A stretch of DNA of 63,718 nucleotides, the filler included, from Olpidium bornovanus S191 (lineage: Eukaryota > Fungi > Olpidiomycota), in the NCBI GenBank assembly GCA_017911155.1. It is 28 parts of 28 records of this genome, joined end to end, with 100 filler letters (N's around TTAATTAATTAA, not from the genome) between each part and the next. Parts side by side here need not be neighbours in the genome. Positions count along the whole stretch, not along the records: positions 40,584 to 43,601 come from JAEFCI010000277.1; 27 more parts are not named here. One strand, 5' to 3'. The notes beneath the pieces are model-generated. The model ran no database searches, was not told the origin of the DNA, and saw only the letters and a program-made list of their open reading frames with translations. Shown piece after piece: positions 1 through 63,718 of this stretch; the first letter of the stretch is position 1, and every line of letters begins with the position of its first letter. The position numbers were made by a program, and so were the translations under genes.

Positions 1-1733
1 CATGAATTCTGCCTGGCATTCCTTAAACAGAACCCCGAATATATCGCGAACGGCCTACAGCCCGAAGTTAGCTACAGCCCGAACAGCAAATTATGCAGCA
101 GAACGGACTAGGATCTACCTCAGCAACACGTTCTCTAATTTCAGCCCTATCGGGAACTCGGATACAAATCTGCTGTAACAACACCACGCCCATCCTGTGC
201 AGTTCCGCGTTTGGTACTCCATCGTCAACTCTTGCATAGGAGGTATCGGCGCTTGCAGTGGAACCGCCTTCTGAGTGCAACTTGTAGATGGCAGACCTTC
301 CCAGAACGTCGGTTCATTAACGGAAAGGATAACTGGTGCATGGATCAGTGCAGGAGAGAAACCTACTTGACAAATTTGACCGTTAATCTATTCGACTTCA
401 CCGACTCTTTGTCGGCAGAAAAATTCGGACCCGATTTTGTATTGTGCAACATCAGAATATTGCTGACTAATGCCCTAAATGCCTTCAAGATAATCCGGCG
501 TTACTATCACGGGCGTTCATGGTACGTCAATAGTGGACCGCACGTACCTGCGAGAGTATATCCCGCATTTGGCCATGTCTGGGGCTCAATATCGCCGTCA
601 ATCCACGATACGCCAAGCTCCTACACCGTTCCAAAACCATCTTATCCCTAAACAATCAAACGTTATTGTGAGATCTGATGCTCGACGTCCTCGATAACAA
701 ACCCGCCACTTCTGCAGCGATTCATACGTACTCGAACTTCTTCAGTGTACAAGCGATTGAGGTCAGTTTCGTAAAGAATTCCGCGATCTGCAGCGCTTCT
801 TCATGGAACTCGCGGAAGGAGACCGAAGACGCCAGCAGCTCCAGCTCCTTAACCACGATTTCAAAGCACCGGGCAATATCCTTCCGGGTCGTGCGAATCG
901 CAGCCTGGGCGTCGACAACTTCCATCTCGTCGTAGGAAACGTCGACCGAGACAGCGTCATGTAAAATATTGGAGGGCTCGAGAAGTTTCGGATATTCACC
1001 GAGAAAACGGACAACAGCCTGAAAGGCCAACGAATAAAAGCCGCCGTAAGCGCGGCTGCCTGGCGAAGGGACCGTGGCAGCCGCGACGATGGAGCCGAAT
1101 CAGAATCGCAGCGCGAACCGGCCGACGTGTGAGATTCGGTTTGTACGGAACCTTTCACGCGCAGGAGGCGCAGGTAGGCCACGGCGGCAAGGAGACCGCG
1201 CGTCGCACGATAGACGGAATATGGATCTGCCAAACCGACAAGCTTGTTCAAAAACGCGATCAGCCGTCGAACCGTAATGGCACCGTGTTTCGGCCGCGCA
1301 ACGCTTCCCGGCAAAGTTTCCGTGGGAGCTGGCGAGTCATGCGTTGCAAACAGAGCCCAAAATTCTGCGATTTATGCCGCCGTAAGCGCCTGCACGGTTA
1401 GACTACCGAACATAAGTGCTTCTGCGCGCAAACACTGCGCACCAGGCTTTCAAGGAAGACCCCCGTCAAACCTTCCGCGTCTTCCCGCGCGCACCATCTC
1501 TGCAGGAGGTCGTTTAATTCAATGAGGACCTCGACGCTGGCTGCCGCGACGCAGGGCTCGGTCTCGTCGGCATCCGGCTCCAAGTTCAGCTCGTCGACCA
1601 AAGGCACCGAGGCCGGCAAGGCGCACCCCTGGTCGCCGGCGTCGCCAAAGAGATCGGTGACGAACCGTTCGGGCACCAACGAAAGCGGGAGCGAGTCCGC
1701 TAGAAAAACAGCGGTCTGTTCCGTGGGCGCCAT
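1..1733 (-). CDS. NCAPD3: Condensin II non-SMC subunit CAP-D3, 5' part, multi-exon, runs off the contig
   Basis: Hand-spliced exons read ..RATRGLLAAVAYLRLLRVKGSRAYGGFYSLAFQAVVRFL.., CRSLAYRGLTAILSPRHGQMRDILSQAFRALVSNILML and VLLQQICIRVPDRAEIRERVAEAVRDIF. These match, in order, the CAP-D3 N-terminal motifs as I recall them (GLHAAGLYFLLLEVPGS, LAYYGLYLLCSPIHG, LLQHICAKVVDKSEYR). Introns are GT-AG. Confidence 0.8.
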
Positions 1734-2818
1734 ATTCCGCTCGCGTCTCTCGGCGGCGGGAGTGAGTGTGCCGCGTTGTTTGCGTGCGTGCACCGAACGT
1801 TTTTAATCTGCGAGCTGCAGGCAAACGCAGTCCGGTCACGTGACATTGTGCGGGGTTGCCGAAGTTTGGCGCCTTACCGAGGCTGGCGGCCGCCCGTGGC
1901 GGTGACGGTCAGTTCGGGCCCGGCAGCATCGGCCCTACCTGCCCAGCCCAGAGCCCAACACTTTCCCTACTACGATCCGTTCTGTGTCAGTGAACCTTCG
2001 GAAGCTGAAATTCTGCCGGCTTAGCTTCGGAGCTTCGTTTGAGGTGTTTGTCCAAGACGTATCCAAAGGAAAGAAAGACATCACGAATTATCTAGAGAGA
2101 TTTGATCGGCGAGTTCAACCTTTGAATCTTGTAGACATTGACATTGTCGCCAAATGATTGCTTATCGTTTCATCCTTTTCACGCGGGTGGGCCCGTAAAT
2201 CCGTGAGCTCCTATACGAGAGACGCGTAAAGCACGAAGAGCGAGGAGAGCTGCCGAGCGGAGCGCAGGGACGGGCGGAAGGCGCCAGCGGGATCCGGTGG
2301 CGCCCCGCAAACGGTGACGGGAAGTCAAAAATTGTTGAACTGATGATGGCAAGCAAACAACAGAAGCTGCGGAGATTGGGGCGTGGGGGGCAATATAACG
2401 TGGCGTCGACCGCAAGTTCATTGCTGCTCGGTGCACATGTAGCGCCCGCTACCGCCGTGGAATTGGGCGCCCTCGGGCCGCCAAGACCACACCGTCACTG
2501 AGGTTACCGCAGTCCATACGGACGTCTCCAGTGTGCAATGGCCCGCGACAGTAATGGCAGCACCCGCAGCCGTACCGCGCGACGTCCTTGGCGATACTTC
2601 TACCAGGCGGTACCGATTCATGTCCCGGAGATGCTGAATCTTGTCGGTGCGATCCGTCAATTTTTTGTTCTCAGCATCGGCAATGGATGGCTCCGAGTCA
2701 TGTGCGACGATGCCGCGGTTGTGGCGGCATTCGGCGGCCAGGGAGCTCGTGATCTTCGGCTCAATAAGCCGCAGAAATTACACTTCCGACCTCCAGTTCC
2801 GCCACGGCTCCGCTCTGA

Positions 2819-2918
2819 NNNNNNNNNNNNNNNNNNNNNNNNNNNNNNNNNNNNNNNNNNNNTTAATTAATTAANNNNNNNNNNNNNNNNNNNNNNNNNN
2901 NNNNNNNNNNNNNNNNNN
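2819..2918. other. Artificial contig-joining linker (first of 27)
   Basis: 44 N + palindromic TTAATTAATTAA (stops in all six frames) + 44 N. Identical 100-nt linkers start at 2819, 5120, 6552, 8118, 10321, 12322, 15363, 17976, 21786, 23639, 27756, 29581, 31179, 34706, 36306, 37412, 40484, 43602, 46176, 48010, 49778, 52283, 54208, 56955, 59600, 61150 and 62614. Confidence 0.99.
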
Positions 2919-4335
2919 AGCTCTTAATTTGGTGTCGCTTCGGCATTTTGGCTCTATCGGGTGGTGCAAACTTCCCACGCCTCGTCTTCACAGCATCTGC
3001 CGGTGTGCTGGCAGACCGAACTGCTGTTGACGGGCCATGCCCGAGTTGACAGCCTTCTGCGTTGTTAGCACCGTCGCTGTCATCGACGTCTTGCCGTCTC
3101 GGCCGTGCCCCCCGAACCGCGGCTCCACGACTACCCCAAATATCGGGATCTTTCGAAACCGCACTGCTGTGCGGAGCGGTCGGTCGTCGCCATTCCACAT
3201 CATCTGCCTCTTGCGCAAGTGTCACGGACGCGGCGGAGGCGTCGTCATTCTCTTGGCTGCTTATGTTTAGCCGTGATTTCGACGAGAGCAGCCTCCTCCG
3301 CTTCGTTTTTAGCGTCACGGCCGCCTCGTCCGCGCAGTCACCGTCGTGGCCCGTTCCGCTTTCTGCTAAAGGTTCGTGCGGTCGCTTCCAATGTCCATCC
3401 TGCTCGGCGCATGTGGCACTGCTCACTCGCTCCTGCGGCGCGGCCGCCCGATCCCTGGCTCGTTTACCTTGCGCGTCGTCACGGCCGGGCGTTTGGTCAG
3501 TTGGCGGCAACGCGGTCCTGTCCACGACACCTGCGGGCTTGTCCCGCAGCAATCCACGCCGTCGCGTTCCAGCCGCGAAGACAGGCGTATCGAAAAGGTC
3601 TGGACTGCCCAGGCTGGAGGTAAGGAGACGGACATTGCTCTCGAACGGGGTGGAGAGCTCTCCAGGCTCGAAGGAGGCTGTGGCGGACTGCCGAACACTC
3701 TGGTCATAGTAGGTGACGCCACTGCCATATACGACACGCGACGCGTTGCCAAATTTGGTGATCTTGGGTGGCGGCACAACCGACCGAAGTTACGGACAGG
3801 TTAGCTCGACTGCAACGAGGAGCAGAACAACACGGAATGCGGTGCTCACCACTTCTCGCTGAGTCGCCTGCTGCGTTCCCAGGTCAAGTTCGTCGTCCGA
3901 AGGCAGAAGCACCGGCTCGTGCACTGGACGCAGTTGAAAGTACGGAGGTCGGGAGGACAACGGCTTAGATCTTGCGTAAAACCTTTTCCGTGGCTTTCTT
4001 TCTGCGCGCGAAGAGGGGGGGGGGGGGGGGGGTGGGGGGTCGGCCCGCACGCCGCCCGGGAACGCCGACAACTTGGGGCCACAAAAGGCGGAGACAGACG
4101 TACCCACCAGGGGCGAAAACGAGTACCTCTGGGTGCCGGCGTTCCCGCCGCCGTATTTGCTGTTGCAGCTGCTGTTCGCCGCCGGGTTGCCGTCGTCCTC
4201 GACGCTGTCCGCGACCTCGCGCCGGCGGGCGGCGGCTGCGGGCCTGCGCTCGTGATGGCGAGGGGCCCTTGCGGCGGCCTCCAGCAGTTCGAGCTCCGGC
4301 GAGGAAGGGAGGGAGGAAGGGATCACCTCGGCCAT
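2919..4335 (-). CDS. Hypothetical low-complexity protein, 5' part
   Basis: ATG at 4335 (MAEVIPSSLPSSPELE..), then a stop-free stretch of about 290 codons (3777-2919) that is S/T/D/R-rich with a KTKRRR NLS-like motif. No recognisable domain. Confidence 0.35.
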
Positions 4336-5294
4336 CCGCTCGCGTGTGGCGCTCCGGCGTTCGGAACAGGAGGGCAGCGCCGAAGAGGGAGGAGGGGGCC
4401 TGGCCTCGGAGAGCGGCCAGGCGGCGGGGGGCGTGGGGGCGTGGGGGCGTGGGCGGAAAATGGGGGTTGGGTCGGGTCGGGAGAGAGGTGCGGGAGGGGC
4501 ACCCGTACGACCGGCGGAGGAAAATCGGGCGGGGCGGGTAAAGCCGTGTTGGTGTGTGCACTTCGGAGCCGAGCAGAGCGCCACCGGGGGCCCGTCGCAC
4601 GGAGACGGGAAGAGATGAAGGGAAAGCTGTTGAGCATGACAATCATCGTCTTCATGGCCTTTTGTCATTCTTCAACTCGTTGCTCGCCGTGACATCCTAA
4701 AACGTCTGTGGTTCTGGGTCCAGCAGGTTCGGCTCCGTCAGCAACAAGTTCGCATACATTCTTGGTGTTGAATTCCGCAGATTGTTCTTCTCACAGTACC
4801 CCGTTGTGGGAATGAAAATCGATAAGTGCGGATTCAAAACACAGGTGTATGAGCCGAAAAGGCGAGAAGACGGGGGCCAACAATTGGCAACCAAAGAGTT
4901 GAGGCGCGGAATACGAGAGGACTCAAAAATTGCGGGATAATAGTTCCCGCGGCGTACTCGATTTTTTGGCCGCCGTATTTTCCCCACGTTTTTTGAGTTT
5001 CGGGTTGACACACACGTTGCAAATTAAACTCACGCGTTACATTGGGGAAAAAGACGAACGTATTGCTTCGCCATCCCAACCACGCAAACCCTCCCAGCAT
5101 ACCAAAATTAGCGACCATGNNNNNNNNNNNNNNNNNNNNNNNNNNNNNNNNNNNNNNNNNNNNTTAATTAATTAANNNNNNNNNNNNNNNNNNNNNNNNN
5201 NNNNNNNNNNNNNNNNNNNGCGCCGACGGCGATACCCATGGTTTGGTCGAAGTCTTGATCCGAGAAGTAGATTTTTTTCTGCGTTCGTTTTTTT

Positions 5295-5345
<51 letters not shown>

Positions 5346-5583
5346 CCATTGCGTGCTTTTCCTTTCTCGGGCGGGTCGGGATGGGTTTTGTTGTGACAAA
5401 AAAAGAGGGTGCGTTTTCCAAAAACAACGCGGCCCACGCTTTCTGCGTGGCAGAAAACGCCACGCGAGCAGCGCGCGAGCCAGGGAAACGCTCCCCCCCC
5501 CCCTGGCCGGTCGCGTCGGAATCCGCGCAACCGCGCACTCCGCCCCTTCCTTCGTCCGGCAAAGTCCCCCGCCGCCGGTCGGG

Positions 5584-6378
5584 ATGCTGCGGAGCCTCTC
5601 GCGCGTCCGCCCCCGCGCCCCCGCCAGCCTCGTCTTTCGGTGCCCCCCCGCGTCTCGCGCCGCCCCCGCGCCCCCGGCGCAGCTCTGCCGATCGCCAGTC
5701 CCTCCCCCGCCGTCCGACCCCGCCGCCGGGCCGCGTGTTCCGAACGCCCTCCTCGCCCGGGCGCCCGCCCCGGCCTGGCGCCGACGCGCGGTCCTGCCCG
5801 GCGCCCTCGGCTCCGCGGCCGCGGCCCGTGCGCTTCCCTGGACCGCCGCCGCCCCGGCGGCTCCGCGGGTTGCCCGCCGCTTCTCGTCGATGTCGTCCGG
5901 CGGCAAAGACTGCCAGCGGGACGTGCGGCAGGCGGGCCAGGACCGGCCCATACACACGCTGATCGAGGAGGATCTGGAGCTCGAAGGTTCGCGGCTGTTT
6001 TCGGCGATCCTTTCTGCTGTCGTTTGAAACAGCGGGCGGAGTGTGGAAGGGGGGAGGGGGGGGGGAAGGCGGGAGGGGAAATGGGGAGGAAAAGGGGGGG
6101 ATTGGAGGCCGGGCGACTGGCCTGATCCGTCTGTTCCCTTTCTCAGAGCTCGACCTCAACCTGTACCGCTCGCGCCGCTTGTGGCTTCCGGTCGGCGCTC
6201 GAGGCGTGTTTGGTACGCAAGGCACTGCGGATGCGCGTCTTGCCGTGACGCGCCACATGCGGGACTTCCCAATCCTTCCCGCCTCACCAGAAACGTTGCA
6301 CTTCGTCTAGGCGGCCAAGTGGTCGGGCAGGCGCTTGCGGCAGCGATCAAGACAGTGCCGGCTCAATACCGCGTGCAC
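5584..6378 (+). CDS. TES1: Acyl-CoA thioesterase II (ACOT8/Tes1/TesB family), 5' part
   Basis: Exons 5584-5986, 6147-6212 and 6311-6378 splice to ..LIEEDLELEELDLNLYRSRRLWLPVGARGVFGGQVVGQALAAAIKTVPAQYRVH. Contains the RGVFGGQVVGQAL signature. Confidence 0.9.
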
Positions 6379-8217
6379 GTGAGTGGCCCAGCGCGGACCT
6401 CTCCTCTCTTCCCCCCCTCCCCTGGCGTCCTGAAGCCTAGCGGTGCCCGATGGTGACCGGCCGGCAAAACGTCCTGCGTTCGTACCCCCTCCCCCTCCCC
6501 CCCCTCCCCCCCCCCCCCCCCCCCGCCCCCCCCCACCCCCCCCCGCACGCANNNNNNNNNNNNNNNNNNNNNNNNNNNNNNNNNNNNNNNNNNNNTTAAT
6601 TAATTAANNNNNNNNNNNNNNNNNNNNNNNNNNNNNNNNNNNNNNNNNNNNCCATGCCGGGAGCTCTGCGGAAAATTCCATACCAGCCAGGGGACTTCGT
6701 GATTCCGGCTGCGAACAAGGCGCATACCTACTCGAGGTGCGCCACCTCTCGAGATTCAAACCTCGAGGATGTCGAGACTCTCAATGCACCCTCAGAGATT
6801 TATCGACGCGGTGTTACTCCGAAGGGAGAATGTTTTGCGAAAAAGCCAAACGAAGGAGGAGGGCAGCGGACGCCGTGACGGAGAGGGCGTTAGGATTGCC
6901 GCTGCTGTTGTCCCCAGCGAACGCTTGCGGCGTTCCCGCGCGCCCGCCCGCCTCGGCGGACTCGTCGTCATCGGCGTCTCTTGCACCCTCGTCTACAGCG
7001 GAGTCGACTACTTCCGAGGCCGCGCCCACCGGGACCTCGATTCCCGACCCTTCCGCCTCCGCCTAGCTTTTAATCTTGTTCTTCGGAACCCGAAATAAAG
7101 CCTTGATATAACATTGGGACTCTGTGCTCGTGTTGTGGATTTTTCGATGTAATTTTGACAAGTGTAAACCCTTGCCAACCAGCATAGTCGTTATTGGTTC
7201 CGGCTGTTGTCTCGTCCGCAGCCCCAGTAGAACCCGTCCCTGTTTCTGACCTGACGGTCGGAGCCTTGGCGTGCGACTCTCCTACTACCTGATCCGACCG
7301 TCCGTATCGCTGCAGAAGAATAGTGAGTATAGTCCGGTCCCGAGTGCATCTCCTTTAGCCTTATGTTTATCCACTTTTTGATGACTGCAGCTATTATGGA
7401 TATTTTCCCGCATTTCCCGAAGGTTTTCCTGGGTTCGCAGACTGCCTACGTATCCTCGATGAGGAATCAGGGCGTTCGTAGTTCGAACTCGTTGTCACTC
7501 AGCCAGCGCCCGCTTCTCCAGTTTGATCTCCGTCTACTCGCGGACGGATAAGCTTCAACCGCATTCCGAAATACCGCGTTTTTTAACATCGTACCGTCCA
7601 GTTCTCGTAAGCTGCATTCGCAAGTCGCAGGAGTAATTGCCGCAATCACGTACGTTCCGAACCATCGTGGTATTGAACAACTGGTGTCATCCTAAACACC
7701 AGCACATGGGCTTTTCATGTCACGCAACCTTTTGGTGTGGCAGCCAGCAAGGAAAGGGTGTCCACACCCCATCTCAAAAACAAAACGCGTCGCGAGATTT
7801 TGTTGGGCAAGAAATAGCATGAACGACTGGAAAATCATGGGAAGGCTGGACGTGGCGGGCAAGACTTCAGGGGGAAAAAAAGGGGGGAGGAGGGGGGGGA
7901 GGGGCAGCCAGACCATAGGGTCGATTTTTACAAGAATTGCTAGACAAACGGCGCAGATTGCTGAAGCATTGGGAGTGGTGGGCCAAACAGCGACTTCATG
8001 CCAGACTCCCGGTCTGCCGCCCGGTCAGGCAAGACTGAAGGCCCTCCGGCCAGCGACCAGATTTCGTCCCCGGCGGAGTCCGGCTCCTCGTCCGCAGGCC
8101 TCACGGTCGTTTTTGGGNNNNNNNNNNNNNNNNNNNNNNNNNNNNNNNNNNNNNNNNNNNNTTAATTAATTAANNNNNNNNNNNNNNNNNNNNNNNNNNN
8201 NNNNNNNNNNNNNNNNN

Positions 8218-8257
<40 letters not shown>

Positions 8258-8276
8258 CTTCCCCACCGCCGCCGAC

Positions 8277-8739
8277 ATGGCGCCGTCGCTGCCCCTGGTG
8301 GCCGCGCTGGACAGCCGCGCCGTCGACCCCCGCCCCGGCGCCTCGCTCTCGCTGCGCGCTCGGAGGATCCAGCGGAGCCCCTACTTCTCCAGGCGGTTCA
8401 GCCTCGACCGGAAGCTCCAGGGCCACGACGGCTGCGTCAACACCGTCGTGTGGAGCGCGAGCGGCCACGCAATACTCTCGGGGAGCGGTGAGTGGGCGAG
8501 GGAAGACCGAGGGGAGCCGGGTGCTGTGGGGGGGAGGTGGGGGTGGGGGTGGGGAAAGAGATATAACCTCGGCTCCGTCGTCGCGGCTTTGCCGTGGCGG
8601 GGGGCCGCCACGCGCGCAACCGACAAACTGCGCCGAACCCGGAGAGGAGTGGGACGTCCTTCGGCTGACCTGACCCGCCTCCGTGCTTGTCCTCCCGCGC
8701 TCTGGCCGGTCCCGTCGTAAAGACGGTGAGTTGAAGAGA

Positions 8740-8775
<36 letters not shown>

Positions 8776-8815
8776 CCCCGCGGTGCGCCGTGCCTCGAAG
8801 CGGCGGGGGTGGCAG

Positions 8816-8849
<34 letters not shown>

Positions 8850-10320
8850 CGGATCGGGCCGCCGTTTCTCCCGTGAGAAAGGCTTCCCTGCTTTTGACGG
8901 TTTCTGCGCCTCGCGATCCCCTGCCCTTGACTCGCAGACTGCTGTCTGAACATATGGCGGCCGGACGCGCCGCGGCCTTTGGTGCACTCCATCCGTGAGT
9001 ATGCTGCCGTCCGGCATCCCTGCTAGTCCCTTTCCTTCCTTTTTTCCTTCTGCGTCCGTCGCCCTGATTTCCGGCTCCGCAGGTTCCGGCCACATGACGA
9101 ACATCTTCAGCGCCAAGTGGCTCTCAAACACCGACGAACGCCACGTCATCAGCTGCAGTGCGGACGGCGTCGTCCGCTTCACCAACCTGGACGACTTCGT
9201 TCACAAGAGCGCGCTTCAAAGTTGGACCCCGGGGAATCCCTTTCGGTGCCACGCGGGAATGACGTACGAGGTCACGCCCGAGCCGGCGGATCCCCACGTT
9301 TTTTTCGGTACGGTCCCGTTCTCACGCCGCGACCAGGGCGCGTTATCCGTCTTCCGCTCGCTGCGAAGCGCAAAAAAAAAAAAAAAAATCTGTGCTCACC
9401 GCGCGTTGCCTGTCCGACCGTTCACCAAAAACAAGATTGGTGAGTGCCATACGCGTCTAGATTTCGTGCCAAACGGACGGGATACCGGGTCCAAAGCCCC
9501 GCTGCGTAGTGACTCGGACACGTCGGCCGCACCGTTAGCTCAGAGGACGGGACGGTGAACTCGTACGACTTGCGAGAGAAATCGTGGTGCGACTGCCGCG
9601 GCGATTGCCGGCGTCACGTCCTGATAGACGTGGGCCGCGGGTCGCGCAGGAGGCGGACTCGGCGTTTTGCTTTCCTCAACGCGAACCCCGAGGTGGGCGT
9701 CACGGCGATTTCGGTCCGTCCGGACTTCCCCGCTCACCTTGCTCTGGCTTGCGCGGACGACACTGTGGCGGTGTACGACCGCAGGTTCCCCGGACGTTCG
9801 CCCAGGGGCTCAAGCCACTCCTCCCGTCCGCAAATGATCTATTCTTTTATCCCGAACTCGATGCGGCCCGAGCCGAACAGCTCGCCCGCCAGCCCGTCCG
9901 TCGCGGGTAACCGCAACCGTGCCGCCGTTCGACACCGTATACCGCACAAGATCACGTCGCTCAAGTATGACCCCTGCGGGGGCGGCGACCTCCTGGTGAG
10001 CTATTCGCGGGAGAAGCTTTTCCTGATCCGCCCCTGTGGCCTCGACGGTGGGTCGCACCGGCCAGGTGCGCGCGGAGGCGTCGGCGTCGGCGGCGGCGGC
10101 TACCGCTTGAAGCGGGCGAACCGGTCGTCCGAGTCCTCCAGCTCTTTCGGCGGGCTCGACGGCGCAGCGACGCGCAAAAAAGTCGCGAGGCGGGATTCCG
10201 GCGAGACGTCGACAGGTTCGTCAACGTCGCGGCGGAAGCCGAGGGGAAGGGACTACTGGAAGAGGGGCGAGGGGAGCACCGAGAGCTCCGCGTCCGGTGC
10301 GGCCGAAAACGGGATCATGA
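8277..10320 (+). CDS. DCAF6: WD40 DDB1/CUL4-associated factor 6-like (DCAF6/WDTC1 group), 5' part
   Basis: GHDGCVNTVVWSASGHAILSGSDD..RSGHMTNIFSAKW..VISCSADG..FRCHAGMTYEV..FFDCSEDGTV..YDRR..ITSLKY..LLVSYSRE. Requires micro-exons at 8723-8725 and 9436-9439. Confidence 0.9.
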
Positions 10321-10813
10321 NNNNNNNNNNNNNNNNNNNNNNNNNNNNNNNNNNNNNNNNNNNNTTAATTAATTAANNNNNNNNNNNNNNNNNNNNNNNN
10401 NNNNNNNNNNNNNNNNNNNNCATGGGCAACTGTGATGTTTAAAAAAAGAAATCCCCCGATAAGTTGTACCACTTTATAGGGAATTTACATACTAATTTCT
10501 GGCTATTGCGACCGTATATGTGACTGTGACTGTTAAAAAAAATTCCCGAATTAGCTATACCACTAATGAAGGAATTACTGTACATATGCTATCGATTATA
10601 TTTTGCTTTAGATTTTAGGAGCAATGGTTAATGCAGCACAATTGGTCCTGTGCATGCAGACTCCGCCCGGGGGGAAGAGAAAGGGGAAAGGGCGAAAGGG
10701 TGAAGAGGACCGCACCAGTGAACGCGATAGTGTAAAAGAAACCCAGAAGGACCAAAAAAAAAAAAAACCAGCCACGCAAGCGGTCCGAGCGTTTGAATCC
10801 CCGCGCTATCGCC

Positions 10814-10862
10814 ATGGACGACGACGAACTCGCGCAGCTCAGGGCCAGGAGGCTCGCCGACA

Positions 10863-10896
<34 letters not shown>

Positions 10897-12077
10897 CCAG
10901 GTGTGCGCACTTCCCCGCGTTGCCCTTGCACTTTCCTCCTGGCGTCGTGCTCGTCCGGCGAAGACGAAACGCCCCGGCTTCCCGGCCTCCCGTCCGCCGC
11001 TCAACCGCCCGGCTTCGTGCGGTGTCCCGGCCCGGGCGGAGCCCGCTGCGACGGGGGCGAAAGAGGAGTGAAACGCCCATTTGTTCTCGAAAAACCGGTT
11101 CTTTTTCGTCGCGCCCCCCTGAAAAAACGCCCGTGGCGGCCGCGCTGGCGTTTCTCACTTTTTTGCATTTCTTTACCGCCGCGTTCCAAAAACCAGAGCG
11201 CCTCTTCCAGTCCCATGGGCGGCATGGCCGCTGGAGGCAAGGATGAAGAGAAGGAAAGGTGAAGTCCCGGATCCCTGGGGAAGCGGGGTGGGAAAGGGGG
11301 GCGTTGCCGCAGAAATCCTGGGCTATTCGATCCTTGCGCTAGCCGCCGTCCTGGTCTTTTTTTTTTATTTATTCGCCTCGCCGTTTCGCGACTTTCTCTT
11401 TTTCTTTTTCCTTGCTCGTTTCAGGGAGATGGAAGAAATGCGGCGGTCGATGGTACGGAGAAGCTGTGAGTCCCGAGGTTACCTCTCCCGCGCGGCGGAC
11501 GCCGCTCACCCCACCTATCGACGAATTGACTTCTCGCCCGGGCGGGCGTTCTGAGGCAGCTCGCGCAGATCCTTGATAATTCGGCGCGAGAGCGGTGTAA
11601 GTTCCCCTGCCTTCCTCCCCCCCCACCCCCACCTTCCCCTTCTTGCCTCCGCGAAATCGAGGGGTGCTTCCACCAAACGGAAACGCGGCCGAGGCGATGG
11701 CAGTGCTGACAAGAAGCAAAACGGGTTTTCGCTCCTCGGGTGCTGTGTTTGGGAACTGCGGGCGAAACCGCGGTCCCAGTGTCGCGCATCACCCTGGTGA
11801 AGCCGCAAAAGGCGCGCGGCGTTGAGGACCTTCTGATAAGGATGGCTCGGGGAGGCCAACTTCGCCAGAAGGTCGGGGAGACGGAACTCAGGGACCTTCT
11901 GGGACAAATCGCGGACAGCCAACCGGCGGCGAAGAAGATTACGGTGAGATGCGAGGGAGTTTCCTAGTTGAAAGCTTGGAAACTGATTTCACCAGCTAAT
12001 TCGCTGTTTCCGCGTTACGTTTACAGTATAGTCGTCGCGTATCTGCCGACGACTCTGATGACGACTATGGCCTTTGA
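10814..12077 (+). CDS. PDCD5: Programmed cell death protein 5 / dsDNA-binding protein (Sdd2-like), complete
   Basis: MDDDELAQLRARRLADIQ(polyQ)..EMEEMRRSMLAQILDNSARERLSRITLVKPQKARGVEDLLIRMARGGQLRQKVGETELRDLL..YSRRVSADDSDDDYGL*. Six exons, GT-AG. Confidence 0.92.
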
Positions 12078-12538
12078 GGTCTTGATTACCGACATTTTGT
12101 CATATATGCTTGCTCAAGCCGCCTCAAAAAGTGAAATAGCTTTGTTCTGCGCAAACCCCCCCCCCCGCCCCCCCCGCTCTCACACCACCACCTGCCCTCG
12201 TAATTTCGCGAGAAGAAATGTCCTCGCCGCTGCTGAGTAAGCCGGATGGAAATCTATTTGGAAAAAGTTTCTCCGAAAAGCTCACGATGCTGGAAAGAGC
12301 TGTGCGTTTCGAACCCATGAGNNNNNNNNNNNNNNNNNNNNNNNNNNNNNNNNNNNNNNNNNNNNTTAATTAATTAANNNNNNNNNNNNNNNNNNNNNNN
12401 NNNNNNNNNNNNNNNNNNNNNAGAAGGGTCCTGGAAAGAAGAAAAAAAATAACGTGACGGCGTTCAACGAAAAAAAAAAAAAAAAACCCTAAGGACGCGA
12501 ACAAAAAAAAAATAATAATAAAAACAAAATCGACTCAC

Positions 12539-14163
12539 CATGTGGTCGAACGAGACCGAGTTTATGACCGCGAATTTGGCCAAGTCGTACTTGCATGGGA
12601 CGTAGTTCCCGTGCCAGGCGACGACGTCGAACGGCGAGTGGTCCTGCTTGGCCGCAAACAGCCTGCCGATGAACTTGGTCACGACAGTGAACTCGCAGTC
12701 ACGGTCCTCGAACCAGGCGGTCGGCGAGAGAAAGTGCCTCGGGTCGGCGAGCCCGTTGGCGCCGATGGGGCCCAGGTCGGGCAGCTCGAAGTGGTTTCCG
12801 AACACCTCGAGGATGTACCCGCGGCTGAAAAATAGCACGGGTTTTTCCTTTTGTTAGGGCACCATTTCACCCTCCCCCCCCCCCCCCCCCCGGCCGGCCG
12901 GCAGGGTGACCGCAATCGGGTGACGACCGAGGGCGCACCTCCCGCCGTCGGGCAGCGCAACGCTGAACCGGATGCCTCTCTGCACGATGCAGATCTCGTT
13001 GTTCTCCACTCGCAGGCGCCCAAATTCGGTGGTAATCAAGATCGTCCCCTCCTGGGGAACTTTAAAAAACAAGGGAAACGGAGATCGCACGGGGAAACGG
13101 AGATCGCACGGGTGGTGGTGTGGTCCGCAAAAAAAAAAAAAAAAAAAAAAAAAAGGGTTCGTCCACGTGAATACGGCCGACCGTCGTTAACAAAACCGCG
13201 ACGCCCCGCGGATGAAGCACCGACCGATCAAGAAGTCCCCGTCCGCGTTGCAGAAGGCCGAGTCCGTCATGTCCTTGTTGGCCAAGTACACGTGGATGGC
13301 GAGGCCGGACCGGATGGACGGGTCGCCGGTCCCTGCGATGGTGTGAAGGCCGTCGACGAAATCGCAGCCTTTGCCGCTTCCCGCGGGGATGTCAAAGGGC
13401 GACCAGCGGAGCTGCTGAGGGACGACGTGGCAGTTCGAGGGTCCGAAGACGCCTACGACGTCCGGGCGGTCCAGCGGCTGAAACGGGGAGTGGCCCGTGG
13501 ACGGACGGATGCGGTAGAGCCAGCTGCAAAGCAAAGATAATGAGGAGTCCGAAAAAAAAATATCCCCACGGCGAGGTCACAAGAGTGCGGGGAAGGGCGT
13601 GTCGGAGTGATCAGAAAGGGTTTTTGGCTTCCCCCCACAAAATCGACTCTTCCCCCCCATCCTCGCTCCCGATCGCAGCGTTTTAACCTCCGTTGGTTCT
13701 CCTTTCTGGGCGCCGTGAAGGCGGTCCCCGAGAGCTGCTCCGCGTAAAGCCCGTAGGGGCATTTCTGTTACGGAAGCGAGGACGAAAAATCCCGCCACAC
13801 ACACCCCCACCCCCGAGGCGCGACGTGGCGGACGAACGTCAGCGACGCGGATCGCGCCCCCCTGTCCCCGGGCGGCTGTCAGAAAAATCCGTGAAAGGCG
13901 AACGCTTGGACGCGATGGCTCCCCGGCGCGGGGCCCATTTCATGTCCCGTTCCGGGGGGGGGGGGTGAAAGCCCCCGGGTGGGGCGGAAGAGAAAGTCTG
14001 GGACGTCGGGGAAGGCGCCAAAGCGTTTCGTCCGAGGAGGGGGGGGGCCTTTTTTCCCGCGCACCTGCGGCGTGTTCTGGTTCAGCGGCAGCGCGCCCGG
14101 GAGCGCCTCGCTCCTCAGGGCGTTGCCGAATCCCTCGAGGCACTCGAAGCCGCCGTCCTTCAT
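12539..14163 (-). CDS. HGD: Homogentisate 1,2-dioxygenase, 5' part
   Basis: [93 protein letters not shown]. Confidence 0.96.
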
Positions 14164-14958
14164 CGCGAGCTTGGCCCGGCCCGGAAAGGTGTGGCGGTTG
14201 CCGTGGGCTGTGTGGGGAGGGTCGGTTTTGCGTTTCCCCGACCGCTCTCTGGCCCCTTTTCTTCCCTTCCGGCCGCCGCCTGAAATTCCAGCGGCGCGCG
14301 GCGCAGGAAAAGAAAAAACTCTGAATCTACCATTGATCATTGATTATATGACCCCCGCCGCCGAAGCGGCTTTCGCCCGCCGGCGCCTCCGGTCCCGCCC
14401 GCTCCGCCTCCCCGACGTGAAGGCGCCAGGACCCTCCTCCCCCACTCCCCCTTTCCCAGACCCCGCCAATGTGTGTCCCTTGCGGGCGGAAGTCACGGAA
14501 CGCCTGAAATTAGCGAAACGCTTTGCACTCCGGCAGAGTTGGATCCTGCCGACAACCGTCCCCTTTCATCATGCGGCCGACGGGCGTATTTTGTTTCCGG
14601 AACAATCGAATTACGGGCTGTCGCAGTGTTTCCCCTGCGAGGCAGCGGCTTTGGTATTATCTCCCCCCCCCCCCCCCCCCCCCCCGCTTCCCGGTCCTAC
14701 CCCCAGGTTGTCCACCCTCGCGCGCGCGACAGAGAATTCATCACAGCGGAGATCGTGTCGCGACGTCTTCCTAAAACGGCGCGCGCCGGGACTCCGTTGG
14801 CCCAGATGAGGACAAACAAGAACGCGTAAAAAGTGTACGGACGACCAGGTAGAGGCGCTCAGGATGGTGGCGGCCACGGCCGTGCTGGCGCGTCCGGGAA
14901 GTAATAAAAAAAATAAAAAAAAGAAAATGAAAAAGAATAAACTGCTTTGCGGAAAAGT

Positions 14959-15336
14959 TCAGTAGAGGTTGGTCTGGAAAGAAGGTGTTCAGGGACCGGA
15001 GATGCGCGCACGGGGTCAGCCAGCAAGCCGGTATCGTCCAAACGGGATACGCGTTTACCCTCGGAAATGTGCGAACGCCGCCCCCAGTGACTCTCAGGGT
15101 CGCGGTGGGGGGGGGGGGCGAACCTTTTTCATAATGCGCAAAAACTCCTCTTCGTTGACCTCGCCGTCACCGTCCTTGTCGGCCTCGTCTATCATCTCCT
15201 GGAGCTCCTCGTCGGTGAGGTTCTCGCCGAGTTCCTTGGCGACGCGCTTCAGGTTCTTGAAGGAGATTTTGCCGGTTTCGTCGTCGTCGAACAAACGGAA
15301 GGCCTTGAGGATCTCCTCGCGAGAGTCGCGCTCCCC
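14959..15336 (-). CDS. CETN2: Centrin/caltractin (CETN1/2 type), C-terminal EF-hands
   Basis: [71 protein letters not shown], then a final exon TNLY*. Confidence 0.93.
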
Positions 15337-15521
15337 CTTTTGGTGTCACGGCAGGCCCGGGGNNNNNNNNNNNNNNNNNNNNNNNNNNNNNNNNNNNNNN
15401 NNNNNNTTAATTAATTAANNNNNNNNNNNNNNNNNNNNNNNNNNNNNNNNNNNNNNNNNNNNCATGTAGTGGCGACAGAGCCGTAATTTTGCGGACTTAC
15501 CACCACGCTGAGGCTGTCGGA

Positions 15522-15634
15522 ATATTGCGGAATATTTCAGAGCCCGACGCCAGTACTGGCGCTGCAATACCGGATATTGCAGAATATTTCTGAGCCTGAT
15601 GCCAGTACTGGGGCCGCAATACTGGATATTGCGC
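15522..15634. repeat. About 2.2 tandem copies of a 51-52 bp palindrome-rich unit
   Basis: ATATTGC.GAATATTTC.GAGCC.GA.GCCAGTACTGG..GCAATAC.GG with units starting at 15522, 15574 and 15625. Confidence 0.85.
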
Positions 15635-16194
15635 ACCAGCACAGTATTGCGCACTGGTACGCACAGCACTACCAGCAGTAGACCACGCCTATATGAAGCG
15701 CCTATGTTCTCCATACTTTTAGACGTAGAGAAAAGCATTAGATAGCTAGTTCACTCCAGAATTCCAGATCCAGACCCAGATTCCAGAGCTAGACCTGTGA
15801 AATACAATCTCCAGACCGCTGTGGAGGTTTTATCGGCGGTGTGTCGGCGCCCGCAGGGGGATGTGGCCCTACCGGTGTTGTGCTAGTTTTGTACTTAAAT
15901 CGGAAAGGCGGAGTCGGCCGTTAAGCCCCAGGGCTTCTCCAAGGCGGAAGTCAGATGGTTGGAGGGGGGGAGGGGGGCAAACGGATTCTCGGTCCTATTC
16001 TCTCTCCCTCTCTCTCTCCCTCTCCATCCCCCTTGCTCGAACGCCCCGGGTGATCCGCCGGCTCTGTTCGGTTCTTTTTTTTGTCTATGGGTTTATTCTA
16101 TGGGACGGACTGCAGGGCCCGCGCGGCTCCCAAATGCGTCTTCCTCGCCCCCGCCCAGACGCGTTGAATTGCGCAGCTTACTGGCCGCGTCATT

Positions 16195-16222
16195 CCCCCC
16201 CCCCCCCCCCCCCCCCCCCCCC

Positions 16223-16268
<46 letters not shown>

Positions 16269-16271
16269 CTC

Positions 16272-16304
<33 letters not shown>
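16195..16304. repeat. Interrupted poly-C tract (~110 nt)
   Basis: Directly visible. Longest of many C/G and A/T homopolymers in the window. Confidence 0.9.
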
Positions 16305-16305
<1 letters not shown>

Positions 16306-16639
16306 TGGCCAACAGTCTCCTACTCGGCATTTCGTCTCCCCTCCCTGCTAACTCGTCGAATGTACTCGCTTCCTCATGGAAGTACCGCGCCGGGTGGCCC
16401 TAGTCTCGGCGCATGCCGGAGCACAGCTAGTCCCTTCCATCTTAACTGGCGCTAATTCCCGCAGCTCCTTCTTGACTCCCTCCTTTGTCGACCTCCCTCC
16501 ATCCGCCCACCTTGCGCTGCTTGTTGCGCCTTCCGTGACTGAAATTTTACCACACCGGCGCTGAGACGTGTATACTCAAGTACCAGTACACGCGGAAAGA
16601 GCGGTTTATCGATGGACGCGTGTGGGGGTGCTGAGTATC

Positions 16640-17975
16640 AGTGGGAGACGACGACCGAGGACGGAGGGCACCCGAAGGGAAAGAACCTTTTTGGAAAGAG
16701 GGCAGGGGGTAGCTTTTTTAACCGAGGGGGGGTGGGGGGGGGGGCGAGCCCGTTTACAACATGGCCGATTGAGTTTGTACCTCCTTGCGGGCAGACGGCC
16801 ATTCGTAACCGATTGGAGTCTGCATCGACGTAAGTTCTCATGAAGTTCCAGCTGGAACTGATCGTATCCTGAGTATAGGTCTGTCATGCTGTAGATAGCC
16901 CACCCTGCGAATTCATCAACAAACTCTTTGATCAAGGGGGCGATTCCCAAATTTCGGATTGTGACCTTGTTCGCTGGAGTTCCAGCAGCTGATTGTAGTG
17001 CACGCGAGGGACTGGTAACGGTTTAGTTTCCATGTCACGTTGTGGAAGGAAAACCGGGCCAAGCCCCTGGGGGCCGCCCTGCCGGCGGTGGAGGCGCGCC
17101 GGAAAAGGGGGGGATCGTACTTTGGTGAGCAACACGAGCTTTGCGACAAGGGGGCAGGACGACGCGTGGAGGCAGAGGGTTTTGTAATTAAAGTAGATTA
17201 CGCGTAGAGCCCAGCCCCACTCGTGCACAAATTCCCAACGCCGTATCCGTCACACACACACACCGCACCATCCACTCTCCGCCGAGGAGAACCCCCCCCC
17301 CGCCACCGAGGCGAGACTTCGTTTAAAGAAAAAGAATAATGTTGCATTTGGACCCTGTACTCGCTGCCGAGGCGAGTCATTTCAGAGTAGACCCCGGTGT
17401 ATTCGGACTCCATTTTGAGCTGCCGCCGAGGCATAGAAAGAAGAGAACGAAGAGAAAAAGGGGAGACAAACAAACACCCAACCTTAGCTCCCCAACGGTC
17501 GTTGAAAGAAACTGCCTTTGGGTCAAGGTGAGCCGTTCTTGCCTACAACGTGCAGACTGGTGAAGAGAGCAAGTGGCACCACGACTTTGGGGTCATTGCA
17601 ACCGATCTCATTGTCTGTGAAGGCAAACACTTTCCCGTGTCGCGAAATCATTTCCTTAAATTCTTTGTGTTTTCCCGCATCTGTAAGCCATCATTACCGA
17701 TCTGGAGCTGGTCGAGTGTTTCGGTTGTGAACGTGCGAGCGATGGTGGCGGGGTCTTGGAGTGGGGTTTCGAGTTTTGCCCTCTCTACCCTTTCGCAGGC
17801 ATTGGTCAGTAGCGGCACTGCAGCCGGGCGGACCTTCTTATCAATGGTCTTGTACATGGTGTCACATCGCGCGTTTATCGACAAACCACTGAGTTCTGCA
17901 TCGAAGCTTTGATGGAAGGTTCATCGCTTCAGTGGTGACGGATTGAAGGGGACATCGTCACCGTTTGGATCAAAC
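16640..17975 (-). mobile_element. Degenerate Ty3/Gypsy LTR retrotransposon pol (pre-RT linker and reverse transcriptase)
   Basis: Frame-broken motifs YKTIDKKVRPAAVP, GKVFAFTDNEIGCNDPKVVVP, EFAGWAIYSMTDLYSGYDQFQL and PQGGTNSIGHVVNGL. Stops and frameshifts throughout. Confidence 0.8.
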
Positions 17976-18793
17976 NNNNNNNNNNNNNNNNNNNNNNNNN
18001 NNNNNNNNNNNNNNNNNNNTTAATTAATTAANNNNNNNNNNNNNNNNNNNNNNNNNNNNNNNNNNNNNNNNNNNNCAAACATCTGCATTGCCACTTAACA
18101 ACTAGATAATACTTGCCCCCTCATACTGGAGTGGTTATATTCACTTAGAGCGCGTCGGGGCATCATTCTCTCTATGCATACGTATACTAGCATGCATTCC
18201 TCTACTACCATATTTTTTATATCAAATCTCCGAAAAATTTTGCATTCTAATAGGAAAAGGTTGAGTTCGCACGACTACTGCACTAAATTTCTTCGTTGCA
18301 CATTGGCAAAGATCTCGTCCCGGAATCAGATTGGCTCCTCGGCGCGTGGAAGTTGGTCGGGCATGCAATTGCCCGCGGTCTACCCGCCTATGCGTACCGT
18401 CACTTTCCCAAATCTTCAAACTGCTTCCCAATTAGCGGAGGCGCGGCCTCCGAGTCGAAAGGTATGACGGGCGAACAAATCAGGCCTCGCAAATCACACC
18501 ACCCTACTATCATAACAACCCCGGAAACATTCGACCTCGCCCAGCAGCACCATATGACAAAGTACACTTCGGCCGTCGTCCGTCAAACCGCCGCTCACTC
18601 AAGGCAGCGCGAAACGGACTGCCGCAAAACAAAACGATACGGCGGCGTTGCGGACGCTCCCACGACCACGCTCGCAACTCACCGTCGCAAGACAGAAAAC
18701 CCGCCGCTGTGGTCGCGACGCTCCAGCCACTTAACATATCGTTGCCGAGTTCCGCAACCAGGCGAAATTGGCTGCAAATTCTCACGGTCTCCG

Positions 18794-19097
18794 CTATCCC
18801 GCTAAATACCACAACGCCACGATCTGCAACACTGCGGCCATGAACAAAATTTGTACCCGTCTCCGCCGCTCGGGACCCTCGAAAGGCGAGGGCGAAATGG
18901 GCCTCGGATGTCCGGAGAAAGTGGCGTTTACTGGTGGAGGTGCCCCCGGACCTCTGGCGGCCAGCGGGACCGACATGACTGCGTTACGCAAAGAACGCAA
19001 CAGGAAGAACCCACAGGAAAGGCCGCTGTACAGCAGCGCGACGTGGGTCGGCCACCCCGGTAACACGAAGCGGACTAATAAGATGACTATTGCTCTA

Positions 19098-19132
<35 letters not shown>

Positions 19133-20522
19133 CAACGGGGTGAAAATTTTGAAAATCCGGTAAAAATGAGTGATGACCCTGAAACTGACAAAGACGAAAC
19201 GTGGACGATCGATGCAAAACGGTAACTTACCCGACGAACTTATAACCGTAGAACGACAGCAGATCCGCTAGTGGCAGCTCCGCGGTAATGTTCCAGAGGT
19301 AGCAAAGAAACTTGAGGAGCAATACTTCCAAAATCACGACAATAATCGCAGTCGATGCCGTAAACCACAAGTGGTCAGGGTGGAACCTGGTATAAACCAG
19401 CGAAATTTTTCGACGTGGCTCAGCATGATTCCGATGACAGCATAAGCCCAGAAAGGTTGCCCCGTCCGAGTTATCCCGCTCACTTGGACTGGCGGCCGAG
19501 GGCGACGCCGACCAAAAGCACGTAAGTGGCGAATGCCATCGCTATTGCACATGAGGCGCATCTTATAAACGAGACGAGATAACGAACGCAAATCTGACAT
19601 CTTCAAACGAAAGGCCCGCCCTGCTTACTGGGGATGTAGAGGTCCGGCGAGTTCAAATCATCCCGCGGTGGTCGCCAGCCTTCAGGCCGCCCGCCATGCG
19701 CCGTGCGTTTTGGTAGCCGGGACCAAGTCTGCGAAAGTAGATGCAATACAAAAAAAAAAAAAAAAAAAAAAGATTGACCAAGTTCGAGGGAGGTATCGGC
19801 GGGGAGCGCGCAGCCAGCCAAACCGGTCTCGCAAGTCTGGACCGAGGAGGTAGTCTTGGTCCCGGCCCTCACCTTGTGTTTCCAGGGCCAAAGCAACAAC
19901 CTCAATTTCCGTAGGACATACATGTTACTGACGCTGAAATGGTGTCTGAGCGATGCAACGTCCACAAATCTGCTAAGCTGAGAGCAGTTTGCAAATAAAA
20001 CAGGGGTCCATGAGACAGGCTTCCCGTTTCTCCCAGGCCCAGAGGAGTCAAAAGGGCTGTCGCAGACCACTAGTTAATCGCCTCCCACAGCGCTGAAGAA
20101 GCGGGGGTGGGCTGCGGTCGCGACACGCCGGGTGGGTGCGGTAGGTGGGAGGGGACCGCTCCGATGGCCATCTCCGCAGTGCGGCTTGCCAAGGAAAGAA
20201 GGTAGCGGAGCAGTCAATAAGGACGCACGTTTTCCCCCACGTAGTGGCTCCCCGCGGACACGGCCCGTCGGCCGAACTGAACGCTCAGTTGGGCCGCGAC
20301 CGCTCCGTCACCCGCGAACAGCAGGTTGCCCGCAAGGTCTCCCGCTTTGTCGGCCGGCACGGCGCGTGACGTCGGCCGTGCGGCGGAGGCGGCGGCCGGC
20401 TGGCTCCAGCGGCGAGCAAGATCGCGCCCTCCTGCAACGCGACGGAGCCGGTCGCCGGCGCTGCCCGCCTCCGGCGCCTCCGGGGCCTCCGCCGCGGTTC
20501 GGGGGGAAGTGGCGTCGTCCAT
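18794..20522 (-). CDS. YIF1: Yif1 (Yip1-interacting ER-Golgi membrane protein), complete
   Basis: [91 protein letters not shown]. All exon phases are consistent. Confidence 0.93.
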
Positions 20523-20799
20523 GGGGATATTATCCGGGGGGTTTGGATTTCCCCGTTGGGCGTAAATCATGCAGAAAACGTGGAAAAGTCGTGGGAAAAA
20601 AAGGTGCAGAGGTGCAGAGCAGCCGACAGGTCACGAAGCTACCGGGTAATCAGCGATCACTTCACGAGTGGCATCATGATTAATCCTGCTTGGCCTAATC
20701 AGATGTCCCAAGGCTAAGGAGTCCCCAGCAACCAAAAAGGCACCTTGCGGATCTTTGGTGGGAACAGGTCTATTAGCACACGCATGTCTGGGCGAGTTC

Positions 20800-21042
20800 C
20801 AACCAAAAGAGTCCCGCAGGAGTTGCAGACCACATCAAAAGTGGTCCTCACGGAGGTTTCGAAAAATTAAAAAAAATATTGAATACCCGACCCACGACAA
20901 TTCGGATGGCCTTGGTTTCTCGAAACCCAAAGAGCCCCGCAGGAGGCGAACATTCAACCAAAAGAGTCTCGCAGGAGATGCAGACTACATCAAAAGTGGT
21001 CCCCACGGAGGTTTCGAAAAATTCAGAAATAATTGAATTCCC
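20800..21042. repeat. Imperfect direct repeat, 2 copies of ~88 bp about 155 bp apart
   Basis: CAACCAAAAGAGTC.CGCAGGAG.TGCAGAC.ACATCAAAAGTGGTCC.CACGGAGGTTTCGAAAAATT at about 20800 and 20955. A partial third copy lies near 20927. Confidence 0.85.
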
Positions 21043-22389
21043 GCCTGGATTAGCAGAACAATAAAACTTTCAACGTCGAATCCACTCGTTTTTCCCTGAT
21101 TTTGTGACACATTTCAGGCTGCGTTTCACACAGGGGACCGCTAGCTTTTTGGGGGATTTGCAAATATTGGTTCAATCGGGTAGGAATTCCAGGCACGACG
21201 GACCTATTTCTCGCAACACAATGCACCAGTCTCTCGCCAGCTCCGACCCTTTGACCAGCAGCAGCAATTTCGACCGTGTGCTACATTGCCATGTCCTTCC
21301 CTTTGCTCTCCCATCGAGCCGTTCGCGTACTTCCATTTCCACCCCCTGCGCATACATCATATATATCCCGCTGAAAACACCAACCCAGTCGCACCGCGAA
21401 CAACGCCCTGCAAAGAAAGAACACGTCTAAACCAAACAATACCCAACCAATGTCCAAAAGTCGCAGATGACGATGATTCAAGAAATCGCAAAAGCATTAA
21501 TCTCCCAATGAGCTTCTCACATTCGCTGACCCGAAAATGGTTCTCAATTTATTCACACAGGCTAAAAGTGGGAAATTTAGTGAAACGCGCACACACCGAC
21601 CTGCGACAAATCTTCCTTCCCAACCTGGAATTAGCAGCTTTGTGCTGCCAGCATTACAGATTTCCATGGAGGCCTTTGTATTTGCCTTCCAACGGGATCG
21701 TACCCACACCTGAAATTTCAATGGGTTCCTTGGGCTTGCTGTCTGCGCAAATTCAAAAGACCGCGTTATCGGCACGCTAAATTCANNNNNNNNNNNNNNN
21801 NNNNNNNNNNNNNNNNNNNNNNNNNNNNNTTAATTAATTAANNNNNNNNNNNNNNNNNNNNNNNNNNNNNNNNNNNNNNNNNNNNAAAAAAAAAAAAAAA
21901 AAAAAAAAAAAAGAAAAAAATAATGGAGTAAGCCGACTTTGGGGCGGAACCGAACCGCTGCAATGGAGAAAAAAAAGAGTAAGATTTAGCAGAGTAAATG
22001 CATTTAGCAGAGCGGGGTTTCCTCAATGGTACGGGGCTAACCCTAACCCTTCCAAGCAGGGGCTGTGTTTTTAGTGCGGCTAGCTTTCCTCTAGTAGTTG
22101 TCGACCGCCCCTAGTAGTTAGTGTTGTCGTCGATCGCGCGGGACGCGGTTCTTCCGCGAATCTTCATACTGTAATGGACGCCTCCCTCGATGTTACAAGA
22201 CCCATCAATTAGCCACATAGCCATCGATGGGTTCCCCCGATCAATAGGGGGCCCAAGTACATAGAATTCCCTCCGGCACCATTTACAATAAACACAACGT
22301 CCTCTGACTCGCGCCACAACAATAATCTCTGGCCACCGGAACAAGGAACTTGACAGCGACGGCAGCGGAAAATATGAGGGAGTCATAGG

Positions 22390-23030
22390 GGCGCATACGA
22401 GTGTGCTGGCAAGGGCAGCGTCGAGGTCACCAACGAGGTTATCAACGGAGCCTTCAATGAGGACGGGGCCAGCGACGGCACCGGCGAGGTCACTGACAAG
22501 GTCACACCGACAGGGCTGCTGATGCGTCACAGACGAGGTCACCAGCGGCACCGGTGACGTCATTCAAGGTGCAATTGGTGAAGAGATCGGTAAGGCCACC
22601 GACAGGGCAACCGGTAAGGCCACCGATGAGGGCGCCGGTAAATTCACCGACAAAGTCACCGGTGAAGGCACTGACGAGATCAGTGGCACCGGTGAGAGCA
22701 GCTGTGAGGGCACTGACGAGATCAGTGGCACCGGTGAGAGCATCGGTGAGGGCACTGACGAGATCAGTGGCACCGGTGAGAGCATCGGTGAGGGCACCGA
22801 CGAGGCCTCTGATGGGGCAACCGATGGCACCAGGGAGGGCACCGGCGAGGTCGCCGACAGGGCCACCGGTGGTACCGGTGAGGGCACGGACGAAGCTACC
22901 AAGGAGGCCACCGACGGGGCCACCGTTGGCACCAGTAACGGCACCAACGAGGTCACCGACCAGGCCACCGATAATTGCACCAGAGGAGACCGATTGCACG
23001 CCGTACAAGACATTCATTGGTGAACTTCGA
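22390..23030 (-). pseudogene. Gly/Ala/Leu/Thr-rich amphipathic repeat protein (candidate surface or wall protein), frameshifted near 22505
   Basis: GGLVGDLVGAVTGANGGPVGGLLG..(ALTDALTGATDLVS)x3..; almost every codon in this frame ends in C/T. The same style continues in another frame (LVSDLAGAVAGPV..VDNLVGDLDAALA) after an apparent 2-nt GT insertion. Confidence 0.55.
22661..22803. repeat. 42-bp tandem repeat, about 3.3 copies
   Basis: GGCACTGACGAGATCAGTGGCACCGGTGAGAGCATCGGTGAG repeated. Confidence 0.95.
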
Positions 23031-23269
23031 AGCCCCACCATCGGCCACGATGGCCGCGAAAATAATCTCACTGTCATGATTGGCAACTGGAGGCGGTCAA
23101 TGGCCTCCACTCTTACAACTCCATGGTTTTGTGCACTCGTGGCGCTCTATCTCCCAAAGAGTGGTTCATGTTTGTCATTAGGCTTCACAAAGCGGCACGC
23201 GGGTTCTTGGCCGGGGGGGGAGGGGGCGGGAGCGGAGGCGGAGGCGATGGTGGACTCGGCGTCCTTTTT

Positions 23270-23302
<33 letters not shown>

Positions 23303-23462
23303 GGGGGGGGGGTTTTTTTTTCGCCCTTTTTCCTCATGATTTCCTCCGCCGCGTGACATGGCCCGGCAGCGAAGGGAGGCTGCTGCGGCGGGGGCCCTTT
23401 GGAAACACGCACGTACGGCCCGCGGGCTGCTGGCGACAACACCGTCGCCCCCCGAGAAAAGG

Positions 23463-23493
<31 letters not shown>

Positions 23494-24333
23494 CCCCGGC
23501 CCCCCCCCCCCCCCCCCCTCGATTTTCCTTTTTTTTCGATTTTTTTTGCCGGGTTCGCAGGATTCTCTCTCTTGCTCCCCTTTTTTTTTTTTTTTTGGGG
23601 GGGAAGGATTCGCGGGTTTCCTATTCTCTCTTTTTTTTNNNNNNNNNNNNNNNNNNNNNNNNNNNNNNNNNNNNNNNNNNNNTTAATTAATTAANNNNNN
23701 NNNNNNNNNNNNNNNNNNNNNNNNNNNNNNNNNNNNNNGCGTTAAGGGAAAAAAAAAAAAAGAAAAAAGAAAGAAAAAAAAAAATGCGGCGCCACTTGGT
23801 TAACAACCCCGATTTTGCAAGCCCCTTCCGTGCTACACCAGGAACGAAGCCAACATGCCCTCAAGCGGGATTCGCCGCGCTTGCGTCCGTGCGTCGAACT
23901 GGCTGCACGTATCGCCCTGGCCCCTTTTGATGATTCGGGCGCTGCCGCAGGAATGTCAACTTATTGGCAGCGACTTTAACTATTGCAAAAAGCAAACTTC
24001 AAAATCTTGCCTCAAAATGCACGTCGCGGTTCTATCAATTGCAAATTCTTTTCCCGGGGTCTCAGCGATTTTCGACCACTATAAAATCTGCTTCGGGACA
24101 ACGCTCAAAAGCCCGCTACGAAATTTTGCTCGGGGGAAAAAAAAAAAAGAAAAAAAAAAGCACGAACGTATGGAAACAGGAGCGACATTTTCCCCCAATC
24201 CTTAAAATCACCTGGAAGGACGCTCACGGCCGTTATAATCCGAACGCGATGTATCCCGTGGTTTTTGGTTTTTTTTTTTGGGAGTCCTGCTTCTTTCTCT
24301 CGATGAGCGAAGCCGCGCTGCTCCCGCGGTCTT

Positions 24334-24382
<49 letters not shown>

Positions 24383-24521
24383 CGTCATCTCGCAGCGTCC
24401 CGCCCTTTTTCCCTCCTTCCCCACCTCTTCCCCCACATCCCACCCCCCACTCTCGCCAGCAGGAAAATAAAAAAAAAGAGAAAGTAAAAAAAAAAAAAAA
24501 AAAAAGGCGAAGCCGGCGACG

Positions 24522-27500
24522 ATGATCTACGACACCCTCAGGCTGTGAGTCGTCGCCGTCTTGCGGGAGCGGGCGGTAGCGAAAAGCAGGAGGCCGTCCG
24601 GTTTCATCCGACCCCCGACCCCTTTCCACTGCCAACCCATTCCACCGCGGCGCCGGCAGCCGGCGCTGCCCCCTCCCCCCTTCTGGGAAGCCCGCTGCCG
24701 CCGTAAGGACCGCCGCGCACGCAGTGAAAGACGGCGGCCGGCAAGGTGGCGCTGTGTTAAACGGTTGCAGAAGAAGGGCGACGGGGAGATAGGAGGGAAA
24801 TCGAAGACCTTGTTTTCCGTTTTGTTCCGCCGTTGCACTCTTTTTCCGACTAAAGCGGCCCGCTAGTTCTAATCGCTTTTTCCGTTTTCCGTCGGGTTTC
24901 TCACTGTCAAACAGATACATCGGCGATGATTTCTACTTCATCGAACCGACGTACGTCGACCTTTCGAGGCCGCAGCAGAACATTTACATCGACAGGGACA
25001 CGACCGCCATAAAAGTGAACTGTGAGAGGTGTCCGGGCGCTTTTGTTTTTTTTGTTGATGTAGAGCGGTGAAGGTCGTCCGGCTGTGCCTGCCCATTTTT
25101 TCTGACCGGCTGTTGCCTGCACATTCTCGGAACTGGCGACACCGGAACGACCCTGTTGGCGGGAAAACCTAAAAACACTTAGCCGCGTCCACGCCGCGCA
25201 CGGAGCACCTGGAAAAGATCGAGACCGTGTATGGTCTGCTGGGCATCATTAAGCTGCACGCTGGTAAATACGTTTGCTCCGCTGCGAAGTGCTGATACCC
25301 ACTGCCCGAAGATTAATGCTGCTGGCCCAAGTGTGGTCATCCATGTTCCGTTTATTCGGTGCTGGTAATTTTTGGTGACTGTCTTCCCGCTGTCCGCTTG
25401 TTTGTTCAGGTGACTACCTGGTTGCCATAAGTGAACGCCGGAGGGTCGGCATCCTTGGCCGACACAGCCTTTTTCAGGTCGCGGCCGCTAAGCTGTACCC
25501 ATTCCACCGGAATTCTCTACACATGCGGGAGGAGCAGGTGCGATCCTTGGTTCGCGGGATGCTCTGGCCACCCGGACGGAGGTGCAGGCGTGCCCTGCGC
25601 GCTGGACAGGTCTCTTGGTTTTCCTTGATCTCAAACGGCACGCACTTTCCGGGACACATCGGCACCAGATAAAAGACGAGGAGATCTTCCTCTCGCTCCT
25701 CGACTCGGTCCTGCACAGCGGTGCCAACTACTTCTCATACACTTTCGACATCACGAATTCCCTGCAGCGGCAAGTCGTCCAGGACAATCGGCTTCCAATG
25801 TGGAAGAGGGGGGGTGCGGAGATGTTTGGGTCTTTGAAGAGGGAGTGCTTATGGCGTTTCGACGGGACTGTGGAGCCCGAGGCAGGAGTTGCTGGTTGCG
25901 GAGCGGACGGGAAGGAAGCCAAAACGCCTCGTATTGTTTTGCAGGCGGACGACCGCTTCTTCTGGAACCGGTACCTGATGCGACGTTTTATCGACATGGC
26001 GTCTCGGCCGGAAAACGACGTGAGTCGAGGACATTCGTGCATTGCTTTTTTGTGCCGGATTTCGGTGCTCATGTCCGGCGGACTCTGGTGGAACCTCTTG
26101 CTGTTTAACAGCTCAGCAGCTTTATCCTTCCCGTCCTCCACGGATGTAAGTGGATTTATCATTGTGAACCAGACTAAGCGCGCGTGACTAGGACGAGCAT
26201 TTTCTGAAAGGTTTCTGTTTTTGATTTCCGCGGCAACCTGTTATGTTTCTCGATCCGTGTCCTAAACCCCTGTCTCCTCGGGGATATTCCAGTCGTGACC
26301 ATCCGGCCGGCTGTAGTCCACCACCGGCCGTTTGTTTACGCCCTTATTTCTCGCCGATCACGGTATCGCGTCGGCACGCGCTACTTCTCGCGAGGCGTGG
26401 ACAGGGAGGGAAACGTGTCCAATTTCGTGGAGACGGAGCAGATCGTGTTGGCTGACCCGCCGGACGCCGATACCGGGACCGAGGGCTCAGTGGAGGGCAA
26501 GCTGAAGATGTCGTACGTGCAGACCAGGGGGAGCATACCGGTTTTCTGGTCGCAGGTGACCAACCTTAAGTACGCGCCGAAGCTGTACGCCGTCGAGACG
26601 CCGCAGACCGTGCGTTCGCCTGCTGCTAGGCTCGCTTCTGATCGGCCGCGGTTACGGCAGAACCTGACACGTGCACCCTCCTAATCCGCTTGACGCATTC
26701 CTACAGGTCCCGGCTTTGCGGCGACACATTGACAGCCAGCTGCACATCTACGGGCCGCAGACTTTGGTCAACCTGGTCAACAAGAAGGGCTACGAAAAGA
26801 CGGTTGGCGATCTGTTCACGCGGGTGATGACGGAACATTATCCGCCGGAGAAGAAGGCAGACCACAATGTCACCTACGTGCACTGGGACTTTCACACCGA
26901 GTGCAGCAAGATGCGCTGGGACCGGATATCCCTGCTGCTGGAAGTCTTGGACGACAATTTCAAGTCGCAGGGGTGGGTGTCCACGTCCGTTTACGCTGTC
27001 GCCAGTGGGCCGGAAGCTGGCGTATCAGAGTGCTCCCATCTTGGCTGATTGCGCAGGTACCGCGCTCCTCCCTCGCAGGTATTACTACGAAATTGGCGGC
27101 GTGGGGGGCCAAGCGCCGGTTGTGCGCAGCAGGCAGAACGGGACGACGCGGAGCAATTGCATGGACTGCCTCGACCGCACGAACGTGGTGCAGTCGATGA
27201 TCGCGCGCCACGTGCTGGCCAAGCAGCTGCGAGAAATCGGGGTGTTCTCGCCCGGCGAACGCGTGGAGGACGACGCGGGGCTGTACCACATGTTCCGCAA
27301 CGTGTGGGCCGACAACGCGGACGCAGTCAGCAGCGCGTACTCCGGCACCAGCGCGCTGAAAACGGACTTCACCAGAACCGGGAGAAGGACGAGAGCCGGA
27401 GCCCTGCGCGACGGCGTCAACTCGGTCGTCCGGTACCTCAAGAACAACTACTTCGACGGCGCGCGGCAGGACGCTTTCGACCTTTTTCTCGGGAACTTCG

Positions 27501-27568
27501 AGGTGTCCATCCTCCCAAATGGCGCCGGCAGCCCGTTCAGGGTGAAAAGGACGATGCGGTACAAAGTG
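24522..27568 (+). CDS. SAC1: Sac1 phosphoinositide phosphatase, 3' end missing
   Basis: YGLLGIIKL..YFSYTFDITNSLQR..DDRFFWN..ISRRSRYRVGTRYFSRGVD..NFVETEQI..QTRGSIP..WDFHTEC..RSNCMDCLDRTNVVQS (CX5R motif)..WADNAD..YSGTSALKTDFTRTG. Confidence 0.96.
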
Positions 27569-27855
27569 GTGGGTTCTTTTTTTCCCTTGTTTGAAGTGTG
27601 TGTGTGTGTGTGTGTGTGTGCGCGTGCGTGCGTGCATGCCTGCGTGCGTGTGGTTGTGGAGACGGGGCAGATGGTATTGAACGAGGGAAGCGTGCAGGGA
27701 AGTCAGGTTGTAAGGGCAGTCCTGGGGGGTTATTTTTGTTTTGGTTCCACCTGACNNNNNNNNNNNNNNNNNNNNNNNNNNNNNNNNNNNNNNNNNNNNT
27801 TAATTAATTAANNNNNNNNNNNNNNNNNNNNNNNNNNNNNNNNNNNNNNNNNNNN

Positions 27856-29362
27856 AGGTATCAGTGAACGTTGCCGCGATTGCGGCGCTGACTTGAGCCT
27901 ACGAAAACGGCGGATTTGTCGAGCACAATTAGTTAGTGAGCCGGACGATCACTCCCACGCACGCTCGCCTTACATGATACTGTTCCATCAGCGACACCTC
28001 CTCGAAATCAGGGTCGCGCAAACCGCCAAAGGCGACAATGACGGTCTTGAGAAGCTGCAGTCCCTCCAAGCGCATGTGGATGACTTGGTTGGTGGCCGCC
28101 GTGAAGGCCATTTTTATGAGGTCGGGAAGGCGGAGGACGAGGTAGTCGGTTGAGGCGCCGGCGCGCCGCCGGCTGCGAGCAAGGCCGAAATCAAAGTGCT
28201 CGGGAAACGGGTTCGGCTCGTCACGGATCACGCGAATCAGCTCGCGTAGGCAATTTAGTGCAAAGATCTGGGTTCGCCACCGGGGCGGGTTGGCGGCAGA
28301 GCCGGCCGCAGGCGGCTGCCCACCAGCGGCCGGAACGCCCGCGACCTTCCCCGGTGCGCCATCGAAATCGTCGCGGTCCTCGTCTGAGTAGGCACCCGGT
28401 GCGCCACGAGATCGAAAGCCTATACCGCTCTGAGCGACCTCGGCGGTGGCCGTCATCTCCGTCGCGGAGGCCTTTGTCAACACCTTCCTGCACAGGTCGA
28501 TGGACCTGGACGGTGCGATGACCGCCGTCCGCCGCAGAAGGCCGGTGATCACAGACTTCACTTCGTCGACGTAGGGATCCGTATCCAGCATCGCGAAAAG
28601 CTGTTCCTCTAAGCCCTGGGGAACGGCCATCAAAACCGCAGCTGGGTCTCGCTGCACCAACTGATAAAGGCACGTGACTGACGCCCGCTTGATCTGGTTA
28701 TGCCTACTGCCAAGCTGCCGCTGCAAGAACGGGACGAGCACGTTGACGTTTATGGCGGCTGGGGGAAACATGATAAAACTCTGCGTACATCTGAGTGCCT
28801 CAACGACGACGAACTGCTCCGACTCGTATTTGAGCTCCTCGGCGATGTTGAGGCAAACGTCCCGTACCTGGCACTGATGTTGCAACTCGGGACCCAGCGT
28901 ACCGATAATCCCTGAAATGATCCGACCGAAGGACTGGTACACCTCTGAAAGACCCATGCCGGCCTGGATGTTGGCGGAAGCGCCTCCTCCAGGCTCATGC
29001 GTCTCGGACAGGAAGAGTTTTGCGATCAGATCCACCGTTAAGTTAACGAACGGCGAGAACATCAGGCCCGCACCGTAGACCGTGGCCGAAAGTGCGTGCA
29101 GCGCCCACATGTGCACAACCGGATGCGGGTCCGAAGAAAGCGAGTGCAGTATCTGCACGATGGTCCGCAAATGGGCGGAGGAAGCCATGCCGCCAGCTGC
29201 CGAGAGAACGCTGCCGAGGGCGACGGCACAACCGGCGCGAGCGTTCGGGTCCGTGTTCTTCACCACCTGGTCCACAAGGGTTTGCAGTTCGGCAGTCATT
29301 ACCTGGGCCCCGGCTATTTTCGTCAACGTGCCCATCGTGTTACTGGCTACATTGCGCAGGTA
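27856..29362 (-). CDS. HEATR5B: HEAT repeat-containing protein 5 / Laa1, internal fragment
   Basis: DPNARAGCAVALGSV..HSLSSDPHPVVHMWALHAL..PRWRTQIFA..RLPDLIKMAFTAAT..MRLEGLQLL..DPDFEEVSLMEQY. Confidence 0.9.
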
Positions 29363-29761
29363 AGGGGCTGGGGAGACGATGCCGGCCTGATTTCGGGGTC
29401 GTGGGTTAGGCACCAGTGCAAGAGCTTGGACGACAACGCACACAATCCGACAACCTACATTCACAACTTCTGTCACCAAATCTGTCGCCCGACCGGGAGG
29501 AATGCCCGGGGTCGCAGCGTTATCGCCACATTTTTGACCGTCGAAAAATTTTGCTGCCTTGGCGTTCTTAAGCGTGCATGNNNNNNNNNNNNNNNNNNNN
29601 NNNNNNNNNNNNNNNNNNNNNNNNTTAATTAATTAANNNNNNNNNNNNNNNNNNNNNNNNNNNNNNNNNNNNNNNNNNNNCATGGATGTCATTTTGGACG
29701 ATTACAATGAAAGACTGCGAAAAAACCGCGGCAAGACTTCAAAAGTAGTCAAAGAGGATAT

Positions 29762-30131
29762 CTGCCGCATCCAGCGTTCGGACCACCTGAGCTGAAAGCG
29801 AGCCTTGTTTGGAGCTGTTTTCATGCCGTCGTTTGGCGAGTTCATCTTTGAAATGCGAATACCGATGAAATCGATGTGAGCCGTGCGGGTGAAAAGGATG
29901 GGGGAAGAGGACTCCGGACTAACGACTGACCCTCTCGATCGCACAATGTCTCAAGCTTGTCCCAAGTCAGCCGTGCCCAATCGGCGGTATTCGCAGATCT
30001 GTCTGCGTTAGGAACCTCCGCAACGCGCCAGTCATCCATCTTCAAGAATTTAGACAGATCTTCTGGGGTAATTCCTCCGTTCATCAAAAGTCCAGATTTT
30101 GTAAACAGCGAAAAGGCTATCTTCCCGAGCT
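29762..30131 (-). CDS. Hypothetical protein exons
   Basis: CAG/GT-bounded exon ELGKIAFSLFTKSGLLMNGGITPEDLSKFLKMDDWRVAEVP..WARLTWDKLETLCDRE, with a probable next exon GSHRFHRYSHFKDELAKRR. Family not recognised. Confidence 0.3.
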
Positions 30132-33100
30132 CTGAAAGGCGAGAACGGTACGGGCAAAAAAAATATCTAAGTATCGGTGCTCCGAGGTTGATTTAGCACA
30201 CGTCGCTTTGGACGGTCGGCGGAAGTCACTGCAGAGGATAACCTTTTTGAGCCTCCTGTAACTCGGCTTTCGCTTTGGCCAGCCGGGGGTTCTCAGCCGG
30301 GTGAGAACCTGAATGTTTGCGATAATACGTTCGATGAGTATCCGCGTTGCCACAACTTAGCCTTCGTTTGCCGCTCGTCTTTTCGCTCCCAAGCGAACCC
30401 GCAGCAGCTTGTTCATCGTGAAGAGGCTGGGATAACTTCTCCATGGCAGGTGCAGCGTATCGAGTGCGCAGCAAGGAGCGCTCTGCGGAACAGGAAGGCG
30501 GGATCGAAAGCTGATCGAGCGGTAACACCGGGCGGGGGGTGAGGTTCGGAGAGCAGAAGGACGGGACGGACACGGTGAGCGCAACCTGTTTGACCCGCAA
30601 GCACCGGTGACGTTTGATCCCGCACTAGGAGGCGGAGCCCCCCACCGGCCCTGCCCCGCGGGCCGCCCACCCAGACGCCCGTCGGAATCACCTCGCTGGT
30701 GCGCCTTCGGGTTGGTCGTGAGACCCTTGTTCCGACCCGGCAGACGGCAGCCTGCGGCGGCACCTGGGCGTGTTTCGTGACAGTGTGTTTGTGCGGTGGG
30801 CCGCGGCGACCAGACCGTCCTTAGCGGGAAAATCAATTAATCAATTATATGTCCGCCCGACAGGCAAGGTTTGACGTCGTCCGCGCAGACACCCAAACGC
30901 GCCCGGGAGCGGCGGAAAAAAAAACGACCGCCTCTGTCGCGTTGCGCACTGCAGTCTCCCGCCAGTGGGCGGTCGCCGCGCGCCGCAGCTTGGCCGGCGT
31001 TAGACGCAGGCGTGCTGATGTTCTTTACCTCTGGCCGCAACCGGAGGAGGGCCCCATCCCTCGAACCGTAGTGCCGTAGGCAGCAACGGAAACACCAAAG
31101 CAGAAAGTGGCCTTCGCGCGTAGAAGCGATGAGAAGCGCGCTAGACAAACCGCCGTCATAGATGGTGCCGCGCACGGANNNNNNNNNNNNNNNNNNNNNN
31201 NNNNNNNNNNNNNNNNNNNNNNTTAATTAATTAANNNNNNNNNNNNNNNNNNNNNNNNNNNNNNNNNNNNNNNNNNNNCATGATCAAAGGTGTCGTGGTT
31301 CCAAACGGGAGTGCCAAATTATGTTGAGTGCTTTACGAAGCCGCAAATGTCCACGAGGGAAAGGACAGAAAAAAAGAGAGAGAGAGAACAAAAAAGGGAA
31401 GAAGAAATCTTGTCGTCCTTCCTTCAACTGAACGGCCGCTCACTCGTCTTCTCGCGTCCTCCGCCGTAACGCTCAGAAATCTTCGGCGACACCGCCGGAG
31501 GTCCAGTACCAACCTCCCGACGACGCCGTCTTACAAGCCCGCGACGGGCCTACGCGCGGCGGGGTTGGCGTCATCGCTCGCCTCGTAGCGGCCTTTCGGC
31601 CCGGCGGCGGCCGTAGTGGCAAGTCGATGTTAATATCTTCCCATCGGTTTAAGGTGCTTGCCTTTTCCGTGTTCTCAAGTCGCTCTCCAGTTTCACTTCG
31701 ATCCACGACTTTTCTTCAATGTCAATAGGGCTCGCGGACGTGATTTCGCGATGTTCAATCGTTTCCTTCTCCGTGTTTTCGTCGGCGATTTGGCGTCCCC
31801 AAGCCAGGCGAGGCGTTCGCTCGTCGAGCTCGGTGCGCACGACGATTCGGCGGCCGTCCTCTTGGCTAACGGTCAGCTTCGGCTGCTGCGACGGGGTGCG
31901 TAACCGCGGCCACGGTTGAATTGGCGCCGACGTGGAAAGCAGCGACGAAGTGGTCACCGCGGTCGAGGCCGCGCTCGACTCGCCGCTCGCGGCTGTCGTC
32001 TTCGAGGTCGTCACGGCCGGCGTCTCGGCTCCCCCCGGGCTGTCGCGCTCCTTGCGGAATTCGGCGGAGATGGCGCTGAACGTCCCGGCGAGGGCGACGT
32101 CCGCAGGTTACAAAACCGCGGTTAGCGCAGCGACGCTGGTTGGAGGTCAGCCCCGGCCCCACACTCGGGGAGGCTCCGCGCTCGTCGCGCTTTTCGCCAT
32201 CAGCGGCATTGTCAGCCCTTGCCCCCGAAGTCGCGAATGGTTTTACCCGTCGACACCGTCGTTCCCGCGAGCCCAGCGGCGCTCGCTCGCGACTGTGACA
32301 CGGTGGCAGGCGTATGGTCGGTCGTTGTCGTCGTCGCGGCCGTCGTCCCCACTGCCGCGGTCTCGCCGCGACATGCCGTAGTTCGACCCTGCGGGCTCTC
32401 CTGGCCAGGCGTCCGCCAGCGCGCTTTCCTTCCCCGCGTCGACCGCCGTGGTTGCGCCCCTCTCCACGTCCTGCGCCCGCTGCGCGGTTGTGGCGGTTTA
32501 CTGTGTGCGGCGCAGTCGCGCGGGGTCCATCTGGTCGCTCCGCTCCCCCCCTTGACGTCTTGTCAGCCTTTTTTTTTTATCTTACCCGCAGTCAAAATAT
32601 CCTTAGCTCGATTGAAAATTAAGCTCGCCCGACGATGCGCTCGAGCTATAATGTACGCGCCGGTTAGCTTTCTCCCGCGGCTCGAGAGCTTAATTTCGGC
32701 TTCCTCGGCCGCGCAAGTGGACCCGTTCTCGTGCCTGACCCTGGCGGTCGTAGTCCCCTTCTCGTCGTTCCTCACAATCGCTCAAAGAAGCAAAATAAAA
32801 AAAGAAAAAGAAGATACGGCAAAAAAACATAAAGCCGCTCTGGATTCGGGCGATGCTGCCTGGGAAGGAAGAGAATCTGGGAGGGGGATTTGGGTGCCCG
32901 GGACTATAGTACATAAGCAAATTTGAGAGAAGGAAAAGGTGTGGGAGGAGGGAGGAGGGGGGGGAAGGGGGAGGGGAGAGAGGCCCCGGGAAGTGTGTAT
33001 ATTATCTCAAAAGGAGGAGCTGAATAGGCCCGTTCTAACCGTAACGCGGCATATGTATCCAAAGGAAAAAGGAGAAGTGGGAAGCAGGAGAGGCAGGGGG

Positions 33101-33266
33101 GGAGGGGAAGAGGGACGAAAAAAACTGAAATCCGGGAGAAAGGACATAGAGACGCACGGCAGGTAACAAAGCGGGCCATCCGAAGCAGGAGTCCCAAAAA
33201 AAAGTAGCAAATAACAGAGAACCTTCACAGCCGCCTTCCCGAGTGGCTAGCGTCGACGGATCCCCT

Positions 33267-34694
33267 TCATTGACTGCCGTCCGACGTCGTCGGCGAGAGA
33301 GGGAGTCCGCCGCTGAACTCGTCGCTGTACCCGAAGGACACGCCGGCGTCCCGCGCTTGGAAGGGCCGATGATGCTGCAGCTGCAGCTGCATCTGCTGCC
33401 GGTGGTGGTGGTGGAGCGCGACCGTGAGGCCGCTGGCAGGCATCTGGGACGCCGGGGAGGCGGAGGAAAATACGGGCGTCGCCGCCGAGCTCGCGGAAAC
33501 CGACGCTTCGCCGTGGACGCCCTCCATGACCGGGGTCGCGCAACCGGCGGAAGCGGAGTACAAGGATCCGACGTCGGCGCCCTGCGCCTGCAGCATGCTC
33601 TCCAGCTCCGCGTTTCGGTACGCCTGCTGCTGGACTAGTTGCTGCAGCTGGCGGATGTAATCGACGGACTTGCGCAGTATGATGCCCTTGTTCGGCTTGT
33701 TGGCGGGAGAGATCAGGCAGTCCGGCAGCAGCGTCGAAAGCTCGTGGATCTTCTCGTTGATGTTGTCCCGCCGCCGGCGCTCCACCGCGTTGTGGCTCTC
33801 GCGCCGCCGCCGCCGTTTCTCGTATATGAGCTCCACGTTCGCGCTGCTGTTCGCGCGTACGGCAGTGAGCAAGTTAGCATCCGCATCCGTATTGCAATGA
33901 ACGCAAGAGCCAGGCGGCGCGCTAACTCGCATAAAACAAAATGCTAACCTTGCCGGGAAACTCCCTCCGTACACCTGCGCGACAGATGAGGCGGCAAGCT
34001 CAGTGTGCGAAAGCCCGGCTGCCAATGCAAACGTCTTTCCCGAAGGTTCGCTCTCGTGCGACTCCAGACGCCCCGGCGAACCACCAAACTCTCGCGTGAA
34101 CGACCCGCGTGTCTGCGGGCTGCCGCCGACGAACGACTCCTCGACCCCAAGGGAGGATGGCCCCCCTTGCGCAACAAACCAGTCGACACTGCGAACTGGG
34201 AGTGACATGCTGTGGAAGTGCGCTGTTGACACGGACGGGACCGGCGAGCCCATGGCGGCCACGTGCGCGGCGCCGTCAGAGTGCCGGAGAGGCCCGAAGT
34301 GCGCACTGTAACCATTCCGCATGATGTTGACGCCCGACGTCGCCGCGGCCGACCGGGGAATCTTGACGTCGATGGGTCCACTGGAAGCGAAGGCCAACGG
34401 TGAACCGGGAGTGTCCGGCGGCGTTCCAGCCATGTCCTGAGGCGTCGAGGCAGGGTCGAACAGGTACTCGCCGGAAGGGAGGGAGATGGGAGAAAAGAGG
34501 TCATGGTCGGCCGGGGACATGCCGTAAGAAGCCGCATGGGCGGCGCTGACCAGGTCGTCGCCGACGGCCGAGCCCAGCGACGGCGACATGTTCAGCACAC
34601 CCGTACGCAATCCCGAGGGGTTCGGGTAGTTCTGGTTGCCTGCAAAAGGGTAGTCCGGCGACGGCTCCTTCTTGACGTCGAAAATGTGATGCAT
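33267..34694 (-). CDS. bHLH-ZIP transcription factor, MiT/TFE-Rtg3-like
   Basis: YEKRRRRRESHNAVERRRRDNINEKIHELSTLLP..NKGIILRKSVDYIRQLQ plus a zipper. Probable intron at about 33840-33950. Confidence 0.88.
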   Translation of the reverse strand: MHHIFDVKKEPSPDYPFAGNQNYPNPSGLRTGVLNMSPSLGSAVGDDLVSAAHAASYGMSPADHDLFSPISLPSGEYLFDPASTPQDMAGTPPDTPGSPLAFASSGPIDVKIPRSAAATSGVNIMRNGYSAHFGPLRHSDGAAHVAAMGSPVPSVSTAHFHSMSLPVRSVDWFVAQGGPSSLGVEESFVGGSPQTRGSFTREFGGSPGRLESHESEPSGKTFALAAGLSHTELAASSVAQVYGGSFPARLAFCFMRVSAPPGSCVHCNTDADANLLTAVRANSSANVELIYEKRRRRRESHNAVERRRRDNINEKIHELSTLLPDCLISPANKPNKGIILRKSVDYIRQLQQLVQQQAYRNAELESMLQAQGADVGSLYSASAGCATPVMEGVHGEASVSASSAATPVFSSASPASQMPASGLTVALHHHHRQQMQLQLQHHRPFQARDAGVSFGYSDEFSGGLPLSPTTSDGSQ

Positions 34695-36873
34695 GAGCGG
34701 GGACCNNNNNNNNNNNNNNNNNNNNNNNNNNNNNNNNNNNNNNNNNNNNTTAATTAATTAANNNNNNNNNNNNNNNNNNNNNNNNNNNNNNNNNNNNNNN
34801 NNNNNAAGCCCGGATAAATGCAGAGGGAAGCCCGCCGAACCCCCACCTTCGCCAGTATTATTATTTAGGGCGAGGCATTGCGTTTACATTGCCATAATTT
34901 ACTTGCCTCCTTTTGCCAGTACTTTACTCCACAGTCACTTAGTTTGAGGCGTACATTTACATTGCAGTAATTTACATAATTTGCGAAATTATAATCCGTG
35001 GGCTTCCGCGGGCAAATGGGATGGCTCTGCGTGTCACTATTGAAAAAAAGAAATGGTGCGTTAAAAAATATAGTGCGTTTCTCATGGAAAAAAGAACATG
35101 GCCGTCGCGGCAAGCCCGAACCTCGTTTTTTCCCTCTCCAGGCACCTGGCGAGTTGACGGGCGGCGTCGGAGGCGAGATGGGGCGTGGAAGGGGGGGGGG
35201 GTTGTGTGTGTGTTTGGGGTGGGGGGGGGTAGGGGGGAGGAGGAAGCCGTAATGTTAATCATATATCCGATGTGGAGATTCTACCATGAAGCGGCAGGCA
35301 GGAATACAAACCACGCAGCTACACAGTTAATATCGCCGGCGTTGGAAAAACAAATTCTTTGCAGCAGGCCGATCGACGGCGCCAAAGAACTCGGCTTCAG
35401 CGAGCGTGTCCTCAACCGCGCCTTCGTCCTCCTCTCCCAAACCACCCTCATGATCCGCAATCGCGACGACCGCCTGCGGCCCCGCGGCAGCCTGGGCCTT
35501 CCCGATTGCGGAGGCCGGGCGGACGAGCGGGAATCGTCGGGTTTTGCCCGCATTTTTTTTCTGCGCGCCCGTTTGGTATCCACGAGGCGGTTCTCAAACG
35601 CCGACCCTCTCGAACGCCCCTGAGCGAAGAAGTTTTGATTGTCCCTCTTCGTCCTGACCACGTCATTTGCATAAATGTCTTTATTTGCGGACGATCTAAG
35701 AACCGACGGAGGGGCCGCTGCGGACATTGAATTTCTTTACGACTCAAACGGCAGACTCGGGTGATGGCGACCTGTGCCTGTTGGCGTGCCTGGATTTCCA
35801 GGCGAGTTGGAAGCAGAGTACTGCTTGACTATCATTTTCTCAAAGGTAAAGGCACAGACCAGAAGAAATTGAACAATCAATTTAGCAATCTTAATATCTA
35901 TTTTTCATTTACAATTCAGCAAGGCAAATATTGTGATTTTGCAAAGCGGACGCAAAATCCCTATTAAGCAATCATCAATGATAATTACATTTGCACCTTA
36001 TTTGGTGCAAGACACAGCAAAGATAAAGAAAGACGCCGCAAAGAGAAAGGAAGGTAGGATGACAAGGTTAACGCTGTGCAACGACAGATACAAAGAGTTC
36101 GATCGACTTGGTGAGATTGACAAAAAATGTGAAAGAGCTCGAGTGAACAACTTACTACAGTATAGTGATAAACGACTCCTGCGTCCTCGCCACCATCCCA
36201 AATATAGATTTGGATTGGTTTCAAGGAAGTCGCTTCAATTTACCTTTTGGCTACTCGGTGTCAATGCCATAATTCGTTTTATCTGCGACCTCGCCGCTGC
36301 CCATGNNNNNNNNNNNNNNNNNNNNNNNNNNNNNNNNNNNNNNNNNNNNTTAATTAATTAANNNNNNNNNNNNNNNNNNNNNNNNNNNNNNNNNNNNNNN
36401 NNNNNACGGGAACCTTCGAAATGAGAATATGAGGCACTAGGCGCTACCGGTTCTCTCGCCTGTTTCCAATCCCGACGTGATGTTTCAGCTTCCACGAGCC
36501 TGTCTTTGTGTGCGGTGGCCATCATGGATTGTTCATCTTATGGCTACATCCACTCAACAAAATGACGACCACGACAAACCTGCCTGTAAGAATTCGAAAT
36601 CTCCGCTTTTTGATCGACCGGCGGCCCGGGTGGGTTCACACGGTTCAGGCGGTTCGTTAAAATACGTGACGGCTCGGCGCCGATTCCCAGCTGATCGTCG
36701 TGCGAGGTAGTTCTCGCGAGAATTTTGGGCTTTGAACATCGAATGGTTTTTTGGCCGTGTGTGTTGGCCCGCGGGGGGTAAAAGAATCCCGGCGTCTGAC
36801 CCTCGGTTGTCCCGATTGTTGAGCGGAGGACCGCCAGCGTTGACTGGGAACTGGCTTTCGTTTTGTTCTCCGG

Positions 36874-36904
<31 letters not shown>

Positions 36905-37517
36905 CCCTCCCCTTTGGTGCGCATAACCGGATACCACCACTGCAGGATCCGAGCGACCCACGCCTTCCCGCCTCCCCGCCGCCCGTGCGGAACTGCGAGC
37001 GAGCGTTTGCGCGGGAGAGGCGAGCGCCCGTCGCCGCCCGCTCCGGGCAGACAGAGAAGATTCGTCGCGGCGGAGGCTTTCGGTTCTCGCGGGGCGCGCG
37101 TGGCCGCCGGCGGCGGGCTTGGAAGGGGGGGGATCACGCGGCGGGAGGGAGAAAGCCTGTTCTTCCGTCCGGGCGGGGAAGAAAGAAGAAGGGGAAGGAG
37201 GGAGGAGCGTGTGCGTGCGTGTGCCAGGGAGAACTTGGACGAAACCCCCCCCCCAAAAAAAAAGGAACAAAAAAAATAAGAAGAAAAAAGTCATGAGATC
37301 GCAAACGTCTTCGGGCCGACCCTCCATTCGGAAGAAAACGTCAGCATCTGGTCAAAAAACCACCAGGCCGCCGCCGGCAACCCCACAAAGTCGCAACTCA
37401 CGCCGGGCAGTNNNNNNNNNNNNNNNNNNNNNNNNNNNNNNNNNNNNNNNNNNNNTTAATTAATTAANNNNNNNNNNNNNNNNNNNNNNNNNNNNNNNNN
37501 NNNNNNNNNNNGCAGAC

Positions 37518-38116
37518 CTGCTCCTCAAACTCCAGCCCCTGGTCGATCGTCCGCGGGAAGCCGTCGATGACAAACCGACTGGCCCCGGACGCGTTTATGG
37601 TGTTTTGGAGAAGGGCAATCGTCACCATCATGGGGACGATCTCGCCTTCCGTCATGCACCTCGTAATCCGCTCTCCGCACGCTGATCCCGGCCGACCCTT
37701 TTCAGCGCGGAGAAGGTCGCCCTCCTTTTTTTTTTTTTTTTTTTGTGGCGATGGGGGATAGGGCCGGGCTCGCGCGTTGCTCCAGGGAAAACATTTTTCG
37801 CTCAAGGTTGCTTGGAGCAAGTCATCAGCTTAACGACGCACCGCACACGTGAAGAAATCCGATGTTTTCTACGAGCTTTTCGCACTGCGTGCCCTTGCCG
37901 GCCCCAGGTCCGCCTGTTGGCCGCCGCAACAATTCGACGGTTGGTGGAAGCTATCGGGCATCTTCACGCCCCGGCCCGAAGGGTAACCGGGTCACGAACG
38001 GACAGGAAGCTCGGGGCGCGCATCAAGAACAAAACCAACCGTGTAGTCTTCTTTCCCCCTTGGCGTATTTTCTGAGGCGGCCCCGCCCGATTCCGCGTTA
38101 CTCAAATTTCTGTCGC
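37518..38116 (-). CDS. URA6: UMP-CMP kinase / adenylate kinase family (Ura6-like), fragment with splice-site anomalies
   Basis: TVGFVL|GGPGAGKGTQCEKLVENIGFLHV..GDLLRAE..GEIVPMMVTIALL..FVIDGFPR. Confidence 0.85.
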
Positions 38117-39867
38117 CTGCAAAGCAAAAAATGGCAGGCGGGATGTGAGTCTGTTCAATCGGCCGAGGACAAAATTGCAGAGCACCGCGAGATGCGAGAC
38201 CGCCCGTTTCCAACAGCACGGCTTTTTTTCTTCCTTCTTTCCTTTTTTTGAGGAGCGGAGTCGCAAAAGCGGGTCCGAGTGACCGCATCATCAGTTGTCT
38301 CCATCTCACTTTGCCGCTTCCAGACGAGAATTCCCCCCGGGCTCGAAGACGGCGAAGGCGGCGACGATCCGGAGGTCGCGAAGGCGCTGGAAGCGCTCCT
38401 TGCGGAGCCGGGGGGCATCTTTCTCGCGGCTCCGGCGCTCCGGTCGTGTGACCGGAGGCCGCAGCGGCGGGCGGCAGCAACGGCATCGGCGGGCCCGCCG
38501 GCGGAAAATGTGGGCGTCGGGCCCGGGCGGCCGAGAAAGGACGCGGCGGCGGACGCGCGCGCGAGACGACGGGGCCAAAGGCGGAAGGCCGCGCCGCCAG
38601 CGTCGTCCCGAGAAGAACCGCCGATCCGACCGGCGGGCGTTTCCCGCACCGGCACGGCAGGGGGACGGCGGGGGCCCGCGAGCCCGCTGCGAAAGTCGCG
38701 GAGCCACACCGGGCCGCATCGTTCTTTTCGTGGTTTTTTTTTTGAGCGAGCAGGAACTGGCCGGAGAGTGGTAGGGAGGTAGAACCCCAAAGCGAGAGGG
38801 CTCGAAAAGCTCTTATTTGAGGAAGTCGGAGGTTATCCTAACAGAAAGAAGATGGTTGGAAGCGCTGCAGGCCTTGCGAGGAGCGCGCAGTTTGAGCAAA
38901 CTGCCGGAAGACTACATCCAGGCTTGGTAGCCTTTTTTGTAAAGGTTCAGCTTCGGGAAGTCCGGAAAACGCCGTTTCAAATACTCACGTTGCTATAGAA
39001 GCTGTCTGCAGTCCCATTTCTTCACATTCCTCTCAGAACACTGTTGCTGCAGTCAAGCGTGTACTGAAAGCCTCTTTGCAAGGTGCTTTCCAAAAAAGGC
39101 CCAAGATTGTTCAAAGGAAAAGAGCAGCTGTTTGCGGTTCTGTCAAGCAATTCTGGTATCTCTTGGAGTTCAGCTTCGACCACCTAAGCAAATTCTGAAG
39201 AATTGGAAACGCGCCTGCAAAGTGGAAACGATTATTGAACCTGAGTCGGCTTCTAACGCGATGGATTGGAAATCTTTTTTGACATTCCGGAAAAAACCAT
39301 CCGTTTGATACAGTGCAAGAGTATAACGTTGAAAAAGCACTTTGCGTTTGGAGTCAAGTCGAAAGGCTTAGGGTAGGCTATCTTGAAAGCGACAAAGATG
39401 AGAATTGCACGAACGAGGAAGAGATGGGGTTTGGTTGTCATTGGGAAAACGAGGCAGCCAGGGATGCCTGGCAGTTAGCCTCGCCGCCCTCAAGAAAAGC
39501 AAAACAGCCCATGAGACAACTGGCATTGACTCAACATACCACATTGATTAGACGTATAACCATTGATGACCCCATTAATCGATTCAGAATCGCCTGTCTG
39601 TTCTATTGGATCGACTCTTTTGCTAATATATTAGTTATATATTTTACGAAATGAACGCACTAGAATCAGTGCAGTATGGTGCTATTAATTTGAGTATGAT
39701 ATGGGAATGGATTATGATAGCCATGAATGGTTATGAGAATTGATATGTATTTTAATCAGTGTAGATTATTCAGACTCATGGTGATGCCATTTTGATGCGG
39801 AGAATTTCTAACGGTGACTTGGTGGATAGTCCCTTTTTTGAATCAGAGCTTCCCATATGGCGTTGCA

Positions 39868-40330
39868 ATACTCGTTTTTGCCGTCGATCTGCAATGTACT
39901 AATGAAGCACCGCTTTTCCTTTGCGCCCGTGCCTTGAAGCGGTTGAACCTACCAAGCTCCTTGTCCTTTTTCTTGATCGGGTAGGCCCACGCAAAATGGG
40001 TTGCTTCGTCGATGAACTTACCGCGTAGCTCCTCCCTTCCCCCCGATCTATCACAGCGGCAGTGCCATGACATCTGAGTGTACCTTTTCGAGCGGGAGCT
40101 TTGCTAGCAGTCCTTCTCGTTCACGAGGTACACCCGCTTGTGTAATTTTAACAAGCGCGCATACGCACAGTGCTGTGCATATGATGGCAGCTCCCTGATC
40201 TTCTTTCGATGTGGCCTTGCGCGCTCAGAAGCTTGAGGGCGTGGTCGCTGATGTGCCCCAACCTGGCGTGCCAGTTCGCAGGAGAGCTGCCCGAGGCGAC
40301 GTGCGCAATTCCCGGCGAGAGCGCCATTTG
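39868..40330 (-). mobile_element. Degenerate Ty1/Copia GAG-pre-integrase and integrase core
   Basis: NWHARLGHISDHAL, PLEKVHSDV, FIDEATHFAWAYPIKKKD and TLQIDGKNEY, with frameshifts and stops. Confidence 0.88.
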
Positions 40331-40597
40331 CCTGCCGGCTTCTGAGCCGTCGTTGGTAATAACTGTTTGAGTTTTGTGAATTTCGCCGGGTGGGGCGTTT
40401 ATTATACAGAGGAAGATTTACGCGTTATAACGGGAACACAACATTATGGGGTTCCGACCAGACCGGTAACGAGACAGGTAGGANNNNNNNNNNNNNNNNN
40501 NNNNNNNNNNNNNNNNNNNNNNNNNNNTTAATTAATTAANNNNNNNNNNNNNNNNNNNNNNNNNNNNNNNNNNNNNNNNNNNNCCCCCGGCCGACAG

Positions 40598-41527
40598 CGG
40601 TCGTATCCTTTTTTTTTTATTTTTGCCACGCTTCCCAGCCCGGCAATCGCGCGCCCGCGCTCGCTTGTTTTGGGATTGTTCCGCTGCCGGCCGGGGCGCG
40701 TCTCCGGTTCTTGACTCGCGAATTTCGTTTCGCTTTCCCTTTCCTTTTGGCTCCCTTTGCCCCCCGTTGTGTCGACGCGCCGCTGGTAGACGTCCTCGGT
40801 ACGTGTTTCTTTTTAGGCGCGCGCGCGCCGGCGCCGCTCCGCCCCGAAGCCTGCGGGCGGCGACTTCGCGTCCCCGTGGGGCGCTCTCCCGTTTGGGCGG
40901 CGAACGGCCGCATCTCGATCCTTGGCGCGTCCGGATGCTAACCGCCCGGACCTTTGCAGTCATATCGCGCCGCGAGGTCAAGAGATTCGGCGACCTGACG
41001 CCGGAGGAGGTCGGTGATGTGTTTCGCAGCGCGCAGCTGATCAGCCGGGTGGTGGAGAAAGAGTATTCGTGTGAGTCTTTGACGATGGCCATCCAGGTAA
41101 TGCGGTCACAAGGCAAAGCGCCGTGCTCTCTGCAATTTCATGGACGTCGTTTCGTAACTCACCGGACGTTCGTTTTTCTTTTCGATAAGGACGGCCCCGC
41201 CGCAGGTCAGACTGTGCCGCATTTCCACGTCCATGTTATACCGAGGCGGTTCGGTGACTGGGCAAACAACGTGAGGGGAGGGGAGGGGAGGGGCCGCTCA
41301 GACGACGCAGCTCGTCACCGCGCGTTTTTAAGATCTTCCCTCGTCGCGGCCACCCTTCCAAATATTCGGTGGCGGATGGCCATTCCAAAAAGGATGATAT
41401 CTACGTAGAGCTGGACAGGACGAAACGTATGGGCGTGGACAACGACGAGCGCGTGCCGCGGAGTGAGGCAGATATGGCCGCTGAAGCCGCCAAGCTGCGG
41501 ACGTACTTCCCTGATTGGCAACTCTGA
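40598..41527 (+). CDS. HNT2: Fhit/Hnt2 dinucleoside triphosphate hydrolase, 5' end missing
   Basis: [47 protein letters not shown] (HIT motif)..DDIY..RSEADMAAEAAKLR. Exons 40598-40602, 40790-40798, 40960-41096 and onward. Confidence 0.93.
40603..40789 (+). other. Putative U12-type (minor spliceosome) GT-AG intron
   Basis: 5' site GTATCCTTT matches the RTATCCTTT consensus. Removing it gives in-frame GGT C|AC GTC (G-H-V). The branch point is uncertain. Confidence 0.6.
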
Positions 41528-42105
41528 TGACCGCACGGGGAATTCGCTCGGTCAGACGCTCGACGGCGCTTCCGGAGAGGGCGGAGGCCACCCTAACGAT
41601 AATAACGCGGACTCGGAGTTTGTCAAAAAGCCTGCCATCGCAACGCTCAACGATCGCACCCTTTGCGAATGAAGATAGATTAAATCACGAGATAACAACC
41701 TGCGGGACGGAGGAACAGTCAACTATATTATTTACAAGCGGAGTCGCCCGCGCAGCGCAGGGTCATTTCGATCCTTCTGAAAGGATATGACTGCCATTTT
41801 ATTTCTCCTTCCGGGTTGTAACGCGAACGGCGATAGAAATCGTTACGTCCACGGTAGGCAGCAGTGGAAGGAAGCATTTCTATCCCACGGACGCCTGCCA
41901 GGGCGCAAACGCCCGCGGAAACCGTTGCGGCTTCCAGTTTCTGGAATTAACCACAAGCGATACCGGAAAGGAGGACCAACATGAACCCCGCCCAGCTCCA
42001 TAGCTCGCGGATTTAGTCCTAGACTAGGCGAATCGGATCATGTTCTTGGAAAATGCGGTAGAACCACGTTGGATCGGCGACAAGCGACAGTTTTGTCCCA
42101 CGGCG

Positions 42106-43540
42106 TCATCTCCGCTTTGCTGGCAACTGCTCTGGGCGTGTCGAATCCCGCTTCTTCCACATGCCTCGGATTTCCGGTTCCGCCTTGACGAGCTGGGAGT
42201 ACGCCAGCATGAGGAAGTTGGTGCGAAGCGGAAAAGTTATACAGCGCGCAGGTCCAAACACGAACCCAAGGGGGGGAAAGACCGCAACGAGGAGACCAGG
42301 ACGGAACTCGGGAACACCGTTGTACCTCCTCAGACTCCACCCCGTCCCGGATGCTCTCCATGATCTTCTCTACTATCGTGAAGTAGTTCGGATCAAGCTT
42401 GTCTTCTCGAAAGCGCATAAATACCCATCCTCCCCGCTCTTCCGAATACGTGCACTCCGCAATCCGGCCGTCCAACTTCCCGTCTGCATTCATTCTAACA
42501 GCGCGCCGAAGATGTTTCCCCCAAACGGCGCGAAAACAGGAAAAAAAAACGTGCGAAAGTCAGCAAAGTCCACCATGGCAGAAGGCTGGTCCCGATGCGC
42601 GGTACGCTCCGGGCAGTGGGGGGAAAACTTACCTTTGCCATTCCTCATCAGTCACCGCCATTTCTGCCCAGAAAATCTCCGACTTGCCCTTCCCCTGCAC
42701 GTAGAGCTCCAGTTTCTGCAGTTCCTGTGGTCGCGGCGAAGCGGCATTCCCCGGCTTCGGCAATTCTTGCGATCCTGGCGAATCGGCACTCCCTGGTTTC
42801 TGTAGTTCTTGCGGTCCTGGCGAATCAGCACTACCCGCTTCTAACGGTTCTTGTGGTCGCGGTGAAGCAGCACTCTTCGACTCTTCGGCGTCAACGCTGC
42901 TTTCTTGATGCGCCGCGTCAGCTCCACTGGAACTCACAGGTGCTTCGTCATTATTGTCGCCAGGGGGTTTCGGCTCATCGGCCTCGGTTTCTGAGGCCAT
43001 CGAATCGAACCCAAAATCAAATTCTTCAAATTCCGTTTTGACAAGCCGATCGTAGTCATTCGGCCGCCTACTTTCCTTGTGGCCCGCCGCCCATTCCCTG
43101 TCGAGGGCTGACAAGTCGGTCTTCGTCTTCTTTTTTTCCACCTCGCCGGGATCGTCGTGTTGGCCATCGGCAACGTCGCCTCTGCTACGCTTCCGCGACT
43201 TGGGCGCTGCTTGTTGTCGCCCCTTCCCCAATGCTTCCCGTACAACGCGCACCCGAAAATCAACACTATTATCTGATGGTGGTTTCCACTTGAGCCTTTG
43301 GTTTTGCACCCCGGGTGAGAAGGCGCGCTCAGTAATTAAGAAGCTACTGGCCGATACGGAAAAGGCGAAAAGGCTCCGGAAGCGATAACGGGCCCTCACA
43401 TGGTATCGGTACTTCCCACGACGTAGGGCGCAAAAATCTCTGTGAAGATCAACCCGTCATTACCGTGCTTGAGGTTGGGTATATCCACGTTGAAGACCCT
43501 ACTGATGCCGTACGCAACCTGTTGCTCTTTCATCTCGATG
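42106..43540 (-). CDS. CEG1: mRNA capping enzyme guanylyltransferase, 3' part
   Basis: LKHGNDGLIFT (motif IV)..PYVVG..MLKWKPPSDNSVDF (motif V)..LDGRIAEC..WVFMRFREDK..N..VEKIMESI (motif VI). Confidence 0.93.
42707..42876 (-). repeat. Four in-frame 42-bp (14-aa) repeats inside CEG1
   Basis: SAASPRPQEPLEAG SADSPGPQELQKPG SADSPGSQELPKPG NAASPRPQELQKLE. Confidence 0.9.
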
Positions 43541-43922
43541 CTGAAAAAAAAAACACAAGCCTCTGTCAATTTCATGAACATAGCGGCGGAGTTAGCACAG
43601 GNNNNNNNNNNNNNNNNNNNNNNNNNNNNNNNNNNNNNNNNNNNNTTAATTAATTAANNNNNNNNNNNNNNNNNNNNNNNNNNNNNNNNNNNNNNNNNNN
43701 NCATGCTTGGCGGCGTCTCCGTCTCGGAGATGACCGCGAAGACGAAAAAAAAAATACTGCGCGCGCGAGAGCGCGAGGGCGGGAGTGCGGGAGCGCGAGC
43801 GGGCGGGAATGCCCGTGTGTGCGTGTTTCGCGTGAGTGCACGCGCGGGGCGCGTTTCCCCGCCGCGTCCGGGCAAAAGGCGCACGCTCCAGTGAGAGAAA
43901 AAGAACGGGTAGCGGGGAAGAG

Positions 43923-43970
<48 letters not shown>

Positions 43971-44039
43971 AGCACCCCCCCCGCCCCACACCCCCCCCCG
44001 TCTTCCCTCCTCCACAGCTCTTTTCGTCGGGGAAAAACA

Positions 44040-46013
44040 ATGTTTGCTGTGTGCAGCAGCACCGCCGCCCGCGGCACGCCTGTTGCCCTCGCCCGGAGGA
44101 GCTGCGCGCCCGCCAAGTGCCGTGCCGCGGGGGCCGCCGCCGCCCGGCAGCAGCGGGGATCGGGGCCCGCCGCCGCCGCTAACTACGCGTCCGTAGCGCC
44201 GTCCGCGCCGGTGAGGGTCGCCGGTGCTTTCGGCGGCGTCAAGGTCGTGTCCGCGGACGACGGAGCTTCCGACGCCTGCGTCCTCTCCATTGCCCTTCCT
44301 GCGGGCGCCCGGCACCAACGCGTCGGAGAGTCGGGGCTGGCCCACCATCATAAGAATTGGGCCTTCACGGTGCGCTTTTTTTTGTTGAGGCAGAGCGGGA
44401 GCCGGGTGGGGTTGGGAAGGTCGGCCGAATTTCTGTGACGGTTACAAATCATTTTCAGCATGCTGCTGACGTGTAACCCCTCTTTTTTTGTGTTGTGCAG
44501 GGCACTTTTACCAACACCGCCCTCGCCATTACCCGCGAAGCAGAAATTCACGGCGGTTCGCTCACCTCTAACCTCACCCGTGAAGCTCTCTTCCTGACTG
44601 CCGAGTTCCACCGCAAAGATTTGTACGTTCTCGCCCGGTTTGCTTTGTAGTCCGGTTAGCGTCCGCTGCCGGCGATATTTTGCGGCGCGAGAAAGTCTGC
44701 TCAGGCGCGCACCGGTCCATGGCTCGTTTGCGATGCAGCAAATTCTTTCTGGAACTCCTGCGGGACGTCGCGTACCTGACGCAGTACAACTTGCACGAGG
44801 CCGAGTTCGTCAAAGACGTCATCTCGCAGGAGGCGGCCCGTGCCTCGAAGTGCCCCGACGCCGTTGTGTGCGGAGCGTTGCACAAGACGGCTTTCCGCGC
44901 GGGTCTGGGCAACTCACTCTACACGCAGCCGGTGCGCGTCACTCCGGACGACGTCGCGGCGTTTGCCGCGCGCACGAAGGGCGAAGTGGCCGTCGCGGCC
45001 GCGGGCGTGGGGTCGGCGGAGGTGCAGCAGAGCGTCCAAGACGCGTTTGGCGCCGGCTTTGCGGAGCTGAGGGAGCGGCTGCGGGAGAAGGCGGGGTCCC
45101 GACTGGCAAACCGGCTTGAGCCACCGTCCGCCCCTGCAAAGCTGCAGGCGTCCAAATATTTCGGCGGCGAAGACAGGATCGATGCTTCTGTGGACGACGG
45201 CCACCTCGCCGTCGCGTACCCCACCGGCGCTTTTATCGGCTCGCAGACCGAAGCTGTCGCGCAAATCCTGAAAGCCCACCTCGACAATGGCGCGCCCGTC
45301 AGCTACGCCCCCTCCGTCTCTGCGCTTGCCAAGGTCGCCGCCAAAACCGGAGCTGACATCAAAGCGTTTAACTTCGCCTACTCCGATTCCGGCATCCTCG
45401 GAGTCCGCGTGCGCTGCCCCGAAGATCGTGCCGGCGACGCCGTCAAGGGGGCCGTCGCCGAGATTAAACGGGCCGCCGAAAGTTTCTCTGACGAGGAGCT
45501 CAAGATCGCCGCCACCCGCGCTAAGGTCGTCGCCCTGCAGGCCTTCCAGTCAAAAGTTTCGCTGGTGGAATACATGGGTTTGCGGGTCCGTGTGCTTTTG
45601 TCTGCTCATTGCGGGGCGTTTGCTCAGTAAACCTTGAAGCGGTTTTCTCATTTCCGTCGTTCCTTTGGACTTTTTTTTCGCTCTTGCTCTTCGGACTCGT
45701 GCGTTATTTTGCTCCTTGCGCCTATCTGTGCGTCAATACAGACGCTTGCCGGTTCCCAGGGTACGGGCGTCGCAGGTCTCATTGCGAACTTGGACAGTGT
45801 GAAATCGGCGGACGTCTCCAAGGTGCGACAAATTATGATTCCTTGCGCGGTCGTCCGTTTCCCGTCTGCTCCCGTTTCGGCGCTTCCGTACTAAGCCTTT
45901 TTTGGTGTGCGCGAAACTCGCTGCTGCAGCTCGCAACAACTATGCTCAAGTCGAAGCCTACTTTTGTTGCATACGGCAACACTCTCGCGCTTCCGTTCGC
46001 CGACTCCTTATGA
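44040..46013 (+). CDS. QCR2: Cytochrome bc1 core subunit 2 (M16 peptidase-like), complete
   Basis: Presequence, then VKVVSADD..AGARH..GLAH..AITREAEIHGG..REALFLTAEF..LHKTAFRAGLGNSL..YFGGE..AYSDSGILG..KPTFVAYGNTLALPFADSL*. Confidence 0.9.
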
Positions 46014-46275
46014 GCGACCCCCCAAAAAGCAGTTATAACGTGAAACAACGCACGTCTGAGTGGGAAAAAGATTCGGAAACAATGAGCCGAGCTTTTGCGT
46101 CTTATTTGGGGCAGCGTTACAGGAAACGTCGCATATTTAGCGAAAGCGAGGAACGCGGGCAATTTTGGTTCCATGNNNNNNNNNNNNNNNNNNNNNNNNN
46201 NNNNNNNNNNNNNNNNNNNTTAATTAATTAANNNNNNNNNNNNNNNNNNNNNNNNNNNNNNNNNNNNNNNNNNNN

Positions 46276-46950
46276 CATGTTGGGCTTCCACGAAAGCCAG
46301 TTTTCTTCGTTGAGCGGGGCAATAGTCAAACGCGCCCCCCGCAGGGCGTTGGCGTTGGTAGTGTCCATAACAGCAAGACAGAACGATGGTCGTTCGTGAA
46401 TGCCCTGCAAATGTGGAAGGCGACACGCGCGCCGCGAGTCCCTCAAAAGGGGAAAACACAGGAACAAGGACTTGCCGGCTGCCCCGTTCCCTTCGCGAAG
46501 GGGGACGGGGGCGTGAGGGGAGATAGCCTCGTTATTTCTCTGCTCGTCCGCTCCCGGGCACGCGACGACGGTCCGCTTCCGTGCGAACGACGACGGTTCG
46601 CCCGCTTCACTGGCGCTTCGCCGGTGACTTCCCTGTGTGCGCGCGGGCGCAAGTGGCGACGGTCTGCTTCCGTGCGTCCGTCTGCTTCCGCGCGCGCTTG
46701 CTTCGCCGACGACTCCGCTTTGCCCTCCGGCGCCGGCCTCTGATGCCGGCGCCCGCGCGGGCTGTTGCTAAACACGCTCCCCCTCACAGGACGACGGGCA
46801 AAGCAAGGGACGGTCCCCTTTTGGGCTCATAACCTGTAGGTCCGAGTTTATTTGGCGCGCGACGGGGAAGGGGGCTACGGAGTTACAGCGGTGGTGCGGG
46901 CCCTATTCTACGGTCACGTGACCAGCGACCATCCTCCCCAGCGGCCAACA
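46276..46950 (-). mobile_element. Ty1/Copia element 5' end: 116-bp LTR, PBS, leader and gag start
   Basis: LTR 46950-46835 reads TGTTGG..AATAAA..CTACA. PBS GGTTATGAGCCC at 46834-46823. gag ATG at 46368 reads MDTTNANALRGARLTIAPLNEENWLSWK. Confidence 0.88.
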
Positions 46951-47760
46951 GGAACCATATGTTTCGTTGCATCGGAGTCAATAACAAAGGAGGCGGCCGC
47001 CTCGGTCGATACACAGGTGCTCGACAATGCGGCGGGTGCCGCAGTGAGCACTGGCGCGGTCGGCGGTGAAGTAGACGTAGACGCGCACACAGCACGTGCC
47101 GGCTGTCAGTTTTGGCGATGGATAGGCGGTGTTCGCTTGGCATCACTGCGCTATTTTGCTTTGGCATAAAGGTCAGCAGGAATCAAAGGGCAAACCCCTG
47201 GAAAATGACCAGTCTGTCCACAGAATTTGCAAGGGAAACGAGGTGCCCGTGGGGCCTTCGGCTTTGGCCCTTCTGGGTACGAGAGGAACTGGTCCCGGTC
47301 TTTGGATTACGACGGTTGGGGCGCTCGGTTTCCGACCGGAAGGCTTGTACAAACCGGAGAGCATGTGTCTTGGGCGAGCATGTCGGGTGATAGCGGCAAA
47401 CTTTAGAGCAGCATCTTGGCAGGCCGGAAGGGAAGTAATGTTGCCGGGTATGGCGGCAACGGCGGTCCTGACAGTGTCGTTTAAACCATTAAGATAAAGG
47501 ACCATTTGGACATGGTCGTTCAATTCCCCATTGAGAATGGCAGCCGTGGCATTGAATTTCAGGGTGTGTGCCTGAGCGGTATCTGTCTGGTGAAGTTGCT
47601 GGAGTTGACGACTGACAGCCAAAGAATAGTAAGAAGGGGCAAAGTGTGTTTGAAGTAAAGCTTGGAGGGCCGGCCACGAATCATGTCCTGTGGCGCGTTT
47701 GAAGGAATTCCATAAGTCAACTGGTGCTCCAGCAAGTTTGTTAGCAGCGAGAGCGCCTTG
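46951..47760 (-). mobile_element. Older Ty1/Copia gag-protease interrupted by the element above
   Basis: gag-like LQQLHQTDT..LYLNGL; frameshifted CCHC knuckle CKFCGQTGHFPGVC (47231-47190); protease-like FVIDSDATKHMVP ending exactly at the TGTTGG LTR edge. Confidence 0.85.
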
Positions 47761-48868
47761 GTAAGCCGCTGGGATTTGCGCCAGCTAAAAATAGGTATTC
47801 AAACAATTGTAGAACTATCTGAGTGCTTGAGGTCCTCCCCTCGAATCAAATACTGGGATGTCGGTTAACATAAAATGAAGGAGCTCTCGAGGCATTGCAG
47901 ATAAATGTTGTTCGGGGGCTGGTTGGGAAAGGCGCACGCTACTTTTTTCCTTTCCCTTTACATGGGCCTTGTCCTGTGGGAGGATGCTCATGGCATGGAG
48001 TTCGGCCCGNNNNNNNNNNNNNNNNNNNNNNNNNNNNNNNNNNNNNNNNNNNNTTAATTAATTAANNNNNNNNNNNNNNNNNNNNNNNNNNNNNNNNNNN
48101 NNNNNNNNNCATGGCCTGGATCATTGAAAGCGCCTTGCAGCGCTCTCCATAACCCGCACCATTCCCCGTGCCGTCGCCTCTAATTACCGTCATCCATCAG
48201 CGCCGGCGACATAAGATCGTGTACTGGTATCTCCGGGGTGCTCGGTCTGGTCAACAATACGCAGATCGGCGTGTCCACGGCGACGCAGATAAAGGGGAAA
48301 TGTACCACGAAACACGTCTTCGATGTTGCGGGCATGCTGCCGTATCACACCTCGGCATGAAAGACGTTTTAGAAACCGGTTTTGGGGAGCTGGGAGATTG
48401 CTGCGGAAGCCGGCCGGATGAAGCTGAAAGCACGGGGGTCCCGCTGAACCACCCACTGTCGATGCCTACTCTACTCAGTTGCACAACCTGCACATCTGAC
48501 GCCGCCACCTTCCGCGCGTCTCCCTCCCCGGTGTGGCCAGCTCACGACCAGCCCCGCCTCCCGTCTTCCCCACACCTCGCTGTGAGCTGGTGCCTTGCCT
48601 CCCTTCCCCGCCCCGTGTCCGCGCATCGCGTCCGCGTTGGCGGCCAAGACCGGGCACTGCTCCGTGTTCGCCCTGCCTCGCAGCGAGGGGCGCGCCTACG
48701 CGGCCGCGTTTGAGACAATCAGCTAGACAGCTTTCAAATCCACCGCGGCCGAAGGGGCGACAGGTCCCCTCTCTCCCCTTCCCCTCTCGTGAGCGTGTGC
48801 GATCCCGCCGGTAGATCCGCGACCGCGAAGCGTTCGCAAACGCGGTAGACACGTGGGAGATCTAAGGG

Positions 48869-49777
48869 ATGAGGGCGTTCGTCTCGAACGTGGACTCTCC
48901 CGTGGGGAGGAATATCTCGCGGTTGCTTTCCGCCACGCTGCCGGGGTTCACGCGCGGCAGAGAGGACGGCGACGAGGCTGGCGAAGAGCCTGCCGGCGGA
49001 GAGAGGCAGCTCGACAGTGCCCAGAAGCAGCTACCCTACGAAGTGGTAGGCACCCTCGGTTCGCAGCCGCAGACACCGGGCAAGGCCGAGCCGCGGGCGA
49101 CGGCCGAGGCCGGACCACGGGATGCTGTGGGGGTGGTGACCGAGCAGGGTGTGGAGGACACCAAGGCATCTCAGAGCGTCGCGGCTCGTAAAAGGGCTTT
49201 CGCGAAGGATGAGGCGGTTGAGAAGTTCGCCGTACCCGGCGTGAAGCCCAAGTGGGTTTCCGAGATCATTCAGGTGTGCGGGAGGGGAAGGGAGGGTCGG
49301 GCAGGCCTTCGATGTGCTTTTTCAACTCGCTCAAGCCAGGAGAGATCCTGGCGACCGGGTCGAATAGCTGACCTAGGTTACTGTCATTCCGAAAGAATTC
49401 TGCCAAAGAGCAGCTGAAGGACGCGTTGCTCAGCTCGGACGTAATTATCTACGACTTGCTCAACAGCCTAGAAGAGGCTGTTTGGGCTTGCGAATGTACG
49501 TTGCACCGAGAATGGCGTATTCTGCGAGGGAGGATTCAGCAAGTATATGGAGCATATCTGAAGCATGCGGTTGCTCGGTACTACGGAACTAGGGCTTGCA
49601 TCAAACTCTGAAGCCGCCGGGGAGAAACCCAAGGTCTTCATCGCTATATCCACCATCATGACTTGGGCGCGAACGAAGCTCGACCAGGTAACCTAATGCT
49701 CTGTGACAGAGATCGCGTGTTACTGGCAGGCCAACCGGACGCCCCTCGCTGCCGCCCGCCGAAACAGGATGACCCGG
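48869..49777 (+). CDS. AK7: Adenylate kinase 7 (axonemal), 5' part
   Basis: MRAFVSNVDSPVGRNISRLL..YEVVGTL..LLSSDVIIYD..EEAVWA..KVFIAISTIMTWARTK..DDP parallels the N-terminus of animal AK7. Confidence 0.88.
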
Positions 49778-49877
49778 NNNNNNNNNNNNNNNNNNNNNNN
49801 NNNNNNNNNNNNNNNNNNNNNTTAATTAATTAANNNNNNNNNNNNNNNNNNNNNNNNNNNNNNNNNNNNNNNNNNNN

Positions 49878-50097
49878 AGGACTCTATCAATGGGTCTGCA
49901 TGCCTTTTGGATTGAGCGGAGCACCCGCTACTTTCCAAAGGATGATGGACACGGTCCTAGCAGGACTGAAGTGGCAGTGTTGCCTTGTCTATCTAGACGA
50001 TGTGGTCATCTTCTCCCGTATCTTTGACGAGCACGTCAAGGACATCGGATTAGTCTTCGACCGCCTCCGGGAGGCCGGTTTGAAAATGAATCCGCAG
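49878..50097 (+). mobile_element. Ty3/Gypsy reverse transcriptase fragment
   Basis: GLYQWVCMPFGLSGAPATFQRMMDTVL..CLVYLDDVVIFS..HVKDIGLVFDRLREAGLKMNP. Confidence 0.95.
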
Positions 50098-50213
50098 GGC
50101 CGGTACGTCTCTCGTGCGCTGTGGCTTCCGCCGCAGCTGCTGTTGCCTCCTTCCTGGCGTTCCTTTCACTGCAGAGGGCGCGGTCCATGGGCGGAGAAGG
50201 GGTGCGCTAGATT

Positions 50214-50431
50214 GGGCTCATAACCTGTTCGCTGTGAGTGGTTGCGAGGTTCGTTGTCTTATTTTTGTTTTGCAGTCTATGAGCTCGTATCTGGATATTC
50301 ATAGCGTTCTCTCCCGTCATATATAATAATATATCACTCAACCCTGCCAACCTGCAAACTGAAGCGCCGCAATTGGCTGAAGAGGAGCATGTCATAAAGT
50401 TGCGATTTTTGCATGGGTCCTGTACTGTAGA
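50214..50431 (-). mobile_element. Second Copia LTR 3' end and PBS
   Basis: ..GCGAACA followed by GGTTATGAGCCC (50225-50214). TATATA and AAATAA lie upstream. The LTR 5' edge is uncertain (50431 or 50510). Confidence 0.7.
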
Positions 50432-50965
50432 CAGGTTGAAGGTCAAGTTCGCGCGCGGAGCTGCGCTTTATATTCGGGTTCGGGTTGGGGTTGTCTGCCG
50501 GTTCTCTACACGTTTTTGGCTTCTGGCTGCTACGGTGTCTAGTTGGGGCAGCTAATTATAATCGCGGCGCCTCAGGCCGCAGTGCGCGCAGCGGGCTTCG
50601 GTACGAATCGTCGACATCGAGAGTATCCGAACGCGGGCGAGGTTTTTGTTGAGATTGGAGGTCTCCGTCGCGATTTTAGTGGTATCCGGAGAGGTGTTAA
50701 TCGACCCGTTTCGCACCTCGCAAAATCCCGATAAAACCCCGATCCAACCGTCAAAACCGCCTCACGGGCCCGATCCCTCGTAATGGGGACCAATGAACGT
50801 CCTCAGGCCACGTGGTCCCGCCCGCGCGGTCACGCTCCATGGTCGCCGGTTGGCCTTCCTTCCTTCCTTTGGAGCATGCGCAGCTTCATCGGAACGCACG
50901 GTGAGTGCATTGACGGGTTTTGCTGCGCACGCAGGTTCTGAAAGGGGCTGGTTGGGAGGACGCCC

Positions 50966-51062
50966 CCGGGTCACGTGGCCGGAGCCTTATAGCTCGGTGC
51001 GCGCATCACACGGCCACCGGGTCACGTGACCGGAGCCTTTATAGCTCGGTGCGCGCATCACA
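50966..51062. repeat. 51-bp tandem duplication containing GTCACGTG(G/A)C
   Basis: CCGGGTCACGTG(G/A)CCGGAGCCTT(T)ATAGCTCGGTGCGCGCATCACA at 50966 and 51017. Confidence 0.92.
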
Positions 51063-51065
51063 ACC

Positions 51066-51590
51066 CAAACCTGATCACTTGCCACCAGCAAAAGAGATCA
51101 AAGCGTTAAATTTTGAAACTTGGCACGCTTATAGTACTCAACAAAGGGCTTTCCAACGAGCTAAAGTGCTGCCAGATCTGATCACAGGATGCTGAGAACG
51201 CAGCACCCGAAAAGAAAAAAAAAAAAGCGAAAACACTACTGCTAGTATCCAATTCACCCCACACCTGATCACTTGCCACCAGCAAAAGGAATCAAAGCGA
51301 AAAATTCTGAGACTCGGCACAATAGGCTTTCCAACAAACCAAACCGCTGCCAGATCTGACCACAAGATGCTCAGAACGTAGCACCGGAAAAAAAGCAAGA
51401 ATGGTACTAATAGTATTCACTTCACCTAAAACCTGATCACTTGCCATCAGCAAAAGGGACCAAAGGGAAAATTTTAGACTCGGCACGTCTATAATAAGGC
51501 TTGTTGTACTCCACGAGGGCTTTCAAAAAAACCAAAGATCAGGCAGGTCAGATAACTATTTTCTGAGAACGCAGGACTTGGTTTTTGCAA
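51066..51590. repeat. Three diverged tandem units of ~170-195 bp
   Basis: Each begins ACCTGATCACTTGCCA(C/T)CAGCAAAAG (about 51069, 51263, 51431) and shares ACT(C/T)GGCAC, GGCTTTC and CT(G/C)AGAACG; the first two also share GCTGCCAGATCTGA. Confidence 0.9.
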
Positions 51591-52210
51591 CGCGCAGTTT
51601 TATCAGCACTCCCAACCCTGATCGGCTCTGTGCCTGAATCTGTGTCAGGCAAAATGTCAAAGTTCTAAAAGTAGAAGGCTCGTCTCACGATTGCTGTAGT
51701 GAATCCAAAAAAATTGCACTAAGGAAAGCTGTTCTTAAAAGAAATGAGCACAGGAAAAATAAAAAAACTTTCTAGGATTAGTATCAGGGGTAACCCTGGC
51801 GCTATCTCTGAGGGAAGGGAAGGGGGGAGGGATGGGGTCAGGGGAAGCGTTTTTTTTTTTGTTTCCATTAGAGTGCCGGGAATGTGCCGGAATGGTGCTG
51901 GAATTGGGGATTTTGGCGCACTCCCGGAGGTTTTCCGTCCAAACAGGGCGCGGGCATGCGGGGGTGGCGCAACTTCGCTTTGCCCCGCGGAAACACTACA
52001 GGACACTAACACGCCCCGCCGCCGGGCAAACAAACGGGCAGGCGAGAGGGGGGGAGGGAGACGGAGAGCAGAGAAAGCAGAGAGCTACTCCCACAGTGGT
52101 GGTCGTGTGTTGTGCCATTCCTGCCCCAACCCGCCCTCCCGTAACTCTGCGCCGCGTTCTTTTTTATATTTTCTCTTTTTTGCCTCGCCGCCGCCCAAAC
52201 AAGCAAAACG

Positions 52211-52251
<41 letters not shown>

Positions 52252-53221
52252 CTGGGGGGGGCCGCCCCCCCGAGCCCGGCGGNNNNNNNNNNNNNNNNNN
52301 NNNNNNNNNNNNNNNNNNNNNNNNNNTTAATTAATTAANNNNNNNNNNNNNNNNNNNNNNNNNNNNNNNNNNNNNNNNNNNNCATGCAGTCAGCAGTTGC
52401 CTCTTTCGCCACCACTTCTCACAACACACTTCGTTGTTTACACGCCAAGACCTGCTGGTCCTCCCGGTTTCCCACAGCACCAGAGGCAAGCTTGCTCCGC
52501 AGCGGTACCTACGGCGATTCCTTTCAGGCGGGCCCCTTTGCCACTCTCTCGGTGGCCCGCCTTGCAGGCACTATCATTGTTACCGACCCAGACTGTGTCT
52601 TCTCCGTTGTTTACCTCTCAGGTGCCGATACCAACGAGTTTGCTGTCACAAATCCCCGTTCACCCGTTTTGTTCCGGTCCTGCCGGGCTTAAGCGATCAA
52701 TGAGTCAATTGGACCTGCTTCTTGCAAGCTTCGAGCTCGTGTTCGGCAGCTGATCATGAAACTCTCGCCGTTGCGGCGTTTTTGGTGCTAAAAATCATGT
52801 TTTATTGTCAAAACTCGCATGGGCTCGCGCATAGCCATGGTCGTATGGCCAATAGGACACACATTCACTTACCAGCGGGTCTTTCCATTAATCGGGCTGC
52901 ATTTCTGTAGTTGCGGTTTGTTCCTTTGCGGCGAATTTGGAGCAGAAGTCGCAAGTTGGCGTCAGTTGATAAGCGGGGAGAGGCATTGATCCTCGACCAG
53001 TTGGATCATAGCCACATCGGACTGGCAGAAAGCCCTTGGTTGTGCTGTGTCTGAACACGGGGGCTTGTTGTGGACAAAGTTAAAAGTCGGCACAATGTGT
53101 ATGCATTCGCAGCCGGCGTCCAGCGTCATTCCTCTGATCCGCCCCCCCCCCCATTCTCGTACCGGCCACCCCTTCGCCGCCCTCGTCCCCCTCACCCACG
53201 CACACCGGGCCTAACCTGAGC

Positions 53222-53936
53222 ATGCCCCTCGCCGCTCTCGTCCGCACGGCCGCCGCGCCCGCCCGTGCCTCCGCGGGGGTGCGACACGCGCGGAGACCTG
53301 CGTTCTCCCTGCCGCCGCTGTCGCTCGCCGCGTTCTGGAGGTCTTACTCGTGTAAGCTCTTCTGTCGATGCCGCTTCCCTCTTTCCCGTGGGGAGTTTAT
53401 TCTTTTTTTTTTTTTTTTTTTTTTTCGCGGCGCCGACGGAAGATCGTCGACGGAGGGTCGCAGACTCTTGTGACACGCCTCACTTTCTGGACGGGGTGAA
53501 GGAAGACGCCGGAGAAGGGCGGGTTTATCAAGAAGTCAGAAGTAAAAAAAACAAAAAAAAAAAAGTATTCGCCGGTGGAATCCGCGCCGTGCGCTACTAG
53601 TTCTCTCTTTTCTTAAAAGAAGTGGCCGGGATCGCAAGACCGACATCTGCGAACGCCAGTGATGAAAGTGTCGAGTGCCGACCGGTGCTGCCCACGAGAT
53701 GCCGCGGATGGCCGGTTCTCGTGAAATGGGGCTGACGCGTTGCCGCCTTTGGTCATCCTGTTTTCCAACGCGCGTGGCGTTCACAGCGAGGAAATACACC
53801 AGGGACCACGAGTGGATATCAGTGGAGGACGGGATCGGCACCGTGGGCATCACGGACCACGCGCAGAAAAAGCTGGGCGACGCCATCTTTGTCGAGGTGC
53901 CGTCCACCGAGATTGGGTCTTCCGTCGAAAGGAAAG
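53222..53936 (+). CDS. GCV3: Glycine cleavage system H protein, 5' part
   Basis: Mitochondrial-type presequence, then [38 protein letters not shown]. Confidence 0.93.
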
Positions 53937-54941
53937 GTACTCCAAAGTCGACGTACGCTCCGAACCGACGAGAGGGTGCCGAGGGCATCGGTCTAGTTGA
54001 TGGCGCATGAACTTTGCGGTTGTGTCGAGTGGAACGTGGGAATGATTGAACGGGATTCCCTGGTGTGTCCGCGACTGCAGTGGCCGAATCTCCTCCGTCG
54101 TTCAGTGTCCTTCGGTTTTTAACAGCTACCGAATCGCTCAATCGGATTTGGGATCGCCGTGGCGCGATTTTCCCGTCCCAATCGAACAAGTGACCCCATT
54201 GAACATGNNNNNNNNNNNNNNNNNNNNNNNNNNNNNNNNNNNNNNNNNNNNTTAATTAATTAANNNNNNNNNNNNNNNNNNNNNNNNNNNNNNNNNNNNN
54301 NNNNNNNAATTCCATCGTAACCTGAATTTCGCAAAGAACGGCACGTGCACGAGCGATCAGTGGAGGCTTTCTTGATGACGCCGGCGACCGTTGGATTGAT
54401 ATTGCTGGAATTGCTCTAGCAACATGACTTTATTTAATATTAATTCTTTTACAAACTGGAAGCCATTTACTATACGACGAAGGTGACACTATCAACATCT
54501 CGATGAACAATCGCAGATCCTTTCCAAAATTCAGCATGCGCGCGGTTGTCAATGATGTCTCTTCAGCATTTTAACCTCATTTAAATCTAATGATGCGTAA
54601 ATCAAAAACTAAAAAGTAATCCGCTTCACGACCAGCAGTGACCCGAGTACTGTTTCTGCGATCACTGAGGTGCAGTGATATTGATGAGCCCGCCGCTGCT
54701 GCAGTAGTTGGCTGGTTTGGATACAGAGCTTCCATGGGATTGGACGGAGGAGAGGACCGGAGTTGAAGGGGGAAGGGAGTTGAGGGGGATCGCCGTTGGA
54801 AATTTGTTGCCCAGCGGCAGTAGGCCGCCCGCCAGTCCGCCCCCCAGAAACGTTCGCGCCGCTGCCAAGCTTAAAGGACGCGCTGACGCTCCAGCCGGAC
54901 GTACATCCTACCCGACGACGACCCCATCCCATCCTCTCGCC

Positions 54942-55667
54942 ATGTCCGACACCTCCGCCGAGCAGGCCTGCGTCTACGCCGCTCTCATCCTTCACGATGA
55001 CGGCGTCGACATCACCGTGAGTGGGGAGAGAATCGCGCGCTCTCGCGGGAAGGCCACTTGGCGTTCGCCGCTGCCTCGTGTACCTTGCGGTGCACCCTTC
55101 GCCCGGGCCGAGCCATTCTTGCGTGCGCGGCAAAGACCCGGCGGGATCCGCGCCTGGCGCCAGCGCAGTCCGGACGCCGCCGACCAGAACGCCAAAAGGC
55201 GGGAAATAAGCCCCGTCGGCCCTAGTGTTTTTTTTTTGAGCCGATCATCGAATCTGATGTTCACTGCGCATTCGTTTTGCGCTGCGTCCGAATTTTCCTG
55301 CGGTTTCACCAACTAAACAGGCTGACAAGCTTGCCGCGCTCGTTAAGGCCGCCGGTGTGGATGTCGAGCCTGTGTGGTTCAGCATCTTCGCCAAGGCCCT
55401 CGCTGGCAGGAACGTCGGTGACCTGCTCATGAATGTTGGTTCAGGGGCCGCCGCGGCTCCTGCGGGTGGTACGCCTGCCGGCGGCGCGGCCGCAGGGGGA
55501 TCCGCCGCTGAAGCTAAGGCCGAGGAGAAGGCCGAGGAGAAGGAGGAGTCAGATGAGGACATGGGTTTTGGTAAGCCGTGCTCGGATTCGCGTGAGCCGG
55601 GACCCGTTGGTGTATGCCGCTAACTGCTTTGGCTTTTGCACTACGTTTTACAGGTCTCTTTGACTAG
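54942..55667 (+). CDS. RPP1: 60S acidic ribosomal protein P1, complete
   Basis: [25 protein letters not shown]|[31 protein letters not shown]|GLFD*. Confidence 0.97.
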
Positions 55668-55726
55668 ATTAAATTCATTATCTTCTGCACGTGGCTTTTC
55701 AAAATACGACGCGTCTTCGGTAGCGC

Positions 55727-55835
55727 GGCCCCGGTTCAGGGCCCCTTGCCCCAGGCTTCAGTTCACGGCCCCTTTTTCCAGGCCCCGGTTTAGGGCCCCT
55801 TTCTCTAGGTCCCGGTTCAGGGTCCCGTTCTCTAC
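55727..55835. repeat. 27-28 bp minisatellite, 4 copies, just 3' of RPP1
   Basis: GGCCCCGGTTCAGGGCCCCTT..CCA-type units. Confidence 0.85.
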
Positions 55836-57054
55836 GTTCGGACCATGCCATAGTTTGTTATCAAGAACAGGAGCACGGAGGGTTGCAAACAATGTGCCTT
55901 CCAACTGGGCGTGTGTGGACATGTAAGCGGAGCGTCACACATAAAACTTGTGTGAGACGCAGGAAGGAAGTAGGTCAGTTAATGGTTGGGAATTGAAGCT
56001 GTTTCTTAGAGTAAGGACTATCAGTTTTGCCACTTTTGCCGACGCTATGGAATTTGCAGCAAAATGGCCAACGTTATTTCAGAGCAAATCCGTTTTAACA
56101 GGCTGCTATTCCACACTTCGGCGGTATTTTTTTTCCTTTGATGCTGTATGGGAGCACTTCCTCGTGGCGCATGCGTCCCGTCGGCGTTCTCTGTGCTGCG
56201 ATTCCAGTCTCGACAAGCGTTAGCCGTGGCGCGTCCGGGCCTGGTACGTGATTTTACGGCCATGCACAGCCGATCCTCTAAGGCATCGTGCTCCATGTAT
56301 GACCTACTTTTGCCACGCATGGGATTTTATCGCCAGATTTCACTGTACCACGAGCCCACGTGGCTCCATACTGTGCAGGAAGGTGATCACGACGGATCAT
56401 GTGAGGTACAAACCCACCCAGCTTAACAACTGTAGATATCCATGAGCTTGTGTGGTTCATGTTGTGTTTGGAACCAACAACTGCTTGCCGATTTACTTTG
56501 ATTGGGATTTTGATGCGGTGGAGTTGGAGAAAGGGGTCCTTGAAGGATCCGCGACTTCCCTCGGGTTCACAGCTTTTCCCATGGTTGGTGCCGGGCCAGG
56601 GTCATGGCCCAAGCAGGCCGAGCAATCCAATCCATTTGGCAGCTACGTCTTCCTCTCTTCTACCGCAGATCGCCGCGCGCGTTTGCCCGCCCTGGCGCGG
56701 TGCGTACCAGACCGGCGGACATAGTCGCTGGGACGCAGCTGTGACCCAAAAACGGGCTCCAACTCGTTTCGGCCGCGATGGTAGAAGAGCCAACGAAACT
56801 GGACAGCGCCCCTCCCCGGCCTTCGCCCCCGCCTGTAGAATAAGGGGGGGAAGGGGGGGGGGGGGGGGGGGGGGGGGGTGGGCTGGGGGCGCGCTGCGGG
56901 GCCCCCCACCCCCGCTCCCCCCCGCGGAAACCCCCTGCGGCGCGCCACGCAAAANNNNNNNNNNNNNNNNNNNNNNNNNNNNNNNNNNNNNNNNNNNNTT
57001 AATTAATTAANNNNNNNNNNNNNNNNNNNNNNNNNNNNNNNNNNNNNNNNNNNN

Positions 57055-58155
57055 CATGTAGTTGGGGGAAATGCCGGTGACGTTTTTGATTGCGTCGTCG
57101 GCCATCTGCATCTCCTTCGTGATTTCTTCTGGCTTCAGGGTGTTGAGACTCTTGTCTGCCGGAAAAGAAAAAAAAGAAATTCACGGACAATGAATTAGTA
57201 ACGCAACCCCACTTTCGTAACCACCTTCCGCGCCGTCCTCCACCCCCACTCTTCCCCTTCCCTTCCGTCCTTCGTTTTCCCCCTTTGTTCAGGTGGGTTT
57301 CCTCTTTCTGCCCACGAGGTTTTTTCCCGCAAAACACGTCCCAACCCCACCCCTCCTCCAAATACCGCATTAAACTGCACCATTCAGTTCCCCCAGCCCA
57401 CAAAATTGACTTTTCGCAAAGACTCACGGTCCCAAGTGTGCGAGCATATCTGGTGGCCTTCATTGTAAGCGCGCTGAGTGAACCCGGAGTTCTCCGGCGT
57501 GAGCATGTTGCCCAGGACGAAGAATGTGGCCTTTTTTGTTTTTTTTTGTTTTTTTTTTGTTTTTTTTTGTTTTTTTTTTTTTTTTTTTTGCGTGCCCCGG
57601 GTTTCGGACGCGCGAAACAGAAAAAAATTAGTTAACGGAGAAACGTGTTCCCGATACTAGAAAATCTCCCAGGGGCACCCCGCCTCCTCCCCTCCCCTCC
57701 GCTTTTCCTTCTCTCTTTCTTTATCTCTCTTTCGCGCGGCGCGCGCGCGCACCTTGACTTGGGCCGCGGCGAGCGTGTCGAGCAGCTTCCCGGTGTTGTT
57801 CGACGGCCCGTCGTCAAACTGCGGCCAAAGTTTCCGCGCGAAGAAAGTCAGCGTGTTTTATTCTTTGCTATTTTTTTTTTTTTTTTTTTTTTGGTGGAAA
57901 GGGCGCCAAAGGAGGGAGGACCGCGCGCGGCGGGAAAAAAAAAAACGCGCCTTTCCTTTTCCCTCCCCGGCCCACCCCCGCCGGCGAAAGAAAGCACGAC
58001 GCGACGCGTCAACTTACCGACAGCGCGAAGTACCCCGGCTTGCAGACCGTGATGAAGCCGGTGCCGGAGTCCTGCGCCCGCACGGGCGACGACGACAGCA
58101 GGAGGAGCAGCGCCATGGAGACGGCGAGGGCGGTCGTCGGCTGTTGTCTGAACAT
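57055..58155 (-). CDS. Secreted chitin deacetylase (CE4/NodB domain), 5' part
   Basis: Signal-like MFRQQPTTALAVSMALLLLSSSPVRA, then ALS|FDDGP..LDTLAAAQVK|ATFFVLG..EGHQICSHTWD H..ITKEMQMADDAIKNVTGISPNYM. Confidence 0.92.
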
Positions 58156-59722
58156 TATTTTTTATTTTCTTTTATTTTCCCCGGTGGCTCTCCGTTTCTC
58201 TTTCTCTCTTTCTCTCTCTCTTTTGCTCGAACGCTCTCTGCCGTTCGCGGGCCGGCGGTTGCGAAAACGCGCCCGTGGAAAGGGACACAAAGACGGTTGG
58301 GAGAGAAGAAGAAGAGAGGAACAAGGCGCGGGAAGGCGGGGAAAAAAGTATGCGGGGCCGAAGAAGGGGATGGATGGGGGAGCCGCGGCCAATCCTGGCA
58401 GGGTTACACGCGCGCGGTGGGAGAGGGAAGGGAACCCTCTCGTAATTAAAAATTAGGGGCGAACGAAAAAAAGAACGCAAAAAAAAACCAAAATTTGCGC
58501 CTGCCAGTGCCACGCCTGCGCGCCTACGGAGGGCGCCGGGGATCACATGCAGAGAGTCTCGACCCACGGAATACGCCCCAGAGTCCCGGGAATGCAGCCG
58601 TCAAAAGGCAATTAAAACCCTTCGCGGTTCAATTGCTGAATTGTGCAGACGGTCTGGGGCACAGAGTGTTTCCGACCGCCTGCCTCGCACGGATTCATAA
58701 TGCTGTTGAGCGGAGACGCCCTGGTCGCACTTGACCGCACATTTTCCACTACACGGGTTCCTCCGTGCTGAAGTAATGATGAGAACTCGACGCTTCCGCT
58801 GACGCTTTAACAACAACAGGGTTACGGGCCCAAACGGCGCTTTGTCGGCAAAAGACGCCCCCCAAAGCGCCCTACAGGAGCCTCATCCCGTCGACGCGCC
58901 GCGCACGAGCAGAAGGAGCTACCCGGCGTCCGTCGGCGCCGCGTCGCGTAGAAGAGGAGAAGGCCCTTCGCGTAACGCAGCGCGAAACGAGCCGTCCGTC
59001 GGCGCCGCTGCGCGGCCCAGAGGACCCGCCGTTTGTTGGCGAGGAGAGGAACCGCGTCGCCACGCCGTTCGTCGGTGCCGAGCAGGGGGCAAGCGGCACC
59101 CGGAAATAAGGAAGCGTGCCCCCGCACCCCGCCGCGCCGTTCTCGCCGGCATCCGGCGTGAAGTAGAAGTAAAAAAAAGTAAAAGTGAAGGGGGGGGGGG
59201 GGGGGGGGGGGGGGAGGGGGGGGGGGCCGATGCGACACGGTGTTCGCAGAAACGTGCGGCGAACATTATAGAATGTGGCCCCTCCGAATCTGCAATGCGG
59301 TAGGAGAGATGGTTACGGAATCATGCGAAAATTTGCGCATTGCGAAGGAATGGGTTGAAATAAGAGAACTTGAAGAAATCGTAAGAAAGCTGGGAATTTT
59401 CCATCATTGCGCACGGTGTGGAATCCAGGGCAACGCAAGCAAGAAAGAGCAAAGGGTTTTCTTTTTACAAAGGAACCCCATGCAAGAACCTGCTGGTTTT
59501 GAGCCAATGCGCTCGATGTTTATGACAGGGCTGCGTAAACGAAGAAAAGCAGATTATTTCGCAAAGGAACCTCACGCATAAACCTGCTGGTTTTGAGCCN
59601 NNNNNNNNNNNNNNNNNNNNNNNNNNNNNNNNNNNNNNNNNNNTTAATTAATTAANNNNNNNNNNNNNNNNNNNNNNNNNNNNNNNNNNNNNNNNNNNNC
59701 CCCCCCCCCCCCACCCGCATAC

Positions 59723-60094
59723 CTCTCTTAGCTGCTCGGCCCGCAGGGCGATTTCGCCGCGCACGGCGTACTCGACCCGCCGGACTTCCGGATTCATGGT
59801 CTCGACGCTCAGGACCTTCGTCGGCGGGGCCATGTTTCCTGCAGCGGCAGCGGCGGCGCGCGCGTTACGGGGAGGTGGGCGGGGAAACAGGGGCGGTCCG
59901 CGCACCGAGACGTCGCCGCCCGTTGGCTCACCGAGGCTCAGCGCGAAGTTTCTCGCGAATGGCGGCGCCGGGGGAGCGGCGGCAAAGGGCGGAGGGGGGA
60001 GTTTGCTCGCGACGGCGGCGGCGGCGACGGCAGCGACGGGCCGGCGGACGTTCCTCGTCGCAGCGGCGGACGTCAGGCGCCGCAACCGCAGCAT
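59723..60094 (-). CDS. ALT1: Alanine aminotransferase, first exon
   Basis: Presequence, then MAPPTKVLSVETMNPEVRRVEYAVRGEIALRAEQLRE followed by a gtatgc donor. Confidence 0.9.
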
Positions 60095-60423
60095 CCCACG
60101 GGGGCTTTAAGAGCCGGGGGGGGGGGGGGACAAGGAAAAAAAAAAAAAAAAAAGTGATGCGAAAAAAAAAAGTTTTGAGCGAGGTCGGAAATAAAAAAAG
60201 GCGGGATGTCTTTTTTTTTTTGCGAAGGTGTTTTAATGCCTGTCGGGTTGCGAACGACGAAACGGGAAGGTGGGGGGTGGGGCGACGCGGGGGGAAGTGG
60301 CGGCGCGGGGGAGGAAGTGGGAGGGGGGGGAAGGAGTGGAGGACAGAGAGTGGTGGAAAAAGAAAACGGGGTCGGACGTGTGAGCCATGATTTTTTTTTT
60401 CTTAATGTTTTTTTGCCCCCCCT

Positions 60424-61038
60424 TCAAGGGCGCGGGACGGCCGCCGGCCACCCGCCGGGCTCGGCGCCCGCGGCGGAGGCGGAGGCGGAGGCGGCCAGCG
60501 CGTGCTGGAGGTCCCGCACGCGGACCTCCAGGCGCCTGCGGACGTCCGCGGCCTCGGCGAGCTCCGCGTCTTTCGCCGCCAGCTGCCTGCGGAGCGCCGC
60601 GACCGCCTTTTCTCCCGCGGCCGCCGCGTTCCGGCAGCGGCGGCAGGCGGCGCCCGCGCACCCTCCTCCGCCGCCGCCGCCGGCGGCGGAGGGCGACGAC
60701 GCGCAGGGGGGGCCCGGGGGTTCGGGTTCCCGGCGGCCGGCGGCGGCGGCGTCTGACGGCCAGGGCGGCGGCCGCGGCGGGAGGGGCAGGTCGGTGTAGG
60801 GCGACCTGCGGGCCGCCTCCGGGCCCGACGCCAGGTCGCACAGCAGCGGCGGCGGCCCGGCGCCGGGCGAGACCGGGCCCGGCCGCAGGTGGGGCGGCGA
60901 CTTCGCGGGTGGCGACCTTGTCGCCCCGGATCCGGCGCGCGGCGGGCCGGAGAGTAGCAGGAGGGCGGCGGCGGCGGGGGGAGGCAGTTCCGGGGAGTCC
61001 GCCCGGTTGACCCGCTGCCAGGCGTTGCAGAACTGCAC
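60424..61038 (-). CDS. Hypothetical 3'-terminal exon, Pro-rich with a coiled coil
   Basis: Open frame ending AVAALRRQLAAKDAELAEAADVRRRLEVRVRDLQHAL..*. GC-rich, so the openness alone is weak evidence. Confidence 0.35.
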   Translation of the reverse strand: MQFCNAWQRVNRADSPELPPPAAAALLLLSGPPRAGSGATRSPPAKSPPHLRPGPVSPGAGPPPLLCDLASGPEAARRSPYTDLPLPPRPPPWPSDAAAAGRREPEPPGPPCASSPSAAGGGGGGGCAGAACRRCRNAAAAGEKAVAALRRQLAAKDAELAEAADVRRRLEVRVRDLQHALAASASASAAGAEPGGWPAAVPRP

Positions 61039-61101
61039 GACCTCCCTCGAACCCGGCCTCCGCGCCGGATCTGACGCCGTCAGGCGGAGAATAAACGCCG
61101 C

Positions 61102-61149
<48 letters not shown>

Positions 61150-61464
61150 NNNNNNNNNNNNNNNNNNNNNNNNNNNNNNNNNNNNNNNNNNNNTTAATTA
61201 ATTAANNNNNNNNNNNNNNNNNNNNNNNNNNNNNNNNNNNNNNNNNNNNAAAAAAAAAAAAAAAAAAAAAAAAAAAAACAAAAATTTTTCCCCCCCCCCC
61301 CCCCCCCTTCCCTCACTTCTCCCCGCGTCCTTGCCTTCCTTCCTCCTCCCCCCGCTCCGCCGGCCCTCTGCCAAACATTTTACCGGGACCCTTCGCATGG
61401 ACGCGGTGCCCAACCTTCGTATGCTCGCCGCCGCCGCCGCAGCCCCCGTTCGCAGCTCAAGAAC

Positions 61465-62613
61465 ATGAACATCGACGTGGAGGCCACGCTGAACGTGACG
61501 GAGGTGCGTGTATGTGCGTGTATGTTGCGCGCTTTGGTCGGCCGAGGGAGACGACGTCAGAGGTACGGGCGAGCTTCTCTGGGCGGTGTTGTTTTCTGTG
61601 AACCCGCCGTGATTGGGGGTTTTTTTTTTGCTCCGGAATTCGTCCCCCGGTGGCAGTCCCAGGCTACGAGCGCGAGCGCCGCTGACACGCGCCGCGCTTC
61701 CTTCGACCCTTTTCGAACGCCCTGCGGGGAACCAAATAACAAAAAATATAGTTGGAATCCGTCCGGTCGAAGCTCCTCCAGCTTCAGGAAACGATGAATT
61801 TCTTCCTTCAAGTCGTCGACCCCGCGATGCCCTACGTGGTGCCGTGGTGCGTGCAACCACGCGGGTTACGGAGGGGCGGGGAAGTGGAGGAGGGCGTCCC
61901 GGACGCCGTTTTGGGGAGGAGGTGGAGAGAGGGAAAGGGCACCATCTCGGGGCACGGCAAAAAAAAAATGAAAAAAGGAACCCCCGCTCGGTCCCCTGAC
62001 CCCGCAAAAAAATTCCAGGCCCGAGCTCCTGGACAAATTCAACGTCTTGGTGGCCAAGTACATCGCGCTGCACGAGGCGGCGGTCGCGCCGGCGCTGCAG
62101 CAGCTGCATGTACACCCGGGCGGGCCTCCAGAGACGACTGAGCAGGCCCACAACCTGGGCATTTTGCTCCGGACGAAGCTGATTCCCGAGTTGGAGAGCG
62201 CCGAGAGGAACCTCAGGGACGAGATAAGGAAAGGGAATGCCGCGAACAGAGCAGCAGCAGGAGATGAAGGAGGAGGAGCGTGGGCCGGCGCCGCGGCCTC
62301 CTGGGGACGGGGGGAAGAGGAGACGCGGGAAGACGCTGTCGTGGAGAGGGCGCTGCGGGAGGCTAACGTCGGTACCCGAATTGCGGACGCCCTTATTACT
62401 TTGCGCAACGTCTCGGCCTCGTTCGCCTCTGATTCTTCTTGTCCGCATAACCACGCTTCAGTCCATGATTCAGCAGCACGACTCCCTCTGCTCCATGGCG
62501 GAGGAGTCGCTGGACCGCCACCGCGACGCATTGGAGGCGGCTGACGTCGATGAGGCGGCGGAGCGCGACGGCGCAGGTGCGGGAACTGTGGATGCAAAAG
62601 CGGGGATTGCGGT
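61465..62613 (+). CDS. MED8: Mediator subunit Med8, 3' end missing
   Basis: LESVRSKLLQLQETMNFFL..W|PELLDKFNVLVAKY..HP..HNLGILLRTKLIPELE. Exon phases are consistent. Confidence 0.85.
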
Positions 62614-63646
62614 NNNNNNNNNNNNNNNNNNNNNNNNNNNNNNNNNNNNNNNNNNNNTTAATTAATTAANNNNNNNNNNNNNNNNNNNNNNNNNNNNNNN
62701 NNNNNNNNNNNNNAGACAGAAAGCGATCAACGGTAACCCTGGCGCTATCTCTGAGGGAGCGGAGCTCGCCGATGTGTAGCAAATTAATCTCCAGATCGCG
62801 CCGCGCGCAGATTACGTACTTCGCTCGTTACATGGTAGCAACGCCCATAATCACACAATCCTTAAATGAAAAGAAAAATCACAGCTGCTTCAAATGGCAT
62901 CTCTCAACGCCGCACCCGGCCTCCCCCGCGCACGTCCATCGATAAACCGCCCCTTCCGCGTGTGCCGATACTTCAGCAATACACGTCTCTCGCCGGTAGG
63001 ACCACATCCCCCCTGCGGGCGCCAGACACACCGCCGATAATACCTCAACACCGGGCGTTGCGCGCTCTTCTGTGGTAGGGAGCCGTGTTGAGTTCGCCGT
63101 TTGAGGAACTGCTCAACCCGCCCTCCGCACGCGCTCGCTCCAGGACGTCGTATGCGCGGGCGCTTCCTTCCATGGTTTGGTATTTGGACGTTTTGGACGG
63201 GGAGTCTTAACGGCTGGGCTCATAAACCTGTAGGATTCCCGTGTCTCCTTTTTTGGGGGACAAAACAGAGCTCCGCGGGGCACATGTGTTCCGTGATTCT
63301 ACCCGGTTTTACAGAGAGGAGTTCAGAGCTAAAAATCGGCGGGAGAAGTGCTCCATCCTCCCCTGAAACCCCCGTTTTTTTTCTCCTCACCGCCGCCAGG
63401 CACCCCCCCCCCCCACACACACACACACGCACAACACGCACACACCCCTTTGCTTCCTTTTCCGGCGGCCGCTAAGGGAAAATAAAAATTAGGCGCTCCC
63501 CCCCACACCGCCCCCTTTTCAAGCGGCCGCCCTCCCGTTCCCCCCGTCCCGCCACGCGCCCGGCGCTCCCTCCCTTCCGGACGAGGCCCCCCCTTTTGCG
63601 CGCGCAACATATTGCACCTCTCTCTCTCTCTCTCTCACGGCAAACT

Positions 63647-63678
<32 letters not shown>

Positions 63679-63680
63679 CC

Positions 63681-63718
<38 letters not shown>

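Follow-up and report, generated by a model that had tools for sequence, protein, structure and literature searches.

The Fhit/Hnt2 gene of Olpidium bornovanus most probably harbors a real U12-type intron (positions 40603-40789, plus strand, GT-AG, phase 1, 187 nt) orthologous to the ancestral minor intron of FHIT, a reading to which we assign a probability of about 0.78. Positions refer to the window, i.e. the whole stretch of 63,718 nucleotides. RNA shows both splice sites in use; by position and phase the intron is an ortholog of U12 introns that are either catalogued or canonical, and its donor is a poor fit to U1. A Fhit minor intron in Olpidium is what phylogeny would predict. The 3' part of this intron is built atypically, and the micro-exons on either side of it are a striking feature.

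The intron lies in a 3018-bp contig of the O. bornovanus MAG, which is present in full (40584-43601); the genome of this species was derived from non-axenic zoospores (PMC7865070). The plus strand gene codes for a protein of the HIT family (Pfam HIT, E = 7.5e-14) of the Fhit type, with the HxHxH motif HFHVHV and 48-54% identity to fungal Fhit proteins, one of which matches the solved FHIT structures. On the minus strand lie the 3' half of a gene for an mRNA capping enzyme (PF01331, PF03919) and a U2-type intron with the weak donor GTACAA (42193-42325). The contig edge, 19 nt 5' of the donor at 40603, cuts off exon 1 of the Fhit gene and all but the last 14 nt of a U2-type intron (40584-40597, ..gacAG, phase 2, within the codon before Gly). 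The acceptor AG of this upstream intron (40596-40597) is indicated by the joint of an RNA contig and by the AG that precedes the NGGNC exon in orthologs. It is followed by a 5-nt micro-exon, CGGTC (40598-40602), which contributes the last base of a Thr codon, all of Gly and the opening base of His and is also found in RNA contigs, then by the U12-type intron between the Gly and His of GHVLV, and by a 9-nt micro-exon, ACGTCCTCG (40790-40798), which completes His, encodes Val and Leu and ends with the first base of another Val codon. Next comes a 161-nt U2-type intron (40799-40959) with donor GTACGT and branch site GCTAAC (40937-40942), which has no counterpart at its position in any of the 12 orthologs examined. 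The remaining exons (40960-41096, 41190-41270 and 41393-41527, with the stop codon TGA at 41525-41527) are separated by U2-type introns with donors GTAATG (41097-41189) and GTGAGG (41271-41392); spliced contigs from three runs support this part of the gene. The junction 40798|40960 prolongs the reading frame and is colinear with fungal Fhit proteins, for example that of Benniella. Three introns are therefore excised from within 14 nt of coding sequence.

The donor GTATCCTTT (40603-40611) matches the U12 consensus at 9/9 positions, including the extended 5' splice site [A/G]TATCCTT (+1 to +8), and is the sole GTATCC on the plus strand of the contig. Its agreement with the U1-type consensus CAG|GTAAGT is limited to 3/9 positions, compared with 5-8/9 in the contig's other six introns (donors GTACGT, GTAATG, GTGAGG, GTACAA, GTAAGT and GTGAGG). 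Joining 40602 to 40790 gives GGT C|AC GTC CTC G, which reads G-H-V-L-V.

Usage of these sites was assessed with assembled RNA contigs of four public runs from four studies, aligned to the genomic contig. A spliced 2783-nt contig from one run (X4) opens with CGGTCACGTCCTC right before the 40959/40960 boundary, and a 1029-nt contig from another (X1) opens with ACGTCCTC at the same place; both junctions, 40602|40790 and 40798|40960, are therefore used. RNA contigs read CGGTC|ACGTCCTCG|exon 3, and those from independent studies contain the joint CGGTC|ACGTCCTC, made by removal of the GT-AG intron, followed by exon 3; an RNA joint from 40797 to 40959 supports the 9-nt micro-exon. Moreover, a 156-nt X4 contig, in which 25 unmatched letters (TGGTGAACCTGAAGCCGATAACGAC) are joined to 40598 and followed by colinear sequence up to 40728, reveals the end of exon 1 (..VNLKPITT) in a transcript from which the upstream intron has been removed while the GTATCC intron is still present. 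In a 247-nt X1 contig, colinear over 40584-40797 and then continuing at 40959, the GTATCC intron is kept and the downstream intron is gone. The depth of such retention contigs is about a quarter of that of the mRNA contigs (17.2 vs 72.2 in X1, 3.5 vs 12.3 in X4), contig depth being a poor measure of retention. No retention contigs for the introns 40799-40959, 41097-41189 and 41271-41392 were found among the four runs. The retention of the GTATCC intron fits slow minor-type splicing as an anecdotal observation and is not specific evidence for it, because the U2-type minus strand intron 42193-42325 (GTACAA) is likewise retained in X1.

Most of what had originally been predicted from the sequence agrees with these data: the donor is indeed unlike the typical ones, splicing yields GGT C|AC in phase 1 at the G|H position, and the junction 40602|40790, proposed for confirmation in RNA, is used in the X4 and X1 contigs. 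Of the 19 nt before the donor, the RNA supports only CGGTC (40598-40602) as exonic. Of its PGHVLV motif, the GHVLV part stands and the leading P does not; the motif is TGHVLV, because only CGGTC is exonic and it is joined to ..VNLKPITT. Reading the 19 nt as a single exon (PPADSG) also aligns poorly with the KPILPG of relatives, and RNA places the acceptor at 40597. An in-frame read-through of this intron's 3' end (..FAPRCVDAPLVDVLV) was dismissed as translation of a pyrimidine-rich intron.

The intron was compared across 12 annotated Fhit ortholog loci, with each protein mapped exactly onto its DNA and odd mapper paths (the mis-annotated Geosiphon gene, Anaeromyces and Rhizoclosmatium) settled by eye. 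The succession of an acceptor AG, a 5-nt NGGNC exon and a phase 1 intron at G|H is common to nine fungi, the micro-exon being kept in Rhizophagus, Basidiobolus, Anaeromyces, Gigaspora, Geosiphon, Powellomyces, Benniella and Rhizopus. Three fungal orthologs have a canonical minor-type intron at this site: Rhizophagus clarus (donor GTATCCTTT, box TCTTAAT, 23 nt to the 3' end), Basidiobolus ranarum (GTATCCTC, CCTTAAC, 20 nt) and Anaeromyces robustus (GTATCCTTT, TCTTAAC, 18 nt). In the lycophyte Selaginella moellendorffii, the intron has donor ATATCCTTT, ends with AC, carries the box TCCTTGAT 37 nt from its end and is preceded by a 3-nt micro-exon. The box is missing from the introns of Gigaspora (donor GTAAGTTCCTTT), Geosiphon (GTAACCTTTT), Powellomyces (GTATGT), Benniella (GTAGGT) and Rhizopus microsporus (GTAAGT). 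The basidiomycete Botryobasidium has a GTTCGT donor and has lost the upstream intron, and the G|H intron itself is lost in Allomyces and Rhizoclosmatium. Across the 13 species, Olpidium included, the G|H intron is thus U12-type in five, U2-type in six and lost in two, and a YCTTRAY box accompanies all five [A/G]TATCC donors and none of the five U2-type donors scanned. A single ancestral U12-type intron, kept in some species and converted or lost in others, would be expected to leave such a pattern. Conversion by donor mutation, such as C to G at +5, and switching between AT-AC and GT-AG subtypes have both been described (PMC2831892). No further convincing U12-type introns were found in the flanks of all fetched ortholog loci, and a search of metagenome contigs for a close Olpidium relative returned distant HIT genes only (at most 41% identity over the full match).

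For Rhizophagus (205 introns), Basidiobolus (249), Spizellomyces and Neocallimastigomycetes, both minor introns and minor snRNAs have been reported, and Dikarya have neither; Olpidium is not mentioned (PMC10639083). This agrees with the original statement that U12 introns occur in some early-diverging fungi and in no Dikarya, and it makes the Olpidium case less surprising, because minor introns are now known in many early fungal lineages.

FHIT is also a minor-intron gene in human and mouse: it is catalogued in MIDB, and Olthof et al. 2019 (PMC6717393) list it for both species in their supplementary files 2 and 3. In the main texts of the literature searched, FHIT was not found to be named as such. 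The entry for human gives an intron of 522,707 nt (chr3:60014153-60536859) with 5' splice site GACGTATCCTTT and branch site TGGGCCTTAACA, and the entry for mouse an intron of 551,319 nt with 5' splice site GCCGTATCCTTT and branch site TTGTCCTTAACC; the donors are thus GAC|GTATCCTTT and GCC|GTATCCTTT, and the branch sites CCTTAAC (PMC6717393). The three exonic bases, GAC in human and GCC in mouse, are compatible with GGA C and GGC C, in which a Gly codon is followed by the start of His; the fungal NGGNC exon shares this GNC end, and the fungal G|H site aligns with G34|H35 of mammalian FHIT; the three exonic bases alone would equally allow G6|Q7 and R42|P43. Human FHIT exon 6 is 146 bp long, and the conserved Q|D intron lies at just this distance. 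A location at G34|H35 is favored because the fungal and plant positions agree with it, as does this exon length; it is deduced from the three exonic bases and the protein alignment and not read from the human gene. With this limit on the position, the catalogue entries and the alignment bear out the statement, part of the original prediction, that human FHIT has a U12 intron at G34|H35.

The Olpidium intron therefore lies at the codon position and in the phase of the FHIT minor intron, on the basis of the 12 mapped orthologs and the alignment to mammalian FHIT. The ancestral minor intron appears to survive in human and mouse FHIT, in Selaginella, and in glomeromycete, entomophthoralean-grade and neocallimastigomycete fungi. 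It dates back at least to the opisthokont ancestor and is probably older, because position, phase, [A/G]TATCC donor and YCTTRAY box are shared by fungi and Selaginella. An opisthokont-ancestral origin had been proposed at the outset; the same position and phase in three fungi and in the AT-AC intron of Selaginella support it and suggest an even greater age.

The 3' half of the intron is less typical. The candidate branch box TTCTTGAC (40708-40715) is the only match to T[CT][CT]TT[AG]A[CT] in the 187 nt, and a box of this type is expected by chance with P ~0.04 (20,000 shuffles; the intron has 6% A). The conserved branch-recognition box of U12 is 3'-AGGAAUG-5'. Paired with this conserved sequence, TTCTTGAC would qualify as a TCCTTAAC-like complementary box with two G:U wobbles (U:A, U:G, C:G, U:A, U:A, G:U, bulged A, C:G), the presumed bulged branch nucleotide being A40714. 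The last base of the intron is 75 nt downstream of this adenosine (76 when counted as in the orthologs), and no TCCTTAAC-like box is found within 40 nt of the AG; the box scan thereby reproduces the caveat of the original prediction, which had noted the lack of a box near the AG and TTCTTGAC at 40708, ~75 nt upstream. The working range between U12 branch site and 3' splice site in mammals is ~10-26 nt. The Olpidium branch site is thus not close to the 3' splice site: its spacing of 75-76 nt compares with 18, 20, 23 and 37 nt in the U12-type orthologs and is three to six times the presumed tolerance. U12 branch sites have been described as lying near the 3' end of introns that lack an obvious pyrimidine tract (PMC1557818). 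A short distance is a typical classifier property and is not proof of the acting spliceosome.

The box is separated from the acceptor (40788-40789, used in RNA contigs and the first AG 3' of the box) by a pyrimidine-rich, AG-free tract (40716-40787). Its C+T content is 72%, compared with 65% upstream of the box in an intron that is C+T rich as a whole, and its AG-free state is not significant for its base composition (P = 0.32). It contains short direct repeats (TTTCG and CTTTCC, twice each), suggesting expansion by slippage. The 37-nt T-rich spacer of Selaginella hints, by analogy, that longer spacing may be tolerated at the Fhit G|H intron. An alternative acceptor 10-26 nt 3' of TTCTTGAC was sought, and neither AG nor AC is present in this range. 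Folding of the intron is no better than that of shuffled sequences (z = -0.79), and an 8-bp helix (40695-40702/40774-40781) that would bring the box near the AG is no more than expected by chance in GC-rich sequence.

We infer the acting spliceosome, the branch nucleotide and the order of removal as follows. U11 would recognise GTATCCTTT, and U12 would pair with TTCTTGAC, leaving A40714 bulged out to serve as branch nucleotide; once the first catalytic step is complete, the nearest downstream AG would be taken as acceptor across the 72-nt pyrimidine-rich AG-free tract. With exons of just 5 and 9 nt on its two sides, the intron would have to be recognised by intron definition, and the three neighboring introns are probably removed one by one, with the GTATCC intron tending to be among the last. 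That an Olpidium minor spliceosome removes the intron in this way, from a U12-paired branch site ~75 nt from the acceptor, across a pyrimidine tract and between exons of 5 and 9 nt, has in our view slightly less than an even chance of being right in all its parts. A working minor spliceosome is presumed for Olpidium. A U12-like donor by itself does not prove it, because nematodes splice U12-like introns with the major spliceosome. An Rfam scan of the 3018-bp contig gave no hits, a result that for so small a part of the genome carries no information on minor snRNA genes.

The nematode precedent underlies another reading, in which the Olpidium intron is a vestigial or converting U12-derived intron that has kept its old donor and is removed by the major spliceosome through a distant branch point and a long polypyrimidine tract, perhaps owing to loss of the minor spliceosome, or perhaps because the intron's 3' half has ceased to suit it. 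The U12-like introns of C. elegans were judged U2-dependent (PMC1557818), and the 3' half described here does resemble that of a U2-type intron whose branch point is far away (75 nt long, free of AG and 72% pyrimidine); in addition, TTGAC satisfies the loose yUnAy consensus of U2 branch sites, and the G|H intron has often been converted in fungi, in five or six of the sampled orthologs. Several points speak against this scenario. At +5 and -1 the donor lacks a G, and its 3/9 match to U1 is the poorest on the contig. Known conversions involve a donor change (PMC2831892), and every converted ortholog in our sample has an altered donor. A perfect 9-mer together with a U12-complementary box is not expected to persist without selection by U11 and U12, and both groups neighboring Olpidium, the chytrid-grade and the non-flagellated early fungi, keep minor splicing. 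We therefore regard removal by the major spliceosome as unlikely, though worth serious consideration.

A further reading retains the U12-type intron and places its branch site near the AG, in a degenerate sequence such as TGTGTCGAC (A40775), TTCTTGAC being a chance match. A40775 lies ~14-15 nt upstream of the AG, in the classical range, and the chance of a TTCTTGAC-like box, at 0.04, is small and not negligible; yet TGTGTCGAC agrees with TTCCTTGAC at only 5/9 positions, with three mismatches in the pairing to the conserved U12 box, and all four U12-type orthologs have clean YCTTRAY boxes, which makes a degenerate site improbable. The idea that the gene model is wrong, and that GTATCCTTT is a chance 9-mer in a larger intron or exon, draws on the contig ending 19 nt 5' of the donor and on the deposited partial protein BJ554DRAFT_5625, which matches the contig at 100% and reads straight through the micro-exon region. 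This protein includes translated introns, and the RNA contigs give exact joints together with the end of exon 1 (..VNLKPITT), while the 5-nt exon and the G|H intron recur across nine other fungi, so that an error of this kind is hardly credible. The deposited Fhit proteins of both Olpidium and Geosiphon are wrong in the micro-exon region, and gene predictors fail on such a structure.

With the U12-type reading, Olpidiomycota, the zoosporic lineage closest to the non-flagellated fungi, joins the fungal groups carrying a minor-type intron; we found no report of a minor intron in Olpidium in the literature searched. The minor intron of mammalian FHIT is common to fungi and a land plant, and it therefore offers a convenient single-gene marker for the retention, conversion or loss of minor splicing in fungi. 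The displaced branch box and the micro-exons of 5 and 9 nt make unusual splicing substrates. Standard intron classifiers seek the branch box within ~55 nt of the 3' end and would for this reason under-score the Olpidium intron. If a U12 branch site ~75 nt away is indeed used, the rule of a short distance between branch site and 3' splice site in U12 splicing would not be universal, and the arrangement conserved between fungi and a lycophyte, in which a 3-5-nt micro-exon separates a U2 intron from a U12 intron, would provide a natural system in which to study how the two spliceosomes act side by side without exon definition.

Among known systems, the vestigial introns of nematodes (Sheth et al. 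2006, PMC1557818) share with the Olpidium intron a U12-like donor combined with a U2-like 3' region. Nematodes lack a minor spliceosome, and the few U12-like introns they retain are removed by the major spliceosome; they are demonstrably without minor snRNAs, whereas relatives of Olpidium have them (PMC1557818 for nematodes). Human and mouse FHIT, as catalogued, resemble the Olpidium gene in gene family, donor GTATCCTTT, GT-AG termini and a YCTTRAC-type box, and are consistent with it in a phase 1 position at Gly34|His35; they differ in intron length (522,707 and 551,319 nt versus 187 nt) and in the branch box (CCTTAAC versus TTCTTGAC). Human FHIT also has no 5-nt micro-exon, the exon upstream of its minor intron being the ordinary first coding exon. 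Selaginella FHIT is similar in position, phase, the ATATCCTTT donor, the TCCTTGAT box, a very short upstream micro-exon and a longish T-rich spacer of 37 nt; it differs by its AT-AC termini, a micro-exon of 3 nt and an upstream intron in phase 1 instead of phase 2. Finally, Rhizophagus clarus, Basidiobolus ranarum and Anaeromyces robustus share with Olpidium the NGGNC micro-exon and the phase 1 GT-AG intron at G|H with a GTATCC donor, and have a TCTTAAY or CCTTAAC box. Their introns are short (94-103 nt) and AT-rich, whereas that of Olpidium is 187 nt long and GC-rich; the distance from box to AG is 18-23 nt in the three species and 76 nt, by the same count, in Olpidium, which unlike them carries an extra intron 9 nt downstream.

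The deposited Olpidium Fhit protein (BJ554DRAFT_5625, window 40623-41527) comes from a model in which the U12-type intron and the introns of 161 nt and 93 nt are all translated. By chance, the three introns are open in the frame of this model, and the N-terminal half of the 274-aa "partial" database protein is therefore largely intron translation. The annotated Fhit protein of Geosiphon pyriformis (270 aa, positions 3001-6591 of its genomic locus L001) is a chimera, residues 1-143 of which derive from unrelated upstream sequence. Two exons are missing from its annotation, the genuine first exon of Fhit (MTTFAFGPHTIRASEVFF..NLKPIVP, near 5727-5826 of L001) and the 5-nt micro-exon AGGCC, so that ..DVLV stands in the protein in place of ..PGHVLV. 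The donor of the Geosiphon intron between Gly and His of this motif (G|H intron), GTAACCTTTT, is one base off the U12 consensus.

On the Olpidium contig the Fhit (+ strand) and mRNA capping enzyme (- strand) genes are convergent, their stop codons lying about 510 nt apart (window 41528-42040). Single RNA contigs span the whole interval in the public runs X1 and X4, and the one from X4 continues through both genes. Overlapping 3' UTRs are suggested, the two-gene contig not being a demonstration of a single transcript. A second perfect minor-type donor motif of this contig, ATATCCTTT, is present on the - strand downstream of the capping-enzyme stop codon (window 41780-41788), where no splicing is seen since the RNA contigs are colinear across the motif; the chance expectation for 8-mers of this kind is about 0.18 per contig.

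Several other features were observed in the two genes. The last Fhit intron carries a G-run repeat right after its donor (GTGAGGGGAGGGGAGGGGAGGGG, window 41271-41300), a potential G-quadruplex motif, and positions 41264-41302 were left out of read placement as a repeat. In the capping-enzyme gene (- strand), a proline-rich unit (SADSPGPQELQKPG-like, window 42700-42870) is repeated in tandem roughly three times, in an exon of 220 aa that has no Pfam match and forms an insertion separating the nucleotidyltransferase domain from the C-terminal OB domain. A U2-type intron of the same gene (window 42193-42325, - strand), with the weak donor GAG|GTACAA, is retained in one X1 contig (depth 24 vs about 65 for the spliced form), and its retention is absent from X4. 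Finally, the assembly has A at 42395, in a capping-enzyme exon with RNA-like coverage only, where all three RNA-like runs have G, and C at 40743, within the U12-type intron, where one run has T; these mismatches could be strain differences or assembly errors.

Nine fungi, representing five or more phyla or subphyla, share a conserved 5-nt micro-exon in Fhit, NGGNC, which is flanked upstream by a phase-2 U2-type intron and downstream by the G|H intron. It lies at window 40598-40602 in O. bornovanus, at about 5951-5955 of L001 in G. pyriformis, and at L002 2269-2273, L003 2186-2190, L004 1190-1194, L005 1166-1170, L006 1197-1201, L007 1285-1289 and L010 654-658 in the other ortholog loci. Olpidium Fhit additionally harbors a 9-nt micro-exon followed by an intron with a GTACGT donor and a CTAAC branch site (window 40790-40959), and 14 coding nt are thus split by three introns; this extra intron has no counterpart at that position in any of 12 Fhit orthologs. 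Allomyces retains only the upstream and Botryobasidium only the downstream of the two introns around the 5-nt micro-exon. In Selaginella, the micro-exon is 3 nt long (GTC, L008 825-827) as opposed to 5 nt in the nine fungi, and the intron upstream of it is in phase 1, a 2-nt shift with respect to the phase-2 fungal intron.
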